Source: a virus (Duplodnaviria; Caudoviricetes). From it: a DNA stretch of 64,000 bases. Below, piece after piece: positions 1 to 64,000 of the stretch; the stretch's first letter is position 1; each line of letters opens with the position of its first letter. The stretch is taken from the IMG/VR virus record IMGVR_UViG_3300025840_004398. One strand, written 5' to 3'. The notes below the pieces were generated by a model. The model searched no databases. It saw nothing but the letters and a program-made list of their open reading frames with translations, and was not told where the DNA came from. The translations under genes and the position numbers were made by a program.

Positions 1-354
1 TCAGCACCTGTTGCTCATATATCGAATAATCAAATTGTTTGGTGTGAGGAATTGGAAGAGTTATTTCAGGCATCAGTAACTTTAGCAAACCCACCTTTTT
101 CATTTACAGATTCAGTAACATGGTCATCCTTTACAGGATTTGGAGGTAGTGGTGCCGGTGGATCTGGAGATATTAGTGCAGTATTAGCCGGAAATGGTTT
201 AACTGGTGGTGGTACAAGTGGTACTGTTCAAGTAAATGTTGGTGCTGGAAATGGTATCACCGTAACTGCTGATGCGGTTTCTCTTAATACAGGTTCTGCT
301 CATTTTACAGGAGGAGTACAAAAAGTAGAAATTGATGGTGGAAGTATATCATAA
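1..354 (+). CDS. 3' end of a virion/fibre-associated protein (truncated at window start)
   Basis: Frame is open from base 1 to TAA at 352-354. Contains GDISAVLAGNGLTGGG...SLNTGSAHF, also seen in ORF 3752, and ends EIDGGSIS. Confidence 0.75.
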   Translation, partial: SAPVAHISNNQIVWCEELEELFQASVTLANPPFSFTDSVTWSSFTGFGGSGAGGSGDISAVLAGNGLTGGGTSGTVQVNVGAGNGITVTADAVSLNTGSAHFTGGVQKVEIDGGSIS

Positions 355-369
355 GAAAAAATAAAATTA

Positions 370-377
370 TATTTATA
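370..377 (+). promoter_or_regulatory. Putative late-promoter motif TATTTATA
   Basis: Intergenic, upstream of ORF 485. The same 8-mer recurs before many structural genes. Confidence 0.4.
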
Positions 378-484
378 AAAAGATAAATACTACATAGTAT
401 TTTAAAATGGGGCAGATGACCCAAAAAAAAAATAAAGGTTATATAGGAATAATAATTAATTAAAAAACAAAGGAAAAAAACAAA

Positions 485-3400
485 ATGGCACAAATTATTA
501 GACATAAAAAAGGTGTCTTGGAAAGTGTTAAAGATGCTACTTTTAAAAGAAAAGCGGAAATCCTTGTATCAACAGGTTCATCTGTAAGTGGACTTGATTC
601 ATCTGTTGTTTTCATCGGTAGAGATGGTTCTCGTTTAGATGCGGTTGGTAAAATATATACTGGTTCAAGTACACCAGATATAGCCAACAATTCTAGCTTA
701 GATGACTCTATTGACGGAATTCCATTTTATAATACTACTTCTGAGAAACTTTTTATTCTCAAGAAAAGTGGTAATGTAGAAGTAAAAACAACGGCTAATA
801 CAAATGGTACAGGAATTATTTCTGGGTCACAACAAATTGCAGCTTTAGGAGCTGGAATTGTTAGTTCATCTGCACAAACCATTACACACTTATTAGGAAC
901 TAATGTATACTCAAGTTCAGCACAAGTTGCTCAAGACTTGACTACTGATAATAGAAATATTAACTTAGGTAATGGTACATTTACTACTACAAATACAGGT
1001 TCATTTGGACACTTATCTGTAACTGGTAATACTACTATCGATGGTAATCTTACGTTAGGTGGAAATATTACAATTGGAGATGCATCTTCGGATAATATTT
1101 CATTTGGAGGACAAGTTTCTTCAGATATTATACCTGACCCAAGTAACACATATGACTTAGGTTCATCTACAAATAAATTTGCGGAAATTCATGGTACTAC
1201 AATCTATGGTTCAATTTCTGCAACCAATGGTGTAGTTTCTGGTTCAACTCAAACTATTGCACACTTGAACGGAAGTGGAGTAATCTCCGGTTCAGAACAA
1301 TTACTTAACGAAGCAACTGATTTCGGTACTGGTAGAGTAAGTGGTGATAACTTTGGAGATGTTGCTGGAACTTCTACATTTACTGGTTCATTTGTAGGTG
1401 ATGGTAGTGGTTTAACTGGTTTGGCAACAAACTTGATAATTTCATCTTCCGATGATGGTACTAATGATTCATTAGACTTGTTAAGTGATACATTGAATTT
1501 TGCGGGTACATCTAATGAAGTTGATGTAACTGTTGATTCGGCTACTAATACAGTACAAGTTGGATTAGTAACTAACCCAACTATTGGTGGTAACTTAACT
1601 GTTGCTGGTAACTTAGAGATACAAGGAACAACTACAACTGTTGATTCAACTACAATCACTTTAGGAGATAATATTCTTGAATTGAATGGTAGTGGAGTTG
1701 CAAATGGTGGTTTATTAGTAAAAGATGCTACTTCACCAAATACTATAAGTGGTTCTTTACTTTGGGATTCAACAAATGACTATTGGAAAGCTGGTGCACT
1801 TGGTTCTGAAGAAAGAATCTTATTAGCTAATGGTGATGGAATTGTTTCTCAATCTTTACTTAACGATTTAACTGATAGTGAAGTTAATCAATTAAAGAAT
1901 ATTGATACAACTACAATCTCTACAACTCAATGGGGTTATTTAGGTTCATCTGACCAAGGAATTGCAACTACTGATAATGTAACTTTTGCAAACATTAGTG
2001 GTTCTGCTCTTGATTTAACTGGATTATTACATACTGATGGAAATGCAACTATTGGTGGAACTCTTGGAGTAACTGGTCTTTCATCTCTTGGAAACATTAG
2101 TGGTTCAAGTATTGACTTAACTGGTAATGTGGTTGCTGATGGAAATGCAAGTGTTGGTGGAACTTTAACTGTAACTGGTAATACTTCATTGGCAGGAATT
2201 AGTGGTTCTTCACTTGATATTACTGGAAATGCAAAAATTGATGGTAATTTAGTACTTGGAGGAAATATTACAATTGGAGATGCATCTACTGATACAATCG
2301 CATTCGGTGGTGACTTGACAACTGATATTATTCCTGATGTTACTAATACTGTTGATTTAGGTTCTTCTACTAGAGTATTCGCAGAAGCACATGCAACTAA
2401 TTTCTATGGTACAACTAATGGAACTGTAAATGCAACCAATGGTGTAATCTCCGGTTCAGAACAATTACTTAACGAAGCAACTGATTTCGGTACTGGTCGT
2501 GTAAGTGGTGATAACTTCGGTGATGTAGCTGGAACTTCAACTTTCACAGGTTCATTCGTGGGAGATGGTTCAGGAATTACTGGACTTTCAACTACAATTT
2601 CAATAAGTGGTTCAGATGGTTCAAATGACCAAGTATCTTTATTGAACGGAGCAGTCACATTTGATGGTGGAACTGGTGTATCAACAACAGTTGCTTCTGA
2701 TACTGTAACTATCTCTGTACAAGATGCTAGTACATCTGTAAAAGGTATCGCTTCATTCGAAACTGACGATTTCTCAGTAACCGCTGGAGCAGTATCTATC
2801 AAAAATGGTGGAGTAAGAGCAGTAAACTTAAACGCTGATGTTGTTGGTGATGGTCTTGAATTAGATGGTACTAACAATGATATTAACGTTCTTTATGGTT
2901 CAACTGCAAACACTGCTGTTGCAGGTAACACTACAATTACTGTTACTGGTACTACAAACGAAATCGAAATCACTGGAACTTCTGCTCAGACATTAGGTGG
3001 TGGAGCAAGTTATACAATCGGTTTACCAAATGATGTAACTATCGGAAATGACTTGACTGTATCTAATGATTTATCAGTTAGTGGAAACGCAACAATCACA
3101 GGAAACCTTTCAGTTCTTGGTACAACTACAACTATTGATTCAACTACTGTACAACTTGGTGATAATGTATTAGAACTTAATTATGGTGGTGCACAAGATA
3201 CCGCTGGACTTTTAGTTACTGATTCAACCGCACCAAATGTAGTAAGTGGTTCATTGTTATGGGATGGTACTAATGACTACTGGAAAGGTGGAGCATTAGG
3301 TTCTGAAAAAGAACTTGCTAGATTAAATGGTTCGGATAACGATACTAACTTCGTTCAGAAATTAGATGGTAATGGATTGTTAGTAGATTCTGTACTTTCT

Positions 3401-3595
3401 GATGATGGTACTGATGCAACATTTAGTGGTGATTTAACAATCACAGGTCTAAGTGCTGGTGCTAACGGAGCATTTATTTATGTTGATACTAATGATAAAT
3501 TACAATCAGTAAACGCTTCACAAGCGGGTGATGTAATTCAATGGGATGGTTCATCATTCGTTGCTTCTAACGAAATTGATGGTGGTGCTTTCTAA
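485..3595 (+). CDS. Tail fibre-like virion protein (1036 aa)
   Basis: Mtd_N-like start (MAQIIRHKKG), G/S/T-rich beta-helix-like GNLTxGGNITIG repeats, internal 45-aa duplication (1277-1411 and 2441-2575), C-terminal EIDGGAF. Confidence 0.8.
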   Translation: MAQIIRHKKGVLESVKDATFKRKAEILVSTGSSVSGLDSSVVFIGRDGSRLDAVGKIYTGSSTPDIANNSSLDDSIDGIPFYNTTSEKLFILKKSGNVEVKTTANTNGTGIISGSQQIAALGAGIVSSSAQTITHLLGTNVYSSSAQVAQDLTTDNRNINLGNGTFTTTNTGSFGHLSVTGNTTIDGNLTLGGNITIGDASSDNISFGGQVSSDIIPDPSNTYDLGSSTNKFAEIHGTTIYGSISATNGVVSGSTQTIAHLNGSGVISGSEQLLNEATDFGTGRVSGDNFGDVAGTSTFTGSFVGDGSGLTGLATNLIISSSDDGTNDSLDLLSDTLNFAGTSNEVDVTVDSATNTVQVGLVTNPTIGGNLTVAGNLEIQGTTTTVDSTTITLGDNILELNGSGVANGGLLVKDATSPNTISGSLLWDSTNDYWKAGALGSEERILLANGDGIVSQSLLNDLTDSEVNQLKNIDTTTISTTQWGYLGSSDQGIATTDNVTFANISGSALDLTGLLHTDGNATIGGTLGVTGLSSLGNISGSSIDLTGNVVADGNASVGGTLTVTGNTSLAGISGSSLDITGNAKIDGNLVLGGNITIGDASTDTIAFGGDLTTDIIPDVTNTVDLGSSTRVFAEAHATNFYGTTNGTVNATNGVISGSEQLLNEATDFGTGRVSGDNFGDVAGTSTFTGSFVGDGSGITGLSTTISISGSDGSNDQVSLLNGAVTFDGGTGVSTTVASDTVTISVQDASTSVKGIASFETDDFSVTAGAVSIKNGGVRAVNLNADVVGDGLELDGTNNDINVLYGSTANTAVAGNTTITVTGTTNEIEITGTSAQTLGGGASYTIGLPNDVTIGNDLTVSNDLSVSGNATITGNLSVLGTTTTIDSTTVQLGDNVLELNYGGAQDTAGLLVTDSTAPNVVSGSLLWDGTNDYWKGGALGSEKELARLNGSDNDTNFVQKLDGNGLLVDSVLSDDGTDATFSGDLTITGLSAGANGAFIYVDTNDKLQSVNASQAGDVIQWDGSSFVASNEIDGGAF

Positions 3596-3614
3596 GAATT
3601 ACTGATTTTAATAT

Positions 3615-3646
3615 AAAAACCCTCACAGAAATGTGGGGGTTTTTTT
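3615..3646 (+). terminator. Rho-independent terminator
   Basis: AAAAACCCTCACA-GAAA-TGTGGGGGTTTTT stem-loop plus T run, immediately after the ORF 485 stop. Confidence 0.85.
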
Positions 3647-3718
3647 ATATCTTTTTATATTCATATACTTATATAAGTGGTAGAATGTTTTTCATCCACT
3701 ATAATTTCAATACATTTA

Positions 3719-3726
3719 TATTTATA
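3719..3726 (+). promoter_or_regulatory. Putative late-promoter motif TATTTATA
   Basis: 25 nt upstream of the ORF 3752 start, just after a terminator. Variant TACTTATA at 3666-3673. Confidence 0.5.
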
Positions 3727-3751
3727 TGTAATAAATTAGGAAGAACTATTA

Positions 3752-6700
3752 ATGGCAGCTATATTAAAATTAAGAAGAGGAACTACTATACCTTCTCTTG
3801 TACAATCTGAACTTTTTTATAATACATCTAATGATATTTTATTGGTTGGAGATGGTTCATCTCAGATATCAATTGTTAAAATAGGTAGTAACACTGGTTC
3901 AATTGAATTTACAGGTGCAGTCACTGCATCTTCAATATCCTCATCTGGTGATGTAATTGCAAATAATATATCCGCTTCTAATTTAGATTTAACTGGTAAT
4001 GCAGTTATAGATGGAAATATCACTTTAGGTGGTAATATCTATTTAGGTGACCAAATAGCTGACAATATTAATGTAACCGCTCAATTTAGTGGTTCTCTTA
4101 TTCCATCTGCATCGAATGAATATGATTTAGGTTCTTCTGTAAAAAAATGGAGAAACCTTTGGGTAGTATCTGCTTCTATTGATGACTTAACAGTTGGTGG
4201 TAGTGGTATTTTATCATCATCAAACGAAAACTTCACAACATTTAGTTCTTCAGTAGACTCTAGACTTGATAACACAGAAACAACAGGTTCAGACCACGAA
4301 AGTAGAATTGATATTTTAGAAACTACTTTTTCAAGTTCAGTTGATACTCGTTTAGATAATGCAGAAACAACAGGTTCAGACCATGAGAGTAGATTAGATA
4401 CAATTGAAACTACGTTTAGTTCTTCGGTAGATTCTCGTTTAGATTTATTAGAAATTACAGGTTCAGACCATGAATCAAGAATAGATGAAATTGAAACTAC
4501 CTTCTCATCATCAGTAGATTCTCGATTAGATACTTTAGAAGGACCATTTAGTACTTCAGTTGATACTCGTTTAGATAATACAGAATCAACAGGCTCAGAC
4601 CATGAAACTCGTATAGATGAAATTGAAACTACATTTAGTTCTTCAGTAGATTTACGTTTAGATACTTTAGAAGGACCATTTAGTACTTCAGTAGATTCTC
4701 GTTTAGATAATGCAGAATTAACAGGTTCAGACCACGAAAGTAGATTAGATACAATTGAAACTACATTTAGTTCTTCAGTAGATTTTCGTTTAGATAACAC
4801 AGAATTAACAGGTTCAGACCACGAAAGTAGAATTGATATTTTAGAAACTACTTTTTCAAGTTCAGTAGATAGTAGGTTAGATACTTTAGAAGGACCATTT
4901 AGTACTTCAGTAGATTCTCGATTAGATGACTTAGAAACTTTTTCTCAATCACTTGATGCAGAATTCTTAAATACAAATGGTGATGGTGTAGTATCAGGTT
5001 CAGACCAAGTAACTCAATCACTTGATTTAAGATATTTAGAAATTAATGGTGATAATGTATTTACACAATCTTCTCAAGTAAATGCAGATGACATTACTAA
5101 CTTTGATAGTAATGTAAAAGATAAAATGAATGCCGATACAGTTGTATCAGGTTCATCACAGATATTGGATGGAAGTGGAATACTTTCATCATCAAACGAA
5201 AACTTTACAACTTTTTCATCTTCAATTGATGGAAGAGTAGATATACTTGAAACTACATTCTCATCATCAGTAGATTCAAGATTAGATGAATTAGAAGGAA
5301 ATTTTTCATCTTCTGTTGATTCTCAATTAAATGGACTATACACTTATACTTCATCTCTAAAAAATTCAATAGAAGTAAGTGGAGCTAATTTGACTGTTTT
5401 AGGAAACTTGACAGTACAAGGAACACAAACATCATTAAACACAAATGATTTAATTGTAGAAGATAAATTAATTGCAATTGCAAGTGGTTCAACTTCTTCC
5501 GCAACATCAGACGGAGCTGGATTATTTATTAGTGGAGCAAATGCATCTATTACATGGAATCATGCAGATAGTGTTTTAGAATTTAATACTAAAGTATCAT
5601 CATCTATTGGATTCAAGGGAGATGGTTCTGAACTTATTGACATTCAACATGGAAATGTTGATTTTGGAGGAAGTGACATTATTTCAGGTTCTTCTCAAGT
5701 AACACAATCATTGGATACACGATACTTGGAAATCAATGGAGATTCTGTTGTTAGTTCTTCACAACAAATTTCAAACTACAATACATTCTTAGAAATCAAT
5801 GGTGATAGTGTAGTATCTTCATCTCAACAAATTTCAAACTACAATGTATTTGCAGAATTAAATGGTGACAACTTGGTTTCATCATCTCAACAAATTTCAG
5901 ATTATAATACTTTCTTAGAAATTAATAGTGATAGTGTAGTATCTTCCTCACAACAAATTTCTAACTATGGAATATTTGCAGAATTAAATGGTGACAACTT
6001 AGTTTCATCATCTCAACAAATTTCTAACTATGGAATATTTGCAGAATTAAATGGTGACAACTTAGTTTCATCATCTCAACAAGTTATAGGACACTTACCA
6101 ACTGGAATTATAAGTGGTTCTACATATACTAATTTTAGTTCATCAGTAGATTCAAGATTAGATACTTTAGAAGGTTCATTCTCAACTTCAGTTGATTTGA
6201 GATTAGATAATGCAGAATCAACAGGCTCAGACCATGAAAGTAGATTAGATACACTCGAAACTACATTCTCATCATCAGTAGATTCAAGATTAGATACTTT
6301 AGAAGGTTCATTCTCAACTTCAGTAGATTTTCGTTTAGATAATACAGAATCAACAGGCTCAGACCATGAAAGTAGATTAGATACACTCGAAACTACATTT
6401 AGTTCTTCAGTAGATAGTAGATTAGATTATGTTGAAACTACATTTAGTTCTTCAGTAGATGGTAGATTAGACTTATTAGAAAACTTTAGTTCATCCGAAT
6501 ATATTACAGACTCATCTTCTTTTGATGGTAGATTGGATAATATAGAAACATTCACATCATCGATAGATAGTAGAGTTTCAGCAGTTGAGGGTACATCCCA
6601 TACTCACAGTAACAAAGCTAATTTAGATGCAATTAATCAAAATCTTTCAACCACATCAAATGTAACTTTTGATAAAATAAACATTTCATCTGTATCACTT

Positions 6701-9502
6701 GGTGACTCAACTAATTTAAATGCTCTTTTAATTAGTTCAAGTGATGAGGTAATTTACAGAGGATTGGGTTCTGCAGCATTTGTTCACTATTCACAATCAA
6801 TTGATGATGGTAACCCTGCAGTAATTGGTACTGCTGGAGCGGTTAAATCATATGTTGATGCTAAGATAATTGCCGCTGGTGCTGGTGATATTACCGCAGT
6901 AACACCTCGTATTGGTGGTGGTTTATTAGGTGGTGGTTTTGTTGGTCATGTTTCTTTATCACTTGATACTGGTTCAGCTCATTTTACCGAGGGTGTTCAT
7001 ACAAAAATAGATAATCTTAGATTAATAAGTGGTTCTTCACAATTAACATCTTCATTTGTACAAACAACTGGTGATGAAACTATTGGTGGTAATAAAACAT
7101 TTAGTGGTAATTTAATTATACAAGGAGACTTATCCGCACTTGGTCAATTAACTTATATTTCATCTTCTGTTGTTACAATAGAGGATAATTTTATAAGAGT
7201 AAATTATGGTGGAAGTGGAGTAGATGGTGGTATTCAAGTAACTGATGCCTTTGGAGTAAACACAATAACTGGTTCATTGGCTTATGATGCTAACTTAGAT
7301 TATTGGAAAGCTGGTAAAAGTGGTCTTGAGTCAAGAATTATATTAGAGAGTGATGGTGTAGTTTCACAATCAATACAAATTAATGTTCAAGAAACTACAA
7401 ACTATTCTGCTATTAACCAATATTCGGATACAAAAGTTGAAACTTTTGTAAATAATAGAGATTTTCATAGTGGTTCTTATCTTGGAATTGCAACAACTTC
7501 AGATTTAGATGAAGGATTAAATAAATACTATACCGATTCAAGGGTACTAAATTACATAAATAGTATAAGTGTATTATCTGGTTCCGTTGATTTAAGTACA
7601 TTAGTAACTACTTCTTCTTTTCAGTCTTACACTCAATCAAATGATAGTAGAGTTAGTGCATTAGAAAATTGGTCATCTTCACTTGATAGTTCTTACGTTA
7701 CTGAGGGTGAATTGACTACTTTAAGTCAATCTATTGATAATACAATATCAACAAAATTAAATACAGGTTCATATAATACAGACTCACAATCATTCGACTC
7801 AAGAATTGATACACTAGAAGGAGCTTCTAACGAAAACCCATTAACATTTAGCGATACAACCACTATTACTTTAAATAGAGTTGGTGATAATATTACCGCT
7901 GATGCTATAGGTGGTATTATTTCATCATCCATTCAGATAGATAATTTAGGATTCTTACAAGTAAATGGTGACAACGTAGTTTCTTCATCTGCACAAGTAA
8001 TATCTTTACTTCCAAGTGGAGTAGTGAGTGGTTCATCTCAAATTACAGATGGAAGTGGATTAGTATCTTCATCAACTCAAATAACAGCTGGAAGTGGATT
8101 AGTAAGTGGTTCAGACCAAGTAACTTCTTCACTTGATTTAAGATATCATAAAGAATCAGACCACCAACTTTTTTCACAATCAGTTGACTCTAGAATAGAC
8201 ACATTAGAAGGTACATCAAATGAAAGTCCTCTAACATTTAATGATACATCCACAATTGATTTGGTTAGAACTGGAGATACAATAACCGCAAATGCAATAG
8301 GTGGAATCGTTTCAAGTTCTCAACAAGTTAAAGATTTAGGATTTGTTGATTTATCATCTACACAAACGATTAGTGGAACAAAAACATTTACTGATATTGT
8401 TGTAAATGGAACAGGTTCATTTGCATATATTGAATCGGTAAGTGGTACTGCTAAAATTATTGGTGATGCTTATATAGTTGTTAACAACAATACACCAACA
8501 GAAAGATATGCAGGTTTATCAGTTTATGATTCTGGTTCTGCTAACACTACCGCATCTTTACAATTTGATGGACAAACAAACGATTGGTTCTATTCCTATG
8601 ACGATGGTGCAATTGATTATGGTGTTGTCTTATTTGGACCAGAATATAGTACAAAAGGTTCACCAACTTATCCATCAAATAACAAAGTTCTAAAAGGAAC
8701 AGGAGGACATCATTTAGCAGATTCTAATATTACAGATAATGGAACTACTATTAATCTTGGTTCTAATACAACTGTAAGTGGAACATTAGTATCAACAGGT
8801 ACAACCATAGTATCTCAGTCATTACTTAACGATTTAACTGATAGTGAAGTAAACCAACTTAAAAATATTGGTACAAGTACAATTTCTGCAACTCAATGGG
8901 GTTATTTAGGTTCATCTGACCAAGGAATTGCAAGTGGAGATGACCCTACCTTTAATACTTTAACTTTAGATGTTGCCGATGGTACTGCACCAATGACAGT
9001 TACTTCAACTACAAAAGTAACTAATCTGAATGCAGACCTATTAGATGGTTTAACTTCTGATGACTTCCTTCGTTCAGACGCATTAGGTGGGGAAATCACA
9101 TTCTCTAATACAACTAACTCAACTTCAAAAACAACTGGAGCAGTTAAAATAAGTGGTGGTGTTGGTATAGCTAAAACTTTAAATGTTGGAGAAGATATCG
9201 TTGCATACGCATCCTCAGATAGAAGATTAAAAGATGAAATCCAACCAATTTCTAACCCAATTGAAAAAATTTCTAAAATTGGTGGGTATTCTTTTGTATG
9301 GAATGGTGAAAAACAGAATATTTATAAAGGTAAAGATTATGGAGTGATAGCTCAAGAAATTGAAGAAATCTTACCAGAATTGGTTGATACACGAGAAAAT
9401 GGGTATAAAGCCGTTAAATATGATAAGTTAGTATCACTTCTTATCGAAGGTATCAAAGAACTTTCTGAAGAAGTAAAAGAATTAAAAGAAAAAATTAAAT
9501 AG
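3752..9502 (+). CDS. Long tail fibre with C-terminal Peptidase_S74 intramolecular chaperone (1916 aa)
   Basis: Mtd_N-like start (MAAILKLRRG), coiled-coil repeat blocks, and C-terminal AYASS-DRRLKD...GYSFVWN...YGVIAQEIEEILPELV...VKYDKLVSLLIEGIKEL, typical of S74. Confidence 0.85.
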   Translation: MAAILKLRRGTTIPSLVQSELFYNTSNDILLVGDGSSQISIVKIGSNTGSIEFTGAVTASSISSSGDVIANNISASNLDLTGNAVIDGNITLGGNIYLGDQIADNINVTAQFSGSLIPSASNEYDLGSSVKKWRNLWVVSASIDDLTVGGSGILSSSNENFTTFSSSVDSRLDNTETTGSDHESRIDILETTFSSSVDTRLDNAETTGSDHESRLDTIETTFSSSVDSRLDLLEITGSDHESRIDEIETTFSSSVDSRLDTLEGPFSTSVDTRLDNTESTGSDHETRIDEIETTFSSSVDLRLDTLEGPFSTSVDSRLDNAELTGSDHESRLDTIETTFSSSVDFRLDNTELTGSDHESRIDILETTFSSSVDSRLDTLEGPFSTSVDSRLDDLETFSQSLDAEFLNTNGDGVVSGSDQVTQSLDLRYLEINGDNVFTQSSQVNADDITNFDSNVKDKMNADTVVSGSSQILDGSGILSSSNENFTTFSSSIDGRVDILETTFSSSVDSRLDELEGNFSSSVDSQLNGLYTYTSSLKNSIEVSGANLTVLGNLTVQGTQTSLNTNDLIVEDKLIAIASGSTSSATSDGAGLFISGANASITWNHADSVLEFNTKVSSSIGFKGDGSELIDIQHGNVDFGGSDIISGSSQVTQSLDTRYLEINGDSVVSSSQQISNYNTFLEINGDSVVSSSQQISNYNVFAELNGDNLVSSSQQISDYNTFLEINSDSVVSSSQQISNYGIFAELNGDNLVSSSQQISNYGIFAELNGDNLVSSSQQVIGHLPTGIISGSTYTNFSSSVDSRLDTLEGSFSTSVDLRLDNAESTGSDHESRLDTLETTFSSSVDSRLDTLEGSFSTSVDFRLDNTESTGSDHESRLDTLETTFSSSVDSRLDYVETTFSSSVDGRLDLLENFSSSEYITDSSSFDGRLDNIETFTSSIDSRVSAVEGTSHTHSNKANLDAINQNLSTTSNVTFDKINISSVSLGDSTNLNALLISSSDEVIYRGLGSAAFVHYSQSIDDGNPAVIGTAGAVKSYVDAKIIAAGAGDITAVTPRIGGGLLGGGFVGHVSLSLDTGSAHFTEGVHTKIDNLRLISGSSQLTSSFVQTTGDETIGGNKTFSGNLIIQGDLSALGQLTYISSSVVTIEDNFIRVNYGGSGVDGGIQVTDAFGVNTITGSLAYDANLDYWKAGKSGLESRIILESDGVVSQSIQINVQETTNYSAINQYSDTKVETFVNNRDFHSGSYLGIATTSDLDEGLNKYYTDSRVLNYINSISVLSGSVDLSTLVTTSSFQSYTQSNDSRVSALENWSSSLDSSYVTEGELTTLSQSIDNTISTKLNTGSYNTDSQSFDSRIDTLEGASNENPLTFSDTTTITLNRVGDNITADAIGGIISSSIQIDNLGFLQVNGDNVVSSSAQVISLLPSGVVSGSSQITDGSGLVSSSTQITAGSGLVSGSDQVTSSLDLRYHKESDHQLFSQSVDSRIDTLEGTSNESPLTFNDTSTIDLVRTGDTITANAIGGIVSSSQQVKDLGFVDLSSTQTISGTKTFTDIVVNGTGSFAYIESVSGTAKIIGDAYIVVNNNTPTERYAGLSVYDSGSANTTASLQFDGQTNDWFYSYDDGAIDYGVVLFGPEYSTKGSPTYPSNNKVLKGTGGHHLADSNITDNGTTINLGSNTTVSGTLVSTGTTIVSQSLLNDLTDSEVNQLKNIGTSTISATQWGYLGSSDQGIASGDDPTFNTLTLDVADGTAPMTVTSTTKVTNLNADLLDGLTSDDFLRSDALGGEITFSNTTNSTSKTTGAVKISGGVGIAKTLNVGEDIVAYASSDRRLKDEIQPISNPIEKISKIGGYSFVWNGEKQNIYKGKDYGVIAQEIEEILPELVDTRENGYKAVKYDKLVSLLIEGIKELSEEVKELKEKIK
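4235..4936 (+). repeat. Coding tandem repeat: 16 units of 15 aa (x10) and 14 aa (x6)
   Basis: Units TTFSSSVDSRLDxxE, GPFSTSVDxRLDxxE and xTGSDHESRxDxxE read directly from the translation. Confidence 0.9.
5726..6082 (+). repeat. Coding tandem repeat, 21 aa (63 bp) x about 5.7
   Basis: Units (L/A)E(I/L)NGD(S/N)(V/L)VSSSQQIS(N/D)Yxx F. Confidence 0.9.
6134..6481 (+). repeat. Second block of the 14/15-aa repeat
   Basis: FSSSVDSRLDTLE, GSFSTSVDxRLDNxE and STGSDHESRLDTLE units. Confidence 0.85.
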
Positions 9503-9513
9503 GAAACCTATAT

Positions 9514-10149
9514 ATGGCTCAGATAATTAAATTAAAAAGAAGTTTAGTTCAAGGCAATGAACCAACTACTTCTGACTTATCACCTGGAGAATTAGCAATA
9601 AACGTTTATGATGGTAAAGTATTCCTAAGAAAGTCAGGCTCTGCTGTTGGTGATACCGTTCAAGAATTAGTAACAAATAACTTCACAGGTTCAGTTAACA
9701 TACAAGGTACAGTATCAGCTTCATTTTATCAAGGAGACGGTTCTCAACTGAGCGGTATTACAGTTGCTCAATCAGCAACAGTTAGAAAATATTATAATGG
9801 TTCAACTTGGGTAGTAACTCATAATTTAGATACCCCAAATCCATTAGTACAGACTTATGATAGTGATAATTATCAAATTATCCCACAATCAATTAGATTA
9901 ACAGATAACAATACTATAACAATTACTTTCCCAAGTATAGTTAGTGGTTCTGCAGTTGTAGGTAAAGGTGGTCATATTGTTAGTGGTTCGGTAGATGCCG
10001 ACAACGTTACTGGTTTCGATACAAAAGTAAAAACAAAATTAAATATAGAAGGAGTATTTAGTAGTTCACAACAAGTTGTCTTACAAGGTGATGTAACCGG
10101 AACTGCAGCTTCATCATCAATTGCAGAAATTGATGGAGGTAATATATAA
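9514..10149 (+). CDS. Short fibre/adaptor-like virion protein (211 aa)
   Basis: Clear Mtd_N-like start (KLKRS...P...L.PGELAIN.YDGKVF), a THNL...VQTYD...IIP domain shared with ORF 13264, and C-terminal EIDGGNI. Confidence 0.7.
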   Translation: MAQIIKLKRSLVQGNEPTTSDLSPGELAINVYDGKVFLRKSGSAVGDTVQELVTNNFTGSVNIQGTVSASFYQGDGSQLSGITVAQSATVRKYYNGSTWVVTHNLDTPNPLVQTYDSDNYQIIPQSIRLTDNNTITITFPSIVSGSAVVGKGGHIVSGSVDADNVTGFDTKVKTKLNIEGVFSSSQQVVLQGDVTGTAASSSIAEIDGGNI

Positions 10150-10157
10150 TAACGATA

Positions 10158-10165
10158 TATTTATA
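10158..10165 (+). promoter_or_regulatory. Putative late-promoter motif TATTTATA
   Basis: 23 nt before ORF 10189, followed by the SD-like AAGAGGA. Confidence 0.5.
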
Positions 10166-10188
10166 ATATAAACAAAGAGGAATAAAAA

Positions 10189-13155
10189 ATGATTATACAC
10201 AGTCCCGTAATTTCAGGTTCATTAACCTTCGCAGAAGGAGCTACATTCACATTACCAGATAATGGTGTTTATAGTGGTTCATTCTCAGGTTCAATACAAA
10301 CCGCAGGTGGTTCATTAACAATTGATGATACTACGTTCTCAAGCTTCAGTTCATCTGTATCAAGTTCTATTGGTGGAATATCCACAGACTTTGCAGATTT
10401 TAGTGGAAACGTAACAGCATCAGCAGTTTCTGCCAGTGGAGTGATAAGTGGTTCTCAAATAGTAGCTGCCCAAGCTCATATTGATGGAATTACTTTTAAC
10501 GTTGGTACAAATAATATGGTATCCATTGGAAGTAGCACAGGAGCAAATCCATTTAATTTGGGTGACCAAGGTTTATATATTAATTCTTCTGTTGGTAACA
10601 CATCCGGATTCATTTCATTAGCAAATCAAGGAACAACAAAGGGTTCTATCTACTCTTATAATGGTTCCTTTATTATACAACCAGCAACTGGAGAAGATAC
10701 AATAATTTACGCAGATGGTGGAAATGGTGGATTATTACTTGATGCTGATGGGACTGCATCACTTGATTATCACTTATTACCAACTACCAACGTTGCACAA
10801 GATTTAGGTTCTCCTACTCTAAGATGGAGAGATTTATATCTTTCTGGAAATACCTTCAACTTGGGTGGTACTAAAATAAAAGCACCAGCTGCTGGAGGAC
10901 TTACTTTTACAAATGCAGATGATACTCCAGCTACGGTAACTGCAGCTCAACTTGTAGTTTCAAGTTCAGCAGGTGAGGTAGTATTGGAAGTTGATACAGA
11001 TACAGGAGGACTTAAAACAACAACTACGGCTGGTGTAACTGGTTCTTCTGCAAACATTAACCCAACAGATGGTACACTACCATATAGAAGTGGTTCTGAT
11101 TTTGGAGATTCCTTTTTAGCACAATCAGCTACATCTATTGATATAGGTGGCCACTTTATTCCTAGTGCACACAACACTTATGATTTAGGTTCTACTACAA
11201 AATATTGGAGAGACCTTTATCTATCATCTGGTTCCCTTTATATCAATGGTGTTCAAGTACTTTCAACAACTGGAACTGATTTCTTAGTACAAACAGATGG
11301 TGGTGAGAACTTTAAAATCCAAGAAACTGGTGCTGATACAATCACACTAGAAACTGCAAATGGTGATATTACTCTTACCGCTACTGGTACTGGTAACATT
11401 GAATTAGATGCACCTGTTCAAATTGCAGCAGGAAAAAACATTTTATCTTCTGATGGAAATGCAATTTCATTTGCAAGTGATATCAATGCGGGTACTAATA
11501 GAATTTATTCAACAAATATTGGTAAATTAGATGGTACTTCAACTGTAACAGGTTCATTTGAAGGTGATGGTAGTGGATTGACTGGATTACCAACAAATTT
11601 AACTCTTTCTGGTTCTAGTGGAAATGATGTATTAAGTTTACTTGATGATGCACTTTCAATTATTGGTACTACTAATGAAGTTGAAACAACGGTAACTGAT
11701 AATACTGTTACAGTTGGATTACCAAATGATGTAACTATTGGAAATGATTTAACAGTTGGAAACGACTTAACAGTAACAAGCAATACTACTATTCTTGGAA
11801 ACTTAACAGTACAAGGTACACAAACTCAACTTAATACTGCAACACTTAATATTGAAGATAAAAACTTACTAATTGCAAGTGGAGCAGCCGATTCACCAGC
11901 AGCAAATGGAGCTGGTATTACAATCGATGGAGCAAGTGTAACATTCAATTGGGATAGTACTCAAAATAGAATGGATTTAAGTTCAGATTTAGAAATCACT
12001 GGAGGTGATTTGTATGTTGATACTATTCATGGAGTAGGTGGTACTGATGTTGCTATTGATTCAAGTCATACCCTTTCAGTTGCAGCAGAAAAATTAAAAA
12101 TTGGTGGAACTCCAGTAACATCAACTGCAGCAGAACTTAACTTATTAGATACTGCAGTTGCAGGAACGATAGTTAACTCAAAAGCAGTAATCTATGGGGC
12201 AGCTGGAGAAGTAAACGCAACTACACTACAAATTGGTGGAACTTCTATTACGGCAACAGCAACAGAACTTAATCAATTAGATGATAACACGGTAGGTGGT
12301 ACAACCGCAGGAGATATTGTAACAATAGATGCTACTCAAACACTTACTAATAAAACAATAGCAGCTTCACAAGTAACTGAAATCAGTAACTTAACTGCAG
12401 ATGAAGGTGCTCAGTTAGAGAACATTGGTACAACTACAATTTCAGCAGCTCAATGGGGTTACTTAGGTGGTTTAACCGCTACTAATACAGAACTTAATCA
12501 ATTAGATGGTAATACAGTAGGTGGTACAACTGCAGGAGATATTGTAACAATAGATGGTTCACAAACTCTTAGTAACAAAACAATTGCAGCTTCACAAGTA
12601 ACTGAAATCAGTAACTTAACTGCAGATGAAGGAGCTCAATTAGAAAATATTGGCACAACTACAATCTCATCAACTCAATGGGGTTACTTAGGAGCAATGA
12701 ACCAAGGTGTAACTACCACATCTAGTGTAACATTTGCTAGTGTATCTTCTACTGGTGACGTTATTGCATACGCTTCCTCTGATGAAAGATTAAAAGATAA
12801 TATTTCAAATATTACTGAACCAATCAGTAAATTGAATGAAATTAGAGGTGTAAAATGGGAATGGAACGATAACGCAGATTCACTCCAAAAACAACTACCA
12901 ACAGTTGGTGTAATTGCTCAAGAAGTAGAAAAGGTTTTACCTGAACTTGTAAATACAAGAGATAATGGATATAAAGCAGTTGACTACTCAAAATTAACAG
13001 CACTTCTAATTGAATGTATAAAAGAGCAACAAAAAGAAATCGAAGGTTTACATACATCTTTACAATCTCAAAATGAGACAAACAATGAATTAATTCAGAA
13101 TGCTTTGTCTAAAATTAATGATTTAAAGGATGAAGTAGACCAACTAAAATCTTAA
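10189..13155 (+). CDS. Tail fibre with C-terminal Peptidase_S74 chaperone (988 aa)
   Basis: AYASS-DERLKD...GVKWEWN...GVIAQEVEKVLPELV...AVDYSKLTALLIECIKE followed by a coiled coil; fibre-type G/T-rich body. Confidence 0.85.
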   Translation: MIIHSPVISGSLTFAEGATFTLPDNGVYSGSFSGSIQTAGGSLTIDDTTFSSFSSSVSSSIGGISTDFADFSGNVTASAVSASGVISGSQIVAAQAHIDGITFNVGTNNMVSIGSSTGANPFNLGDQGLYINSSVGNTSGFISLANQGTTKGSIYSYNGSFIIQPATGEDTIIYADGGNGGLLLDADGTASLDYHLLPTTNVAQDLGSPTLRWRDLYLSGNTFNLGGTKIKAPAAGGLTFTNADDTPATVTAAQLVVSSSAGEVVLEVDTDTGGLKTTTTAGVTGSSANINPTDGTLPYRSGSDFGDSFLAQSATSIDIGGHFIPSAHNTYDLGSTTKYWRDLYLSSGSLYINGVQVLSTTGTDFLVQTDGGENFKIQETGADTITLETANGDITLTATGTGNIELDAPVQIAAGKNILSSDGNAISFASDINAGTNRIYSTNIGKLDGTSTVTGSFEGDGSGLTGLPTNLTLSGSSGNDVLSLLDDALSIIGTTNEVETTVTDNTVTVGLPNDVTIGNDLTVGNDLTVTSNTTILGNLTVQGTQTQLNTATLNIEDKNLLIASGAADSPAANGAGITIDGASVTFNWDSTQNRMDLSSDLEITGGDLYVDTIHGVGGTDVAIDSSHTLSVAAEKLKIGGTPVTSTAAELNLLDTAVAGTIVNSKAVIYGAAGEVNATTLQIGGTSITATATELNQLDDNTVGGTTAGDIVTIDATQTLTNKTIAASQVTEISNLTADEGAQLENIGTTTISAAQWGYLGGLTATNTELNQLDGNTVGGTTAGDIVTIDGSQTLSNKTIAASQVTEISNLTADEGAQLENIGTTTISSTQWGYLGAMNQGVTTTSSVTFASVSSTGDVIAYASSDERLKDNISNITEPISKLNEIRGVKWEWNDNADSLQKQLPTVGVIAQEVEKVLPELVNTRDNGYKAVDYSKLTALLIECIKEQQKEIEGLHTSLQSQNETNNELIQNALSKINDLKDEVDQLKS
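12265..12693 (+). repeat. Coding tandem duplication, period 225 bp (75 aa)
   Basis: ELNQLDxNTVGGTTAGDIVTID...EISNLTADEGAQLENIGTTTISxxQWGYLG occurs twice (starts 12265 and 12490). Confidence 0.9.
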
Positions 13156-13174
13156 AAATAAAGGTAATATTAAT

Positions 13175-13197
13175 AACCCTCCTTTATAGGGGGGTTT
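13175..13197 (+). terminator. Probable terminator hairpin
   Basis: AACCCTCCT-TTAT-AGGGGGGTT stem after the ORF 10189 stop; T tail is short. Confidence 0.6.
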
Positions 13198-13263
13198 AAT
13201 CCTTATATAAGGATTTTTATTTACCAACTAATTATATAATGAAATCGGTAATAAGTCATAAAT

Positions 13264-16200
13264 ATGGCACAAGTAGTAAAATTAAAAAGAACATCAGTAC
13301 AGGGTAAAATACCTACTACTTCCAATCTTGAATTGGGAGAGTTGGCAATAAACACTTATGATGGTAGGATATTTTTTGAAAAAGATGATGGAATTCAATC
13401 TATACAAGAAATTCTTACCACAAATGCATTAAACTCAGGGTCTTTTAATTTAATAGGTGCTATATCGGCTTCTTCATTCGTTTCAGCTTCACATTTTGTT
13501 GGTGATGGTAGTGGACTTATTAATGTTACTGCTACTTCTGTTCCCTTTAGTTCTATAACAGGAAAACCAACTCTTGTAAGTGGTTCATCTCAAATTGATG
13601 TAACTCAAACTCAATTATATTCTTCATTAGCAACTACTGGTTCAAATACATTTGTAGGTTCACAAACAATACAAAATTCAAGTGTTGGTGCAAATTATTC
13701 TTTACAAGTACAAGGTTCAACAACAGGAGATAGATTTGGTGTAATTACTAACTCTACTGCTGGAAATGGAATTGTAATTAATTCAAGAAATGCATCTAAT
13801 ACTACCAATACTAAATTATCATTTAGTGGTTCTTCATTTGAATTTGGTGGTGGAGATGTAACATTTTTAGATAATGTAACAATCGATGGTACATTAACCA
13901 TAAATTCTGCAGCAGATGTTTTAATTGAAGAAAATACACTAAAGTTAAACTATGGAAAATCATTTGATAGTGGTGGATTAGAAGTTGCTGGCACAAATGG
14001 AACAGGTTCATTATTATGGGATGATGCGACAAGTAGATGGATTGCTGGTACTTTAGGAAGTGAAGTTCCTATTTTATTAAATTCATCTCAGGTGACACTT
14101 AGTGGTGTAACTGGATTTACGGCATTTTCATCTTCAGTAGATTCAAGATTAGATGCACTTGAAATCGATACTGGTTCACAAGACAATAGAATAGATTCTT
14201 TAGAATCATTTTCATCTTCTCTATCAACAACAGAAAACACATATAGTGGTTCATTTAGTGGTTCTTTTGTTGGAGATGGTTCTCAACTTAGTGGTGTAAC
14301 ATCTTATACAGATGCAGATACACTTGTATATATCAATTCACAAGGGGTAATTAGTGGTTCATCTCAATTAGAAGGTTTTGTTTCACAAAGTGGAAACTTT
14401 GTAGCTAATGAAACCATAATAGCTACCGGTACAAACTCAGTTACTTCTTCAAATATACTTGCATTAGATACTACAAACAATTACTTAGGTATCAATCAAT
14501 CCAACCCAGAAGTTACACTTCATATGACGGGTGATGGTGCACAAACTGCTCAAATTAGAATGGAGCAGTTTAACGATAGTTCAGATGCACCTGATATTAG
14601 AACAAGAAAAGCCAGAGGTACTTCAGCATCACCTGCAAAAAATAATGCTGGTGATTTTATATACAGACAAAATTCTGAAAGATATAATGGTTCAGCATAT
14701 ACCACAGTAGGTCAATTTGCAGTAGATACAAATAGCTCAAATGCAGATAGATTCCAACTTACTTTGACAGTTAGTGAAGATGGTAACACAATCGATGCTG
14801 CTGCTGCACAATTTAAGATTGATGGTAATGATGGTGGTGCGATTACTTTTAACGATGCATATAAATTCCCAACATCTGATGGAACAAATGGACAAGCACT
14901 TGTTACAAATGGTAGTGGTGTTTTAAGCTTTGTTACTGCAACATCTTATACAGATGCAGATACACTTCTATATATCAATTCACAGGGGGTAATTAGTGGA
15001 AGTTCTCAAGTTACTTCTTCATTATTAAATCAAGATGTTGATTTAGGTACTGGTGATTTAACTGCAACTGATATTACATCTACTAACTTTACCATAAACG
15101 ATACCTTAACTGCTCCTACTATTACAGGTTCGTTACTCCGTCTTGATGAAAATGGTAGTGGATTACGAATGACCAATGTTGGTGCATTCGATAACTCATC
15201 AGGTGATTTTAGAATATTTGCAAATCAAGACTTAATTCTTGCTACAAATGGTCAAAATGGTACAGCAGTTACCATTGACCAAACTACAAAAGATGCTACA
15301 TTTACAGGTAATATATCAGCAGTAAATCTTACCTTGAGTGGTGATTTAACTGTTAGTGGAACGACCACAACAGTAAATTCAGAAACAATTAACATCTCAG
15401 GTTCATTACTAAAACTTAATTATGGTGGTGGTGCAGTAGATGGTGGAATAGAAGTAACTGATTCAACCCTAAGTGGTTTAGATACTGGTTCTTTAATATG
15501 GGATGGTACTAACAACTATTGGAAAGCTGGAGTAAAAGGTTCAGAAGTTAAATTATTAAGAGCAGAAGGAGATGGAATCCTTTCTGGTTCTCAACAAGTA
15601 ATAGATTCTTTACCAAGTGGTGTAATTAGTGGTTCATCACAAATAACAGATGGAAGTGGTATTTTATCATCATCAAACGAAAACTTTACAACATTTAGTT
15701 CTTCAGTAGATTCAAGATTAGATGCACTTGAAATCGATACTGGTTCTCAAGATAGTAGATTAGATTCTTTAGAATTATTTTCATCTTCTCTATCAACAAC
15801 AGAAAACACATATAGTGGTTCATTTAGTGGTTCATTTAGTGGTTCATTCGCACTTGAAAATGTAACTACTGATATTTTACCAGTTGACAACGAAGTACAA
15901 AGTTTAGGTTCTCCTACCAAGAGATTTGCGGAAGTTTATTTAAGTAACAATTCTGCTAAATTCCCAAGTGGTAGTTTCGGGATGAATGATTTTGGTGATT
16001 TTACATTAGAAGATAATAATGGAGATGCTACATCTCTTATAACATCCGTACTTAAATTAAAAGATACTGTTACCGATACAATATATAGTATAACGGCTGC
16101 TAATGATATAGTTGAAGTAAGTACTGATGTTAGTGTATCTGGTGATATTACTTTATCTGGAACAGTTGATGGAATCGACCTTCAATCATTTAGTTCTTCG

Positions 16201-18558
16201 TTAGATTCAAGATTAGATAGTTTAGAAACCGATACTGGTTCTCAAGATAGTAGATTAGATTCTTTAGAATTATATACACAATCACTTGATATAACCAATG
16301 CAGTAATAACTGGTTCATTTACTGGTTCATTTATTGGAGATGGTAGTGGATTGACTGGAATTGTTGCAGATGGTACAATATCTGGTTCAGACCAATTAAC
16401 AAGTTCTTTAGACTTATTATATGAACCAATTGCAAGTGGAACTCATACATTAGTTTCATCGTCTGCACAAGTAATATCACTTCTACCAACGGGAACAGTA
16501 AGTGGTTCATCTCAAGTATTAGGTGGAAGTGGAATATACTCATCCTCAACTCAAGTAGTATCTTCTTTATCAAATCAAACAGTTAATTTTGGTACTGGTG
16601 ATATTACTGCAAATTCATTTAGTGGAGATGGTAGTAGTTTAACAGGTATTACAGTAGCACAAGCTGCAACAGTTGCAGATAGTTTTACAAATCAAACTTC
16701 CGTAACAGTAACTCACAACTTTAATACAAGAAATATACTTGTTGCGGTTTATGATAGTTCTAATAATCAAATTATACCACAAAATGTAAATACCTCAAAC
16801 TTAGACCAAGCAGTTATTACATTCCCAAATGCAGTAACAGGTACGGTGGTTGTTGCAAAAGGTGGTCATATTGTTAATGCAGCTGCAACACAATTTGGTG
16901 GAAACTTCACGGCTAATTCAAGTTTGAATGGATATACATTATCAGGTTCTGGTGATATTGATTTTGTTGGTGATTTAACTGTAAATGGTAATGCAACAAT
17001 TACAGGTACACTTACCCTATCAAACGCAGATGATATAAGAATTCAAGATAATACTTTACTTTTAAACTGGGGTAAAGGAAATACTGATGGTGGATTGCAA
17101 GTTTCATCCAATAGCGGAGCAACAGGTTCTTTATTATGGGATGAAAGTGTAGGTGTTTGGAAAGGTGGTACTTTATCTAGTGAGTATACATTCTATACTA
17201 CTAATAATTTTAGTATTTCAAATATAAACTCATTTACTCAATCCATTGATACAAGAGTAACAAATACAGAATCAACAGGTTCGGTTCATGAAAGTAGATT
17301 GGATAGTTTAGAATCGGCTACTGGTTCATACCAATCACTAGGAGCTGGTGTTTTATCTGGTTCTCAACAAATAACAGATTTTGGATTCATTAGTGGTTCT
17401 GATTTAGATGATATTCATTTATATACTTCATCATTAAAAACTGCTATTGAAGTTAGTGGTACTAACCTAACAGTACTTGGTGATTTAACTGTACAAGGTA
17501 CTAATACATCATTAAACACAACTCAACTTTTAATTGAAGATAAATTAATAACATTAGCAAGTGGTTCTACTACATCATTACAAGCCGATGGAGCTGGTAT
17601 TGAAATTGAAGGAGCTAATAAATCTTTAACTTGGAATCATACTAATAGTTCTTTCCTATTTGATGCTAAAGTAAGTTCATCAGTAGGATTTAAAGGAAAT
17701 GGTTCTGAATTAACCGATATTGTATATTCTAATATTGATTTTGGTGGAACAGGTGTACTAAGCGGTTCAGACCAAGTAACTTCTTCACTTGATTTAAGAT
17801 ACTTAGAAATCAACGGAGATGGTGTACTAAGCGGTTCAGACCAAGTAACTTCATCTTTAGATTTAAGATACTTAGAAATTAATGGTGATGGTGTGTTAAG
17901 TGGGTCAGACCAAGTAACTTCTTCACTTGATTTAAGATACTTAGAAATCAACGGTGATAATGTTCTATCATCATCAAATGAAAACTTTAGTGATTTTTCA
18001 CAATCAATAGATACAAGATTACAATCAGCAGAATCTTTCTCTGCTTCACTTGACATCAATAACGCAATACTTACTGGTTCATTCACAGGTTCATTTACTG
18101 GTGATGGTAGTGGATTAACCGGATTAACAGTTGACCAAGTAGCTTCTGTAACCGCCTCGTTTAGTAATCAATCAACAATTAATGTTGCACACAACTTTGA
18201 TACATATAACGTTATAACTTCAGTATATGATGATACTTTAAACCAGATTATACCACAAACCGTTTCATTAACTGACACAAACACACTACAAGTTGTTTTA
18301 TCATCAACCGAATCCGGTCATGTAGTAGTTGCAAAGGGTGGTCATGTTATAGGTGATGGTTCTTATAGAGTATCTGTATCAGGAAACACTTCTTATACTA
18401 TTACCCATAACCTTAATGAAGATTATCCATTCGTACAATCATGGAACACTGTTTCGGGCCAAATGGAAATACCTAAATCAGTAACAAGTAACTCATCTAA
18501 TGAACTAACAGTAGTATTCGATACGACATTTAGTGGTAAAATAATAGTTAAAAAGTAA
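13264..18558 (+). CDS. Long tail fibre-like virion protein (1764 aa)
   Basis: Mtd_N-like start (KLKRT...P....LELGELAINTYDGRIF), repeated LLWD...W(K/I)(A/G)G modules, three THN(F/L) domains, 48-aa duplication (14125-14268 and 15694-15837). No S74 domain. Confidence 0.8.
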   Translation: MAQVVKLKRTSVQGKIPTTSNLELGELAINTYDGRIFFEKDDGIQSIQEILTTNALNSGSFNLIGAISASSFVSASHFVGDGSGLINVTATSVPFSSITGKPTLVSGSSQIDVTQTQLYSSLATTGSNTFVGSQTIQNSSVGANYSLQVQGSTTGDRFGVITNSTAGNGIVINSRNASNTTNTKLSFSGSSFEFGGGDVTFLDNVTIDGTLTINSAADVLIEENTLKLNYGKSFDSGGLEVAGTNGTGSLLWDDATSRWIAGTLGSEVPILLNSSQVTLSGVTGFTAFSSSVDSRLDALEIDTGSQDNRIDSLESFSSSLSTTENTYSGSFSGSFVGDGSQLSGVTSYTDADTLVYINSQGVISGSSQLEGFVSQSGNFVANETIIATGTNSVTSSNILALDTTNNYLGINQSNPEVTLHMTGDGAQTAQIRMEQFNDSSDAPDIRTRKARGTSASPAKNNAGDFIYRQNSERYNGSAYTTVGQFAVDTNSSNADRFQLTLTVSEDGNTIDAAAAQFKIDGNDGGAITFNDAYKFPTSDGTNGQALVTNGSGVLSFVTATSYTDADTLLYINSQGVISGSSQVTSSLLNQDVDLGTGDLTATDITSTNFTINDTLTAPTITGSLLRLDENGSGLRMTNVGAFDNSSGDFRIFANQDLILATNGQNGTAVTIDQTTKDATFTGNISAVNLTLSGDLTVSGTTTTVNSETINISGSLLKLNYGGGAVDGGIEVTDSTLSGLDTGSLIWDGTNNYWKAGVKGSEVKLLRAEGDGILSGSQQVIDSLPSGVISGSSQITDGSGILSSSNENFTTFSSSVDSRLDALEIDTGSQDSRLDSLELFSSSLSTTENTYSGSFSGSFSGSFALENVTTDILPVDNEVQSLGSPTKRFAEVYLSNNSAKFPSGSFGMNDFGDFTLEDNNGDATSLITSVLKLKDTVTDTIYSITAANDIVEVSTDVSVSGDITLSGTVDGIDLQSFSSSLDSRLDSLETDTGSQDSRLDSLELYTQSLDITNAVITGSFTGSFIGDGSGLTGIVADGTISGSDQLTSSLDLLYEPIASGTHTLVSSSAQVISLLPTGTVSGSSQVLGGSGIYSSSTQVVSSLSNQTVNFGTGDITANSFSGDGSSLTGITVAQAATVADSFTNQTSVTVTHNFNTRNILVAVYDSSNNQIIPQNVNTSNLDQAVITFPNAVTGTVVVAKGGHIVNAAATQFGGNFTANSSLNGYTLSGSGDIDFVGDLTVNGNATITGTLTLSNADDIRIQDNTLLLNWGKGNTDGGLQVSSNSGATGSLLWDESVGVWKGGTLSSEYTFYTTNNFSISNINSFTQSIDTRVTNTESTGSVHESRLDSLESATGSYQSLGAGVLSGSQQITDFGFISGSDLDDIHLYTSSLKTAIEVSGTNLTVLGDLTVQGTNTSLNTTQLLIEDKLITLASGSTTSLQADGAGIEIEGANKSLTWNHTNSSFLFDAKVSSSVGFKGNGSELTDIVYSNIDFGGTGVLSGSDQVTSSLDLRYLEINGDGVLSGSDQVTSSLDLRYLEINGDGVLSGSDQVTSSLDLRYLEINGDNVLSSSNENFSDFSQSIDTRLQSAESFSASLDINNAILTGSFTGSFTGDGSGLTGLTVDQVASVTASFSNQSTINVAHNFDTYNVITSVYDDTLNQIIPQTVSLTDTNTLQVVLSSTESGHVVVAKGGHVIGDGSYRVSVSGNTSYTITHNLNEDYPFVQSWNTVSGQMEIPKSVTSNSSNELTVVFDTTFSGKIIVKK
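17752..17958 (+). repeat. Coding tandem repeat, 23 aa (69 bp) x3
   Basis: GVLSGSDQVTSSLDLRYLEINGD occurs three times with synonymous differences. Confidence 0.9.
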
Positions 18559-18562
18559 TGGT

Positions 18563-21500
18563 ATGGCTACAGAATGGAATCAAACAACATTTTTATCAAC
18601 TTCAGGTGGTGAGGTAGCACAATTTATTTCAGGTGCAGTTGCATCAGGTGGAAGTGGTGGAAGTTCTTCATCAAGTGGTAATACTGGTAGTATAACAATA
18701 ACTGAAGATACTTCTATTGATTTTGGAAATGCATTTAGCTATCCAGCATACTCTGTTGACCACCAATCAAATGGTAAACTTATAGTTGGTGCAACTAACA
18801 ATTCATATGATGGAACTAATAATTCAACAAAAATATTTAGATTAGCTACTGATGGTACTTTAGATACTTCATTTGGTAACAGAGGTGGAATAACTTATCC
18901 TGGTGTTGATAATATGTCTTACCCAAGGGTAAAAGTTGACCCTATAAATGATAAGATATATGTAAATCCACGATATGGAAAGTTGTATGAAACAACCGGT
19001 ACAAATGAAAGTCAATTATATTATGGTTCACCTCTAACAAGACTTTCTTATTTGTTTAGGTTAAATTCTGATGGTAGTTATGATACAACTTTTAATTCAA
19101 ATGTATATTCTACATTTGGGGGACAATATTCTGCTACAAGTTACCTTATATCAGATTTTGATTTACAAAGTGATGGTAAAATCATAGTAACATCTGAAAA
19201 ATCAGGTTCTTTATTTAGATTAAATCAAAATGGTACTTTAGATAATACATTTAGAAATGGACCTTTAACCGGTTCAACTCAAATGGGAGATGCAACACCT
19301 CCAATGAATACAGGATATCCTAGAACTGTTGTTGTTTTACCCGATGATTCAATTGTTTTCGATATTGCAGATAATACAACATATGAAACATCATCTTTAG
19401 GATATAGTAATACCTTCCATTATACCAGAAGGCCAATAAGAAAAGCATCAGCTGATGGTGCATTGGATACTACATTTAATTCCAATCAAAGTAATTATTA
19501 TGGGCCAAATACCAGAGCTGTAAGATATTCTCACACTCCACATACTATGTTTGCATGGAATGATGGAACTCTTATAATGGGAGGTATTGGAACTCAAATA
19601 TCAGGTTCAAATACATCTCAAAGTTTAGATTTTAGTAGAGTATTCGTACCTGAGTATGGAATACCTGGATATTCATCATATCCTTGGTCAACTCCTTCTG
19701 TATTAACTCAAATATCCCAAAGTGATGCAACCTATATACCAAATGGTAGTAGTGGATTTGTTATAAACGATGTTGGATTGAGAAATGCTGGTCGTAGTAA
19801 TTCTTGGCCAAAAGGATATGACGATTTAGTTACTGATATAGAAAGAGATAAAGTTGGTAACCATTGGGTAGCTGGTATTTTTAATAATTGGGTTGATAAA
19901 AGTGGTAATGTTACTGAAACAGATTGGTATCAGAATCATGCTATACCAACAGAACAACATATTTTAAGAATAAGACCTGATGGTAATATTGATATGTTGG
20001 ATTCTCCATATTTGGATACCGATACAAGTACAGTTAGTTGGGGTATTATAACAGAACCTATAAGTGATATTGCACTATGGCATGATACAGATGATATAAA
20101 AGTAACATTTGTTGGTAAGTTTGATAATGTAAGTTCTGCTAAAGGTGGTATTCTTCAATTTAAAGTAGCAAATGCATATGGATTCACACATACAGTTGGT
20201 ACATATAATGATGGTAGATATGAATTATCATGTGATAAATCGGGTTCAGTAACAGAAGGACAAACTATTACTTGGACATTGCACACTAGAGGAGTTCCAA
20301 CAGGTAATGTTGCTTACACAATTAGTGGAATTACATCTGCCGATTTATCCGCTGGTAGTTTAACTGGTAACTTTAATGTAAATTATCATACCTATAAATG
20401 GGGAAGTCAAGTATCTGTAACTTTAGCAGATGATGGTACTTATGAAACTGAAAATATAACACTTACACTTGATGGAACTGGAATATCACAAACAATTTCA
20501 ATAACTGATACAACATCACAACCATCTGGTGGAGGTGGTGGTGTACCTGGAGCAGGAGTTTATTCTAATGATTGGATGGAAGTTTCTGGTAGTACTACCT
20601 TTAATTTGGTATCAGGAAGTGAAATGACATATAAAATAACTTTAACAGATAACAGTTATTGGAGTAATACCTCTGTTGATGTAACATCTGGTGATTTTTA
20701 TTTTCGAAACTTCAATTATCCTGTCAATAATGCAACTCATGGAGCAACACTTAGAGCAACAGATAGAGGTTTTACTGAAGTTCAATTTGATTTAGATGAT
20801 AGTTATGGTACAATTACTGGAAGTCATTTATTTTTTCACGATGGTGTAGCTGAGTTTAAAGCAATTTATAAGGATTCAACTTATCCAGCATACACAGCAT
20901 CTGCTATAACTAATGGTGATTACTTAACATATAAACCAGGATTGTGGAGGCTTTATAAAAATGGAACTGGTGATATTACATATTCTCCGGGAGTTGGTTC
21001 TAATGATTATAGAAACATAGCACATAGTTCATCAATCAATTGGACTTTACAAGATTGGCCATCTACATCTACAACTTCTTCAATAAGTCAAAGACTTACT
21101 TTATATCCCAATAAAACTATATATTGGGTTAGTAGGTCATTAGATGATGGTGCTTCTGGATATCCAAATGGTCAAACATATAGTAGTGTAAATACTCTTA
21201 ATACTCCAATGAAAATTGGTGATTACATTTATGATGCAACGGGTTCTATTCGAAGTACATATAGTGACTTTGTTGCAACTCATAATTCGGGTACAAGCAG
21301 TTATTTTGATTTCTCAGACCCATCTCCATATGCACCTCATAGACATGCCGCTATTTCTAAAGGACAAGTAATTAAGACTTGGTATAATGATGGTCAAAAA
21401 CAAGGAAATTGGAATCCTGTTATAAAATCTTTATTTACTGGTTCATATGAATGGACAGTAGATTCACCTGAATATAATAAAGTAAGAACCTTTGAAGTTC

Positions 21501-22480
21501 AATCAAAAGAAGGGTGGTGGTATAGATTTAATACACGAGGAACCACAACATTACGTTCCACAGTAGAACCTACTTTGTATTTAACTGAAAGTGGAGATAG
21601 TGGAACAACTTTTACTCAAGGAACTCATTACACAGATGATGTTTTTGGTGATGTATCTCAAGGATGGGCTAAGGAAATAGTTTCTATGAGTGTTAATACA
21701 AATACTCCACCTACATCAGCAACAAATTACTCTACAACAAGAGAAATATATTATCTGTCATCAAATTCTAAACGAAATTTTGGTTGGACAAATTATATAA
21801 GTGGTGTAAGTGGTAGTTTACTATTTTATAGACAGAGTGGTTCTTATGGAGAACAAAATGTAATAGAATCTTATACTTCGGCTTCTGATACTGATTATTT
21901 ATCATACCCCTGGAGAAGAAATGGAATTCCAAGTGGACAATCTGATGAAGGGGATGTTAATTACCATGAAGCTTCTCCTGATACAATGCAAGGTAATCGT
22001 TACATACATTATAATGGTGCAATGTACATGAGAACTCAAAAGGGATTGCCTTATCCAACGACCAATACACAAGGAGATGCTACATTTGTTTGGAAGTATG
22101 ATATACAATCTTTAGATAATACTCAAGGTATATTTTATTTAGGTACTGATATAAATGGAAACATAATTAGTGGTTCTAATAATTTAAATATTGGTGGTAC
22201 TTATAACTATCCAACTGACCTAAGTGGATTTGCTTGGTCAAGTACAACAAAGTTCACTTGCGGTACAGGAAATAAATGGCCTGCAAATGGTGATACTATA
22301 TATTATTATGATGGACCTTTAGCAGGTAATGCATTTACCGCTCCTTCTAATGGTACTTGGTATGTTGTGTTTACCGCTGAAGTACCCACTACTGATTTAA
22401 CTCTTCATTCGAGTACATGGAATAGAATGCAAATAAATACTGATGGTTCAATAGGAACTGTTTTAAATAATATTTCATAA
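18563..22480 (+). CDS. Large virion/receptor-binding protein with delta-60 (DUF5122)-like beta-propeller repeats and a Calx-beta/Ig-like domain (1305 aa)
   Basis: RLATDGTLDTSF, RLNSDGSYDTTF, QSDGKIIV, RLNQNGTLDNTF, ADGALDTTF; EGQTITWTL...TEN.TLTLD. Confidence 0.65.
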   Translation: MATEWNQTTFLSTSGGEVAQFISGAVASGGSGGSSSSSGNTGSITITEDTSIDFGNAFSYPAYSVDHQSNGKLIVGATNNSYDGTNNSTKIFRLATDGTLDTSFGNRGGITYPGVDNMSYPRVKVDPINDKIYVNPRYGKLYETTGTNESQLYYGSPLTRLSYLFRLNSDGSYDTTFNSNVYSTFGGQYSATSYLISDFDLQSDGKIIVTSEKSGSLFRLNQNGTLDNTFRNGPLTGSTQMGDATPPMNTGYPRTVVVLPDDSIVFDIADNTTYETSSLGYSNTFHYTRRPIRKASADGALDTTFNSNQSNYYGPNTRAVRYSHTPHTMFAWNDGTLIMGGIGTQISGSNTSQSLDFSRVFVPEYGIPGYSSYPWSTPSVLTQISQSDATYIPNGSSGFVINDVGLRNAGRSNSWPKGYDDLVTDIERDKVGNHWVAGIFNNWVDKSGNVTETDWYQNHAIPTEQHILRIRPDGNIDMLDSPYLDTDTSTVSWGIITEPISDIALWHDTDDIKVTFVGKFDNVSSAKGGILQFKVANAYGFTHTVGTYNDGRYELSCDKSGSVTEGQTITWTLHTRGVPTGNVAYTISGITSADLSAGSLTGNFNVNYHTYKWGSQVSVTLADDGTYETENITLTLDGTGISQTISITDTTSQPSGGGGGVPGAGVYSNDWMEVSGSTTFNLVSGSEMTYKITLTDNSYWSNTSVDVTSGDFYFRNFNYPVNNATHGATLRATDRGFTEVQFDLDDSYGTITGSHLFFHDGVAEFKAIYKDSTYPAYTASAITNGDYLTYKPGLWRLYKNGTGDITYSPGVGSNDYRNIAHSSSINWTLQDWPSTSTTSSISQRLTLYPNKTIYWVSRSLDDGASGYPNGQTYSSVNTLNTPMKIGDYIYDATGSIRSTYSDFVATHNSGTSSYFDFSDPSPYAPHRHAAISKGQVIKTWYNDGQKQGNWNPVIKSLFTGSYEWTVDSPEYNKVRTFEVQSKEGWWYRFNTRGTTTLRSTVEPTLYLTESGDSGTTFTQGTHYTDDVFGDVSQGWAKEIVSMSVNTNTPPTSATNYSTTREIYYLSSNSKRNFGWTNYISGVSGSLLFYRQSGSYGEQNVIESYTSASDTDYLSYPWRRNGIPSGQSDEGDVNYHEASPDTMQGNRYIHYNGAMYMRTQKGLPYPTTNTQGDATFVWKYDIQSLDNTQGIFYLGTDINGNIISGSNNLNIGGTYNYPTDLSGFAWSSTTKFTCGTGNKWPANGDTIYYYDGPLAGNAFTAPSNGTWYVVFTAEVPTTDLTLHSSTWNRMQINTDGSIGTVLNNIS

Positions 22481-22491
22481 AAGGAATAATT

Positions 22492-22815
22492 ATGTTTTTA
22501 AAATCAAATGACATATTTACATTGGAAAACTTAATATCGGCAAGAGATAAAACTATTGTTATGTTTGGTGTTAAGTGGTGCGAACAGTGCCAATCTATAA
22601 AAAAAGAGTTTATAAAATTAGAACCAACCGAAAGAAGTAGAGATATTGATTTTATTTATTGTGATGTAGATAAAAACCAAAATATTTCGGATTTGGTAGA
22701 AATACAAAAATTACCAACATTTGTTTCTTTTAATAGAACTAACGTAGTATTAAAACACGAAGGTAAAACAAAAAAAGATATTATAAAAACATTAAAGTCA
22801 TTTGCTAAGATATGA
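22492..22815 (+). CDS. Thioredoxin-family protein
   Basis: VMFGVKWCEQC (CxxC), YCDVD, IQKLPTFVSF cis-Pro loop; 107 aa. Confidence 0.85.
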   Translation: MFLKSNDIFTLENLISARDKTIVMFGVKWCEQCQSIKKEFIKLEPTERSRDIDFIYCDVDKNQNISDLVEIQKLPTFVSFNRTNVVLKHEGKTKKDIIKTLKSFAKI

Positions 22816-25283
22816 GTATAACTAGATTTGGAAGATTTTACACATTTGGTAATGGAAAGACCCTTCAATTTATAAGTGGTTCTATTCCTACTAACTATAC
22901 ATATACATTATCTTTAAGCTCAAATACAGTTGATGAGGGAGATACTGTTGTTATTACTCTTACTTCTTCTCAAAGACAACCAAATGGTACACAGATTCCA
23001 TACACCATTTCTGGTAATAATATCTATACTTCTGATTTTGTTTCAATACCTGGTTTAAGTGGTAATTTTACATTACAAAATAACACAGGTTCTGTTAGTT
23101 TAGAAATTGCAGAAGATTATTCAACAGAAGGTGGAGAAGTTTTTACTTTAACTTTGGATAACGAAAACGTAAGTGCTAGTGTAAGTGTAAATGATACATC
23201 AATAGTAGGTGGTAATGCAACTTATTCTTTAACTCATACAGGAACACCTCAATCTGGATATGTTGGTGGTACTATGGAAGGGACTACTGTTACATTTACA
23301 TTAACAACTACAAATATTCCAGATGGAAATCATGTTTCTTATTCAGTAAGTAATATATATTCAAACGATATAGGTGAAGCGGATTTAGATTTAACAAATT
23401 CCTCAAATTATCCAGATGGTAGTTTTATAATCAACAACAATTCTGCAACTGCAAGTTTTAAACTAAAATCAGACTTTGAAACAGAAGGTTCGGAATATCT
23501 TAGATTGAGAGTTTATGATGTTAATTCAGCAACTCAAACTGATATAGAAACTGCTTTTATTTACGATACTAGTTTAAATTGGGATTTGGGGGATTCGGGT
23601 CCTTCTAATACAATTGCATTTACAAATAATACATCTCAATCTGTTTATTTCGATACCCAAAGTGCTGCATTAGAAATATGTGATGCAACTCACTTTTCAA
23701 ATTCGGAAGAATGGCCAATAGAAATACAATTCAAAAGTGGTAGTAGTAGTACATATAGAACAAGTTTAGATGAAGTTGAAGTTGATGATGAAGTTTATTA
23801 TACACTTGGTAATCAAACCTTTCAATTAAATTATCAAGGAGTAGGTGCTCAACCCCAAGTACTACAATTTTATGGATTCTCTTCTACTTGGAGGGGAGTT
23901 CCAACTCATATATTTAGAGTAGAAAATGGAGTGGTTAAAGGAACATTTCCCGTAGGTTACTATGGTAAACTTTTAATATCAAATGACTATGGAGGAAAAT
24001 GGAGAAGTACAAGTGTAGGAGGTGCTTTTGTAGTTAACGCTAATGGTATATTACATGATGCATTAACTTCATCTGGTGGTGCTATACGTTCTGTTATTGA
24101 TAGCCAAAATAGAGTAATCGTTTTAAATAATAATAATACTAATGGTGGTTTCAAAAGATTAAATACAGATGGAACCTTAGATACTGTATTTAGTGCAAGT
24201 CATTTTGATACTGTTGAGGGAAGTTCAGCTATTTTATACAACGTTGGTGTAGATAGTGAAGATAATGTTATATTTGGTGTTCCTACTGAAACGACTGATT
24301 CTCTTCTTTATTACTATACCGCCTCACTACGATATACACCAACAATACAAGGTGTAACGAATTGGGAACCTGCTGCAAGAAGGTTAGAAAAAGTAAGTGG
24401 TAGTTTGGACCAAACTTATTCTACAAGTTCCCTTGTACCTGCTTTTATCCAATCAAGATATACCCAAGTAAATCATTGGGTTACTTTACCTAATCAAGAA
24501 ATGGTTGGTATCGGTGAAATGAATATAGTAAATTCTAATTCTTACCCATCTGGAATTACTGGTTCTATTTATGCTCACATAGATTCTGATGGTAATTTCA
24601 AAAAAGGAAGTGGATTTAACTTTAATCAAGATTACATTCACTCATATGGGGGTAGTAGTCCTGGAGCTGGACCAAACGCTGGAATATACATACCTCAAAT
24701 ATTAAATACAGATTACAGAGAACTTTTAATTGTTGGAGGAGATTTTACATCATTTGTAAAAAATGGTACAACTTATAATCAAAATGGATTATTGTGTTTA
24801 AGTTCATCGGGTGAGTTGGTAGATTTATTTAGTGGTAGTGATGATGGATTCTCACATGATAGTGGTGATTCTTCCATATGGCCAACAGATATAGATTTTA
24901 GTGGAAGTCATTTGGTAGTAAGTGGTAGATTCCATGAATGGGATAATTATCCTGCAAATGGAATAATATTATTCAAATGGGATAATACTAAAGAAAAGTT
25001 TGTACACGATAGAGCATTTAATTCAACAACTGGTTCGGTAAATAATGGTACTAAATTATATTTTAATAGTGTAACATTTGGTATTGATGGTAATATATAC
25101 GCAATAGGTGGTAATGATTATTGGAATGGTACTGATTATTGGGGAAGTGCATGGGGAACTGTATGGAAATTTGATTTAGAAGGAAATGTAGATTTAACTT
25201 GGGTAGCTAATGCGGGTAATGGATATGAAGCTAGTTTATTTGGTTGGCAGAAAATCAGAGCTTTTAAAAATTTAGTTTCATAA
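22812..25283 (+). CDS. Virion/receptor-binding protein with two Calx-beta/Ig-like domains and delta-60-like repeats (823 aa)
   Basis: VDEGDTVVITLT...TEGGEVFTLTL, MEGTTVTFTLTT...TEGSEYLRL, RLNTDGTLDTVF. Confidence 0.6.
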   Translation: MSITRFGRFYTFGNGKTLQFISGSIPTNYTYTLSLSSNTVDEGDTVVITLTSSQRQPNGTQIPYTISGNNIYTSDFVSIPGLSGNFTLQNNTGSVSLEIAEDYSTEGGEVFTLTLDNENVSASVSVNDTSIVGGNATYSLTHTGTPQSGYVGGTMEGTTVTFTLTTTNIPDGNHVSYSVSNIYSNDIGEADLDLTNSSNYPDGSFIINNNSATASFKLKSDFETEGSEYLRLRVYDVNSATQTDIETAFIYDTSLNWDLGDSGPSNTIAFTNNTSQSVYFDTQSAALEICDATHFSNSEEWPIEIQFKSGSSSTYRTSLDEVEVDDEVYYTLGNQTFQLNYQGVGAQPQVLQFYGFSSTWRGVPTHIFRVENGVVKGTFPVGYYGKLLISNDYGGKWRSTSVGGAFVVNANGILHDALTSSGGAIRSVIDSQNRVIVLNNNNTNGGFKRLNTDGTLDTVFSASHFDTVEGSSAILYNVGVDSEDNVIFGVPTETTDSLLYYYTASLRYTPTIQGVTNWEPAARRLEKVSGSLDQTYSTSSLVPAFIQSRYTQVNHWVTLPNQEMVGIGEMNIVNSNSYPSGITGSIYAHIDSDGNFKKGSGFNFNQDYIHSYGGSSPGAGPNAGIYIPQILNTDYRELLIVGGDFTSFVKNGTTYNQNGLLCLSSSGELVDLFSGSDDGFSHDSGDSSIWPTDIDFSGSHLVVSGRFHEWDNYPANGIILFKWDNTKEKFVHDRAFNSTTGSVNNGTKLYFNSVTFGIDGNIYAIGGNDYWNGTDYWGSAWGTVWKFDLEGNVDLTWVANAGNGYEASLFGWQKIRAFKNLVS

Positions 25284-25298
25284 AATAAAAATTTATGT

Positions 25299-25610
25299 AT
25301 GGATAAAGGTAACAAAAAATTAGCAGAAGCTAAGTTTTCTGATAATAGAAAAAAAATAATTAAAGCAGAAAAAATTATATCAGAATTAAGTGGTTATAAG
25401 TTTAGATGGAATGAAGGTCAAAATTCTTATATAGGAACTGATTATGGTTTTTTGGGTAATGAACTAAAAAACAATGAATATCTTAAAGACTTGGTAATAG
25501 AAAACGAAGGAATTCATTATATTAGATATGAATCTATTGTAACCATATTGGCAGAGTCAGTAAAAATTTTACAAGAAAAAGTTAAAATTTTAGAACAAAA
25601 TAAAAAATAA
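25299..25610 (+). CDS. Free-standing Peptidase_S74-like chaperone domain
   Basis: FSDNRKK...SGYKFRWN...DYGFLGNEL...LV...IRYESIVTILAESVKIL plus coiled coil, collinear with the S74 tails of ORFs 3752 and 10189. Confidence 0.7.
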   Translation: MDKGNKKLAEAKFSDNRKKIIKAEKIISELSGYKFRWNEGQNSYIGTDYGFLGNELKNNEYLKDLVIENEGIHYIRYESIVTILAESVKILQEKVKILEQNKK

Positions 25611-25613
25611 TTT

Positions 25614-26612
25614 ATGGAATATGATGTATATTGTTCCACCGGAGGAGGTCCTTGGGTAAATGCAGGTACTGATACTTGGGTAAATCTATGGATGGAGTTA
25701 GTTGCTCCTCATTTAAAGGTAAAACCTATACTTTTATTACATAGAAACAAACCAAAAGGACACGAAGATTACCAATTTCCAATTGAAGCTCATTGGCATG
25801 GAGATAATATTGAAAAATTTGATGAATTGTGTAAAGGTGCTCGTAGAATAAACATATTACATGGTCATTATACTCCTATGAGATGTATTGTAGATAATAA
25901 AGACAAAATACACTCAAATGTAATTCATAATTCAGTAAATCACATAATAATGTCTCAAGTTGCAACCGATGCACCACGAGGATGGTATCCTTATTTGGAT
26001 TCTGCTTGGGAAAAGGATATAAATGAATGGGCTAAACATTCAATATGGATTGGTTTATTTAATATTCCTTACAAAAACAAAAATATTCGAAATTTTTATG
26101 AGTTTGAACATAACTTACCTTTAAGTAAATCAAATAAAATGGGATTTGCCTCAAGATGTGAGGGAAGAAAAAACCCCCACTTTTTAGATAAAAAAGATTG
26201 TTTTATTTTTACAAATTCAAGAGAGTTTAAGGTTATTTGGAAACAAGGAGCTGGTGTTGAATGTCATAATGCAAGAATATATCACTATGACTCTTCCTTT
26301 AAAGACAAATTTTGGAATATGGATTGGGGTATATCACATTCTTGTTTTGTAGCCGAACCATTTGGGTATGGAATTTTTCAGGCAGTAGATTATGGTAAAT
26401 TACCAATAATTCATAAGTTTTGGTGTAAAGATTTGGATTATCCATATAGAGCTCAAACTAAAAAAGAGTTTGATGATATTTATAATAAGTTAAGAGAAAC
26501 CCCTTACGAAGAAAAAAATAAGTGGTTTTTACATTTAAAACAATATATGATTGAAAATTTTACCAACAAAGATAAGTGGGTAGAAGAATTACTCAATATT
26601 TATAATGTATAG
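25614..26612 (+). CDS. Glycosyltransferase, GT-B (GT4-like)
   Basis: C-terminal AEPFGYGIFQAVDYGKLPII resembles the GT4 EpFG...EAma.G.PvI motif. Confidence 0.6.
   Translation: MEYDVYCSTGGGPWVNAGTDTWVNLWMELVAPHLKVKPILLLHRNKPKGHEDYQFPIEAHWHGDNIEKFDELCKGARRINILHGHYTPMRCIVDNKDKIHSNVIHNSVNHIIMSQVATDAPRGWYPYLDSAWEKDINEWAKHSIWIGLFNIPYKNKNIRNFYEFEHNLPLSKSNKMGFASRCEGRKNPHFLDKKDCFIFTNSREFKVIWKQGAGVECHNARIYHYDSSFKDKFWNMDWGISHSCFVAEPFGYGIFQAVDYGKLPIIHKFWCKDLDYPYRAQTKKEFDDIYNKLRETPYEEKNKWFLHLKQYMIENFTNKDKWVEELLNIYNV
26597..26604 (+). promoter_or_regulatory. Putative late-promoter motif TATTTATA
   Basis: 17 nt before ORF 26622, followed by AGGAG. Confidence 0.45.
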
Positions 26613-26621
26613 GAGAATAAT

Positions 26622-27929
26622 ATGGCAAGAAGTTCAGGAGATACTTTATCATTAAACAATTTAGCAGGAGCATTGGGTGAAACTCAAAACTCAAATGTAT
26701 CTTTAAACACATTAAATGGTAGTGCTAATTCCACTGTATCAATAGACCAATATGGAATTGATTCGGTTGGTTCAATTAGTGGTTATCGTTACTTAGTAGA
26801 GGGAGATGGTGACCAATATACTTTAACATTTGTTGAAGCAGGAACTAAGCATGTAAATATAGCCAATCAAACCGCAAATTTTACTTGGACAGTTCAAGCC
26901 GGTTCTTATTTATCAAAGTCAGGTGCTGGTGATAAAACACAGACATTTGTAGCATCAGATATGAATCCACAATCTCCAAGTGCACAAACTGTATTACAAA
27001 CAGTTAGAGATAACACAATAAGAGTGGTTTATAATGATGGATTTAATGACCATGCTACAAACTACAATACAAATGTAGATAAAACAGTAACTGCTGTTGA
27101 CTCATATGATGGTAACGCAACTGCTTTATGTCTACGTTCTGACTCTCCTATTACAAAAGCAGACGGAACAATTGTACAAATTGGAGATTTGGAAGAAGGA
27201 GATTTCTTACAAGGATTTCAAATAAACAATTTACAAAAAGATACAGATGGACAAAGTAATTTCTTAAATTGGAATGAAGATAATTTAGAAGTTACTCCAG
27301 TTGAAGTAGAAGTAAAAAATGTTGTATATTCATTTTCTAATAAAATTTACAATATAAATGAAGGTGAAGTTAGAGCAACGATTGAACATCCGTTTTTAGT
27401 AAAAGATGTAAATGGTAAATTTAGATTTTTAGAAACAAGAAGATTAATGATTGGTGATAGCCTCATCAAATATACCGAAAGTGGTACTGAAGAAATTGAA
27501 ATAAATTCTATTGAAATAGAAACAGAAGATGTGGAGATTGTATCTATTGACGTTGCTGAACAAGATACTTATTTGGTTAACGGATATATAACTCACAACA
27601 AATCAGGAGATTCACATACTGATTTAGGTGCACCTTCTACCGTTAGTGGTTTATCATTCTCTGACCCTAACTTAACTTGGACTGCGGTTAGTGGAGCATC
27701 TTCTTACAGAATTGAAATAGATGATGCATCAAACTTCTCATCACCTAATACTACATATACTGAGTGGAGTACTAATTCAATTCGATTGGGTCGTTCTTTC
27801 AATGCAAGTACTGAAAACATTTCACCAGTAGCATTAGCAGCAGGAACTTGGTATGTTAGAATCAAAGCGATTGACCACGGACTATTATCAACAAACTGGT
27901 CATCTACTATAACATTATCAATAACATAA
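26622..27929 (+). CDS. Virion-associated protein: N-terminal domain + Hint domain + FN3-like domain (435 aa)
   Basis: Hint from C170 to N326. The C-terminus PSTVSGL...LTWTAVSGASSYRIEI...GTWYVRIKA is FN3-like. Confidence 0.75.
   Translation: MARSSGDTLSLNNLAGALGETQNSNVSLNTLNGSANSTVSIDQYGIDSVGSISGYRYLVEGDGDQYTLTFVEAGTKHVNIANQTANFTWTVQAGSYLSKSGAGDKTQTFVASDMNPQSPSAQTVLQTVRDNTIRVVYNDGFNDHATNYNTNVDKTVTAVDSYDGNATALCLRSDSPITKADGTIVQIGDLEEGDFLQGFQINNLQKDTDGQSNFLNWNEDNLEVTPVEVEVKNVVYSFSNKIYNINEGEVRATIEHPFLVKDVNGKFRFLETRRLMIGDSLIKYTESGTEEIEINSIEIETEDVEIVSIDVAEQDTYLVNGYITHNKSGDSHTDLGAPSTVSGLSFSDPNLTWTAVSGASSYRIEIDDASNFSSPNTTYTEWSTNSIRLGRSFNASTENISPVALAAGTWYVRIKAIDHGLLSTNWSSTITLSIT
27129..27599 (+). other. 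Hint (BIL/intein-like) domain, 157 aa, no endonuclease
   Basis: Block A CLRSDSPITKADG, block B TIEHPF, block F VSIDV, block G THN followed by Lys. Confidence 0.8.
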
Positions 27930-27957
27930 TATTTTTTACGTTTTGAAAAAATCTATA

Positions 27958-27965
27958 TATTTATA
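27958..27965 (+). promoter_or_regulatory. Putative late-promoter motif TATTTATA
   Basis: 33 nt before ORF 27999. Confidence 0.45.
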
Positions 27966-27998
27966 TATATAAATTAAAAACAATTAAAATTTTCAAAA

Positions 27999-28292
27999 AT
28001 GGCAGAAACAATTAAGTTTACAGAAGAAGAAATTCAATCAATCAATGAATTAAGGGTAGAAGTATCTAATGTATTTACACAATTAGGACAACTTCAAATT
28101 GAAAAACAAAGAAGAACTCAAGAAATTGAGGGTATTGAATCTCAGTTAATCCAAAAACATTCAGAACTTGCACAAAAAGAACGAGAATTGTTCAAAGGAT
28201 TGAACGAAAAATATGGAGATGGTAACTTTGACCCGGCAACAGGTGAATTCACTCCAACTCCAAAAGAAGAAACATCTGAAGTAGAAGGATAA
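27999..28292 (+). CDS. Hypothetical coiled-coil protein
   Basis: 97-aa ORF with amphipathic helical pattern, between the Hint gene and the sheath gene. Confidence 0.7.
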   Translation: MAETIKFTEEEIQSINELRVEVSNVFTQLGQLQIEKQRRTQEIEGIESQLIQKHSELAQKERELFKGLNEKYGDGNFDPATGEFTPTPKEETSEVEG

Positions 28293-28318
28293 AAATAATC
28301 TTTCGATTTAGTTGGTTA

Positions 28319-28326
28319 TACTTATA
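28319..28326 (+). promoter_or_regulatory. Putative late-promoter motif TACTTATA
   Basis: Upstream of the tail sheath gene, followed by AAGGAG. Confidence 0.45.
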
Positions 28327-28368
28327 TAAGAGTATATTATACAAAAAATTAACAAGGAGTAATATAAA

Positions 28369-30669
28369 ATGGCAGAAAAAATTGTATCACCTGGTGTATT
28401 TACGAGAGAAAATGACCTTTCTTTCTTATCACAAGGGATTGGTGAAATAGGAGCAGCAGTAATTGGACCTTTCCATAAAGGACCTGCTTTCGTACCAACC
28501 GTTGTTAATACACAATCAGAATTCGAAGAAATATTCGGAACACCTGATGGTTCTTACTATACAGGATACACCGTACAAAATTATTTAAGAGAAGCTGGAA
28601 CTGTAACTATCGTTCGTGTTGGACACATCGGTGGTTATACTCATGTTGACCCTATTGCTATTAAAGTACAAGAAAGTGGTTCTGGTGCTATTAAAGTAGT
28701 AGGTTCTCTTTTCGTAACTCATAATGGAGATGAGTCGGTAGGTTTACCATCTACTACTCTTTCTGCACAACCAAGTGCATCTGCATTCTCAATTAGTGGT
28801 TCGGCTTTAGGAACCGCAGTATCAGCATCTATCTTACCATCTGCAGCAAATGATTTATCCGATGTATTCGGTGAATCTGCTCGTGGTTCTAAAAATGCTT
28901 ATGTATACAAGTATTTTGAAAAAGCAGCAACAGACCAATCTTCTGTTTTAAATGCAGGTGGTCAAATTATTTTAGAAACTTTACCAGACCAAGACTTTGG
29001 ATATGATATTCAACACGCTACAACTCCTTGGATTAAATCTCAGTTGATATCAGGTGAAAGACATGACCTTTTCCGTTTCCATACTTTAGGTGATGGTGGA
29101 AACTATAACAAAGAATACAAAATTGGTGTATTTAATGTAAAAGCTGCAGGAGAATCTAATGCTACTGATTATGCAACATTCTCTATCGTAGTTCGTGGAT
29201 ACTCTGATATTGATAAAAGACCAGTTATTCTTGAAACTTGGAATAACTTAAACTTAGACCCAGCTTCACCAAACTACATTAAGAAAAGAATTGGTGATAT
29301 GAACCTTACTATTGATGCAAATGGTAAACAAACTTTAAATGGTGATTATAAAAATAACTCTAAGTTTGTTAGAGTAGAATGTTCTACTGAGGGTTCATTC
29401 CCTATCGTTGCAGGACCATTTGGACACGCTGAATATCAAAACCCAATTTCAGTTGCAACTGGTTCAGAAGTACCTGCGGTAGTGTTCCAAACAGATTCAG
29501 ATTCAAATACTGCATCTAATGGAACTTCTTATAGTGGTATTGAATTAGAAACTGCAGTAACTAAGATTGATAATTCTCACTATCTATCTCCAATTCCTAC
29601 AAATGCTGGAACTGGTTCTAACGTAGTATTTGCATTTGACTCTCAACTGTCTTATGAACTAACAGGTTCGGCAGCGGTAGATGTTAATAAGAGACAATTT
29701 ATTATAGGATTCCAAGGTGGATTTGATGGTGTATCACCAACAACTGCAATATCTTTAGGAACTGATATTTCTTCAGGTAACTCACAAGGATTCAGCTTAA
29801 CAAGTTCAACATCTAGTGGTTCAGTTGCTTATGTAAAAGCAATTAACGCAGTATCTAACCCAGATGATTTCGATATCAACTTGGTATCTACACCTGGTAT
29901 TATTAGACAACATCACTCTTATGTGTTTGATAAAGTAGTTGATATGGTAGAAGCTAGAGAAGATGCATTCTTCATCGGTGATGTAGTTGATGCATCAGCA
30001 ACTATTTCAGATGCAGTTAACCAAGGTTCTAATGTTGATTCTAACTACGTTGGTACTTATTACCCATGGGTTAAAACAATCGATTCAAGAACAAATAAAC
30101 TAACTTCAGTTCCACCATCAGTATTGATGCCAGGAATTTACGCTGAAAACGATGCAGTTGCAGCTGAATGGTTTGCACCAGCAGGTTTAAATAGAGGTGG
30201 TATCACAGGAGCAGTTTCTGTACTAAACAGATTAACACACGCTGAAAGAGATACACTATATGAAGGAAAGATTAACCCAATCGCACAATTCCCTGGTGAA
30301 GGTATCGTTGCATTCGGACAGAAAACTCTACAAGATAGAGCATCTGCTTTAGATAGAATCAACGTAAGAAGATTGTTAATCAAAGTTAAGAAATACATCG
30401 CATCTACATCAAGATACCTTGTATTCGAACAAAACACGGCTACAACTCGTTCTAAGTTCTTAAATACAGTAAACCCATATTTGGAATCAATCCAACAAAG
30501 ACAAGGTTTATATGCATTTAGAGTAGTAATGGATGAAACTAATAACACACCAGATGTAATCGACAGAAACATCTTAGCAGGAGCTATTTACTTACAACCT
30601 ACTAAGACTGCTGAATTCATTGTAATTGATTTCAACATTTTACCAACTGGAGCAGCGTTCACGGCTTAA
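28369..30669 (+). CDS. Tail sheath protein (T4 gp18-like)
   Basis: N-terminal SPGVFTRE.D, GPF.KGP; C-terminal YYPW, PPS, WFAPAG.NRG, INPI..FPGEG...GQKTL, LDRINVRRL, FEQN. Confidence 0.95.
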   Translation: MAEKIVSPGVFTRENDLSFLSQGIGEIGAAVIGPFHKGPAFVPTVVNTQSEFEEIFGTPDGSYYTGYTVQNYLREAGTVTIVRVGHIGGYTHVDPIAIKVQESGSGAIKVVGSLFVTHNGDESVGLPSTTLSAQPSASAFSISGSALGTAVSASILPSAANDLSDVFGESARGSKNAYVYKYFEKAATDQSSVLNAGGQIILETLPDQDFGYDIQHATTPWIKSQLISGERHDLFRFHTLGDGGNYNKEYKIGVFNVKAAGESNATDYATFSIVVRGYSDIDKRPVILETWNNLNLDPASPNYIKKRIGDMNLTIDANGKQTLNGDYKNNSKFVRVECSTEGSFPIVAGPFGHAEYQNPISVATGSEVPAVVFQTDSDSNTASNGTSYSGIELETAVTKIDNSHYLSPIPTNAGTGSNVVFAFDSQLSYELTGSAAVDVNKRQFIIGFQGGFDGVSPTTAISLGTDISSGNSQGFSLTSSTSSGSVAYVKAINAVSNPDDFDINLVSTPGIIRQHHSYVFDKVVDMVEAREDAFFIGDVVDASATISDAVNQGSNVDSNYVGTYYPWVKTIDSRTNKLTSVPPSVLMPGIYAENDAVAAEWFAPAGLNRGGITGAVSVLNRLTHAERDTLYEGKINPIAQFPGEGIVAFGQKTLQDRASALDRINVRRLLIKVKKYIASTSRYLVFEQNTATTRSKFLNTVNPYLESIQQRQGLYAFRVVMDETNNTPDVIDRNILAGAIYLQPTKTAEFIVIDFNILPTGAAFTA

Positions 30670-30693
30670 TAAATAAAAAATAAAAAGAATCTA

Positions 30694-30701
30694 TATTTAT
30701 A
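30694..30701 (+). promoter_or_regulatory. Putative late-promoter motif TATTTATA
   Basis: Before the tail tube gene. The context CTATATTTATAGTAGTATAA is identical to that at 32323-32342. Confidence 0.55.
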
Positions 30702-30724
30702 GTAGTATAAAGGAGAAATAAAAA

Positions 30725-31213
30725 ATGGCAGAAGTATTAGAATTCAACGATATGTTCTACACCAACTTCGAACCGAAGATGAAGAACAGATACATCATGG
30801 AAATTGATGGTATCCAGTCTTATCTTATTAAAACTGCAAATAGACCTTCTATTCAGTTCGAAACTGTAACCTTAGACCATATCAACGTTAAGAGAAAACT
30901 CAAAGGTAAAGGTGAGTGGCAAGATATCGAAATCACTCTATATGACCCAATCGTACCGAGTGGGGCACAACAAGTGATGGAATGGGTAAGAACTTCTCAC
31001 GAATCTTTAACAGGTAGAGATGGATATGCAGATTTTTATAAGAAAGATATTCAAATCTATATGTTAGGACCTGTTGGTGATAAAATTGAACAATGGACTC
31101 TTAAAGGTGCATTTATCAACAACGCAGTATTTAACGATTTAGATTGGGCATCTAATGACCCTTCAGAAATTAGTTTAACACTTTCTTATGATTACGCAAT
31201 TTTAGAATACTAA
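30725..31213 (+). CDS. Tail tube protein (T4 gp19-like)
   Basis: 162 aa directly after the sheath; FEPK..NRY, GKGEWQDIEITLYDPI, EQWTLKGAFI, ISLTLSYDYA. Confidence 0.9.
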   Translation: MAEVLEFNDMFYTNFEPKMKNRYIMEIDGIQSYLIKTANRPSIQFETVTLDHINVKRKLKGKGEWQDIEITLYDPIVPSGAQQVMEWVRTSHESLTGRDGYADFYKKDIQIYMLGPVGDKIEQWTLKGAFINNAVFNDLDWASNDPSEISLTLSYDYAILEY

Positions 31214-31241
31214 TACTACAATATACTTTTGATACTTCCAT

Positions 31242-31274
31242 AAAAGGTTCTCTTAGTGAGAACCTTTTTTTTTT
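31242..31274 (+). terminator. Rho-independent terminator
   Basis: AAAAGGTTCTC-TTAGT-GAGAACCTTTT plus T run after the tube gene. Confidence 0.85.
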
Positions 31275-31293
31275 CAACTTTTTTAAACTTATA

Positions 31294-31301
31294 TATTTAT
31301 A
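31294..31301 (+). promoter_or_regulatory. Putative late-promoter motif TATTTATA
   Basis: Just after a terminator and 22 nt before ORF 31324. Confidence 0.55.
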
Positions 31302-31323
31302 TACAAACATTAAAACTTAGTTT

Positions 31324-32094
31324 ATGGCAAATAATGATTTTCCAACGGAAGTGATAGAGCTTCCCTCTCAAGGAAAAGTATATCCTGAGGGACACCCGTT
31401 ATCAAAGGGTACGGTGGAGATAAAGTATATGACGGCTCGTGAAGAGGATATACTTGCTTCCCAAAATTTGATAAGAAGGGGGGTGGTACTTGATAAGTTG
31501 TTCGAATCTGTTGTAGTAGAAGAAGGTTTAGACATTGGTGATATTTTCATTGGTGATAAAAACGCTATTTTACTTGCAACTCGTGTTCTCGGTTATGGTA
31601 AAGACTATCAGGTCGAGGTAACTGACCCATTCACATTAGAACCCCAAAAAGTAACAATTGATTTATCAAAGGTTCAAACTAAAGATATTGACTTTGATAA
31701 ACTTAATAAAGAAAATAGATACGAATACACACTACCAACATCAGGTAAAAAAGTTGTTCTTAAATTATTAACTCATAAAGATGAGATTGATATTAATGCT
31801 GAAATTCAAGCACTACAAAGATTAACTGACAAAAAATCAGATGGACCTTCTCAAGACCTCTCAACACGAATGAGATATATGGTTGTTGAAATAGATGGTA
31901 ATACTGATAGAGGATTCATTAACAACTATGTTAAGAATAACTTGTTAGCAAGAGATTCTCGTGCTATTAGAAACTATATTAAAGAAATAAGTCCTGATTT
32001 AGATTTAACTTTTAACTTTACATCAGAACTGACAGGTGATACGGAGGCACTTGATATACCATTTGGTGCCGGGTTTTTTTACCCTACCGAGTGA
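31324..32094 (+). CDS. Baseplate hub/tail assembly chaperone (T4 gp26/gp51-like)
   Basis: LPSQGKVYP...VEIKYMTAREEDIL...GDKNAILLATRVLGYG; lies between tube and tape measure; ends GAGFFYPTE. Confidence 0.7.
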   Translation: MANNDFPTEVIELPSQGKVYPEGHPLSKGTVEIKYMTAREEDILASQNLIRRGVVLDKLFESVVVEEGLDIGDIFIGDKNAILLATRVLGYGKDYQVEVTDPFTLEPQKVTIDLSKVQTKDIDFDKLNKENRYEYTLPTSGKKVVLKLLTHKDEIDINAEIQALQRLTDKKSDGPSQDLSTRMRYMVVEIDGNTDRGFINNYVKNNLLARDSRAIRNYIKEISPDLDLTFNFTSELTGDTEALDIPFGAGFFYPTE

Positions 32095-32302
32095 TTACTC
32101 AATCCAACTTCATAACCAAATTTGGGAAATGGTTAACTATGGTAATGGATTTACTTGGTCTGAAGTCTATACCATGCCAATTCATTGGAGGAGGTTCTAC
32201 TATAAAAAGTTAGTAGATTCTAAGAAGAAAGAAAAAGAGGAGATGGACAAAGTAAACAAAAAATCTTCATCAAAAGGGCCAAATGTAAGAGTGAGGAAAT
32301 AA
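32036..32302 (+). CDS. Tail chaperone extension (probably expressed by frameshift from ORF 31324; own start doubtful)
   Basis: Overlaps the upstream gene in the +1 frame with no SD or good start; LHNQIW...FTWSEVYTMPIHWRRFY resembles gpT-like extensions. Confidence 0.6.
   Translation: MIRRHLIYHLVPGFFTLPSDYSIQLHNQIWEMVNYGNGFTWSEVYTMPIHWRRFYYKKLVDSKKKEKEEMDKVNKKSSSKGPNVRVRK
32071..32080 (+). other. Candidate programmed ribosomal frameshift site GGG TTT TTT T
   Basis: T7 run at the end of the chaperone ORF, where the overlapping +1 frame (to 32302) begins its protein-like sequence. Confidence 0.55.
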
Positions 32303-32317
32303 TTCCTCACTTTTTTT
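32290..32317 (+). terminator. Rho-independent terminator
   Basis: AGTGAGGAA-ATAA-TTCCTCACT plus T run. Confidence 0.85.
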
Positions 32318-32325
32318 GTGCTCTA

Positions 32326-32333
32326 TATTTATA
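32326..32333 (+). promoter_or_regulatory. Putative late-promoter motif TATTTATA
   Basis: Immediately after a terminator and before ORF 32362; followed by AAGGAG. Confidence 0.55.
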
Positions 32334-32361
32334 GTAGTATAAAAGTATAAAGGAGAAACTC

Positions 32362-32571
32362 ATGTCCAAAGATAAAGTAAACGAAGGATTATTTGGAGCA
32401 GCAAAGAAGTTTTCAGATTCATTCTTTGATGGATTAAAAGCTAATGCTACAAATAGAGCATTGGCCAATGCAAGAAAAAATAAAGATATACCTCCCCCTA
32501 TTGTTAAAAAGATGGTTCAAATAGATAAATTGGCAAAAGAACTTGAAGCTGATTTAAAAAAATATTCATAA
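32362..32571 (+). CDS. Hypothetical protein (69 aa)
   Basis: ORF with AAGGAG SD between chaperone and tape measure genes. Confidence 0.7.
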   Translation: MSKDKVNEGLFGAAKKFSDSFFDGLKANATNRALANARKNKDIPPPIVKKMVQIDKLAKELEADLKKYS

Positions 32572-32581
32572 GGATTGATAA

Positions 32582-35005
32582 ATGGCTCTTAATGATGATT
32601 TAAGAAATATTAAACAAGTAGCAACAGCGGCTAAAGAAGAAATAAAGTCGATGCTAAAAGGTCTTGATGCACAAGGTATCGAGGCAAAGAAAATAACGCC
32701 AGAATATCAAAAACAATTAGAAATACTAAAAGAATCAAACAAAGAAATACAGAATATAAGAGAAAAATACAAACAAAATACAGATGCTTTGATATCACAA
32801 GAAGGTAAATTAAAAAATTTAAGTGGTTTACAAGCTAGTATTGCAAGTACAGAAAGAGCAAGAATAGGATTTCAAAGTACTTTGGGTGCTGAACACCAAT
32901 CTTTATTCGATACATTAACATCTATTTCTGATAAGAACCAAGAACTTCTTGCGTTGTCTCGTGAAGATGTTATATCTCGTTCCTTACTTACAGAAGAAAT
33001 TAGAAGTATGTTAGATGAACTCCAAGATGTTGGTGGGGTTAATCAAGGAATACTTGATACTATGGAAGAACAATTCCAAATTGCAAATGGTATATCAAGT
33101 ATGTCTCAAAAACAACAAGGATTCCTAAATAAACAATTGGGTGTTTATGATGGTATTAAAGATACCATTGGTGGTATATTAGAAACCGCAAGTTTACTAA
33201 CAAGTACGTTAGGAGGTGCAGTAGGTGGTGTACTCATAGGGTTGGGTATTGGTCTGAATAAAATAATGGGAGTTAATAAAGAATTGGGATACTCAGTAGA
33301 CCAATTAAATGCAGCATCAACTGAAGCTGGATTACTTTCTTTCTTTATATCTGATGCTGGTGCCAATCTTAAAACATTACAAGATGAGTTTGGAGGAACA
33401 AAGAACTTATCAGCTGGTGTTCAAACGGATGTTGCCTTGTTATCTTTATATGCAGGTGCAAGTGGACAACAAATAGCTAAACTTACAGGTACGTTTGCAA
33501 GATTAAATGGTAGTTCAACTGCGGTAGCAATGGATATGATTGAAACTACTCGTCAGTTAGCTTACCAAAGAGGAGTTGCTCCTGGTCAGGTTTTACAAGA
33601 TATGGCTGATGCAGCCGAGGAAACTGCAACATTCTCAAAAGGAACTGGTAGAAACTTAATGGAAGCGGCGGTAGCTGCAAGACAATTGGGTATTTCACTA
33701 CAAACCGCTGGTGGTGTAGCAAATAACTTATTAGACTTTGAGTCATCTATAACAAAAGAATTAGAATTATCAGCTATGTTAGGTAAAAGTATTAACCTTA
33801 ACAGAGCAAGAGGTTTGGCTTATGCTGGTAAAACAACTCAAGCGGTTCAAGAAGCAGTAAAACAATTGGGTGGATATAATGCATTTGTTGCTATGGACCC
33901 AATAATGAGAAAACAAACCGCTGATTTACTTGGTGTTTCTGTATCTGAATTAGAAAAGATGGCAAACAATCAAGGAAGAATTTCAGAAGGAACATCTTAT
34001 ACTCAACAAGCGTTTGATAAAATATCAGGATTAGCTAAAGCAGTTGGTAATAGTGTTGGTGATATGGCTATCGCTGCTGGTGGATTTGTAATGTCTCTTG
34101 GACAGGCAGTTATTCAATATAAAACATTGAAAGCACTACAAAATGCACCAACTACTGGTGGAGGTCTTACCAATATGGTTCAATCTAAATCAGGTAAGAT
34201 GTTTGACGTTAATTCACCACAAGGAAGAATGATTGCAACAAAAGGAGGAACACAATCCTTACCACAAACATCAGGACCTGGTAATATAACCCAACAAACA
34301 AGTAATGCTGGTAGAAACATGAGTAATATTCTCAAAGGAGCAGCGGCAATGTTAATAGTTGCGGCGTCTTTATTCGTTCTTGGTAAAGCATTACAAGAAT
34401 TTAGTGATATTGGTAAAGAACAAATGATTGCAGCTGGTGTTGGTTTGTTAGGATTAGTAGGTTCAGTAGCTCTAATGGGAGCACTTCTATCAGGTCCACA
34501 AGCAGCGGCAGTATTAGTAGGTGCGGCAGCTATGTTAGTTGTTGCTTCTTCAATTTACGTTCTTGGTAAAGCAATACAAGAAATGGCAACTGGTTTCAAT
34601 ATGTTAAGTGGAATTGGAGAAAATCTAACTCCTTTAATTGGAATGATACCTGGTATAATTGGTTTAGCTGCGGCATTTGGTGCACTTGGATATGGATTGG
34701 CTGCACTTGGAGCTATGGGAATGGTATCAATTCCTGTATTGTTAGCACTTGGAGCAGTTGGTGGTGGTATAGCCGCACTAGCTAGTTCATTTGGTGGTGG
34801 TAATAAAGAAGAAGGTGGTGAGGATTCTCTTTCGTATTATCAAACAACAATGTTAGATAAAATGGGAGAACTAATTAATTCAGTAAAAAATATAGATACA
34901 GATGTTTATATAAACGGAAGTTTAGTAACCGATAATGTAACTAAAAACCAACAAGCAAGTTATAAAAACTTAGCTGGTAGAGGTGTAGTATTTGGAGGAA
35001 GTTAA
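32582..35005 (+). CDS. Tape measure protein
   Basis: 807 aa, helical Ala/Gly/Leu/Gln-rich with hydrophobic C-terminal stretches; canonical position after tube and chaperone. Confidence 0.75.
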   Translation: MALNDDLRNIKQVATAAKEEIKSMLKGLDAQGIEAKKITPEYQKQLEILKESNKEIQNIREKYKQNTDALISQEGKLKNLSGLQASIASTERARIGFQSTLGAEHQSLFDTLTSISDKNQELLALSREDVISRSLLTEEIRSMLDELQDVGGVNQGILDTMEEQFQIANGISSMSQKQQGFLNKQLGVYDGIKDTIGGILETASLLTSTLGGAVGGVLIGLGIGLNKIMGVNKELGYSVDQLNAASTEAGLLSFFISDAGANLKTLQDEFGGTKNLSAGVQTDVALLSLYAGASGQQIAKLTGTFARLNGSSTAVAMDMIETTRQLAYQRGVAPGQVLQDMADAAEETATFSKGTGRNLMEAAVAARQLGISLQTAGGVANNLLDFESSITKELELSAMLGKSINLNRARGLAYAGKTTQAVQEAVKQLGGYNAFVAMDPIMRKQTADLLGVSVSELEKMANNQGRISEGTSYTQQAFDKISGLAKAVGNSVGDMAIAAGGFVMSLGQAVIQYKTLKALQNAPTTGGGLTNMVQSKSGKMFDVNSPQGRMIATKGGTQSLPQTSGPGNITQQTSNAGRNMSNILKGAAAMLIVAASLFVLGKALQEFSDIGKEQMIAAGVGLLGLVGSVALMGALLSGPQAAAVLVGAAAMLVVASSIYVLGKAIQEMATGFNMLSGIGENLTPLIGMIPGIIGLAAAFGALGYGLAALGAMGMVSIPVLLALGAVGGGIAALASSFGGGNKEEGGEDSLSYYQTTMLDKMGELINSVKNIDTDVYINGSLVTDNVTKNQQASYKNLAGRGVVFGGS

Positions 35006-35006
35006 T

Positions 35007-36698
35007 ATGGGAAAAACATTATTAGAACTTTTTGAAAATAAAGATTCCTTCAAATATGGAACTGTTTACTCTGAAGTAAAAGAAGAAAAAGAAACTCGCT
35101 TTGAACAAGAAACAAGTGGTCTCAGACCTTCATCTGCGGTAGAAATTGGCAATCCTTTGATTTATGGTACAGATACCATTAGAATTACCACAAGAACTAC
35201 TGATATGTTGGATACCATAAAAAATGATAGAGGTAGACAAGGTATTGCTGGTTTAGCTTCTGGTGCGATTGCTAAAGCAAAACAAAAAGCAAATAACTTA
35301 ACTGCTAAATTACTTGGTTTTCCTGCACCAAACAATCCATCTAATATTATAGCTATTGGTAAAAATAGTGGTCCTTTTTTACCTGGTGTTGGATTTACTC
35401 CAACCCCACCTTATGTATTTGAAAACTCAACTTCATTAAATCCAGCAATAATTGGACTAAAAGCAAGAAGTGCATTTACTGGTATTCCTTATGGGCCTGG
35501 TAATGAGCAAGATACAATGTATAATCTTGCTAAGATAAAAGATAAATATGGTGGAACTGAAATAGGAAAATTACTCAAAGCTTCTTTAGGTGGAAATCCA
35601 TCAACTGTTGGTAAAGAATTGGCTGGTAATGCAATTCAACTTGCCAAAGATAAATTAAGAGATGCTATATTTGGTGGTGGTGATTTAAAAGCACCACAAA
35701 CTGCCAAAAGAGATATGGATGCTTATGGTTCTGGTGAGAAAAGATATTCATATGTAAGAGGTAAAACTCAAGATGGTACTCAAAGAACAGATGGTGCAAT
35801 TAAAGCAGATGATTTCTTAGACCAAAATCCTTTATTAAAATCAGTATCACCAATTTATGGTGTAGAGAGAAAAGGACCTCCTATAAAAACTCCAACAAGT
35901 CCACAAGATGGTCATTTTGGAAAATCTGAATATGGATTAAAAACTTTTTCATCTAAACCAGCATCACAATATTCACCTGTTGATGGGGAAAATTATACTG
36001 CAAAAGCTAAAGATGATGAAAAGAAAACAATCTATGGTTGGTATGGGATTGACAACAAAAACGATTGGTTGGCTGATGTAAGAAGTGATGACGAATACAA
36101 ATTAGATAAAGACAAAGCTTTCCCATCTAAAGATGGAAATGAAACTGCGGCTCTTTTAAGTGATTTTATACCTGTATGGATTAAAAGAAGAGGTAGTGAA
36201 TATCCTATATTTTTCAGAGCTACCATTACTGGTTTAAATGAGACAGTTTCACCAACATGGAACTCACAGAACTTTGCTGGTAACCCTTATAATTTTTACA
36301 CATTTCAAACTATTGAAAGAAGTACTTCATTCAATTTAAAAGTTTTTTGTATGAATAAGAATGAACTTATTTCTATGTGGGATAAGATTTCATCTTTAAC
36401 TAAATTGGCATATCCATCTATTGGAGCACAATATGCAAACTCACCTTTAATACAATTTAGAATAGGTGATATATATAATAATAAAACAGGATTTATAGAA
36501 TCACTTCAATATACAATGCCTGATGAGGGAACTTGGGAAACAGATGGTGACCAAGGTTATCTTCCAAAAATAGTAGATATTGCATTAACTATTAAATTTG
36601 TAGAAAACATTGGTGCAGAAGATAAACCATACGGAATTAAGATAAAAAGAAGAGAAGAAAAACCATTAGATGTTTCAACTTCAGATGCAATAGTATAA
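35007..36698 (+). CDS. Baseplate/tail-tube initiator-like protein (gp48/gp54-like C-terminal domain)
   Basis: IFFRATITGLNETVSPTWN...YTFQTIERSTSFNLKV...FRIGDIY...GFIESLQY...WE. ATG at 35007 follows GGAGG, preferred over the track start at 34992. Confidence 0.6.
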   Translation: MGKTLLELFENKDSFKYGTVYSEVKEEKETRFEQETSGLRPSSAVEIGNPLIYGTDTIRITTRTTDMLDTIKNDRGRQGIAGLASGAIAKAKQKANNLTAKLLGFPAPNNPSNIIAIGKNSGPFLPGVGFTPTPPYVFENSTSLNPAIIGLKARSAFTGIPYGPGNEQDTMYNLAKIKDKYGGTEIGKLLKASLGGNPSTVGKELAGNAIQLAKDKLRDAIFGGGDLKAPQTAKRDMDAYGSGEKRYSYVRGKTQDGTQRTDGAIKADDFLDQNPLLKSVSPIYGVERKGPPIKTPTSPQDGHFGKSEYGLKTFSSKPASQYSPVDGENYTAKAKDDEKKTIYGWYGIDNKNDWLADVRSDDEYKLDKDKAFPSKDGNETAALLSDFIPVWIKRRGSEYPIFFRATITGLNETVSPTWNSQNFAGNPYNFYTFQTIERSTSFNLKVFCMNKNELISMWDKISSLTKLAYPSIGAQYANSPLIQFRIGDIYNNKTGFIESLQYTMPDEGTWETDGDQGYLPKIVDIALTIKFVENIGAEDKPYGIKIKRREEKPLDVSTSDAIV

Positions 36699-36710
36699 GG
36701 ATAATAAGAT

Positions 36711-37001
36711 ATGGCTGGTAGATACGATAATAATTTTGAAAAAAAACTTAAAGATGGTAGAATGGTCTATAAATCTAAAATTTATCCATCAATACCTAAA
36801 TCCGATGAGGATATTTATGTAGTAATTCAGGGTGGAGATAGATTAGATACACTTGCACATCAATACTATGAAGATTCTTCTTTATGGTGGATTATCGCTA
36901 GTGCTAATAACATCCATGACCCATCATTTACAGTTAAAGAAGGTACTATTCTAAGAATTCCGACAGACCAATTTTCTATAATAAATAATTTTAATCAGTA
37001 A
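36711..37001 (+). CDS. LysM/gpX/gp53-like baseplate protein
   Basis: GDRLDTLAHQYYEDSSLWWIIASAN...GTILRIP. Confidence 0.8.
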   Translation: MAGRYDNNFEKKLKDGRMVYKSKIYPSIPKSDEDIYVVIQGGDRLDTLAHQYYEDSSLWWIIASANNIHDPSFTVKEGTILRIPTDQFSIINNFNQ

Positions 37002-37004
37002 GTT

Positions 37005-39593
37005 ATGTCAACATTTCCAAATCTATCATATATTAATGGAGATATTGTAGACACGATAAACAGTAGAAAAAATAATGTTTATGCTTCTACTCTTATGCCT
37101 TGGATTCGTTTATCCACCGCAATTGGATTTAATGATGGTAAGGGTGGACTGATAATAGAAAGTTTACCTTTCAAAAAAGAAAAAGATAAAGAAACAGGAC
37201 AAGATAAGACTTTTTCAACTGATAGATTATCCGCAAGATATGGAACTGATAAATCAGGAAGGATAGGAACTGACTTTAAAGGTAATTCTATTTATACGGA
37301 TGGTGAAACCAGAGTAGGTAGACCACAACCAATTATATCCGCACTATCTATAAAAAATGGACAAGAGGGGCTAAGTAAGCATGCTGAGTTTGTTATAACT
37401 TGTCATACACTTGAACAATTAAATTTCATAACAAAGAGATTTTTAGAACCAGGATTTATGGTTCTTGTAGAATTTGGATGGAATACTTCATTGGCTATAT
37501 CACAAAAAGTTGATTTACGAAACAATCCAATATGTGAGATGTCTAAATATAATTCCTATGATTATTTACAAAGTAAAAAAAATAAATCAAAAGGTACTTA
37601 TGATGCATTTTTGGGATATATTACAGGTGGGGATATAAAAAGTGGTGATGGTGATGTTTATCAAGTTAGTGTTAAATTAACTACAATTGGTGAATTACCA
37701 TCTTATTACCAAAGACACATAGCCACAAATTCACCAAATGAGAAAAACACAGAAACAGGTAAACCATATCCTGAATTCAGTATAAATAAGGATTTGGAAG
37801 AGGCTAAGGATATAGGTAGAAATTTATTCAAAATCATGTATAATGATTTACCTAAATCAAAACAAACTGATATAGTAAAATCACTTGCTGATGTTTCTGA
37901 TGTGATGGGTAATAAATTTAGTAATCCTGTCAATTTTTTAAACTTTGATAAAGAGATTCAAGAAACACTTGCTAAAGTATATTCCGATTCTGCAAAAATT
38001 AAAACAGACCGAGGTAGTGATGAGTCATTTGAAATGCCAGAGGGGGCAGAGTTGGTAGATAGCGAAAGATTTATTAGATTAGAACTTGCTTTTGCAATAT
38101 TAAATACAACAGACAAGGTATTAAAACAAGTTGATGTTAGTAGTTGTAAAGGTGTAAGTACTTATAATTTTGAGATAAATACTAATGATTGTATTTGTAG
38201 AGCTTTTCCAAATATATTTTCTACTGATAAGAGTATATTATATATACCAAATCCAGCTTTACCAACATTTAATTTAAAAGAAGTTTTAACTTCGGATGAA
38301 CCTATTGGTAATATTATATCAGTAAATGAAAAAGGTTTAGTAAAAAGAACTGTAAATGGTAATTTAGCATCAAAATCTGATTTTAAGGCAACAATGAATA
38401 ATAGTCCTGATTATACATATGGGTTTCCACATCCTAATGACTATAATAGTGGAGTGTTCATTGAAATGAGTAATTATACTAATACTGATGCTGATGATTT
38501 TGTTGAAAAAAGTTATCCTGCAAAACATTATGGTTGGTTAAGAAACTTATACATTAATTTTGACTTTTTTGTAGATGTAATTGGTAGAGATTCATATACT
38601 ACACTTGATGTGTATTATGAAATATTAAACTCTATATCTTCTGCCGTTAATAATCAATGGGTTTTTGAAATAGTAGAACAAGATAGTCCTATAACTAAAT
38701 CAAAAGAACTTGCAGTAAAAGAATTAACTTTTTCAGGAACGGCAAAAAGTCCATATGAAGATGCACCAAAATTTTGGACAAAAGGTAAAAACACTCCATT
38801 TATAGAATCAGACTTAGATGTAACTTTACCTGCAGCACTAAAAAGTTCTATTGTTGGTGCAAGATTAAGTAATGCAATTGGAGAATCAAACGATACTATG
38901 ATACAAGAAGGTGTATCTGTTGTTGATGAAACATTGGGTAGAGGATTATTTTCTCAATTAAGAGACCCATTATTAGAAATGTTAAGTAGTTTTAATCCAA
39001 CTGATAGTGATGAGGCTTTACAAAATGCTGCTTCTGAGTATGAACCAACTGAAGAAGAAATAAATGCTGAATATAGAAGAAAATATGGGGCAAAGTATAG
39101 GGGTAGTGAAAAACAACAAGATTCACGAGAAGTTGCCAGACAATCTTTAATTAATAAAAGAAAAGAGGAAGCAGAAGAAGAAACTAAACAAAAAAACTTT
39201 GATTTATTTACACAAAATGCTGGTGTATATCCAATGCGTATTAACAGAAAAGATATAAATGAAAGTTTTGGAAATTGGTTTACCCAATTATTTAATGACC
39301 CATCTTCAAAAAATGATTTAGAAGATTATTTATTGATAGGTACATATAATGATGCATCTGCATTTAGAATGGTTTATATGTCAACTGAAAGTAAATCATT
39401 AGGTATATTAATGCCAATTAATTTTACATTTTCGGTACATGGTGTTAGTGGTTTAAGAGTTGGTGATATTTTTGCTTTAAATGATTTACCTGACCCGTTT
39501 ACAAGTAGTATATTTCAAATACTTGAAGTTTCTCATGAAATTTCAAATGGACAATGGTTAACAACTGCAAGAGCAGGATTTAGAAACATATAA
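37005..39593 (+). CDS. Baseplate hub-like protein (gp27/gpD-like C-terminus)
   Basis: C-terminal FSVHGVSGLRVGDIF...FQILEVSHEIS..QWLTT; follows the LysM-like gene. Confidence 0.55.
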   Translation: MSTFPNLSYINGDIVDTINSRKNNVYASTLMPWIRLSTAIGFNDGKGGLIIESLPFKKEKDKETGQDKTFSTDRLSARYGTDKSGRIGTDFKGNSIYTDGETRVGRPQPIISALSIKNGQEGLSKHAEFVITCHTLEQLNFITKRFLEPGFMVLVEFGWNTSLAISQKVDLRNNPICEMSKYNSYDYLQSKKNKSKGTYDAFLGYITGGDIKSGDGDVYQVSVKLTTIGELPSYYQRHIATNSPNEKNTETGKPYPEFSINKDLEEAKDIGRNLFKIMYNDLPKSKQTDIVKSLADVSDVMGNKFSNPVNFLNFDKEIQETLAKVYSDSAKIKTDRGSDESFEMPEGAELVDSERFIRLELAFAILNTTDKVLKQVDVSSCKGVSTYNFEINTNDCICRAFPNIFSTDKSILYIPNPALPTFNLKEVLTSDEPIGNIISVNEKGLVKRTVNGNLASKSDFKATMNNSPDYTYGFPHPNDYNSGVFIEMSNYTNTDADDFVEKSYPAKHYGWLRNLYINFDFFVDVIGRDSYTTLDVYYEILNSISSAVNNQWVFEIVEQDSPITKSKELAVKELTFSGTAKSPYEDAPKFWTKGKNTPFIESDLDVTLPAALKSSIVGARLSNAIGESNDTMIQEGVSVVDETLGRGLFSQLRDPLLEMLSSFNPTDSDEALQNAASEYEPTEEEINAEYRRKYGAKYRGSEKQQDSREVARQSLINKRKEEAEEETKQKNFDLFTQNAGVYPMRINRKDINESFGNWFTQLFNDPSSKNDLEDYLLIGTYNDASAFRMVYMSTESKSLGILMPINFTFSVHGVSGLRVGDIFALNDLPDPFTSSIFQILEVSHEISNGQWLTTARAGFRNI

Positions 39594-39979
39594 TGGATAA
39601 TATAGAAAGATATAATCAAATAGGAAAATCTTTAAATAATCTAAATAAGATTAAAACCTTTGTGCCTAATCCAAACGAAACTGATTATAAAAAAGGATAC
39701 ATCACTAGATATTTTATTAGAAAGTCTAATGATGATAACTCACAGATATATGAAATTTCTTCTAAAAATTATAGTAAATATTCAACGAATCCTTTGTATT
39801 CTTCGGTAAAATTAGATTGGCGAATATCAGGACCTATAACCGAAACAAAAGATACATTAACTGGATTAATGGATAAGGGTGTAAGGACATCTAATTTAAT
39901 ATCTGTAAAAATTGCATCTGAAAAAATAAGTAATATAAAAATGTATCTTCCAAATTTTTTACAATTTCATAAATCATAA
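39593..39979 (+). CDS. Hypothetical protein
   Basis: 128-aa ORF translationally coupled to the hub gene. Confidence 0.65.
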   Translation: MDNIERYNQIGKSLNNLNKIKTFVPNPNETDYKKGYITRYFIRKSNDDNSQIYEISSKNYSKYSTNPLYSSVKLDWRISGPITETKDTLTGLMDKGVRTSNLISVKIASEKISNIKMYLPNFLQFHKS

Positions 39980-40005
39980 TATATATAGATATAAATTTAG
40001 TTTAT

Positions 40006-40773
40006 ATGAAATATCTTACACAAGAAGAAATCCAACAAATGACCTTTGATTGGAGGTATCGTGGATTTACAACCATTCCATTACTTACAGAAGAAGAATG
40101 TGATGAAATAAACGAAGAAATGGAAAAACTTCGTCAAGAAAGACAATTAACCACCAAAGAAAATGGTGAAGAATGGGGAGAGTGGGACCCATTTATGTAT
40201 CCACATAAACTTTCTCAAAAATTAGAAAAACTTTTTGTTCACCCAAAAATTATAGAAGCTTGTGAATTTTTAATGGAAAGTGAAATAGTTGGTATGCAAA
40301 CTTGGGCATATTTTAAACCACCTGGTCAATTGGGTAGAGATATGCATCAAAATGCTTTCTATACTGGTTGTGGTCATAATGAAATTATCAATATGGCACT
40401 TGCTTTAGATAACCATGATAAAGAAAATGGAGCAGTTTGGAATTTAGAAGGTTCTCATAGATTACCAATACTTCCAATAGAAGTAGATGAAGAAAGAACT
40501 AAAACGAATCCTAAGAATTGGAGAAATGAACGAGGTAAGCCTTGTGTATTACCCGAAGGACATGATTTTAGAAAGGTTGAAGGAGATTGTAAAAAAGGTC
40601 ATATGGTTTTACTTCACTCTCATTGTGTACATGGTTCAGAACCAAACAACTCAAATCGTATGAGAAGAAACTTTTTAGGTGGATATCTCAAAAAAGGTGC
40701 ACATTTCAACCAAGGTTCACATATGAAACGAGAACCTATTGATGTTTACGAATTACAGAAAAAACATTGGTAA
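40006..40773 (+). CDS. Phytanoyl-CoA dioxygenase (PhyH)-family 2OG-Fe(II) oxygenase
   Basis: WRYRGFTTIPLL, FKPPG, HQN, ALD..DKENGAV....GSH, H...VHGS.PN.SNRMRR. Confidence 0.85.
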   Translation: MKYLTQEEIQQMTFDWRYRGFTTIPLLTEEECDEINEEMEKLRQERQLTTKENGEEWGEWDPFMYPHKLSQKLEKLFVHPKIIEACEFLMESEIVGMQTWAYFKPPGQLGRDMHQNAFYTGCGHNEIINMALALDNHDKENGAVWNLEGSHRLPILPIEVDEERTKTNPKNWRNERGKPCVLPEGHDFRKVEGDCKKGHMVLLHSHCVHGSEPNNSNRMRRNFLGGYLKKGAHFNQGSHMKREPIDVYELQKKHW

Positions 40774-40811
40774 AAAAAAACGAAAAAAACTTAAAAAAAG
40801 TTGGGATTTTA

Positions 40812-40843
40812 TTTGGAAGTCTCAACTTTTTTTCGTATATTTA
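40812..40843 (+). promoter_or_regulatory. Bacteroidota-type sigma70 promoter (-33/-7)
   Basis: TTTG-N20-TATATTTA with an A-rich tract upstream. Confidence 0.75.
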
Positions 40844-40890
40844 CTATGTAAATGAGTGATAATAAAGATAAAAATTTAAACCTTAAAGTT

Positions 40891-41514
40891 ATGAGTAAAA
40901 AAATCAAATTTCAATTCCTTGGTGAGACCTTCGAATTACCTTCAAATTCAGTTCAGTACGATAAGTACAACAACAACGAACCTTACATCTACATGAGAGC
41001 TAAGAACGTAGCCTCAGTAATCAAACAATATGTTAAGAAGAAATATGGAAACAGAATCACAGTCTGGTCTACTTCCTCTGTTTATAGTGGTGGTTCATCA
41101 GTTGATGTGAATGTGTGGAGTAAAAATGGTTCACCTGTTCCTTACGAAATCTTCCAAGATATCAACGCTTTTGGTAACTCTTTGAAAGCTGGTTCTTTTG
41201 ATGGTATGTACGATATCTACAATTACAGAGAAGATAAAGTTTCTACTGAAAGTGGAACTCCCCTAAAATACTTCCCTAACTATGTGTTTGTATCTAACAA
41301 ACCAAAATGGGATTCAGTTGAGTATTGGTTATCTGAATGGAAAAACCAAGAAAGACTTGACCAACAAGGTGTTAAAACTTGGGAACAATTCTTAGATGCT
41401 AACAGAACTTACTTCGGTAAAGGTATCGAAGATAGACTTAACAAGTATATGGTTGAGTTGAATAAAGAGTTAAAAAAACTTGGTTATACAGAAAAAGAAC
41501 TTAAAGCTGCCTAA
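40891..41514 (+). CDS. LPD29-like domain protein
   Basis: S.YSGGSSVDV and GSFDGMYDIYNY match LPD29 as I recall it. Start placed at ATG 40891 (AAACCTTAAAGTT-ATG), downstream of the promoter. Confidence 0.6.
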   Translation: MSKKIKFQFLGETFELPSNSVQYDKYNNNEPYIYMRAKNVASVIKQYVKKKYGNRITVWSTSSVYSGGSSVDVNVWSKNGSPVPYEIFQDINAFGNSLKAGSFDGMYDIYNYREDKVSTESGTPLKYFPNYVFVSNKPKWDSVEYWLSEWKNQERLDQQGVKTWEQFLDANRTYFGKGIEDRLNKYMVELNKELKKLGYTEKELKAA

Positions 41515-41515
41515 T

Positions 41516-41734
41516 ATGAAAAACCTACTACAAAGATTAAAACCAGAGATTGTAAAAAATTTATACAATCAACAAAAAGATTATCCTATCTTAGTTGAAG
41601 ATTTATTAAAAATATTATCATCTGAGGTTGCCATCACAAATATGAAATTTGGAGACCTAACTAACTTAGGAAACTTTTGTGAGAAATCACCAAACACAGT
41701 TCTTGAGTTTTATGAAATGTTTGAAAATAATTAG
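41516..41734 (+). CDS. Hypothetical protein
   Basis: In frame with track ORF 41480; ATG directly after the upstream stop. Confidence 0.65.
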   Translation: MKNLLQRLKPEIVKNLYNQQKDYPILVEDLLKILSSEVAITNMKFGDLTNLGNFCEKSPNTVLEFYEMFENN

Positions 41735-41741
41735 AAAAAAG

Positions 41742-41773
41742 TTTGGATAATTCAAATTTTTTTCGTATATTTA
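41742..41773 (+). promoter_or_regulatory. Bacteroidota-type sigma70 promoter (-33/-7)
   Basis: TTTG-N20-TATATTTA; shares 29 bp with the promoter at 40812. Confidence 0.75.
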
Positions 41774-41807
41774 CTATGTAAATGATTAACGATTAAACCT
41801 TAAAGAT

Positions 41808-42143
41808 ATGAATTATTTAATAGAACCTACCGATTTAGTTTTCCGAGCAAAAGGATACATTGATGGTTTTACCGAAATGATTAAAAACGAAGAAATTCCC
41901 CAATGGGATTTATTAGAAACTGCAACTGAAATTGCAGAAGAATGGACAAACGATTGGGATGAGGACCAAGGTTTCGGTGGTTCTGATGGAACTTATATGT
42001 TGAAAGAGTTCATCGATACTGTTATTTGGAGTTTTACCAAAGGTGGTAAATATATGACTGATTTTACTCCTTACCTTTCAGTAGTTCCTTACTCAGAGGC
42101 AAAACACCACGAAAGAGTTCAACGAATGGAAAGTGGAATTTAA
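41808..42143 (+). CDS. Hypothetical protein
   Basis: 111-aa acidic ORF after the promoter. Confidence 0.7.
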   Translation: MNYLIEPTDLVFRAKGYIDGFTEMIKNEEIPQWDLLETATEIAEEWTNDWDEDQGFGGSDGTYMLKEFIDTVIWSFTKGGKYMTDFTPYLSVVPYSEAKHHERVQRMESGI

Positions 42144-42155
42144 ACCCTAAAAGTT

Positions 42156-42443
42156 ATGAGTTATAAAAGATTTAACAGACACGAATTATTTGATAGTTTT
42201 CTAATGGATTGGCACTCAACCACCATTAAAAATGTAACTAACTACATTTGGGAAACTCAAAAAGAAGTTCATTCAGAACTTGAAAATATGTTAAATGGTA
42301 TTTGGGATGGGTATCTTTATGATAACCTACTTACGAAAGCCCTAATCCTTCCTAAAGAAGATTACAGAAGAATCCAAGATACAGTTGATTTAATCAACGA
42401 ACATATCGAGGCAAATGGTGAAAGTGTAACACAAGTATTTTAA
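42156..42443 (+). CDS. Hypothetical protein
   Basis: 95-aa ORF, AAACCCTAAAAGTT-ATG start context. Confidence 0.7.
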   Translation: MSYKRFNRHELFDSFLMDWHSTTIKNVTNYIWETQKEVHSELENMLNGIWDGYLYDNLLTKALILPKEDYRRIQDTVDLINEHIEANGESVTQVF

Positions 42444-42453
42444 ACCCTATATT

Positions 42454-42678
42454 ATGAATAAAATTAGTATTAAAACTCTGAAAGAAATTGAAAACCAATT
42501 CGGTGAATTTGAAATTGGCCAAGTTGGTGGTTCAAAAGATGTATATCTAAGATTTGGTTATTGGAAACAAGTTGATATAACCAAACTACAAGAAGTTTTT
42601 GGTTCTGCAATCAAAGTTGTAGAAGATGAAGATTTCGATGATGATACTGGTTGGAATTATAGTTACAAATTAAAATAG
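42454..42678 (+). CDS. Hypothetical protein
   Basis: 74-aa ORF, AAACCCTATATT-ATG start context. Confidence 0.65.
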   Translation: MNKISIKTLKEIENQFGEFEIGQVGGSKDVYLRFGYWKQVDITKLQEVFGSAIKVVEDEDFDDDTGWNYSYKLK

Positions 42679-42684
42679 TAGATT

Positions 42685-42912
42685 ATGAAAAAAAATGGCA
42701 ATAAGTTTCAATATGAATGTGATTATAAATTGAGTTATAAACAAAGACCTTTTTTATCTCGATTAATAGTTCATGAAAAAGAATATCTAAAAAAACTTGG
42801 TTATTATGATGATGTATTTAAAATACTCGACCAAGGTGGATATGATGAAAAAGATAAAATTTTGTTAAATAAATTAGAACACCCATCAAAAAAACAATAT
42901 ACAAACCTATAA
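42685..42912 (+). CDS. Hypothetical protein
   Basis: 75-aa ORF in a tightly packed run. Confidence 0.6.
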   Translation: MKKNGNKFQYECDYKLSYKQRPFLSRLIVHEKEYLKKLGYYDDVFKILDQGGYDEKDKILLNKLEHPSKKQYTNL

Positions 42913-42915
42913 ATT

Positions 42916-43023
42916 ATGAACGAATACTTAATGGAACTAATGTTAGCAAACACCGATTACACAGAAGAAGAAATTGGTGAAATGGATAATTGGGAAATCA
43001 TGATGTGTTTGGGTTATGAATAA
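42916..43023 (+). CDS. Small hypothetical protein (35 aa; not in ORF track)
   Basis: MNEYLMELMLANTDYTEEEIGEMDNWEIMMCLGYE; fills the gap exactly, AAACCTATAAATT-ATG context. Confidence 0.55.
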   Translation: MNEYLMELMLANTDYTEEEIGEMDNWEIMMCLGYE

Positions 43024-43273
43024 AATATTAACTTTTATATTTTGTTTGATTTTCCTTTCTTCTTGTACAAAAGATTATTGGGATGATTTTGAATGGGGAT
43101 TTGACTATTTAAAAAGAAAAAAAGAAGTAGAAGTAGTAGAAGAATCTCCTTTTGAAAATTTTGGCATTTTACCAGAAAAATTTAAAGAAAATATTGATGG
43201 TGTTTTTCCATATGAAGATGAGGATAGAGATTCTATTTCAATAATAGAAAATGAAAATAATCAAATTAATTAG
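43016..43273 (+). CDS. Small putative lipoprotein
   Basis: MNKILTFIFCLIFLSS-CTKD signal peptide with lipobox. Confidence 0.55.
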   Translation: MNKILTFIFCLIFLSSCTKDYWDDFEWGFDYLKRKKEVEVVEESPFENFGILPEKFKENIDGVFPYEDEDRDSISIIENENNQIN

Positions 43274-43301
43274 GAAAATTAAAATAAATTTATTATCTTT
43301 G
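43270..43301 (+). promoter_or_regulatory. Bacteroidota-type sigma70 promoter (-33/-7)
   Basis: TTAG-N20-TATCTTTG. Confidence 0.65.
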
Positions 43302-43305
43302 TAAA

Positions 43306-43443
43306 ATGACTAAATCAGATTTAACACAATTAGATGGAATGTATTATGTAGGACACCTCATCGATATGGATGGGAGTGGGTATGTAGATGAAGAAACTGC
43401 AGAACTAATACTTATGGAATACAATAATGGTGTATTGGATTAA
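43306..43443 (+). CDS. Small hypothetical protein (45 aa; not in ORF track)
   Basis: MTKSDLTQLDGMYYVGHLIDMDGSGYVDEETAELILMEYNNGVLD, starting 4 nt after the -7 box (possibly leaderless). Confidence 0.5.
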   Translation: MTKSDLTQLDGMYYVGHLIDMDGSGYVDEETAELILMEYNNGVLD

Positions 43444-43924
43444 AAGAAAGTACAGACAAATAGAACGAACCCTTTCATTCCTTCCTCTCATATGGAAAGG
43501 ATATGATTGGGATTATCATTATGCAATAGATTTGTTTCAACATCAACTGAAACGAACAGAAAAGAATATCAGAAAAAACGGTATTCATGTAGGTAATCAG
43601 AATACTGCATCAAGAATCAAAACAGCAGTAGATTTAATGGAGAAAGTTTACAATGATGAATATTCAACAGAACATTATGATTTACTACACGAAAAATATG
43701 GAAAAAATGAATTCATATTTGAAGAAACTGGTGATTTAGATAAAAAAGGAGAACCATATTATAGTGTACGAATTGAATGGGAGAATGCAAGAGATGATAA
43801 ACATAATGAAGAAATAGAAGAAATCAGTAGAAAGATGATGAAAGAATCTCTTAAAAAACAAAAACGAGCTCATAAACTACTTTGGGATTTCATAGAACAT
43901 AATATACAAAATTGGTGGGATTAA
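43427..43924 (+). CDS. Conserved phage hypothetical protein
   Basis: 165 aa; FLPLIWKGYDWDY and terminal IQNWWD pattern. Confidence 0.75.
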   Translation: MVYWIKRKYRQIERTLSFLPLIWKGYDWDYHYAIDLFQHQLKRTEKNIRKNGIHVGNQNTASRIKTAVDLMEKVYNDEYSTEHYDLLHEKYGKNEFIFEETGDLDKKGEPYYSVRIEWENARDDKHNEEIEEISRKMMKESLKKQKRAHKLLWDFIEHNIQNWWD

Positions 43925-45193
43925 ATGATAATAGTAGAAACCAATAAAGAGAAAGACCAATTTCTCGAATATTGGAATAATGAGGAATCAACGATTATTC
44001 CAATTTGGGAAGATTTGGAAAGACATCCTATGAATAATAGGTTGTCATTTTTGTATGTCCGATTTTCAAACTTAGATTTCATTCTACCTTTCAATCACAA
44101 TGATTGCGAATATCTAACTATTGATTTATCTCTTTCCGAACAAAAGAAATGGATTTGGAACAAAAAAGGTTTTTTACAAACCGATATTCAAATTCAAAAC
44201 CTTAAAGATGTTCAAACGGCTCTTTTCTTTGAAAACCATAAGATATATGATTTTAACTCAAAATTAGAACCTCTAACGAACTTTTATACTCGATTGGGTA
44301 TAAGAGATGACTTGGGTAGTTCCCTTCCTATAATGAAGTGGGGTGAACTCCTTCGTGGTATAGTAGATGAATGGAAACTATACGATGTTAATGATTGGGT
44401 TAACGATACGATGATTCCTCTCCTCTCAGATATCGAACGAAGTGGGATTGGGGTCGATAGGGAAAAATTTCTTGATAGATGGCCTTCTAATCTAAAACAC
44501 ATCAAGCCTCACGAACAGGGAGATGTTGTTTATACCGAATACAACCCATATACGATAACTTCAAGACCATCGAATAGACATGGTGGTGTGAACTTTGCAG
44601 CCTTAAACAAAAACGATGGTTCAAGAAATTGTTTTATACCACCCGAAGATTCTCTATTCTTACAATTCGATTACGATGCATACCATGTTCGTATCATAGC
44701 CAAGTTAATCAAGTTTAAATTACCCGAAGGTTCGGTTCACCAATGGTTAGCAGACCAATATGGTTGTTCGTATGATGAATCTAAAGGAAGAACCTTTAGA
44801 ATCCTCTATGGTGGTGTAAATGATGAAGATAGAAAAATTCCATTCTTTGATAAAGTAGATAAGTTTATCAAGAACTTCCAACAAGAATCAATCGAAAGGG
44901 GATATCTACAAACCCCTAAAGGAAGGAAAATTCCTCTTGGGTGGATAGAACAACCCAATGGATTAAAGTTCTTTAATTACTTACTTCAAGCTACTGAAAC
45001 TGAGTTTAATATTGAAGTGATGGAAAAGTTAAGAAAAGAACGACTTCCTCTGCCTGTACTGTACACTTATGATTCATTTTTATTTGAATTTGATGATTCT
45101 GAGGTAGAAACAATTAAAAAGGTTAAATCCGTTCTCGAAAGTTTTGGATTCCCTATTAAAGCCGATTGGGGTTCGGATTATTCAAAGGTTTAA
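43925..45193 (+). CDS. polA: Short family-A DNA polymerase (422 aa)
   Basis: T.SRPSN...NFAAL, motif A FDYDAYH.R, motif B KGRTFRILYG, NY.LQATE, motif C YDS. Confidence 0.8.
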   Translation: MIIVETNKEKDQFLEYWNNEESTIIPIWEDLERHPMNNRLSFLYVRFSNLDFILPFNHNDCEYLTIDLSLSEQKKWIWNKKGFLQTDIQIQNLKDVQTALFFENHKIYDFNSKLEPLTNFYTRLGIRDDLGSSLPIMKWGELLRGIVDEWKLYDVNDWVNDTMIPLLSDIERSGIGVDREKFLDRWPSNLKHIKPHEQGDVVYTEYNPYTITSRPSNRHGGVNFAALNKNDGSRNCFIPPEDSLFLQFDYDAYHVRIIAKLIKFKLPEGSVHQWLADQYGCSYDESKGRTFRILYGGVNDEDRKIPFFDKVDKFIKNFQQESIERGYLQTPKGRKIPLGWIEQPNGLKFFNYLLQATETEFNIEVMEKLRKERLPLPVLYTYDSFLFEFDDSEVETIKKVKSVLESFGFPIKADWGSDYSKV

Positions 45194-45201
45194 TATTTAT
45201 A
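45194..45201 (+). promoter_or_regulatory. Putative late-promoter motif TATTTATA
   Basis: 26 nt before ORF 45228, followed by AAGGA. Confidence 0.5.
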
Positions 45202-45227
45202 TACTGATACAAATATAAGGAAACTAT

Positions 45228-45839
45228 ATGAAATTTATTAAGTTGTTATTTTTACTACTATTAGTAAGTGGTTGTGGTAAAGATGAAATTATTGCACAAC
45301 AATTAAGAGAAGAAGTAATTGTAGAAAACCAAGTATTCAAGGTTTGGTATAACGAAGTTTATGAACAACCTATGAAATTAATTTATACATCGACAAATAG
45401 ACAAAAGGGAGTAGATAGAGGTTCAATGAACTTTTATAAAGAAGATGATGTTCATACATCAGATAATGCTGATTATTATAGAAACGTATGGGATAAAGGA
45501 CATCTTGCTCCAGCTGCAACCTATTCTGATAATATGGAAAATCTAAAACTAACTTTCTCATACCTAAACTGTGCTCTACAAAACCAATATTTAAATCGTG
45601 GTGAGTGGAGATTGTTGGAAGAAGAAGAGAGAAAATGGGATGATGAATCAAACTTAACTGTAACAGTTGAGTTGGTATTTGATGAAGGACATGAAGTACT
45701 TCCAACAGGTGGACATATTCCAACAGATATGATTAAACACATCTACTTTGAAAAAACAGGTTCTTATAGATGTTTTGAATTTGAAAACGAAAAACCAACT
45801 AAAGGTTGGGAAGAACACGAAGTAACACATTCTCATTAA
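45228..45839 (+). CDS. DNA/RNA non-specific endonuclease (NucA/EndA family), predicted lipoprotein
   Basis: DKGHLAPA, TFSYLNCALQ...LNRGEWRLLEE, IPT...K; N-terminal MKFIKLLFLLLLVSG-CGKDE. Confidence 0.85.
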   Translation: MKFIKLLFLLLLVSGCGKDEIIAQQLREEVIVENQVFKVWYNEVYEQPMKLIYTSTNRQKGVDRGSMNFYKEDDVHTSDNADYYRNVWDKGHLAPAATYSDNMENLKLTFSYLNCALQNQYLNRGEWRLLEEEERKWDDESNLTVTVELVFDEGHEVLPTGGHIPTDMIKHIYFEKTGSYRCFEFENEKPTKGWEEHEVTHSH

Positions 45840-45853
45840 TACTTATAGTATAG

Positions 45854-46132
45854 ATGGCTAAGTTATTAACATGGAAAGAATTTTATAATCTCCACAAAGA
45901 TAAAAAACCTTTGGGAGATATTATGAGGGAGTATGATTATTATCTATTACAGAATGATACATACAATCCTTTACAAAATCTTACCTATGATTTTTTACTT
46001 AACTACTATTTACAGACCTTAAAAAATGGTGGAGAAGTTGTAGAAATACCTACTCAGGCATCAGAAGGATTTATACTACAAGAAAACGGAGATTATCTTC
46101 TTCAAGAAAATGGAGATAGAATTTATTTATAA
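45854..46132 (+). CDS. Hypothetical protein with C-terminal LQENGD duplication
   Basis: ...FILQENGDYLLQENGDRIYL; TACTTATA motif at 45840-45847. Confidence 0.65.
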   Translation: MAKLLTWKEFYNLHKDKKPLGDIMREYDYYLLQNDTYNPLQNLTYDFLLNYYLQTLKNGGEVVEIPTQASEGFILQENGDYLLQENGDRIYL

Positions 46133-47268
46133 TGGCTAACAAGAGAATAACAGAATTAAACACCCATACCTCACCTCAATTAAGTGATTTAATTGCTATT
46201 GTCAATAGTAATGAAACTAAAAAAATTGCGTATGGTACTCTTTACTATGGTATTAGAGATGGTTTAGTTTCTGGTTCTTCTCAAATTACTTTAGGTGATA
46301 CTAATGGATTTACCGAATTTTCATCTTCATTATCAGCTTCTATTGCTGCAGGAACAAACGAACAAGACCTTTCTAATTACGCACTCATTAGTGGTGGTAA
46401 TGATTTTATTGGTAACCAAACCCTAACAGGTTCTCTTTTCGTAAGTGGTGGAGTGGAGTTAGGTGGTGATATTTTTCCAAAAACACCTCAAGGTGCAACA
46501 TTAGGAACTGTTGATAAACCATTTGCAGATTTATTTATTCAATCGGGTTCTATTTCTATTGAATCAGATACACCTGGTGACCCATCTGCTATTATTTCTA
46601 ATAACAATGGTAACTTGGAAATATCAGTTGGAGGTATGTTACTTGTTGAATATGGTTCATCCTTTATTGCACCAACTGGTTCTTTTGATAAGATATCAGC
46701 TGATTTACAAGAAGGATATATGTGGGTTGGTGATAGTAGTAACAAGAATACTCCAATACCAACAGGTTCATTTGTACAAACATCTCAAACAGGTTCTTTT
46801 GTTCAATCAGCTTATATTTCACTTTATTCAACACAATCACAACAATTAGTTGAATCAGGTTCTGCACAACCTGTAACTTATTCTAATGTTTGGACACAGA
46901 GGGGAGTAAGTTTAGTTTCGGGTTCTCAAATTGTAATGGAGAAAGCAGGAACTTATCAGTTTAATTTTGTTGCCCAAATTACAAATACTGAAAACGCAGT
47001 ACATGATTCTTACTTTTGGATAAAGTATAATGGAAGTAACTTTCCAAATTCATCAACTCAAATGTCTTTATTAGCAAGAAAGAACGATAGTACCCCATCT
47101 GCTCAATTGATGACGGTGAATATAGTTGGAGTTGCTCAAAACGATGGGGATTATATTGAATTATATTGGACAGGTGATAGTGATACTATACGACTAAATG
47201 AAACTCCTAGTGATGGAGTTAAACCAGAAACACCTTCAGTAATTGCAAACATAATAAGAGTAGGATAA
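46132..47268 (+). CDS. Short fibre-like protein with C1q/BclA-like C-terminal domain
   Basis: MANKRITEL...IAIV...ETKKI start; PVTY...GVSL....IVM.KAGTYQFNF...GDYIELYW. Confidence 0.6.
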   Translation: MANKRITELNTHTSPQLSDLIAIVNSNETKKIAYGTLYYGIRDGLVSGSSQITLGDTNGFTEFSSSLSASIAAGTNEQDLSNYALISGGNDFIGNQTLTGSLFVSGGVELGGDIFPKTPQGATLGTVDKPFADLFIQSGSISIESDTPGDPSAIISNNNGNLEISVGGMLLVEYGSSFIAPTGSFDKISADLQEGYMWVGDSSNKNTPIPTGSFVQTSQTGSFVQSAYISLYSTQSQQLVESGSAQPVTYSNVWTQRGVSLVSGSQIVMEKAGTYQFNFVAQITNTENAVHDSYFWIKYNGSNFPNSSTQMSLLARKNDSTPSAQLMTVNIVGVAQNDGDYIELYWTGDSDTIRLNETPSDGVKPETPSVIANIIRVG

Positions 47269-47269
47269 T

Positions 47270-49345
47270 ATGAAACACACTCAACTCATAGACGAATTAT
47301 TACAAGAACTTAATACACGAGTTGGTATCGTTAACATATACGATAAAGACCAACAATTTATCATGTCTGAAATTCTTACAGAATGGGGTGAGTTCGAAGC
47401 GAAAGAAAAAATCTTTAGATTCTTAAATGAAGCAGAACCAAACAAAAATGATGAAAGATATAAATCTATTGGATTTGGTAGATTTAAGTTAAAAGGTAAA
47501 GAAGGTGAAAACGACCCAACTTACGAAAAAGATGATAAAGGTAATTATGTAAAGTTGGCTAAAAAAGATGGTGAAGGTGGTGGTGATGGAGAAACTCCAC
47601 AACAAGGAACTGCATTAAAAGGTAAAGGTGGACAGGATTATAAATCCAGATTACCAAAAGGAGACCCTGCTTCTACTAAATTATCCGATATTGAAAGTAA
47701 AATAGAGTCATCTGTACCTGAATATCAAATAAAACATTATAAAGAAATTGCTAAAGAAGAATCGGTGAAGATAGAAGGTGATACTTCTAAATCTGATAGA
47801 ACAAAATCTATACAAAATTTATACGCCAAATTACAACTAATATCTATGGGAGAAGATATTGAGTTGAGTGATAGTGATATTTCTAATTTATCTAAATTAA
47901 TAATTAGTGGTAACCCAAGAAGTGGTCAGTTATATGATTCTACCATGGGTATGAGTAAAGCAGATGGTATTCAATCAGTTAGTAATAACTCACCTAACTA
48001 TGCAAATAGAAATATAGATAAAAATGAATTATTGAATAATTGGAACAATGTAGTAAAATACATGGATTCTAAAGACATACCTAAAGAATCACGACCTAAA
48101 TTTAAAGCAGGTGTAAATACTTTGATTGATAATCCTCCAAAAGTAGGACATAATCCTGTTAGCATGAAACCAAACAGATTAATGGAATCTGTACCCAAGA
48201 CACCAGCAAATGAGTTATTAGAAGATAAAACCATTTCTGATTTAAAAGAAAAACAAGGAATTGAGGTAGGTGACGATGACCTTTTTGGTGTACCACTTGA
48301 CAGAAATAACCCAAAAAGTTTTTTAGATAATATTAATTTGGTATCTAAATCAACAACACAATATATTGATAGTGTAAATTCACCTGATACTAAGGCATAT
48401 TTTGATAAGTTTAGTAATGGTATTGATAGTATCATTAATGATGAATCTTTATCAGACGACCAAAAACTTGAAAAAATAAATAAAGAATTACCACAATTAT
48501 TTACACAACTTTATAATGATTCTCTTGAAGTTTCTGATGATGAAGCTAAGAATGTTCTAAAAGATTTTGGAGAATTGGTGGTTTATATGGATTTCTTGAG
48601 TAAAAAAGAAGAAGTTTATTTACCAGTTTCTGGTAATTATCCACTTGGAGATGTTATTGTTGTTAAAAGAGATGGTAATGGAGATGCACTAACGATAGAT
48701 AGTGTAAGTATCAAATCACAAAGAGGAAAAGAAGAGCAACCTGGTTCATCTGCAATGGAATTTTGTAAACACTTTGCAAATGTTTATCCTGAACATAAAA
48801 ATACATTTGAATCTTTGGGTGCATTGCACACAAATTCAGTAGATAAAGTAAAGTTTGAAGATATTCGTGATGAAAAAATTAAAAAAGAAATTGAATCCAT
48901 TCAAAAGTTAAATGATATGAAATCATTTGATGATGCTAAAAAAGTTTGTGATGAACTTGGATTGGATTGGGATAAAGTTAATACATCTTTAGAAAGAACT
49001 CATTATCCAAAATATCAAAATGAGATAGAATTTTCAGCTAAATCTATGAGGAATGTTGTTAAAGAATTAGTTTATAGACAATATTCTTTTAATAAAACAC
49101 TTAATACTATGTCTGAACTCAACTTAGATACTAAACTTAAATTTGTAGAAGTTGTAGTAGAACCAGAAGAAGTTGCAGTTAGACCAAAAGGTGAAAATTC
49201 TACAACTTCTGATTTCGGTGCACATGATAAGGGATACTTAGGTAAAGGAAAAATCATAAAAGACCCACCCCCTCCGAGGGTAGGACCTGTAAAATACGAA
49301 AGTGCAAACATGGCACTAAGGTATAAGCCAAAAAAATCTGAATAA
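47270..49345 (+). CDS. Large hypothetical protein (691 aa), possibly with a PD-(D/E)XK-like segment
   Basis: Long ORF with AGGA SD; PVSGNYPLGDVIVV...SVSIK weakly resembles a restriction-nuclease fold. Confidence 0.6.
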   Translation: MKHTQLIDELLQELNTRVGIVNIYDKDQQFIMSEILTEWGEFEAKEKIFRFLNEAEPNKNDERYKSIGFGRFKLKGKEGENDPTYEKDDKGNYVKLAKKDGEGGGDGETPQQGTALKGKGGQDYKSRLPKGDPASTKLSDIESKIESSVPEYQIKHYKEIAKEESVKIEGDTSKSDRTKSIQNLYAKLQLISMGEDIELSDSDISNLSKLIISGNPRSGQLYDSTMGMSKADGIQSVSNNSPNYANRNIDKNELLNNWNNVVKYMDSKDIPKESRPKFKAGVNTLIDNPPKVGHNPVSMKPNRLMESVPKTPANELLEDKTISDLKEKQGIEVGDDDLFGVPLDRNNPKSFLDNINLVSKSTTQYIDSVNSPDTKAYFDKFSNGIDSIINDESLSDDQKLEKINKELPQLFTQLYNDSLEVSDDEAKNVLKDFGELVVYMDFLSKKEEVYLPVSGNYPLGDVIVVKRDGNGDALTIDSVSIKSQRGKEEQPGSSAMEFCKHFANVYPEHKNTFESLGALHTNSVDKVKFEDIRDEKIKKEIESIQKLNDMKSFDDAKKVCDELGLDWDKVNTSLERTHYPKYQNEIEFSAKSMRNVVKELVYRQYSFNKTLNTMSELNLDTKLKFVEVVVEPEEVAVRPKGENSTTSDFGAHDKGYLGKGKIIKDPPPPRVGPVKYESANMALRYKPKKSE

Positions 49346-49347
49346 TA

Positions 49348-49379
49348 TTTGGCCAATTCAAATATTTTTTGTATCTTTG
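49348..49379 (+). promoter_or_regulatory. Bacteroidota-type sigma70 promoter (-33/-7)
   Basis: TTTG-N20-TATCTTTG. Confidence 0.8.
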
Positions 49380-49402
49380 TAAAAATTTTTAAACTTTAAT
49401 AT

Positions 49403-50746
49403 ATGAATACTTTAAATCAAGTAAGGGATTTTATTACCCAAGAATTAAATGAATTAAACAATTTAAATGGAGCAAAACAATTAACAAGAAAATCGTTAAT
49501 TCAAACATTCCAAAAATCTATTGAAGAATTACCAAAAGAACATCTTGATAGTATATTAGGTGTTTTCCTTAAAGGTCTACAATTTGAAGAAAGACTAAAT
49601 TCTGGATTGGGTAAAAATAGATTAACCTACAAAGATGTACAATCTTTATTTAGTAAATACAATTATCTTATCGATTCTTATGGTGATGGTAACCCTAACC
49701 ATGTAAAAAACTTCGTTACAGAATCAAGACCTATTCAAATTTCAGAAAACTTCATAATTTCATCATTTGAACTTTTACCAAAAGAAATGAAAGATTCATT
49801 AACTGGCAAAGGTGGTGTTGGTGATGTTGGTAAAAAACATCAATTTTTAGGATATACTACTGAAAGTGGAAGAATTACATCAGACCGAACTGATGAATAT
49901 ATTACAGGAATACATCGTGGTAGTGCTGGTAACAAAGATAGAGGTAGATTCGTTTGGAGAGTTATTTTAGAACAAGGTGGTATAGACCCATATACAGGTA
50001 ATAAATTAGACCTCAACTCTATTGATTTGGAGCATGTTGTTGCATTTGACAATAGTGATAATGGTCAACCCACTATGGATGATTATATGGCAAGAGAACA
50101 TGATGACAATATTATTATCTGTAATACCAATGTAAATCAAATGAAAAATAATCTTTCTATGAAAGACTTTTTAGACCAAAGAGTTTTACCTGAAACTACC
50201 AAAACCAAAGAAGAGTTTGAAATGATTGATGAGTTATATGAAATTGCCAATAACTTTTCTGATATTACTAAACAAAAGGCAACTGAATTGGTAGAACAAC
50301 TTGAAAATAAAACAATTTCGGCAGAATCACTTTTAAGTATATTTGAAGAATGGGATAGTAAAGTTAAAACCATAAAAGATAATGCTCGTAAAGTTATAGA
50401 AAATCCAAGAGATAGAAGTAAAATTACATCACTTAAATCAGAATTGGGTAAAAATATAATTCAATCAATGGGATTGAGTAGAGGACTTACACATCATAGT
50501 GGTAGAAGAACAGTTAAACTTACTTCTGATAACATTTATAGAGGATATATAGTTTCTATGGTTGAAAATTTCGAAAATAATAGTAATTATAAATCAGAAT
50601 GGGAACAAGCGCGCTTGGTTGGTAATGAATATGCTAAAACAATGGGTTCTAACGGACAACCGGCTATGTTAGAGTATATCCTCAAAAACAAACTCATATC
50701 AAATAGAGTTTTGCAAGATAAAAAAATGTCAAAAGTATGGAATTAA
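49403..50746 (+). CDS. HNH endonuclease-domain protein (447 aa)
   Basis: GGIDPYTGNKL....IDLEHVV...D..NIIICNTNVNQMK. Confidence 0.7.
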   Translation: MNTLNQVRDFITQELNELNNLNGAKQLTRKSLIQTFQKSIEELPKEHLDSILGVFLKGLQFEERLNSGLGKNRLTYKDVQSLFSKYNYLIDSYGDGNPNHVKNFVTESRPIQISENFIISSFELLPKEMKDSLTGKGGVGDVGKKHQFLGYTTESGRITSDRTDEYITGIHRGSAGNKDRGRFVWRVILEQGGIDPYTGNKLDLNSIDLEHVVAFDNSDNGQPTMDDYMAREHDDNIIICNTNVNQMKNNLSMKDFLDQRVLPETTKTKEEFEMIDELYEIANNFSDITKQKATELVEQLENKTISAESLLSIFEEWDSKVKTIKDNARKVIENPRDRSKITSLKSELGKNIIQSMGLSRGLTHHSGRRTVKLTSDNIYRGYIVSMVENFENNSNYKSEWEQARLVGNEYAKTMGSNGQPAMLEYILKNKLISNRVLQDKKMSKVWN

Positions 50747-50829
50747 ATTTAAATATTAAAAATAACAACTCTAATTGGGGTTTAGATTAAAGAGTTCTCA
50801 TTATCTCAACCTTTCCTTTAATATTTTTA

Positions 50830-50837
50830 TATTTATA
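50830..50837 (+). promoter_or_regulatory. Putative late-promoter motif TATTTATA
   Basis: 26 nt before ORF 50864, followed by AGGA. Confidence 0.5.
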
Positions 50838-50863
50838 TAAGAATAAAACGATAGGAAAGATAA

Positions 50864-51265
50864 ATGCAAACACAGTTACTCTGTACATTTACAAACAAAG
50901 AGGAACTACAAAATACCCTACAACTTATTAGAGAGACATATCACATAGTTTACAACTATATCTATGTACTCCAAAATAAGGGTAATTTGGATGAACTTTT
51001 TATTACATATAATATCGATACTGAATATAGACCAGAGAAACCTTTGGAAGATACTATATTGGTACATCGTAAAAAACAAAGTAATACACTATATACTATT
51101 AACGCACTCAACGAGTTAGTTAAAGAAGAGAATGGTGGGGTTTTAGATAAATCTTTTTCTATCGATTGGGATAAATTCAAAAACTCAATTATAGTTACCA
51201 ACGTAGAGGGAACAAAGAAAATCTCTACCAGAATCTTCGAGGTAATAGAATTTAATGAAAAATAG
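50864..51265 (+). CDS. Conserved phage hypothetical protein
   Basis: 133 aa, MQTQLLCTF...VHRKKQSNTLYTINALN. Confidence 0.75.
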   Translation: MQTQLLCTFTNKEELQNTLQLIRETYHIVYNYIYVLQNKGNLDELFITYNIDTEYRPEKPLEDTILVHRKKQSNTLYTINALNELVKEENGGVLDKSFSIDWDKFKNSIIVTNVEGTKKISTRIFEVIEFNEK

Positions 51266-51282
51266 TTACAAAACACTGCAAA

Positions 51283-51891
51283 ATGATAAATGATATTTTT
51301 GTATTTGATGATATAATATCAAAAGAAAATCAAAATATTTTAGAAGATTATGTTAAAAACCATCCACATGGGTGGACTTATGGAAGTAATATATCCTATT
51401 TACAAACTGGATATGAATTTGGTCAGTATGTCTTACCTCCCACTTATAATTTTAATTCTAAAATTTTAGATATTATACACGAAATTGAAAAAAATGTTTG
51501 TGATAGATTAGAAAAAAAATTCCTAAAAAATTACAGATTCAAAATTAACTTACTAAAAGTTTCTGAAAATCCGATAGGTAAAGAAATCAAAAAAGCTATA
51601 CATATTGATAGAGATAATCCTCATGTATCGTTAGTTTACTACATAAACAATACTGATGGGAATACTTCATTTTATAATTTTAAAGGAGATAATCTTAAAA
51701 ACCTTCTTAAATATGTTGATAATAGTCAATTTAATAAATTTGAATTATTAAAAGAAGTTAGTCCAAAAAAAGGAAGAGTTGCTGTTTTTGATGGAATGAC
51801 ACCACATCATTCTAATTATCCAACTAAGAAAGATAGATATATTGTGAATATGAACATAGTAATAGAAGAAGATAAAAAAACTTTACTATGA
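51283..51891 (+). CDS. 2OG-Fe(II) oxygenase (prolyl-hydroxylase-like)
   Basis: HID, LVYYINNTDGNT, VSPKKGRVAVFDG...HHS.YP....R. Confidence 0.8.
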   Translation: MINDIFVFDDIISKENQNILEDYVKNHPHGWTYGSNISYLQTGYEFGQYVLPPTYNFNSKILDIIHEIEKNVCDRLEKKFLKNYRFKINLLKVSENPIGKEIKKAIHIDRDNPHVSLVYYINNTDGNTSFYNFKGDNLKNLLKYVDNSQFNKFELLKEVSPKKGRVAVFDGMTPHHSNYPTKKDRYIVNMNIVIEEDKKTLL

Positions 51892-52871
51892 ATACATTAG
51901 ATAAACAATACCAAGATTTACTTCAAGATATCTTAGAGAATGGGGTTGAAAAAGAAGATAGAACGGGTACTGGTACACTATCAGTATTTGGTAGACAAAT
52001 CAGACACAACCTTAACGATGAGTTTCCACTACTTACCACAAAGAAGATGGCAATCAAATCTATTATGACAGAACTTAAATGGTTCTTAAAAGGAGATACT
52101 AACATCAAATATTTAGTTGACAATGGATGTAACATTTGGAATGGTGATGCATATAAGAACTACCGTATGAAACAAGTTCCTCATGACCACTTTGAAACCG
52201 AAGAAGAGTTTATAGAACTTATCAAAACTAATGATAAGTTTGCAGAAAAGTGGGGTGAGTTAGGACCTATCTATGGTAAACAATGGAGAGATTGGAACAG
52301 AGTAGACCAAATCAAAACTATTATAGAAACTCTTAAAACTAATCCTGATAGTAGAAGAATTATGTTATCTGCTTGGAATGTTTCTGAATTAGACCAAGTA
52401 GTTTTACCTCCATGCCATTATGGTTTCCAACTATACACACGAGTACTTGATTTAGATGAAAGAATAGATTGGTATAATAAGAACTCAGACCCATCTCACC
52501 AATCAAGAGATTACTTCCACGAACATATGGATGATTATGCAGTTCCTCGTAGAGTTATTTCTCTTATGTGGAATCAACGTTCAGTAGATACGTTCTTAGG
52601 GTTACCATTTAACATTGCTTCTTACGCTATGTTATTACATTTGATTGCAAACGAAGTTAATATGATGCCTGGTGAAATCATTGGTAATCTTGGTGATACT
52701 CACTTATACAAAAATCATATTGAACAAGCAGAAGAACAAATCTCACGAGAACCAAAACCACATTTACCAAAATTAAAATTGAGTAATGTGGATATTTTAA
52801 ATGGTGAATTTGATTATGAAATTTTACATTATCATTCTCATCCAACAATTAAAGCACCTTTAAGTAATTAG
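51888..52871 (+). CDS. thyA: Thymidylate synthase
   Basis: DRTGTGT, FPLLTTKK, ELKWFLKG, LGPIYGKQWR, PDSRR, LPPCH, NQRSVD.FLGLPFNIASY, GDTHLYKNH. Confidence 0.97.
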   Translation: MNTLDKQYQDLLQDILENGVEKEDRTGTGTLSVFGRQIRHNLNDEFPLLTTKKMAIKSIMTELKWFLKGDTNIKYLVDNGCNIWNGDAYKNYRMKQVPHDHFETEEEFIELIKTNDKFAEKWGELGPIYGKQWRDWNRVDQIKTIIETLKTNPDSRRIMLSAWNVSELDQVVLPPCHYGFQLYTRVLDLDERIDWYNKNSDPSHQSRDYFHEHMDDYAVPRRVISLMWNQRSVDTFLGLPFNIASYAMLLHLIANEVNMMPGEIIGNLGDTHLYKNHIEQAEEQISREPKPHLPKLKLSNVDILNGEFDYEILHYHSHPTIKAPLSN

Positions 52872-52872
52872 T

Positions 52873-53181
52873 ATGGAAATAGATGTTTTAGATATTTTAA
52901 AATCATGGTCTATAAAATTAAATCCAAACAAAAAACAATCTAAAATAGCAAAAGATAGATTGGAAATATGTATAGGTACAGATACGACAGATAAATGTGA
53001 ATATGTAAATGAATATATATCCGGTAAAAAATGGTCTTGTGTTTGTAGTGTATGTGGATGTGCTATATCTGCTAAGGTATTTTCTCCAACTGTTAATGCA
53101 TGTCCTAAAAATAAATGGATAAATGTTGATAAAAATAACGGTTTGATTACGGATGATAAAAAAGATAGTACTCTATTTTAA
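52873..53181 (+). CDS. Small Cys-rich protein (DUF6171-like)
   Basis: RLEIC...C...C.VCGC...K......CP..KW. Confidence 0.6.
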   Translation: MEIDVLDILKSWSIKLNPNKKQSKIAKDRLEICIGTDTTDKCEYVNEYISGKKWSCVCSVCGCAISAKVFSPTVNACPKNKWINVDKNNGLITDDKKDSTLF

Positions 53182-53225
53182 TTTTCTATATATTTATTAA
53201 TAAATAAATAAAAGGCTTTTATATT

Positions 53226-55232
53226 ATGAGAGGAACATTAATAGGCAGTGATTTATTACAGAGTGGAAGCTCTGTAAAAATATTAGAAATAAATACTAAT
53301 ACATCAATAAATAACGAAGGTGTTTTAGAATTATACTTTGAAGGACTATTTGACATGATAGTTTCAAATAGTATAGATGAATTTCATTATATATATACAG
53401 AAGGTGTATCATGGCCGGATTCACCTGATTCCAAAGACTATCCTACTGCTAATTATTTTGAAGATGAGATAAAAAGACAGTGTTTGAATAAAGGACTAAC
53501 TTACACGGCTCATCCTGTTGTCAAAAATTCAATTACAGTACCATCAATAACAGATGCTGATAATAAATTTATATTAAGACAGGCTTTTGATGTATCTGCT
53601 ATAGTTGATTCTACTTATTGTGCAGATAAACTGGAGTTTTTTAAATTAATGAGTGGTTCGGAATACATTCCAAAAACTTACCTTTCTGGTTCATCTGATT
53701 TGTATTTAGATTCATTTGATTCTTCTTCCATTGATTTTAGCTCATCTGTTCCTAATTTTATAGAAAAATCAAGAAATGCAGAATACGATGTTAGTGAGTA
53801 TCCTGCTGTTGGTATTATATCTTCCAATGAACAATTAGATGAAAGAAAAGAAAGATTGGGAAGTAATAGACTAATACAAGAATTTATATCGGATGATTCA
53901 AATATTGAATCAAATAGAAGAACTGTAATAAGAAGTATAGATATATTGTATGGAAGTGATTTAGATGTATTACATCTTGGAGCTTATAAAGTTTCTACTG
54001 AGGTTGATGTAGACTTTTGCGAAGATTCATATGCTACACAAGAATTAGCAGGTGGAACTACATATAGTAGTCAAGTTTTAGAAGGACCTTCTCGAATTAA
54101 ATGGCTATTTAATAGACATTTACAAGATAATATATCTCATTATCACTGTGATGGAGATGACACTGTTTTAATGGCAGATGGTAGCGAAAAAACATTTGAA
54201 GATTTAGAACTAAATGATGTTGTAAAAACTCTATCATTTTCTTTAATTTCAGGTTCTTCTATAAATGGAGAGTCCGCTCCTGCAGAAGAATTCAGACATC
54301 ATTATGGTAACTTTGATTTACTTTCATCTTCTATAAGTGAAGTTACATCGTCTGTTGTAAATAAAACCGAAGTAAATCAAAGCGCTTTATACGTTAGTAT
54401 ATCTCTTGATAATGGTAGTACTATTATTGATGTTCCTGGTAGTAACTACCTTATAGAAGAGTCTGGTTCCGCATCTAATATGGTTTATTATACTGCTGCT
54501 AATTCACTCGTAGTAGGTGATAAAATAATTGTATATGAAGCTGCAACAGGACAATTGAGTAGATTAGAAGTTACAAATTTAGGAATAAAGTATCAGTACA
54601 ACAAATTTTTAGGTAGTGTGGATGTTGAACCTTGGGATACTTATCTTCCAGAAATTACAAATGGATTTTATGCTATTCAACACAACCCTTGTAATTATTG
54701 TGGAAACTATTGGTATCCATGTGGTAACTATTGGTGTGATTATAGTTGTTACTATTGTTCTGCTGGAGGTATTTGTTTTATAGCTGGAACTAAAATAAGT
54801 TTATCAAGTGGTGAAACTAAAAATATTGAAGATATTGTAGTAGGTGATGAAGTTGTATCATACAATGAACAAACAGGTTTTCAAGAAAATAAATCTGTAA
54901 CTGAGTTAAATCAACCTATCCACGATGATTTAGTAAAATACACTTTCTCTAATGGAACTGAAATTACTTGTACATATGACCACCCATTCTATGTAAACGA
55001 TATGAAGTTGGCATCTTATAAACCTGATTTGACAATTGCAAGATATGAATTAGGTGAAGTTTCTGCAATTAAAGTAGGTGATTTTGTATTTACACTTTCA
55101 GGTGATGTTGATGTAACGATTCAAAGTATTGAAGAACTACCACTAGTAGATACTCAAACATATATTTTCTCAGTTGAAGATAATAACAACTTTTACGCAA
55201 ACGAGATACTGACTCATAATAAAAAATTCTAA
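53226..55232 (+). CDS. Circularly permuted ATP-grasp ligase - Hint - Cys-rich peptide - Hint fusion (668 aa)
   Basis: N-terminal GSDLL...KILEINTN placed before ILRQ, DKLEF, IPKTY, PNFIEK, LIQEFI, RS (permuted ATP-grasp order); two Hint domains flank a 29-aa peptide. Confidence 0.7.
   Translation: MRGTLIGSDLLQSGSSVKILEINTNTSINNEGVLELYFEGLFDMIVSNSIDEFHYIYTEGVSWPDSPDSKDYPTANYFEDEIKRQCLNKGLTYTAHPVVKNSITVPSITDADNKFILRQAFDVSAIVDSTYCADKLEFFKLMSGSEYIPKTYLSGSSDLYLDSFDSSSIDFSSSVPNFIEKSRNAEYDVSEYPAVGIISSNEQLDERKERLGSNRLIQEFISDDSNIESNRRTVIRSIDILYGSDLDVLHLGAYKVSTEVDVDFCEDSYATQELAGGTTYSSQVLEGPSRIKWLFNRHLQDNISHYHCDGDDTVLMADGSEKTFEDLELNDVVKTLSFSLISGSSINGESAPAEEFRHHYGNFDLLSSSISEVTSSVVNKTEVNQSALYVSISLDNGSTIIDVPGSNYLIEESGSASNMVYYTAANSLVVGDKIIVYEAATGQLSRLEVTNLGIKYQYNKFLGSVDVEPWDTYLPEITNGFYAIQHNPCNYCGNYWYPCGNYWCDYSCYYCSAGGICFIAGTKISLSSGETKNIEDIVVGDEVVSYNEQTGFQENKSVTELNQPIHDDLVKYTFSNGTEITCTYDHPFYVNDMKLASYKPDLTIARYELGEVSAIKVGDFVFTLSGDVDVTIQSIEELPLVDTQTYIFSVEDNNNFYANEILTHNKKF
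54144..54686 (+). other. Hint domain 1 (N-terminally degenerate, C-terminal HN intact)
   Basis: H-C-D-G-D-D-T-V-L-M-A-D-G: position 1 aligns to His. No TxxH block B. SVDVEPWDTYL...QHN-P end. Confidence 0.65.
54687..54773 (+). other. Inter-Hint peptide PCNYCGNYWYPCGNYWCDYSCYYCSAGGI
   Basis: 29 aa with 6 Cys and 9 Tyr/Trp; CGNYW occurs twice. Confidence 0.6.
54774..55220 (+). other. Hint domain 2 (canonical)
   Basis: CFIAGTKI, IEDIVVGDEV, TCTYDHPF, TYIFSV.DNNNFYAN..LTHN-KKF. Confidence 0.85.
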
Positions 55233-55250
55233 TAAAAAATTTAATTTGAT

Positions 55251-55376
55251 ATGGAAAAAATAAATAGAAATTGGATAATAAATAATAGAGTACATCCTGT
55301 TGATGGAAATACTAAAGAGCAAATTAAATTAGCAATACAAGATTTTGTTAATAGAGTAAAAGCTAGACATTTGTAA
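55251..55376 (+). CDS. Small hypothetical protein (41 aa; not in ORF track)
   Basis: MEKINRNWIINNRVHPVDGNTKEQIKLAIQDFVNRVKARHL, directly after the Hint fusion. Confidence 0.45.
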   Translation: MEKINRNWIINNRVHPVDGNTKEQIKLAIQDFVNRVKARHL

Positions 55377-55391
55377 TTTTTTTTTAAAATA

Positions 55392-55423
55392 TTTGGAATT
55401 TAAAAATAAATTTCGTATATTTG
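55392..55423 (+). promoter_or_regulatory. Bacteroidota-type sigma70 promoter (-33/-7)
   Basis: TTTG-N20-TATATTTG. Confidence 0.8.
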
Positions 55424-55445
55424 TATAAAATATAATTACTGATAT

Positions 55446-55907
55446 ATGGCAAAACGCAAGACTATTAAAAAATCAGAACCTAATATTATATCACAGGTTC
55501 AGAAAAAAACTCACAAATTAAACATTAAACCAATAGGTGAACAAGAAATGGAGGTAATCAAGTATGATGACCCCGATATTGTTATCCAAATGGAAAAGGA
55601 ATGGCCTGAGATGACAGATGAATTCAAAAGAATTATGTTTACTCAGTATGAACTATTCTGTAAAAAACAATCAAATTATGGTCCTGATAATATAGCAGCA
55701 GGAACTTCTTTGTCAACTGACGAAGATATTAAACTTTCTTTAACTGGTTTGTTTTTTAGAATTAATGACAAAGTTCAAAGAATTAAGAACTTAATTGTAT
55801 TAGGAAAAAAAGACAATGTTGGAGAAGTTATTGATGATACCTTTCAAGACTTATCTATATATGGAATTATTGCCCAAATCGTTAAAAATGATAAGTGGGG
55901 AAAATAA
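55446..55907 (+). CDS. DUF1599/Nmad1-like (nucleotide modification associated) protein
   Basis: LFCKKQSNYG..N...RINDKVQRIKNL...E.IDDTFQDLSIYGII. Confidence 0.65.
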   Translation: MAKRKTIKKSEPNIISQVQKKTHKLNIKPIGEQEMEVIKYDDPDIVIQMEKEWPEMTDEFKRIMFTQYELFCKKQSNYGPDNIAAGTSLSTDEDIKLSLTGLFFRINDKVQRIKNLIVLGKKDNVGEVIDDTFQDLSIYGIIAQIVKNDKWGK

Positions 55908-55918
55908 TTAAATTAATA

Positions 55919-55950
55919 TTTGGATAATTAAAAAATTTTTCGTATCTTTG
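55919..55950 (+). promoter_or_regulatory. Bacteroidota-type sigma70 promoter (-33/-7)
   Basis: TTTG-N20-TATCTTTG; a TATTTATA motif follows at 56020-56027. Confidence 0.8.
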
Positions 55951-56084
55951 TACAACAAAAATCATAAAAAATTTAACACAAAAAGTGATAAATAAATCGG
56001 TGATTTTTCACTTTGGTTATATTTATATATAGTAAAACACACACCGATAAAACATTAATTATTAACATTTAAAGAGGTAAAATT

Positions 56085-56912
56085 ATGGCTTTAGACATTA
56101 ACGCAATCAGAGGTAGACTGAACAAACTACAAAACACACAACGTAAAACAGATGCACTTTGGAAACCAACTCCAGGAAAACATCAAGTAAGAATCGTTCC
56201 TTACAAGTTCAACCAAGATAATCCTTTCATTGAACTTTACTTTCACTACAACATTAACAACAAAACTTATCTTTCACCACAATCTTTTGGTAGACCTGAC
56301 CCTATTGTAGAGTTTGCTGATAAACTTAAAAGAATGGGTGATAAAGAAGATTGGAAAGCTGCAAAAGCTATGGAACCAAAACTTCGTACTTTTGTTCCTG
56401 TTATTGTAAGAGGTGAAGAAGGTGAAGGAGTAAGATTTTGGGGATTCGGTAAAACTGTTTACCAAGAAATCCTTGGGTATATCGCTGACCCTGATTATGG
56501 TGATATTACTGACCCAACAAGTGGTAGGGATTTAACAATTGAGTACAAATCAGCTGAAGAAGCTGGTACATCTTACCCAACTACAACAATTAGAGTTAAA
56601 CCAAGTGAATCTCCTATTTCAGAAGATGCATCAAGAGCAACTTCTTTCTTGGAATCACAAACTGAAATTACTGATTTATATTCAGAATTATCTTATGATG
56701 AATTAAAAACAGTATTAGAAGGTTGGTTAAATCCAAGTGGTGAAGGAGATACTGATTCTCAATCTACATCACAAGAAACACTTGCACCAAAACAAACTAT
56801 ATCAGAAGATATGGGAGGTTCTCAAGTAGTTTCTACTCCAAGTGAAACTACAACATCAACTAAGAAAACTGATGATGTAGCAGCAGCTTTTGATGATTTA
56901 TTTAACAACTAA
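56085..56912 (+). CDS. Single-stranded DNA-binding protein (T4 gp32-like)
   Basis: WKPTPGKHQVRIVP, GVRFWGFGKTVYQ, ITDP..GRD; acidic tail ending AFDDLFNN. Confidence 0.85.
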   Translation: MALDINAIRGRLNKLQNTQRKTDALWKPTPGKHQVRIVPYKFNQDNPFIELYFHYNINNKTYLSPQSFGRPDPIVEFADKLKRMGDKEDWKAAKAMEPKLRTFVPVIVRGEEGEGVRFWGFGKTVYQEILGYIADPDYGDITDPTSGRDLTIEYKSAEEAGTSYPTTTIRVKPSESPISEDASRATSFLESQTEITDLYSELSYDELKTVLEGWLNPSGEGDTDSQSTSQETLAPKQTISEDMGGSQVVSTPSETTTSTKKTDDVAAAFDDLFNN

Positions 56913-56925
56913 TTAAACCAAATTT

Positions 56926-58050
56926 ATGGCAAAGAAACAAGAAATGGACTTGGCAGACATCCTTGCGGGTGAACTGAACAAACAAGCCAAAGATAACAAA
57001 GTTGCATTTTTCCTTGATGATGACAGTGCACCTACAAACGTAGATGGATGGGTATCGACAGGATGTGCAATGTTAGATGTTGCAATTTCTAACCGCCCAT
57101 ATGGTGGATTGCCAGTTGGTAGAATAGTTGAAGTAACTGGTTTAGAACAATCAGGTAAATCACTCGTATCAGCACACCTTCTTGCAGAAACACAGAAACA
57201 AGGAGGTGTTGCGGTACTAATCGATACTGAAACCGCAGTAAGTAGAGAATTTTTGGAAGCTATCGGTGTGGATGTTTCAAAATTACTTTATGTATCTGCA
57301 GATTCAGTAGAACAAATCTTTGATATGACCGAAACTATTATTGAAAAAGTTAGGGAAACATCAAAAGATAGATTAGTAACCATTGTAACCGATTCAGTTG
57401 CAGCAGCTTCAACAACTGCCGAAATGGCATCTGATTATGGTAAAGATGGATACGCTACTGATAAAGCAATCATCATCTCAAAAGCGATGAGGAAAATTAC
57501 CAACATGATTGGTAGACAGAAAATCTTATTAGTTTATACAAACCAACTTCGTCAGAAGATGAATGCGATGCCGTTCGGTGACCCATGGACAACAAGTGGT
57601 GGTAAAGCCCTTGCATTCCATGCCTCTGTTAGATTGAGATTAAAGGGAACTGGACAAATCAAAATGAAGGTTGGTGGACAAGATAAGATTGTTGGAATGA
57701 AAGTTCGTGCACAAGTTGTAAAAAACAGAATGGGTCCACCACTTCGTTCAACTGATTTTGAAATTTACTTTGATAGAGGAATTGATAATTATGGTTCTTG
57801 GTTGAAAGTAATGAAAGATGAGAAGTTAGTTAAACAAGCAGCTGCTTGGTACACTTATGTTGATACTGAAACTGGTGAAGAACACAAATTCCAATCCAAA
57901 GACTTCATTGGTTTAATGGAAGAGAATGATGAATTGAGAGAACAAATTTATAAAAAGATATGTGAAGCACAAATCTTACAATATAAATCAGATACTCTCG
58001 ATATAGATAACATGGAAATCACCCAAGGAGGTGAAGGTATGGATGATTAA
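56926..58050 (+). CDS. recA: RecA/UvsX recombinase
   Basis: STG...LD, GGLPVGRIVEVTGLEQSGKS, IDTE, DSVAA, NQLR, TTSGGKAL.FHASVRL, KNR.GPP. Confidence 0.95.
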   Translation: MAKKQEMDLADILAGELNKQAKDNKVAFFLDDDSAPTNVDGWVSTGCAMLDVAISNRPYGGLPVGRIVEVTGLEQSGKSLVSAHLLAETQKQGGVAVLIDTETAVSREFLEAIGVDVSKLLYVSADSVEQIFDMTETIIEKVRETSKDRLVTIVTDSVAAASTTAEMASDYGKDGYATDKAIIISKAMRKITNMIGRQKILLVYTNQLRQKMNAMPFGDPWTTSGGKALAFHASVRLRLKGTGQIKMKVGGQDKIVGMKVRAQVVKNRMGPPLRSTDFEIYFDRGIDNYGSWLKVMKDEKLVKQAAAWYTYVDTETGEEHKFQSKDFIGLMEENDELREQIYKKICEAQILQYKSDTLDIDNMEITQGGEGMDD

Positions 58051-58059
58051 AAATAAGTT

Positions 58060-58287
58060 ATGAGTAAATTAGTAACAATGTTGAGAAAAAGTGCCGAAGC
58101 TGATAAAGCTAAGGCACTTCTATCTCTCGATTTATTAGACAAGAAGGCAGTTGGTATTGGTGACCACTCTACTGAAGATTTCTACAAGAACGCTGAGGAA
58201 GCACTTGGATTACTTGCAGATTCACAAGATAGATTGGAAGCACTTGAAATTTATCAACAAAGTATAGAAAAAGACCTTCTTACATGA
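58060..58287 (+). CDS. Hypothetical protein
   Basis: 75-aa helical ORF between recA and the exonuclease gene. Confidence 0.7.
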   Translation: MSKLVTMLRKSAEADKAKALLSLDLLDKKAVGIGDHSTEDFYKNAEEALGLLADSQDRLEALEIYQQSIEKDLLT

Positions 58288-59339
58288 AAGAACTATACAA
58301 GAACATTTTAGAGTCAGTTGAAACTGATAGAACCCAAAATATCAATAGACACAAAAACTCTCGTGTCCTTATTATTGATGGATTAAATACCTTTATCAGA
58401 TGTTGGTCATCTATACCAACTATGAATGATGATGGAGACCATGTTGCTGGTGTAACTGGTGTTCTTAAATCAATAGGTTATGCAATCAGACAAACTCAAC
58501 CAACTCGTGTTGTTGTAGTGTTCGATGGTAAGGGAGGTTCAACCTCTCGTAAAAAGAAATTTGGTGGTTATAAAGCCCAACGAGATTCAAACAAACTCAG
58601 AGTAAATCGTCAGTACGCTGATATGATGAACGATGAGGATGAAAGAGAATCTATGAAAAGACAATTCGTTTGGTTAAATGAAATGTTAGATAGATTACCT
58701 CTCACAACTATGATATATGATGGTGTTGAAGCTGATGATATCATGGCTTATATTACTACTAACATTCTCAAGGAAGATGAACAGGCGGTGATTATGTCAA
58801 CTGATAAGGATTTCCTTCAATTGGTTGATGATAAAACCATCGTCTGGTCACCTACCAAAAAGAAAATGTACAATAAAAATCGTGTAAAGGAAGAATTTGG
58901 TATTGAATCCAAAAACTTACTTCTTTACAGAGTTTTAGATGGTGATAAATCAGATAACATTCCTGGTGTATATGGATGTGGAATCAAAACTTTGGTAAAA
59001 AGATTTCCTGAAATTACAGAAGATGTTAAATTAGATGTAAATGATTTATTACAACTAGCAGAACAGAAAAAGGAAGAAACTAAAGGTAAGATTAAAATAT
59101 ACAATGATATCATAGAAGCTAAAAATCAAATTCTTCTTAATAGAGAATTGATGCAATTAGATGATGTGGATATTAGTGGTACTATTAAACTAAAAACTTT
59201 AGATAGATTTAATGAACCTATTAAACCATTAAATAAAATGGATTTTATGAAGGTTCTTTTAAAATACAAAGTAACATCTGCGTTTGGAGATATTAATGAT
59301 TGGTTAAAAACCACATTTGGAAATTTAATTACCGATTAA
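58284..59339 (+). CDS. 5'-3' exonuclease / flap endonuclease (T4 RNase H-like)
   Basis: LIIDGLN, VVFDG, YKAQR, EADD, STDKDFLQL, GDKSDNIPGV.GCG.KT. Confidence 0.92.
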   Translation: MKELYKNILESVETDRTQNINRHKNSRVLIIDGLNTFIRCWSSIPTMNDDGDHVAGVTGVLKSIGYAIRQTQPTRVVVVFDGKGGSTSRKKKFGGYKAQRDSNKLRVNRQYADMMNDEDERESMKRQFVWLNEMLDRLPLTTMIYDGVEADDIMAYITTNILKEDEQAVIMSTDKDFLQLVDDKTIVWSPTKKKMYNKNRVKEEFGIESKNLLLYRVLDGDKSDNIPGVYGCGIKTLVKRFPEITEDVKLDVNDLLQLAEQKKEETKGKIKIYNDIIEAKNQILLNRELMQLDDVDISGTIKLKTLDRFNEPIKPLNKMDFMKVLLKYKVTSAFGDINDWLKTTFGNLITD

Positions 59340-59371
59340 TTTGTATCTTTCAAATAATTTTCGTATCTTTG
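59340..59371 (+). promoter_or_regulatory. Bacteroidota-type sigma70 promoter (-33/-7)
   Basis: TTTG-N20-TATCTTTG. Confidence 0.8.
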
Positions 59372-59393
59372 TATCAGTTTTAAAAAAGAGTCA

Positions 59394-60755
59394 ATGCAAG
59401 AAACAGTAGATACCTTATCGAAATATGGGCAATCATTTCAATCAAAGGTTGTATCTGCACTTTTAACTGATAATAAGTTTCTCGATACCATAGGTGAAAT
59501 AACCACTACCAAGTTCTTTGAGAACGATGCTAACAAGTGGATTATTGGTGAGATACTTGAGTATCACAATGAGTTCAGAAAACCTCCTACACTTGATGTA
59601 TTTAAATCTCAGTTGTCTAAAGTAGATAATGAGATTTTAAAGAAAACTGTGGTAGACCAACTAAAACACATCTACACACAAGTTGGTAATGTAGATTTAG
59701 ATTACATAAAAAAAGAATATAGAGATTTCTGTATTAATCAAAATCTTAAAGGAGTAATCCTACGTTCAGTTGATTTACTACAAGCTGGTTCTTATGATAG
59801 AATCAAAGATTTAGTAGATGCTGCAATGAAAGTTGGACACGAAACCAACTTGGGTATGGATTATATCGAAGATTATGATGAAAGGATGCAGGATTTAAAG
59901 AGAAGTACTGTTCCAACTAAATGGGAACCAATCAACGATTTAATGGATGGTGGATTAGGACCTGGCGAATTGGGAGTAGTAGTGGCACCTTCGGGTGTTG
60001 GAAAGACATGGATTCTCACCGCAATTGGTGCAGAAGCTGTTCGGAGAGGTTTGAGTGTGGTACATTACACAATGGAATTATCAGAACACTACGTTGGTGC
60101 TCGATATGATACTGTGTTTACAGGTATTCCCTCTGCTGATTTGAAGGATAAAAAGGAAGAGGTCAAAAGTAGAATCAAGAATCTTCGTGGGAAACTTTTA
60201 ATTAAGTATTTCCCACCTAAAGGTGTTACAGTAAAGAAGTTACAACAACATATTGAGAAGATGGTTACGTTAGATAACAAGCCCGATGTTATCATAGTTG
60301 ATTATGCAGACCTCCTACTCTCAAGTTCGAGTAAGAATGACTCTACTTACCAAGAACAAGGAGGAGTGTATATTGACCTTCGAGGAATGAGTGGTGAAAT
60401 GGAAATACCTATTTGGACTGCTTCTCAAACCAACCGTTCAGCTATTGATTCAGAAGTAATTGAAGCAGATAAAATTGCTGATTCTTATGCAAAAGTAATG
60501 AACGCAGATTTCATTATGAGTTGGAGTAGAAAATCAAAAGATAAATTGAACAATACTGCTCGTGCACACATTATGAAAAACAGATTTGGACAAGATGGAA
60601 TTACTTTCCCTTGTAAAATGGATACCAATACAGGTTATATCGAAGTTTACGATGGAACATCACCAGACGGTGTTATTGCACAGAAAGAAGCAGCAAGTGG
60701 TCAATTAGAAACAAAGAAACTTCTACATAAGAAATATGTAGAAAATATGGGGTAA
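59394..60755 (+). CDS. Replicative DNA helicase (DnaB/gp41-like)
   Basis: GGLGPGEL....APSGVGKT, TMEL, IVDYADL, WTASQ.NR, KNRFG. Confidence 0.92.
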   Translation: MQETVDTLSKYGQSFQSKVVSALLTDNKFLDTIGEITTTKFFENDANKWIIGEILEYHNEFRKPPTLDVFKSQLSKVDNEILKKTVVDQLKHIYTQVGNVDLDYIKKEYRDFCINQNLKGVILRSVDLLQAGSYDRIKDLVDAAMKVGHETNLGMDYIEDYDERMQDLKRSTVPTKWEPINDLMDGGLGPGELGVVVAPSGVGKTWILTAIGAEAVRRGLSVVHYTMELSEHYVGARYDTVFTGIPSADLKDKKEEVKSRIKNLRGKLLIKYFPPKGVTVKKLQQHIEKMVTLDNKPDVIIVDYADLLLSSSSKNDSTYQEQGGVYIDLRGMSGEMEIPIWTASQTNRSAIDSEVIEADKIADSYAKVMNADFIMSWSRKSKDKLNNTARAHIMKNRFGQDGITFPCKMDTNTGYIEVYDGTSPDGVIAQKEAASGQLETKKLLHKKYVENMG

Positions 60756-60927
60756 GGGTATCAAAAAATTATCACACCCTATGATAAAAATGAAGGTTAA
60801 TATAACAAAATAAGAAACTTAAAAAATATTATCAAAAATCCATTTCGTTTTTGGATATATATGATAATTATAAACACCCACCAATCAAACGGTGGACTTA
60901 ATACTAATAATTAAAAAGGAATAATTT

Positions 60928-61098
60928 ATGGCAAATTCACAAGAAATTTTCGAACAAATCTCAGAGTTATATACTCAATTCGAAGCAGAACACAATGGAA
61001 CTACTAAAGCTGCAAAATCAAGAGCTAGAAAAGCGATTGGTGAAATTAAAAAACTTGTAACCGATTATAGAAAAGCATCAGTAGAAGAAAGTAAATAA
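60928..61098 (+). CDS. Histone H1-like Hc1-family small protein (56 aa; not in ORF track)
   Basis: KAAKSRARKA..EIKKL..DYRKASVEESK; AAGGA SD and TAATTATA at 60865-60872. Confidence 0.65.
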   Translation: MANSQEIFEQISELYTQFEAEHNGTTKAAKSRARKAIGEIKKLVTDYRKASVEESK

Positions 61099-61114
61099 TA
61101 TTAAGGTTACAAAT

Positions 61115-62110
61115 ATGAGTAAATTATTCCAAGAAAGAATTCCTTTCAAACCATTCGAATACCCAATCTATTATACAGAAGGATGGCTAAAACAAGCACA
61201 AGCGTTTTGGTTACATACTGAAATCCCTATGCAGGGTGATGTAAAAGATTGGAACGAACGATTAACCAAAGAAGAGAAAAATTTGGTTGGGAATATCCTA
61301 CTTGGATTTGCTCAAACTGAATGTGCAGTTTCAGATTATTGGACAGGGATGGTAACCAAGTGGTTTCCAAAACACGAGATAAGACAGATGGCGATGATGT
61401 TTGGTTCACAAGAAACTATCCACGCTACTGCATATTCATACTTAAATGAAACATTAGGGTTAGATGACTTCTCAGCTTTTCTGCACGAACCTGCAGTTGC
61501 TGAGAAGTTCGAACTCTTAACTCAAACTACTGCCGATTGGACACCAGAAGATTTGAATACAAATCCACAAGCAAGAAAAGAAGTGGCTCGTTCATTGGCA
61601 ATCTTCTCTGCATTTAGTGAGGGAGTTTCTCTCTACTCATCATTTGCAGTACTTTACTCATTCCAAATGAGAAACCTACTCAAAGGTATTGGACAACAAA
61701 TGAAATGGAGTGTAAGAGATGAATCTCTACATTCTAAGATGGGTTGTCAATTATTTAGAGAGATGTGTGGGGAGTTTCCAGAACTACTCGAAGAATCTAA
61801 AACTGAAATTGAAGAAGCTGCAAAATTAATTGTAGACCTTGAATCTAAGTTTATTGATAAGATGTTCGAGTTGGGTGATTTGGAAAATCTATCAGCATCA
61901 GATTTAAAAGAATTTATAAAAGCAAGAACCAACTCTAAGTTGGAGGAATTAGGATACAAAGGTATCTTTGAATACAATACAGAACAGGCAGAAAACCTTG
62001 AATGGTTCTACCACTTAACTGGTGGATTAACTCACACAGATTTCTTCGCAATCAGACCTACTGATTACTCCAAAGCAAATGAAGGTGAGGATTGGGGTGA
62101 TTTATTTTAA
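61115..62110 (+). CDS. nrdB: Ribonucleotide reductase class I beta subunit
   Basis: FW...E, FAQTE, QETIHATAY, EGVSLYSSF, RDESLH, DFF. Confidence 0.95.
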   Translation: MSKLFQERIPFKPFEYPIYYTEGWLKQAQAFWLHTEIPMQGDVKDWNERLTKEEKNLVGNILLGFAQTECAVSDYWTGMVTKWFPKHEIRQMAMMFGSQETIHATAYSYLNETLGLDDFSAFLHEPAVAEKFELLTQTTADWTPEDLNTNPQARKEVARSLAIFSAFSEGVSLYSSFAVLYSFQMRNLLKGIGQQMKWSVRDESLHSKMGCQLFREMCGEFPELLEESKTEIEEAAKLIVDLESKFIDKMFELGDLENLSASDLKEFIKARTNSKLEELGYKGIFEYNTEQAENLEWFYHLTGGLTHTDFFAIRPTDYSKANEGEDWGDLF

Positions 62111-62119
62111 ATAAAAGTT

Positions 62120-62422
62120 ATGACATTAAATGAATTAGAAGTTAAGATTCGTGATTGGGCGATTGAACGAAACATTGATAAAAGTGAGAACGCACCAAAA
62201 CAGATGATTAAGATTATGGAAGAGTTGGGAGAAACCTCTGCAGCACTTCTAAAAAAGAATGAACCCGAATTGAAAGATGGTATTGGTGATATACTCGTAA
62301 CAGTTATTATCTTTGCACAACAATTAGGTTACACTCCAGCCGAATGTTTAGAAGCTGCTTGGAACGAAATAAAAGATAGAAAAGGAAAAACCAAAGACGG
62401 AGTATTTGTCAAAGATGAATAG
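62120..62422 (+). CDS. MazG-like nucleotide pyrophosphohydrolase
   Basis: KIMEELGE, DGIGDILV, AWNEIKDRKG. Confidence 0.85.
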   Translation: MTLNELEVKIRDWAIERNIDKSENAPKQMIKIMEELGETSAALLKKNEPELKDGIGDILVTVIIFAQQLGYTPAECLEAAWNEIKDRKGKTKDGVFVKDE

Positions 62423-62553
62423 GAATACAGAAAACATGAAAAATAGATGGAATAGAAGAATGGCGGGTTCTATCTTATCTCCAAATCCAACCGGTATGTT
62501 GGTAGATATTGCATTAAGAGCAATAAAATATAATAAAATAAAAAAACAAAGAA

Positions 62554-64000
62554 ATGGCTAAAAACTACGGTGAAGATTTAGGTTGGGAATTAGATGTTGA
62601 TTTCCCATCATGGGGTAACACAGAGATTTATGTAAAGACAATCTCTAAAGGATACTTACTTGCTGGTGAAAAACCTAAAGATGCTTATTGGAGAGTTGCA
62701 ACCAAAGTTGCACAAAGATTAAACAAACCACATATGGCATCTAAATTCTTCGATTATATTTGGAAAGGTTGGTTGAACTTAGCAACCCCAGTCCTTTCAA
62801 ATACTGGTACTGATAGAGGATTACCTATTTCTTGTTTTGGTATCGATGTAGCCGATTCTATTTATGATATTGGTAAAAAGAACTTAGAACTAATGTTACT
62901 TGCCAAACATGGTGGTGGTGTTGGTATTGGAATCAACCAAATCAGACCTGCTGGTTCTAACATTACAGGTAATGGAACATCAGATGGTGTTGTACCATTC
63001 ACAAAAATATATGATTCAACTATCTTAGCAACCAACCAAGGTTCAGTTCGTAGAGGTGCAGCTTCAGTAAACTTAAACATCGAACATAGTGATTTCGAAG
63101 AGTGGTTAGAAATCAGAGAACCAAAGGGAGATGTAAACAGACAATCACTCAACCTTCACCAATGTGCAGTTGTTGGTAATAAGTTTATGAGAAAACTTCA
63201 AGATGGTGATGAAACCGCAAGAAGAAAATGGGGTAAACTCTTACAGAAAAGAAAAGCAACTGGTGAACCTTATATCATGTTTAAAGGGAATGTAAACAAC
63301 GCAAACCCTGAAATGTATAAGAAGAATGGATTAAAAGTATTCATGACTAATATCTGTTCTGAAATCACTCTACATACAGATGAGAACCACTCATTCGTTT
63401 GTTGTTTATCTTCAGTAAACCTTGCAAAGTACAACGAGTGGAAAGATACTGATTTAATTTATACTGCAACTTGGTTCTTAGATGGAGTACTTTCAGAATT
63501 TATCCAAAAGGCTAAGAACATGAGAGGATTCGAAAACTCAGTTGCATCTGCTGAAAAAGGTAGAGCATTAGGATTAGGAGTATTAGGATGGCACACTTAC
63601 TTACAACAACAAGGTATTCCATTTGAAGGAATGGAAGCACAGTTTGAAACTCGTAAGATTTTCTCCCAAATTAAAATCGAATCAGAGAGAGCATCAAGAG
63701 ATATGGCATCTGAAATGGGTGAACCACTATGGTGTAAAGAAAGTGGAATGAGAAATACCCACCTTCGAGCAATTGCACCAACAGTTTCAAACTCGAAACT
63801 AAGTGGTAATGTATCTGCTGGTATTGAACCATGGGCAGCAAACATATTTACTGAACAAACTGCAAAAGGAACTTTCATTAGAAAAAACCAAGAGTTAGAA
63901 AAGGTACTAAGAAAAGCTGGTATCAATAACAAAGATACTTGGGATAAGATTATGGAAGATGGTGGTTCAGTACAAGATTTAAAAGAATTAGATAATTGGG
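62554..64000 (+). CDS. nrdA: Ribonucleotide reductase class I alpha subunit (truncated by window end; not in ORF track)
   Basis: ATPVLSN.G..RGLPISCF, KHGGGVG, NQG..RRGA, TNICSEI, CCLSS.NL, LGLGVLG, AIAPT.SNS. Confidence 0.95.
   Translation, partial: MAKNYGEDLGWELDVDFPSWGNTEIYVKTISKGYLLAGEKPKDAYWRVATKVAQRLNKPHMASKFFDYIWKGWLNLATPVLSNTGTDRGLPISCFGIDVADSIYDIGKKNLELMLLAKHGGGVGIGINQIRPAGSNITGNGTSDGVVPFTKIYDSTILATNQGSVRRGAASVNLNIEHSDFEEWLEIREPKGDVNRQSLNLHQCAVVGNKFMRKLQDGDETARRKWGKLLQKRKATGEPYIMFKGNVNNANPEMYKKNGLKVFMTNICSEITLHTDENHSFVCCLSSVNLAKYNEWKDTDLIYTATWFLDGVLSEFIQKAKNMRGFENSVASAEKGRALGLGVLGWHTYLQQQGIPFEGMEAQFETRKIFSQIKIESERASRDMASEMGEPLWCKESGMRNTHLRAIAPTVSNSKLSGNVSAGIEPWAANIFTEQTAKGTFIRKNQELEKVLRKAGINNKDTWDKIMEDGGSVQDLKELDNW

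Follow-up and report, generated by a model that had tools for sequence, protein, structure and literature searches.

A phage gene family joining a predicted permuted ATP-grasp ligase, a Hint domain and a six-cysteine tail, and an optional BIL-type Hint inserted in the tail

A gene of an uncultured aquatic phage encodes, in a single polypeptide of 668 aa, four parts: an ATP-grasp domain, a Hint domain (Hint 1), a short peptide with six cysteines and a further Hint domain (Hint 2), after which the protein ends with the residues KKF (Table 1). The ligase domain, Hint 1 and the Cys tail form the conserved unit of a layout common to hundreds of phage lineages. We consider it probable that this unit releases a peptide and works together with a 41-aa partner protein, and that Hint 2 is a mobile BIL which stands outside this design. 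The four elements had been described in an earlier note made from the DNA alone, and all of them are in place. Their arrangement is not due to chance, as 169 of 173 distinct homologues show the same spacing of the six Cys.

Table 1 Features of the gene and its neighbours within the window, the whole 64-kb stretch of viral DNA that was analysed.
Feature	Position	Strand	Basis
Whole ORF, P0001 (ATP-grasp, Hint 1, six-Cys peptide, Hint 2, KKF)	53226..55232	+	homologues and clusters
Circularly permuted ATP-grasp ligase domain (predicted), aa 1-306	53226..54143	+	alignments, predicted model, fold matches
Hint 1, aa 307-487	54144..54686	+	model, RadA intein Z, weak BIL profile match, conservation
29-aa peptide with six Cys and nine aromatics, aa 488-516	54687..54773	+	homologue tails; model
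Hint 2, BIL-type mini-Hint, aa 517-665	54774..55220	+	Pfam, NCBIfam, structure Z, distribution, identity
C-terminal flank KKF, aa 666-668	55221..55229	+	resembles the K-[LVIF] end of tails without Hint 2
41-aa basic protein ending ..KARHL	55251..55376	+	directly downstream in 82/82 loci; predicted complex
102-aa six-Cys protein (DUF6171-like lead)	52873..53181	+	directly upstream in 74/81 loci; C-terminal tag ..STLF
2OG-Fe(II) oxygenase, 202 aa, C-terminal cassette tag ..KKTLL	51283..51891	+	neighbourhood and tag

The ligase domain, Hint 1 and the six-cysteine tail

More than 530 homologues of the whole ORF were counted. The family of the ligase-Hint 1-Cys tail unit is abundant in aquatic phages (323 clusters at 50% identity); all these clusters come from uncultured phages and none carries an annotation. 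The tblastn searches of the GenBank phages with the protein and with a 500-aa relative returned unrelated inteins or nothing, and the family was found in no cultured phage. An estuary contig, 98.4% identical, retains the entire ligase-Hint 1-peptide-Hint 2 arrangement. The locus is also present in public runs labelled as RNA, a label that is not proof of transcription.

The N-terminal domain had been read as a circularly permuted ATP-grasp, and its predicted structure agrees with this assignment. The motifs are in place (LEINTN at aa 20, FILRQ at 115, ADK at 133, PKT at 149 and IQEFI at 217), and the AlphaFold model of aa 1-306 (pLDDT 80) resembles along its full length YjfC/YgiC, glutathionylspermidine synthetase (GspS) and eukaryotic glutathione synthetase (GS), with Foldseek E values of 1e-6 to 1e-4. 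The comparison of the model with YgiC, GspS and the yeast and human GS gave VIA Z values of 10.6-9.1 over residues 1-298, whereas the non-permuted ATP-grasps (TTL, RimK, LysX, Ddl) matched it from residue ~50 to 300 only, with Z of 5-6.5, as expected of a permuted topology. The assignment is supported by this predicted model (TM 0.4-0.5, Z about 10) together with the motifs. No Pfam or NCBIfam family, GSP_synth, CP_ATPgrasp and GSH_synth_ATP included, matched aa 1-500 at E up to 1, and a profile of the domain matched nothing relevant among the PDB sequences.

Seven residues (D9, E21, N23, R118, Q218, R236, D239) are invariant in an alignment of 48 N-domain sequences; three others (K114, K135, E219) are at least 90% conserved there, and invariant in an alignment of 18 sequences. 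The alignment contains the putative Mg/ATP ligands, i.e. the E-x-N motif, Lys/Arg residues for the phosphates and the hinge Q-E-[FY]-[IV]. By structural-alignment offsets, D9, E21 and N23 presumably correspond to D318, E330 and N332 of the E. coli GspS and to E144 and N146 of the human GS. The predicted phage domain shares with GspS, YgiC/YjfC and eukaryotic GS the fold, the strand order and an N-terminally placed Mg-binding E-x-N hairpin, but it has no detectable sequence similarity to them and lacks the pre-ATP-grasp region of YgiC (the alignment begins at YgiC residue 94), which makes it shorter by ~80-90 residues. A further difference is the separate 41-aa protein that is predicted to pack against the sheet in the phage system. 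Enzymes of the YgiC type are described as acid-amine ligases whose substrate is unknown (PMC12506659).

Hint 1 extends from H307, at position 1, to H486-N487. The description of this domain in the earlier note (His at position 1, no TxxH, terminal HN) was confirmed, and the F-block acid (D471) is also kept. Three features of canonical inteins are missing: the Cys/Ser/Thr at position 1, the block-B TxxH and the Cys/Ser/Thr at +1, the last position being occupied by Pro488 in the window protein and varying through the family. Structure prediction domain by domain gave a Hint fold for Hint 1, as it gave an ATP-grasp fold for the N-domain: in the Hint 1 model (pLDDT 86) residues 8-188 align with residues 1-172 of the PhoRadA intein (Z 14.4-15.2, rmsd 2.2-2.4). 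The Hint 1 profile matched weakly the BIL domain 2LWY of C. thermocellum (E 0.0065).

Hint 1 was found in every full-length member inspected. A MAFFT alignment of 123 full-length representatives placed the HN at the expected position in 113; among the others, the HN lay past a longer insert in 3 and the Asn followed Y, N, G or S in 6. The terminal Asn was missing in 1/123, and 1/123 was not judgeable. The commonest residues at position 1 were G, H, K, I, S, T and N, with no Cys among them. Hint 1 is a Hint domain that has lost the N-terminal nucleophile and the block-B His yet keeps the C-terminal Asn machinery. Because the N-terminal Cys is never present and the terminal Asn is nearly always kept, Hint 1 is predicted from these sequences to cut only C-terminally, at N487|P488.

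The 29-aa peptide, whose length, six Cys and nine aromatics were confirmed in the translation, is the family's C-terminal tail, ended here ahead of the terminal Lys motif. The close relatives without Hint 2 stop 25-37 residues past Hint 1, and a Lys is found within the final four residues in 139 of these 141 plain tails. The fixed Cys spacing with variable intervening residues, to be looked for in homologues according to the earlier note, was indeed found in them. Through the superfamily, both the length and the pattern of the tail are hypervariable, and some members have only 4-8 residues beyond the HN, indicating that a released peptide is not a universal product. Tail residues are at pLDDT <50 in the predicted model.

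Hint 2 and its insertion site

Hint 2 has the canonical residues that had been assigned to it, namely C517, T583-Y-D-H586 (TYDH) and H664-N665, followed by KKF; the upstream junction had been placed one residue too early, at I515|C516, and the true site is I516|C517. The domain matches Pfam Intein_splicing (2.5e-11) and NCBIfam intein_Nterm (1.5e-9). Its best structural matches are BIL domains, those of Tetrahymena BUBL BIL2 (Z 24.1, 27% identity) and of C. thermocellum (Z 20.6), with identities between 27 and 30% over the two. Hint 2 shares with the A-type BILs and BUBL1 BIL2 (PDB 6Y75/6TMM; C. thermocellum BIL 2LWY) the fold, Cys1, the TxxH and the terminal HN, and resembles them also in having no Cys/Ser/Thr at +1 (Lys666 occupies this position), no homing endonuclease, and a location in a variable region. 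All the listed features of an A-type BIL are thus present in it. The A-type BILs have the HN and no +1 nucleophile (PMC7765530), and BUBL BIL2 forms a Lys isopeptide without ATP, its N-terminal cargo being dispensed onto the Lys (PMC8616854).

Unlike an intein in a conserved site of a conserved host protein, Hint 2 lies in a C-terminal tail that is hypervariable, only 2-3 residues short of its end. It is carried by 26 of the 173 members, and the core tree requires it to have been gained or lost at least 4-5 times. Alleles without the intein-like domain, which the earlier note had named as evidence against its reading, were found: 141 of the 173 distinct close homologues lack Hint 2. The identities of the cores and of the Hint 2 domains do not run in parallel. 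The window protein and its closest relative are 76% identical in the core and 58% in Hint 2; a relative with 43% core identity has a Hint 2 that is 74% identical, and in two alleles with 93% identical cores the Hint 2 domains are just 44% identical. The tail of the window protein reads ..CSAGGI-Hint 2-KKF, that of the 500-aa relatives P0019 and P0024, otherwise near-identical, ..CSAGGGGLK. By these sequence comparisons, Hint 2 is an optional, horizontally exchanged BIL-type insertion located just ahead of the terminal Lys motif of the tail. No allele of this phage without Hint 2 appeared in contigs from four public runs, although contigs cannot prove absence. The window allele offers a natural experiment on BIL/intein mobility without a homing endonuclease.

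In other members, an S74-like self-cleaving domain or one to three tandem Hints take this insertion site; together with the two Hint 2 types, they show that the position near the terminal Lys has received insertions again and again. The six S74-like extensions all match PF13884, the best with an E of 3e-4, which lies under the curated Pfam cut-off. These members have, in likeness to the Peptidase S74 intramolecular chaperone domains of phage tail spikes, the tail followed by ..GK|S-[DE]-x-x-x-K.. and a domain of ~80 aa, and a cleavage ahead of the Ser would yield a native-like ..GK end. The module is not part of the window protein and is a mere parallel to Hint 2.

Gene neighbourhood and the predicted 41-aa partner

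The gene forms a conserved cassette with those of the 102-aa six-Cys protein upstream and the 41-aa protein downstream. The 41-aa protein is predicted to form a complex with the ligase domain (ipSAE 0.84; best of three controls 0.00); 58 of 80 solved complexes and 2 of 110 mismatched pairs scored at this level. At least 80% of the contacts were common to three runs, with a pLDDT of the partner of at least 76. In the predicted complex the small protein packs against the sheet from the side facing away from the catalytic residues, which suggests a subunit and not a substrate.

A 2OG-Fe(II) oxygenase family is found upstream of the gene in 26 loci, and a C-terminal tag of the pattern K-x-[ST]-[LI]-[LI] is common to ten unrelated neighbour families. 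The gene neighbours of the relatives include a Trp halogenase, 2OG oxygenases and a radical SAM enzyme. The halogenase, radical SAM, DUF6071 and other tailoring genes of the relatives are absent within the 64-kb window. The Trp count of the tail showed no useful difference between loci with and without the neighbouring Trp halogenase (2.5 vs 2.1). A role in DNA modification, for which the neighbouring ThyA and DUF1599 were considered, was rejected because this neighbourhood is specific to the window's lineage.

Proposed peptide release and rival explanations

The proposed route, conditional in each of its chemical steps, would start from a fixed polypeptide consisting of the permuted ATP-grasp amide ligase, Hint 1 and a short tail of hypervariable sequence in which six Cys are fixed and a Lys lies near the end. 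N487 would cyclise and cut N487|P488, the sole reaction left to Hint 1, and would thereby expose, next to the ligase, a free alpha-amine on the Cys-rich peptide. The ligase, in complex with the 41-aa protein, would then amidate, cyclise or conjugate the freed peptide. The ligase gene lies in a cassette with those of the six-Cys 102-aa protein and the 2OG oxygenase, the products of the last two having a common C-terminal tag. By analogy with the A-type BILs and BUBL BIL2, Hint 2 would remove itself by two reactions, an N-S acyl shift at I516|C517 and a cyclisation of the Asn at N665|K666, leaving a near-native ..GGI-KKF end or one rejoined via the Lys amine. A broader version is possible, though we would sooner expect it not to hold: a new route to a modified peptide or peptide tag in which an Asn-cyclisation-only Hint frees a hypervariable Cys-rich core from the same ligase that processes it, the shared C-terminal tag recruits unrelated tailoring enzymes (2OG oxygenases, the Trp halogenase, the radical SAM enzyme), and the conserved terminal Lys serves both as the handle for ligation and as the landing site at which BILs can enter and leave harmlessly.

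The order HN-peptide-Cys1 fits precisely the chemistry required of a dedicated two-Hint cassette, in which Hint 1 frees the N-terminus, Hint 2 thioesterifies the C-terminus and the activated 29-aa peptide is cyclised head-to-tail or conjugated to a target (SICLOPPS- or BUBL-like). The structural closeness of Hint 2 to BUBL BIL2, a dispenser of N-terminal cargo onto Lys, points in the same direction, as does the stability of the variant in its lineage, given the whole arrangement in the estuary contig. However, Hint 2 is missing from most of the close homologues and most of the superfamily, is horizontally exchanged among alleles and repeatedly gained and lost, and gives way at its site to non-homologous S74-like modules or tandem Hints; KKF, moreover, looks like the normal terminus of the tail, as would be expected if the insertion restored its host protein. 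The proposal of the earlier note that both Hints form one dedicated excision cassette is not supported on these grounds, and we regard this explanation as improbable. The mobile-element behaviour of Hint 2 and the accumulation of Hints at the locus, as many as four in tandem, would agree with both Hints being selfish or decayed inteins, the tail being the C-extein of the ligase and Hint 1 an old, fixed and degenerate intein. Yet no full-length allele without Hint 1 was seen among 115 full-length representatives, and Hint 1 has no splicing route, its position 1 being never Cys and its +1 residue never Cys in the window's subfamily. A decaying element would also lose the terminal Asn and the F-block acid, both of which are strongly constrained, and we judge this origin to be very improbable.

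The absence of any peptide release deserves more weight than either of these, although we think it unlikely. Hint 1 would then be a domesticated, non-cleaving scaffold or docking domain and the tail a Zn/Fe-binding or redox module, and the ligase would act on other substrates, such as a polyamine, some other metabolite or the tag-bearing C-termini of enzymes encoded nearby. Six fixed Cys beside an invariant His could bind metal, and the invariant HN with the adjacent Cys could be a metal site instead of a cleavage site; still, a terminal Asn that is kept in nearly all members while the next residue is free is a signature of Asn cyclisation and not of a metal site. The AlphaFold tail has no confident fold, unlike typical zinc ribbons, and the hypervariable length and pattern of the tail through the superfamily would be unusual in a cofactor site. 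The members with almost no tail past the HN are in agreement with the absence of release, and so is the C-terminal tag common to ten unrelated neighbour families. Protein C-termini are the targets of some ATP-grasp enzymes, RimK and TTL among them. The acid-amine ligase activity of the YgiC-type enzymes, with its unknown substrate, would be compatible as well (PMC12506659).

Peptide release by Hint 1, the reading that we prefer, has partial parallels in known systems. The earlier note had known of no described system with this architecture; this stands for the ligase-Hint-peptide fusion, found in no paper by our literature search, but not for the Hint-cargo-Hint layout, which is known from the Tetrahymena BUBL loci, with the Lys amine as acceptor. 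The BUBL cargo is a ubiquitin-like domain, whereas here it is a 29-aa Cys-rich peptide; the upstream Hint, here joined to an ATP-grasp ligase, is devoid of an N-terminal nucleophile. The phage host and the optional presence of Hint 2 in the family are further differences.

The hypervariable Cys core and a possible built-in release step would fit a RiPP system, as would the tailoring-type neighbour enzymes of relatives, of which the halogenase and the radical SAM enzyme are absent from the window. Fusions of enzyme and core peptide are found in borosins such as OphMA, and ATP-grasp enzymes in RiPPs such as graspetides and microviridins. The phage protein resembles the borosins in joining the enzyme and a C-terminal core in one polypeptide, with a hypervariable core on a fixed scaffold, and differs from the graspetides and microviridins in that its ATP-grasp is predicted to be of the permuted GspS type and not of the RimK type. 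We know of no RiPP class with Hint-mediated release of the core. If Hint 1 truly frees the tail, it would be, to our knowledge, the first Hint in the role of a built-in leader protease for a ribosomal peptide, and also the first such Hint fused to a permuted ATP-grasp ligase. Both a Hint predicted to cut only C-terminally and a BIL with possible ligation to Lys would be of practical interest for protein engineering.

A Hint beside a hypervariable cargo, with a release thought to be autoproteolytic, is also known from Pretoxin-HINT (PF07591) and the hedgehog C-terminal Hint. In contrast to these, only the C-terminal cut would be possible for Hint 1, because Cys1 is missing. Other differences from the polymorphic toxins are the small Cys-rich cargo without a toxin domain, the lack of a visible immunity gene and the N-terminal partner, which is an enzyme and not a delivery stalk. 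Pfam PT-HINT gave weak matches to Hint 2 (1.5e-5) and to relatives.

Domain architecture of the ligase-Hint protein

Within the single ORF encoding the protein, Pfam and NCBIfam matches are confined to the last quarter, aa 517-665 (Intein_splicing, 2.5e-11; intein_Nterm, 1.5e-9). The nucleotide coordinates that the earlier note had given for the parts of this ORF are exact; its second junction (I515/C516) was misnumbered by one residue.

Features of the ligase-Hint ORF and of other window genes
Feature	Nucleotides	Strand	Residues and ends	Basis
Ligase-Hint protein, single ORF	53226-55232	+	668 aa	ORF call
Hint 1			position 1, H307; domain end, H486-N487	residue mapping
Peptide			aa 488-516; length 29 (Cys, 6; aromatic residues, 9)	residue mapping
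Hint 2			position 1, C517; TYDH, 583-586; domain end, H664-N665; protein C-terminus, KKF	
Tagged 2OG oxygenase	51283-51891		C-terminus ..KKTLL	
ThyA-like gene	51888-52871		327 aa	
Tagged six-Cys protein	52873-53181		C-terminus ..STLF	
Small basic protein	55251-55376		41 aa	
DUF1599 ('nucleotide modification associated') gene	55446-55907			
Structural-region ORF	52-354			
Structural-region ORF	485-3595			
Structural-region ORF	9514-10149			

A 48-homologue alignment was built and the N-domain (aa 1-306) was modelled (pLDDT 80, pTM 0.77). The best Foldseek PDB matches of the model were YjfC, YgiC, glutathionylspermidine synthetase (GspS) and the yeast and human glutathione synthetases (GS) (E 1e-6 to 1e-4), and VIA-align over model residues 1-298 gave Z 10.6 with YgiC, 10.5 with yeast GS and 9.1 with GspS. 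The non-permuted ATP-grasps (TTL, RimK, LysX/ArgX, Ddl) align only from residue ~50 onward (Z 5-6.5), as expected of a permuted ATP-grasp opening with the E-x-N hairpin. AlphaFold DB and ESM Atlas structure matches agree (GSP_synth, 'circularly permuted ATP-grasp'). Conservation in the alignment is complete or reaches at least 90% at D9, E21, N23, K114, R118, K135, Q218-E219, R236 and D239. By structural-alignment offsets, D9, E21 and N23 presumably fall on GspS D318, E330 and N332, and we take E21 and N23 to fall on human GS E144 and N146. Because no ATP-grasp model matched the N-domain at the sequence level (Pfam, NCBIfam, PDB sequences), the assignment rests on predicted fold and motifs, which support the circularly permuted ligase first proposed from sequence. 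YgiC belongs to the acid-amine ligases, and its substrate is unknown (PMC12506659). Among cellular proteins, the N-domain finds its nearest structural match within AlphaFold DB A0A7C5WAC9 (residues 205-473, E 1.7e-12), named 'Piwi domain-containing', which may be a ligase of this type fused to an Argonaute-like protein.

The model of aa 300-668 (pLDDT 86) contains two Hint folds, the linker between them being unmodelled (pLDDT <50). Hint 1 (model residues 8-188) superposes on residues 1-172 of the PhoRadA intein (Z 14.4-15.2), which places both of its end residues in register with those of the intein, and its profile weakly matches a C. thermocellum BIL (bacterial-intein-like) domain (E 0.0065). 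The His at position 1 and terminal HN described in the earlier note are found in a predicted Hint fold. Among the 123 full-length representatives, the HN is in its expected place in 113 and follows a longer insert in 3 more; the Asn is kept behind Y, N, G or S in 6, is missing in 1, and could not be judged in 1. The residues seen most often at position 1 are G, H, K, I, S, T and N, Cys not being among them, and Asp or His occupies the F-block position (D471) in 98/113. The residues that Hint 1 keeps are exactly those required to cleave by Asn cyclisation; it has none that an N-terminal thioester would require. From this pattern we infer that it would cleave. Its presence in every full-length superfamily member inspected makes it a fixed part of the protein.

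The Cys-rich tail and the mobile Hint 2

A search of 5.8 billion proteins yielded >530 homologues, all metagenome-derived and annotated as 'hypothetical proteins'; an N-domain profile search gave 323 clusters at 50% identity, in which the N-domain always starts at residue 1. None of the GenBank phages searched carries a member. The window's own locus was found in freshwater, estuary and lagoon samples, and Tara ocean samples are among the sources of relatives. Six Cys with the spacing C-x(1-2)-C-x(3-10)-C-x(3-4)-C-x(3-4)-C-x(1-2)-C are kept in 169 of 173 distinct close homologues, in line with the fixed spacing anticipated for the inter-Hint peptide; the residue directly after the Hint 1 HN is variable (S, A, V, I, P, N, G, others). 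Most of these homologues (141) stop 25-37 residues after that HN, 26 have Hint 2 and 6 another extension. Lys is among the last four residues in 139/141 of the plain tails.

Hint 2 is canonical, as the earlier note had read it, and its best structural match is BIL2 of the Tetrahymena BUBL1 locus, of Hint-cargo-Hint layout (Z 24.1, 27% identity), followed by the C. thermocellum BIL (Z 20.6) and then by inteins. A maximum-likelihood core tree (N-domain plus Hint 1) requires at least 4-5 changes to account for the presence of Hint 2 and at least 3 for the S74-like extension. Core and Hint 2 identities are discordant: 76% and 58% between the window protein and its closest relative, P0002; 41-43% and 74-75% between the window protein and P0003, P0005 and P0006; 93% and 44% between P0006 and P0010; 68% and 86% between P0010 and P0011. 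Some members carry at the same site ..GK/S-[DE]-x-x-x-K.. and then a ~80-aa domain (6/6 match Peptidase_S74, best E 3e-4, below cut-off). More distant members without the Cys tail have 1, 2 or 3 tandem Cys1...HN Hints directly after Hint 1, their protein ends being HN/K, HN/KL or HN/KF. The window tail reads ..CYYCSAGGI, then Hint 2, then KKF; two 500-aa relatives without Hint 2 (P0019, P0024), whose tail is otherwise near-identical, end in ..CYYCSAGGGGLK, other such members being nearer to the window on the core tree. The flanks of Hint 2 thus look like a split native tail. Tree, discordant identities, site reuse and flanks all point to Hint 2 as an accessory, mobile module. In BUBL, a Lys epsilon-amine accepts the N-flank of BIL2 in an ATP-independent reaction (PMC8616854), and A-type BILs have HN, no +1 nucleophile and a variable-region location (PMC7765530); on these grounds Hint 2 may be read as a BIL-type element landing just before the conserved terminal Lys, which would probably excise itself and leave a near-native tail end behind.

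The best-supported reading is a self-processing ligase-Hint-peptide fusion, near whose peptide end a mobile BIL was inserted in the window's lineage: Hint 1 would release the peptide's amino end next to the ligase, which would then act on the peptide so freed. The earlier note had proposed both Hints as one dedicated excision cassette, which is chemically possible in the window's allele but is not the arrangement kept by the family, since the intein-less alleles it had named as counting against the idea are the 141/173 homologues ending after the tail, and Hint 2 is mobile. The main rival to the self-processing fusion is a metal module without cleavage.

Two further observations concern Hints elsewhere. 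P0258 and P0286 (904-906 aa) have up to three extra tandem Cys1...HN Hints after Hint 1, the next Cys1 following HN at once or 1-5 residues on, as natural tandem arrays. A lagoon-metagenome contig (run X10, record 13) matches window 54774-55001 at ~91% identity, the match starting at base 1 of the Cys codon that opens Hint 2; its 193 bases upstream do not resemble the window, so a related Hint 2 may have a different N-terminal context.

Neighbouring cassette and shared C-terminal tags

A ~95-100-aa six-Cys protein is encoded directly upstream of the ligase gene in 74/81 loci, and a ~45-aa basic protein ending IK-x-KHL directly downstream in 82/82. Co-folding of aa 1-515 with the window's 41-aa version gave ipSAE 0.84 (best of three controls, 0.00), a mark reached by 58/80 solved complexes and 2/110 mismatched pairs; runs had at least 80% of contacts in common, with partner pLDDT 76-84. 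This prediction supports binding to the ligase domain. The predicted contacts (ligase residues 6, 8, 10, 12, 15-19, 22, odd numbers of 231-241, and 245-260) lie on the central-sheet face opposite D9, E21, N23 and R236, which suggests a small structural subunit, perhaps substituting for the pre-ATP-grasp part that YgiC has and the N-domain lacks.

The tag K-x-[ST]-[LI]-[LIF] ends ten unrelated neighbour families (69-100% of members; loci L001-L083, no more than 5 kb from the homologous gene), including several 2OG oxygenases, DUF6071, the six-Cys protein, a Trp halogenase (E 2.8e-88) and a family that matches radical SAM weakly, under the cut-off (E 0.005). Neither the ligase nor its 46-aa partner ever bears it. 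Missing from the 64-kb window are the relatives' halogenase, radical SAM enzyme and remaining tagged genes. Of the 57 ORFs there, only 2 are tagged, both of them upstream cassette genes. They are separated by the untagged ThyA-like gene, which overlaps the stop of the 2OG oxygenase gene by 4 nt. The 334-kb phage-like contig L001 carries, at 1-454, a partial gene that strongly matches the RuBisCO large subunit in Pfam, beside a carbamoyltransferase and the cassette. The three structural-region ORFs share a second, distinct C-terminal tag, E-[IV]-D-G-G-x-[IF]-x (..EIDGGSIS, ..EIDGGAF, ..EIDGGNI).
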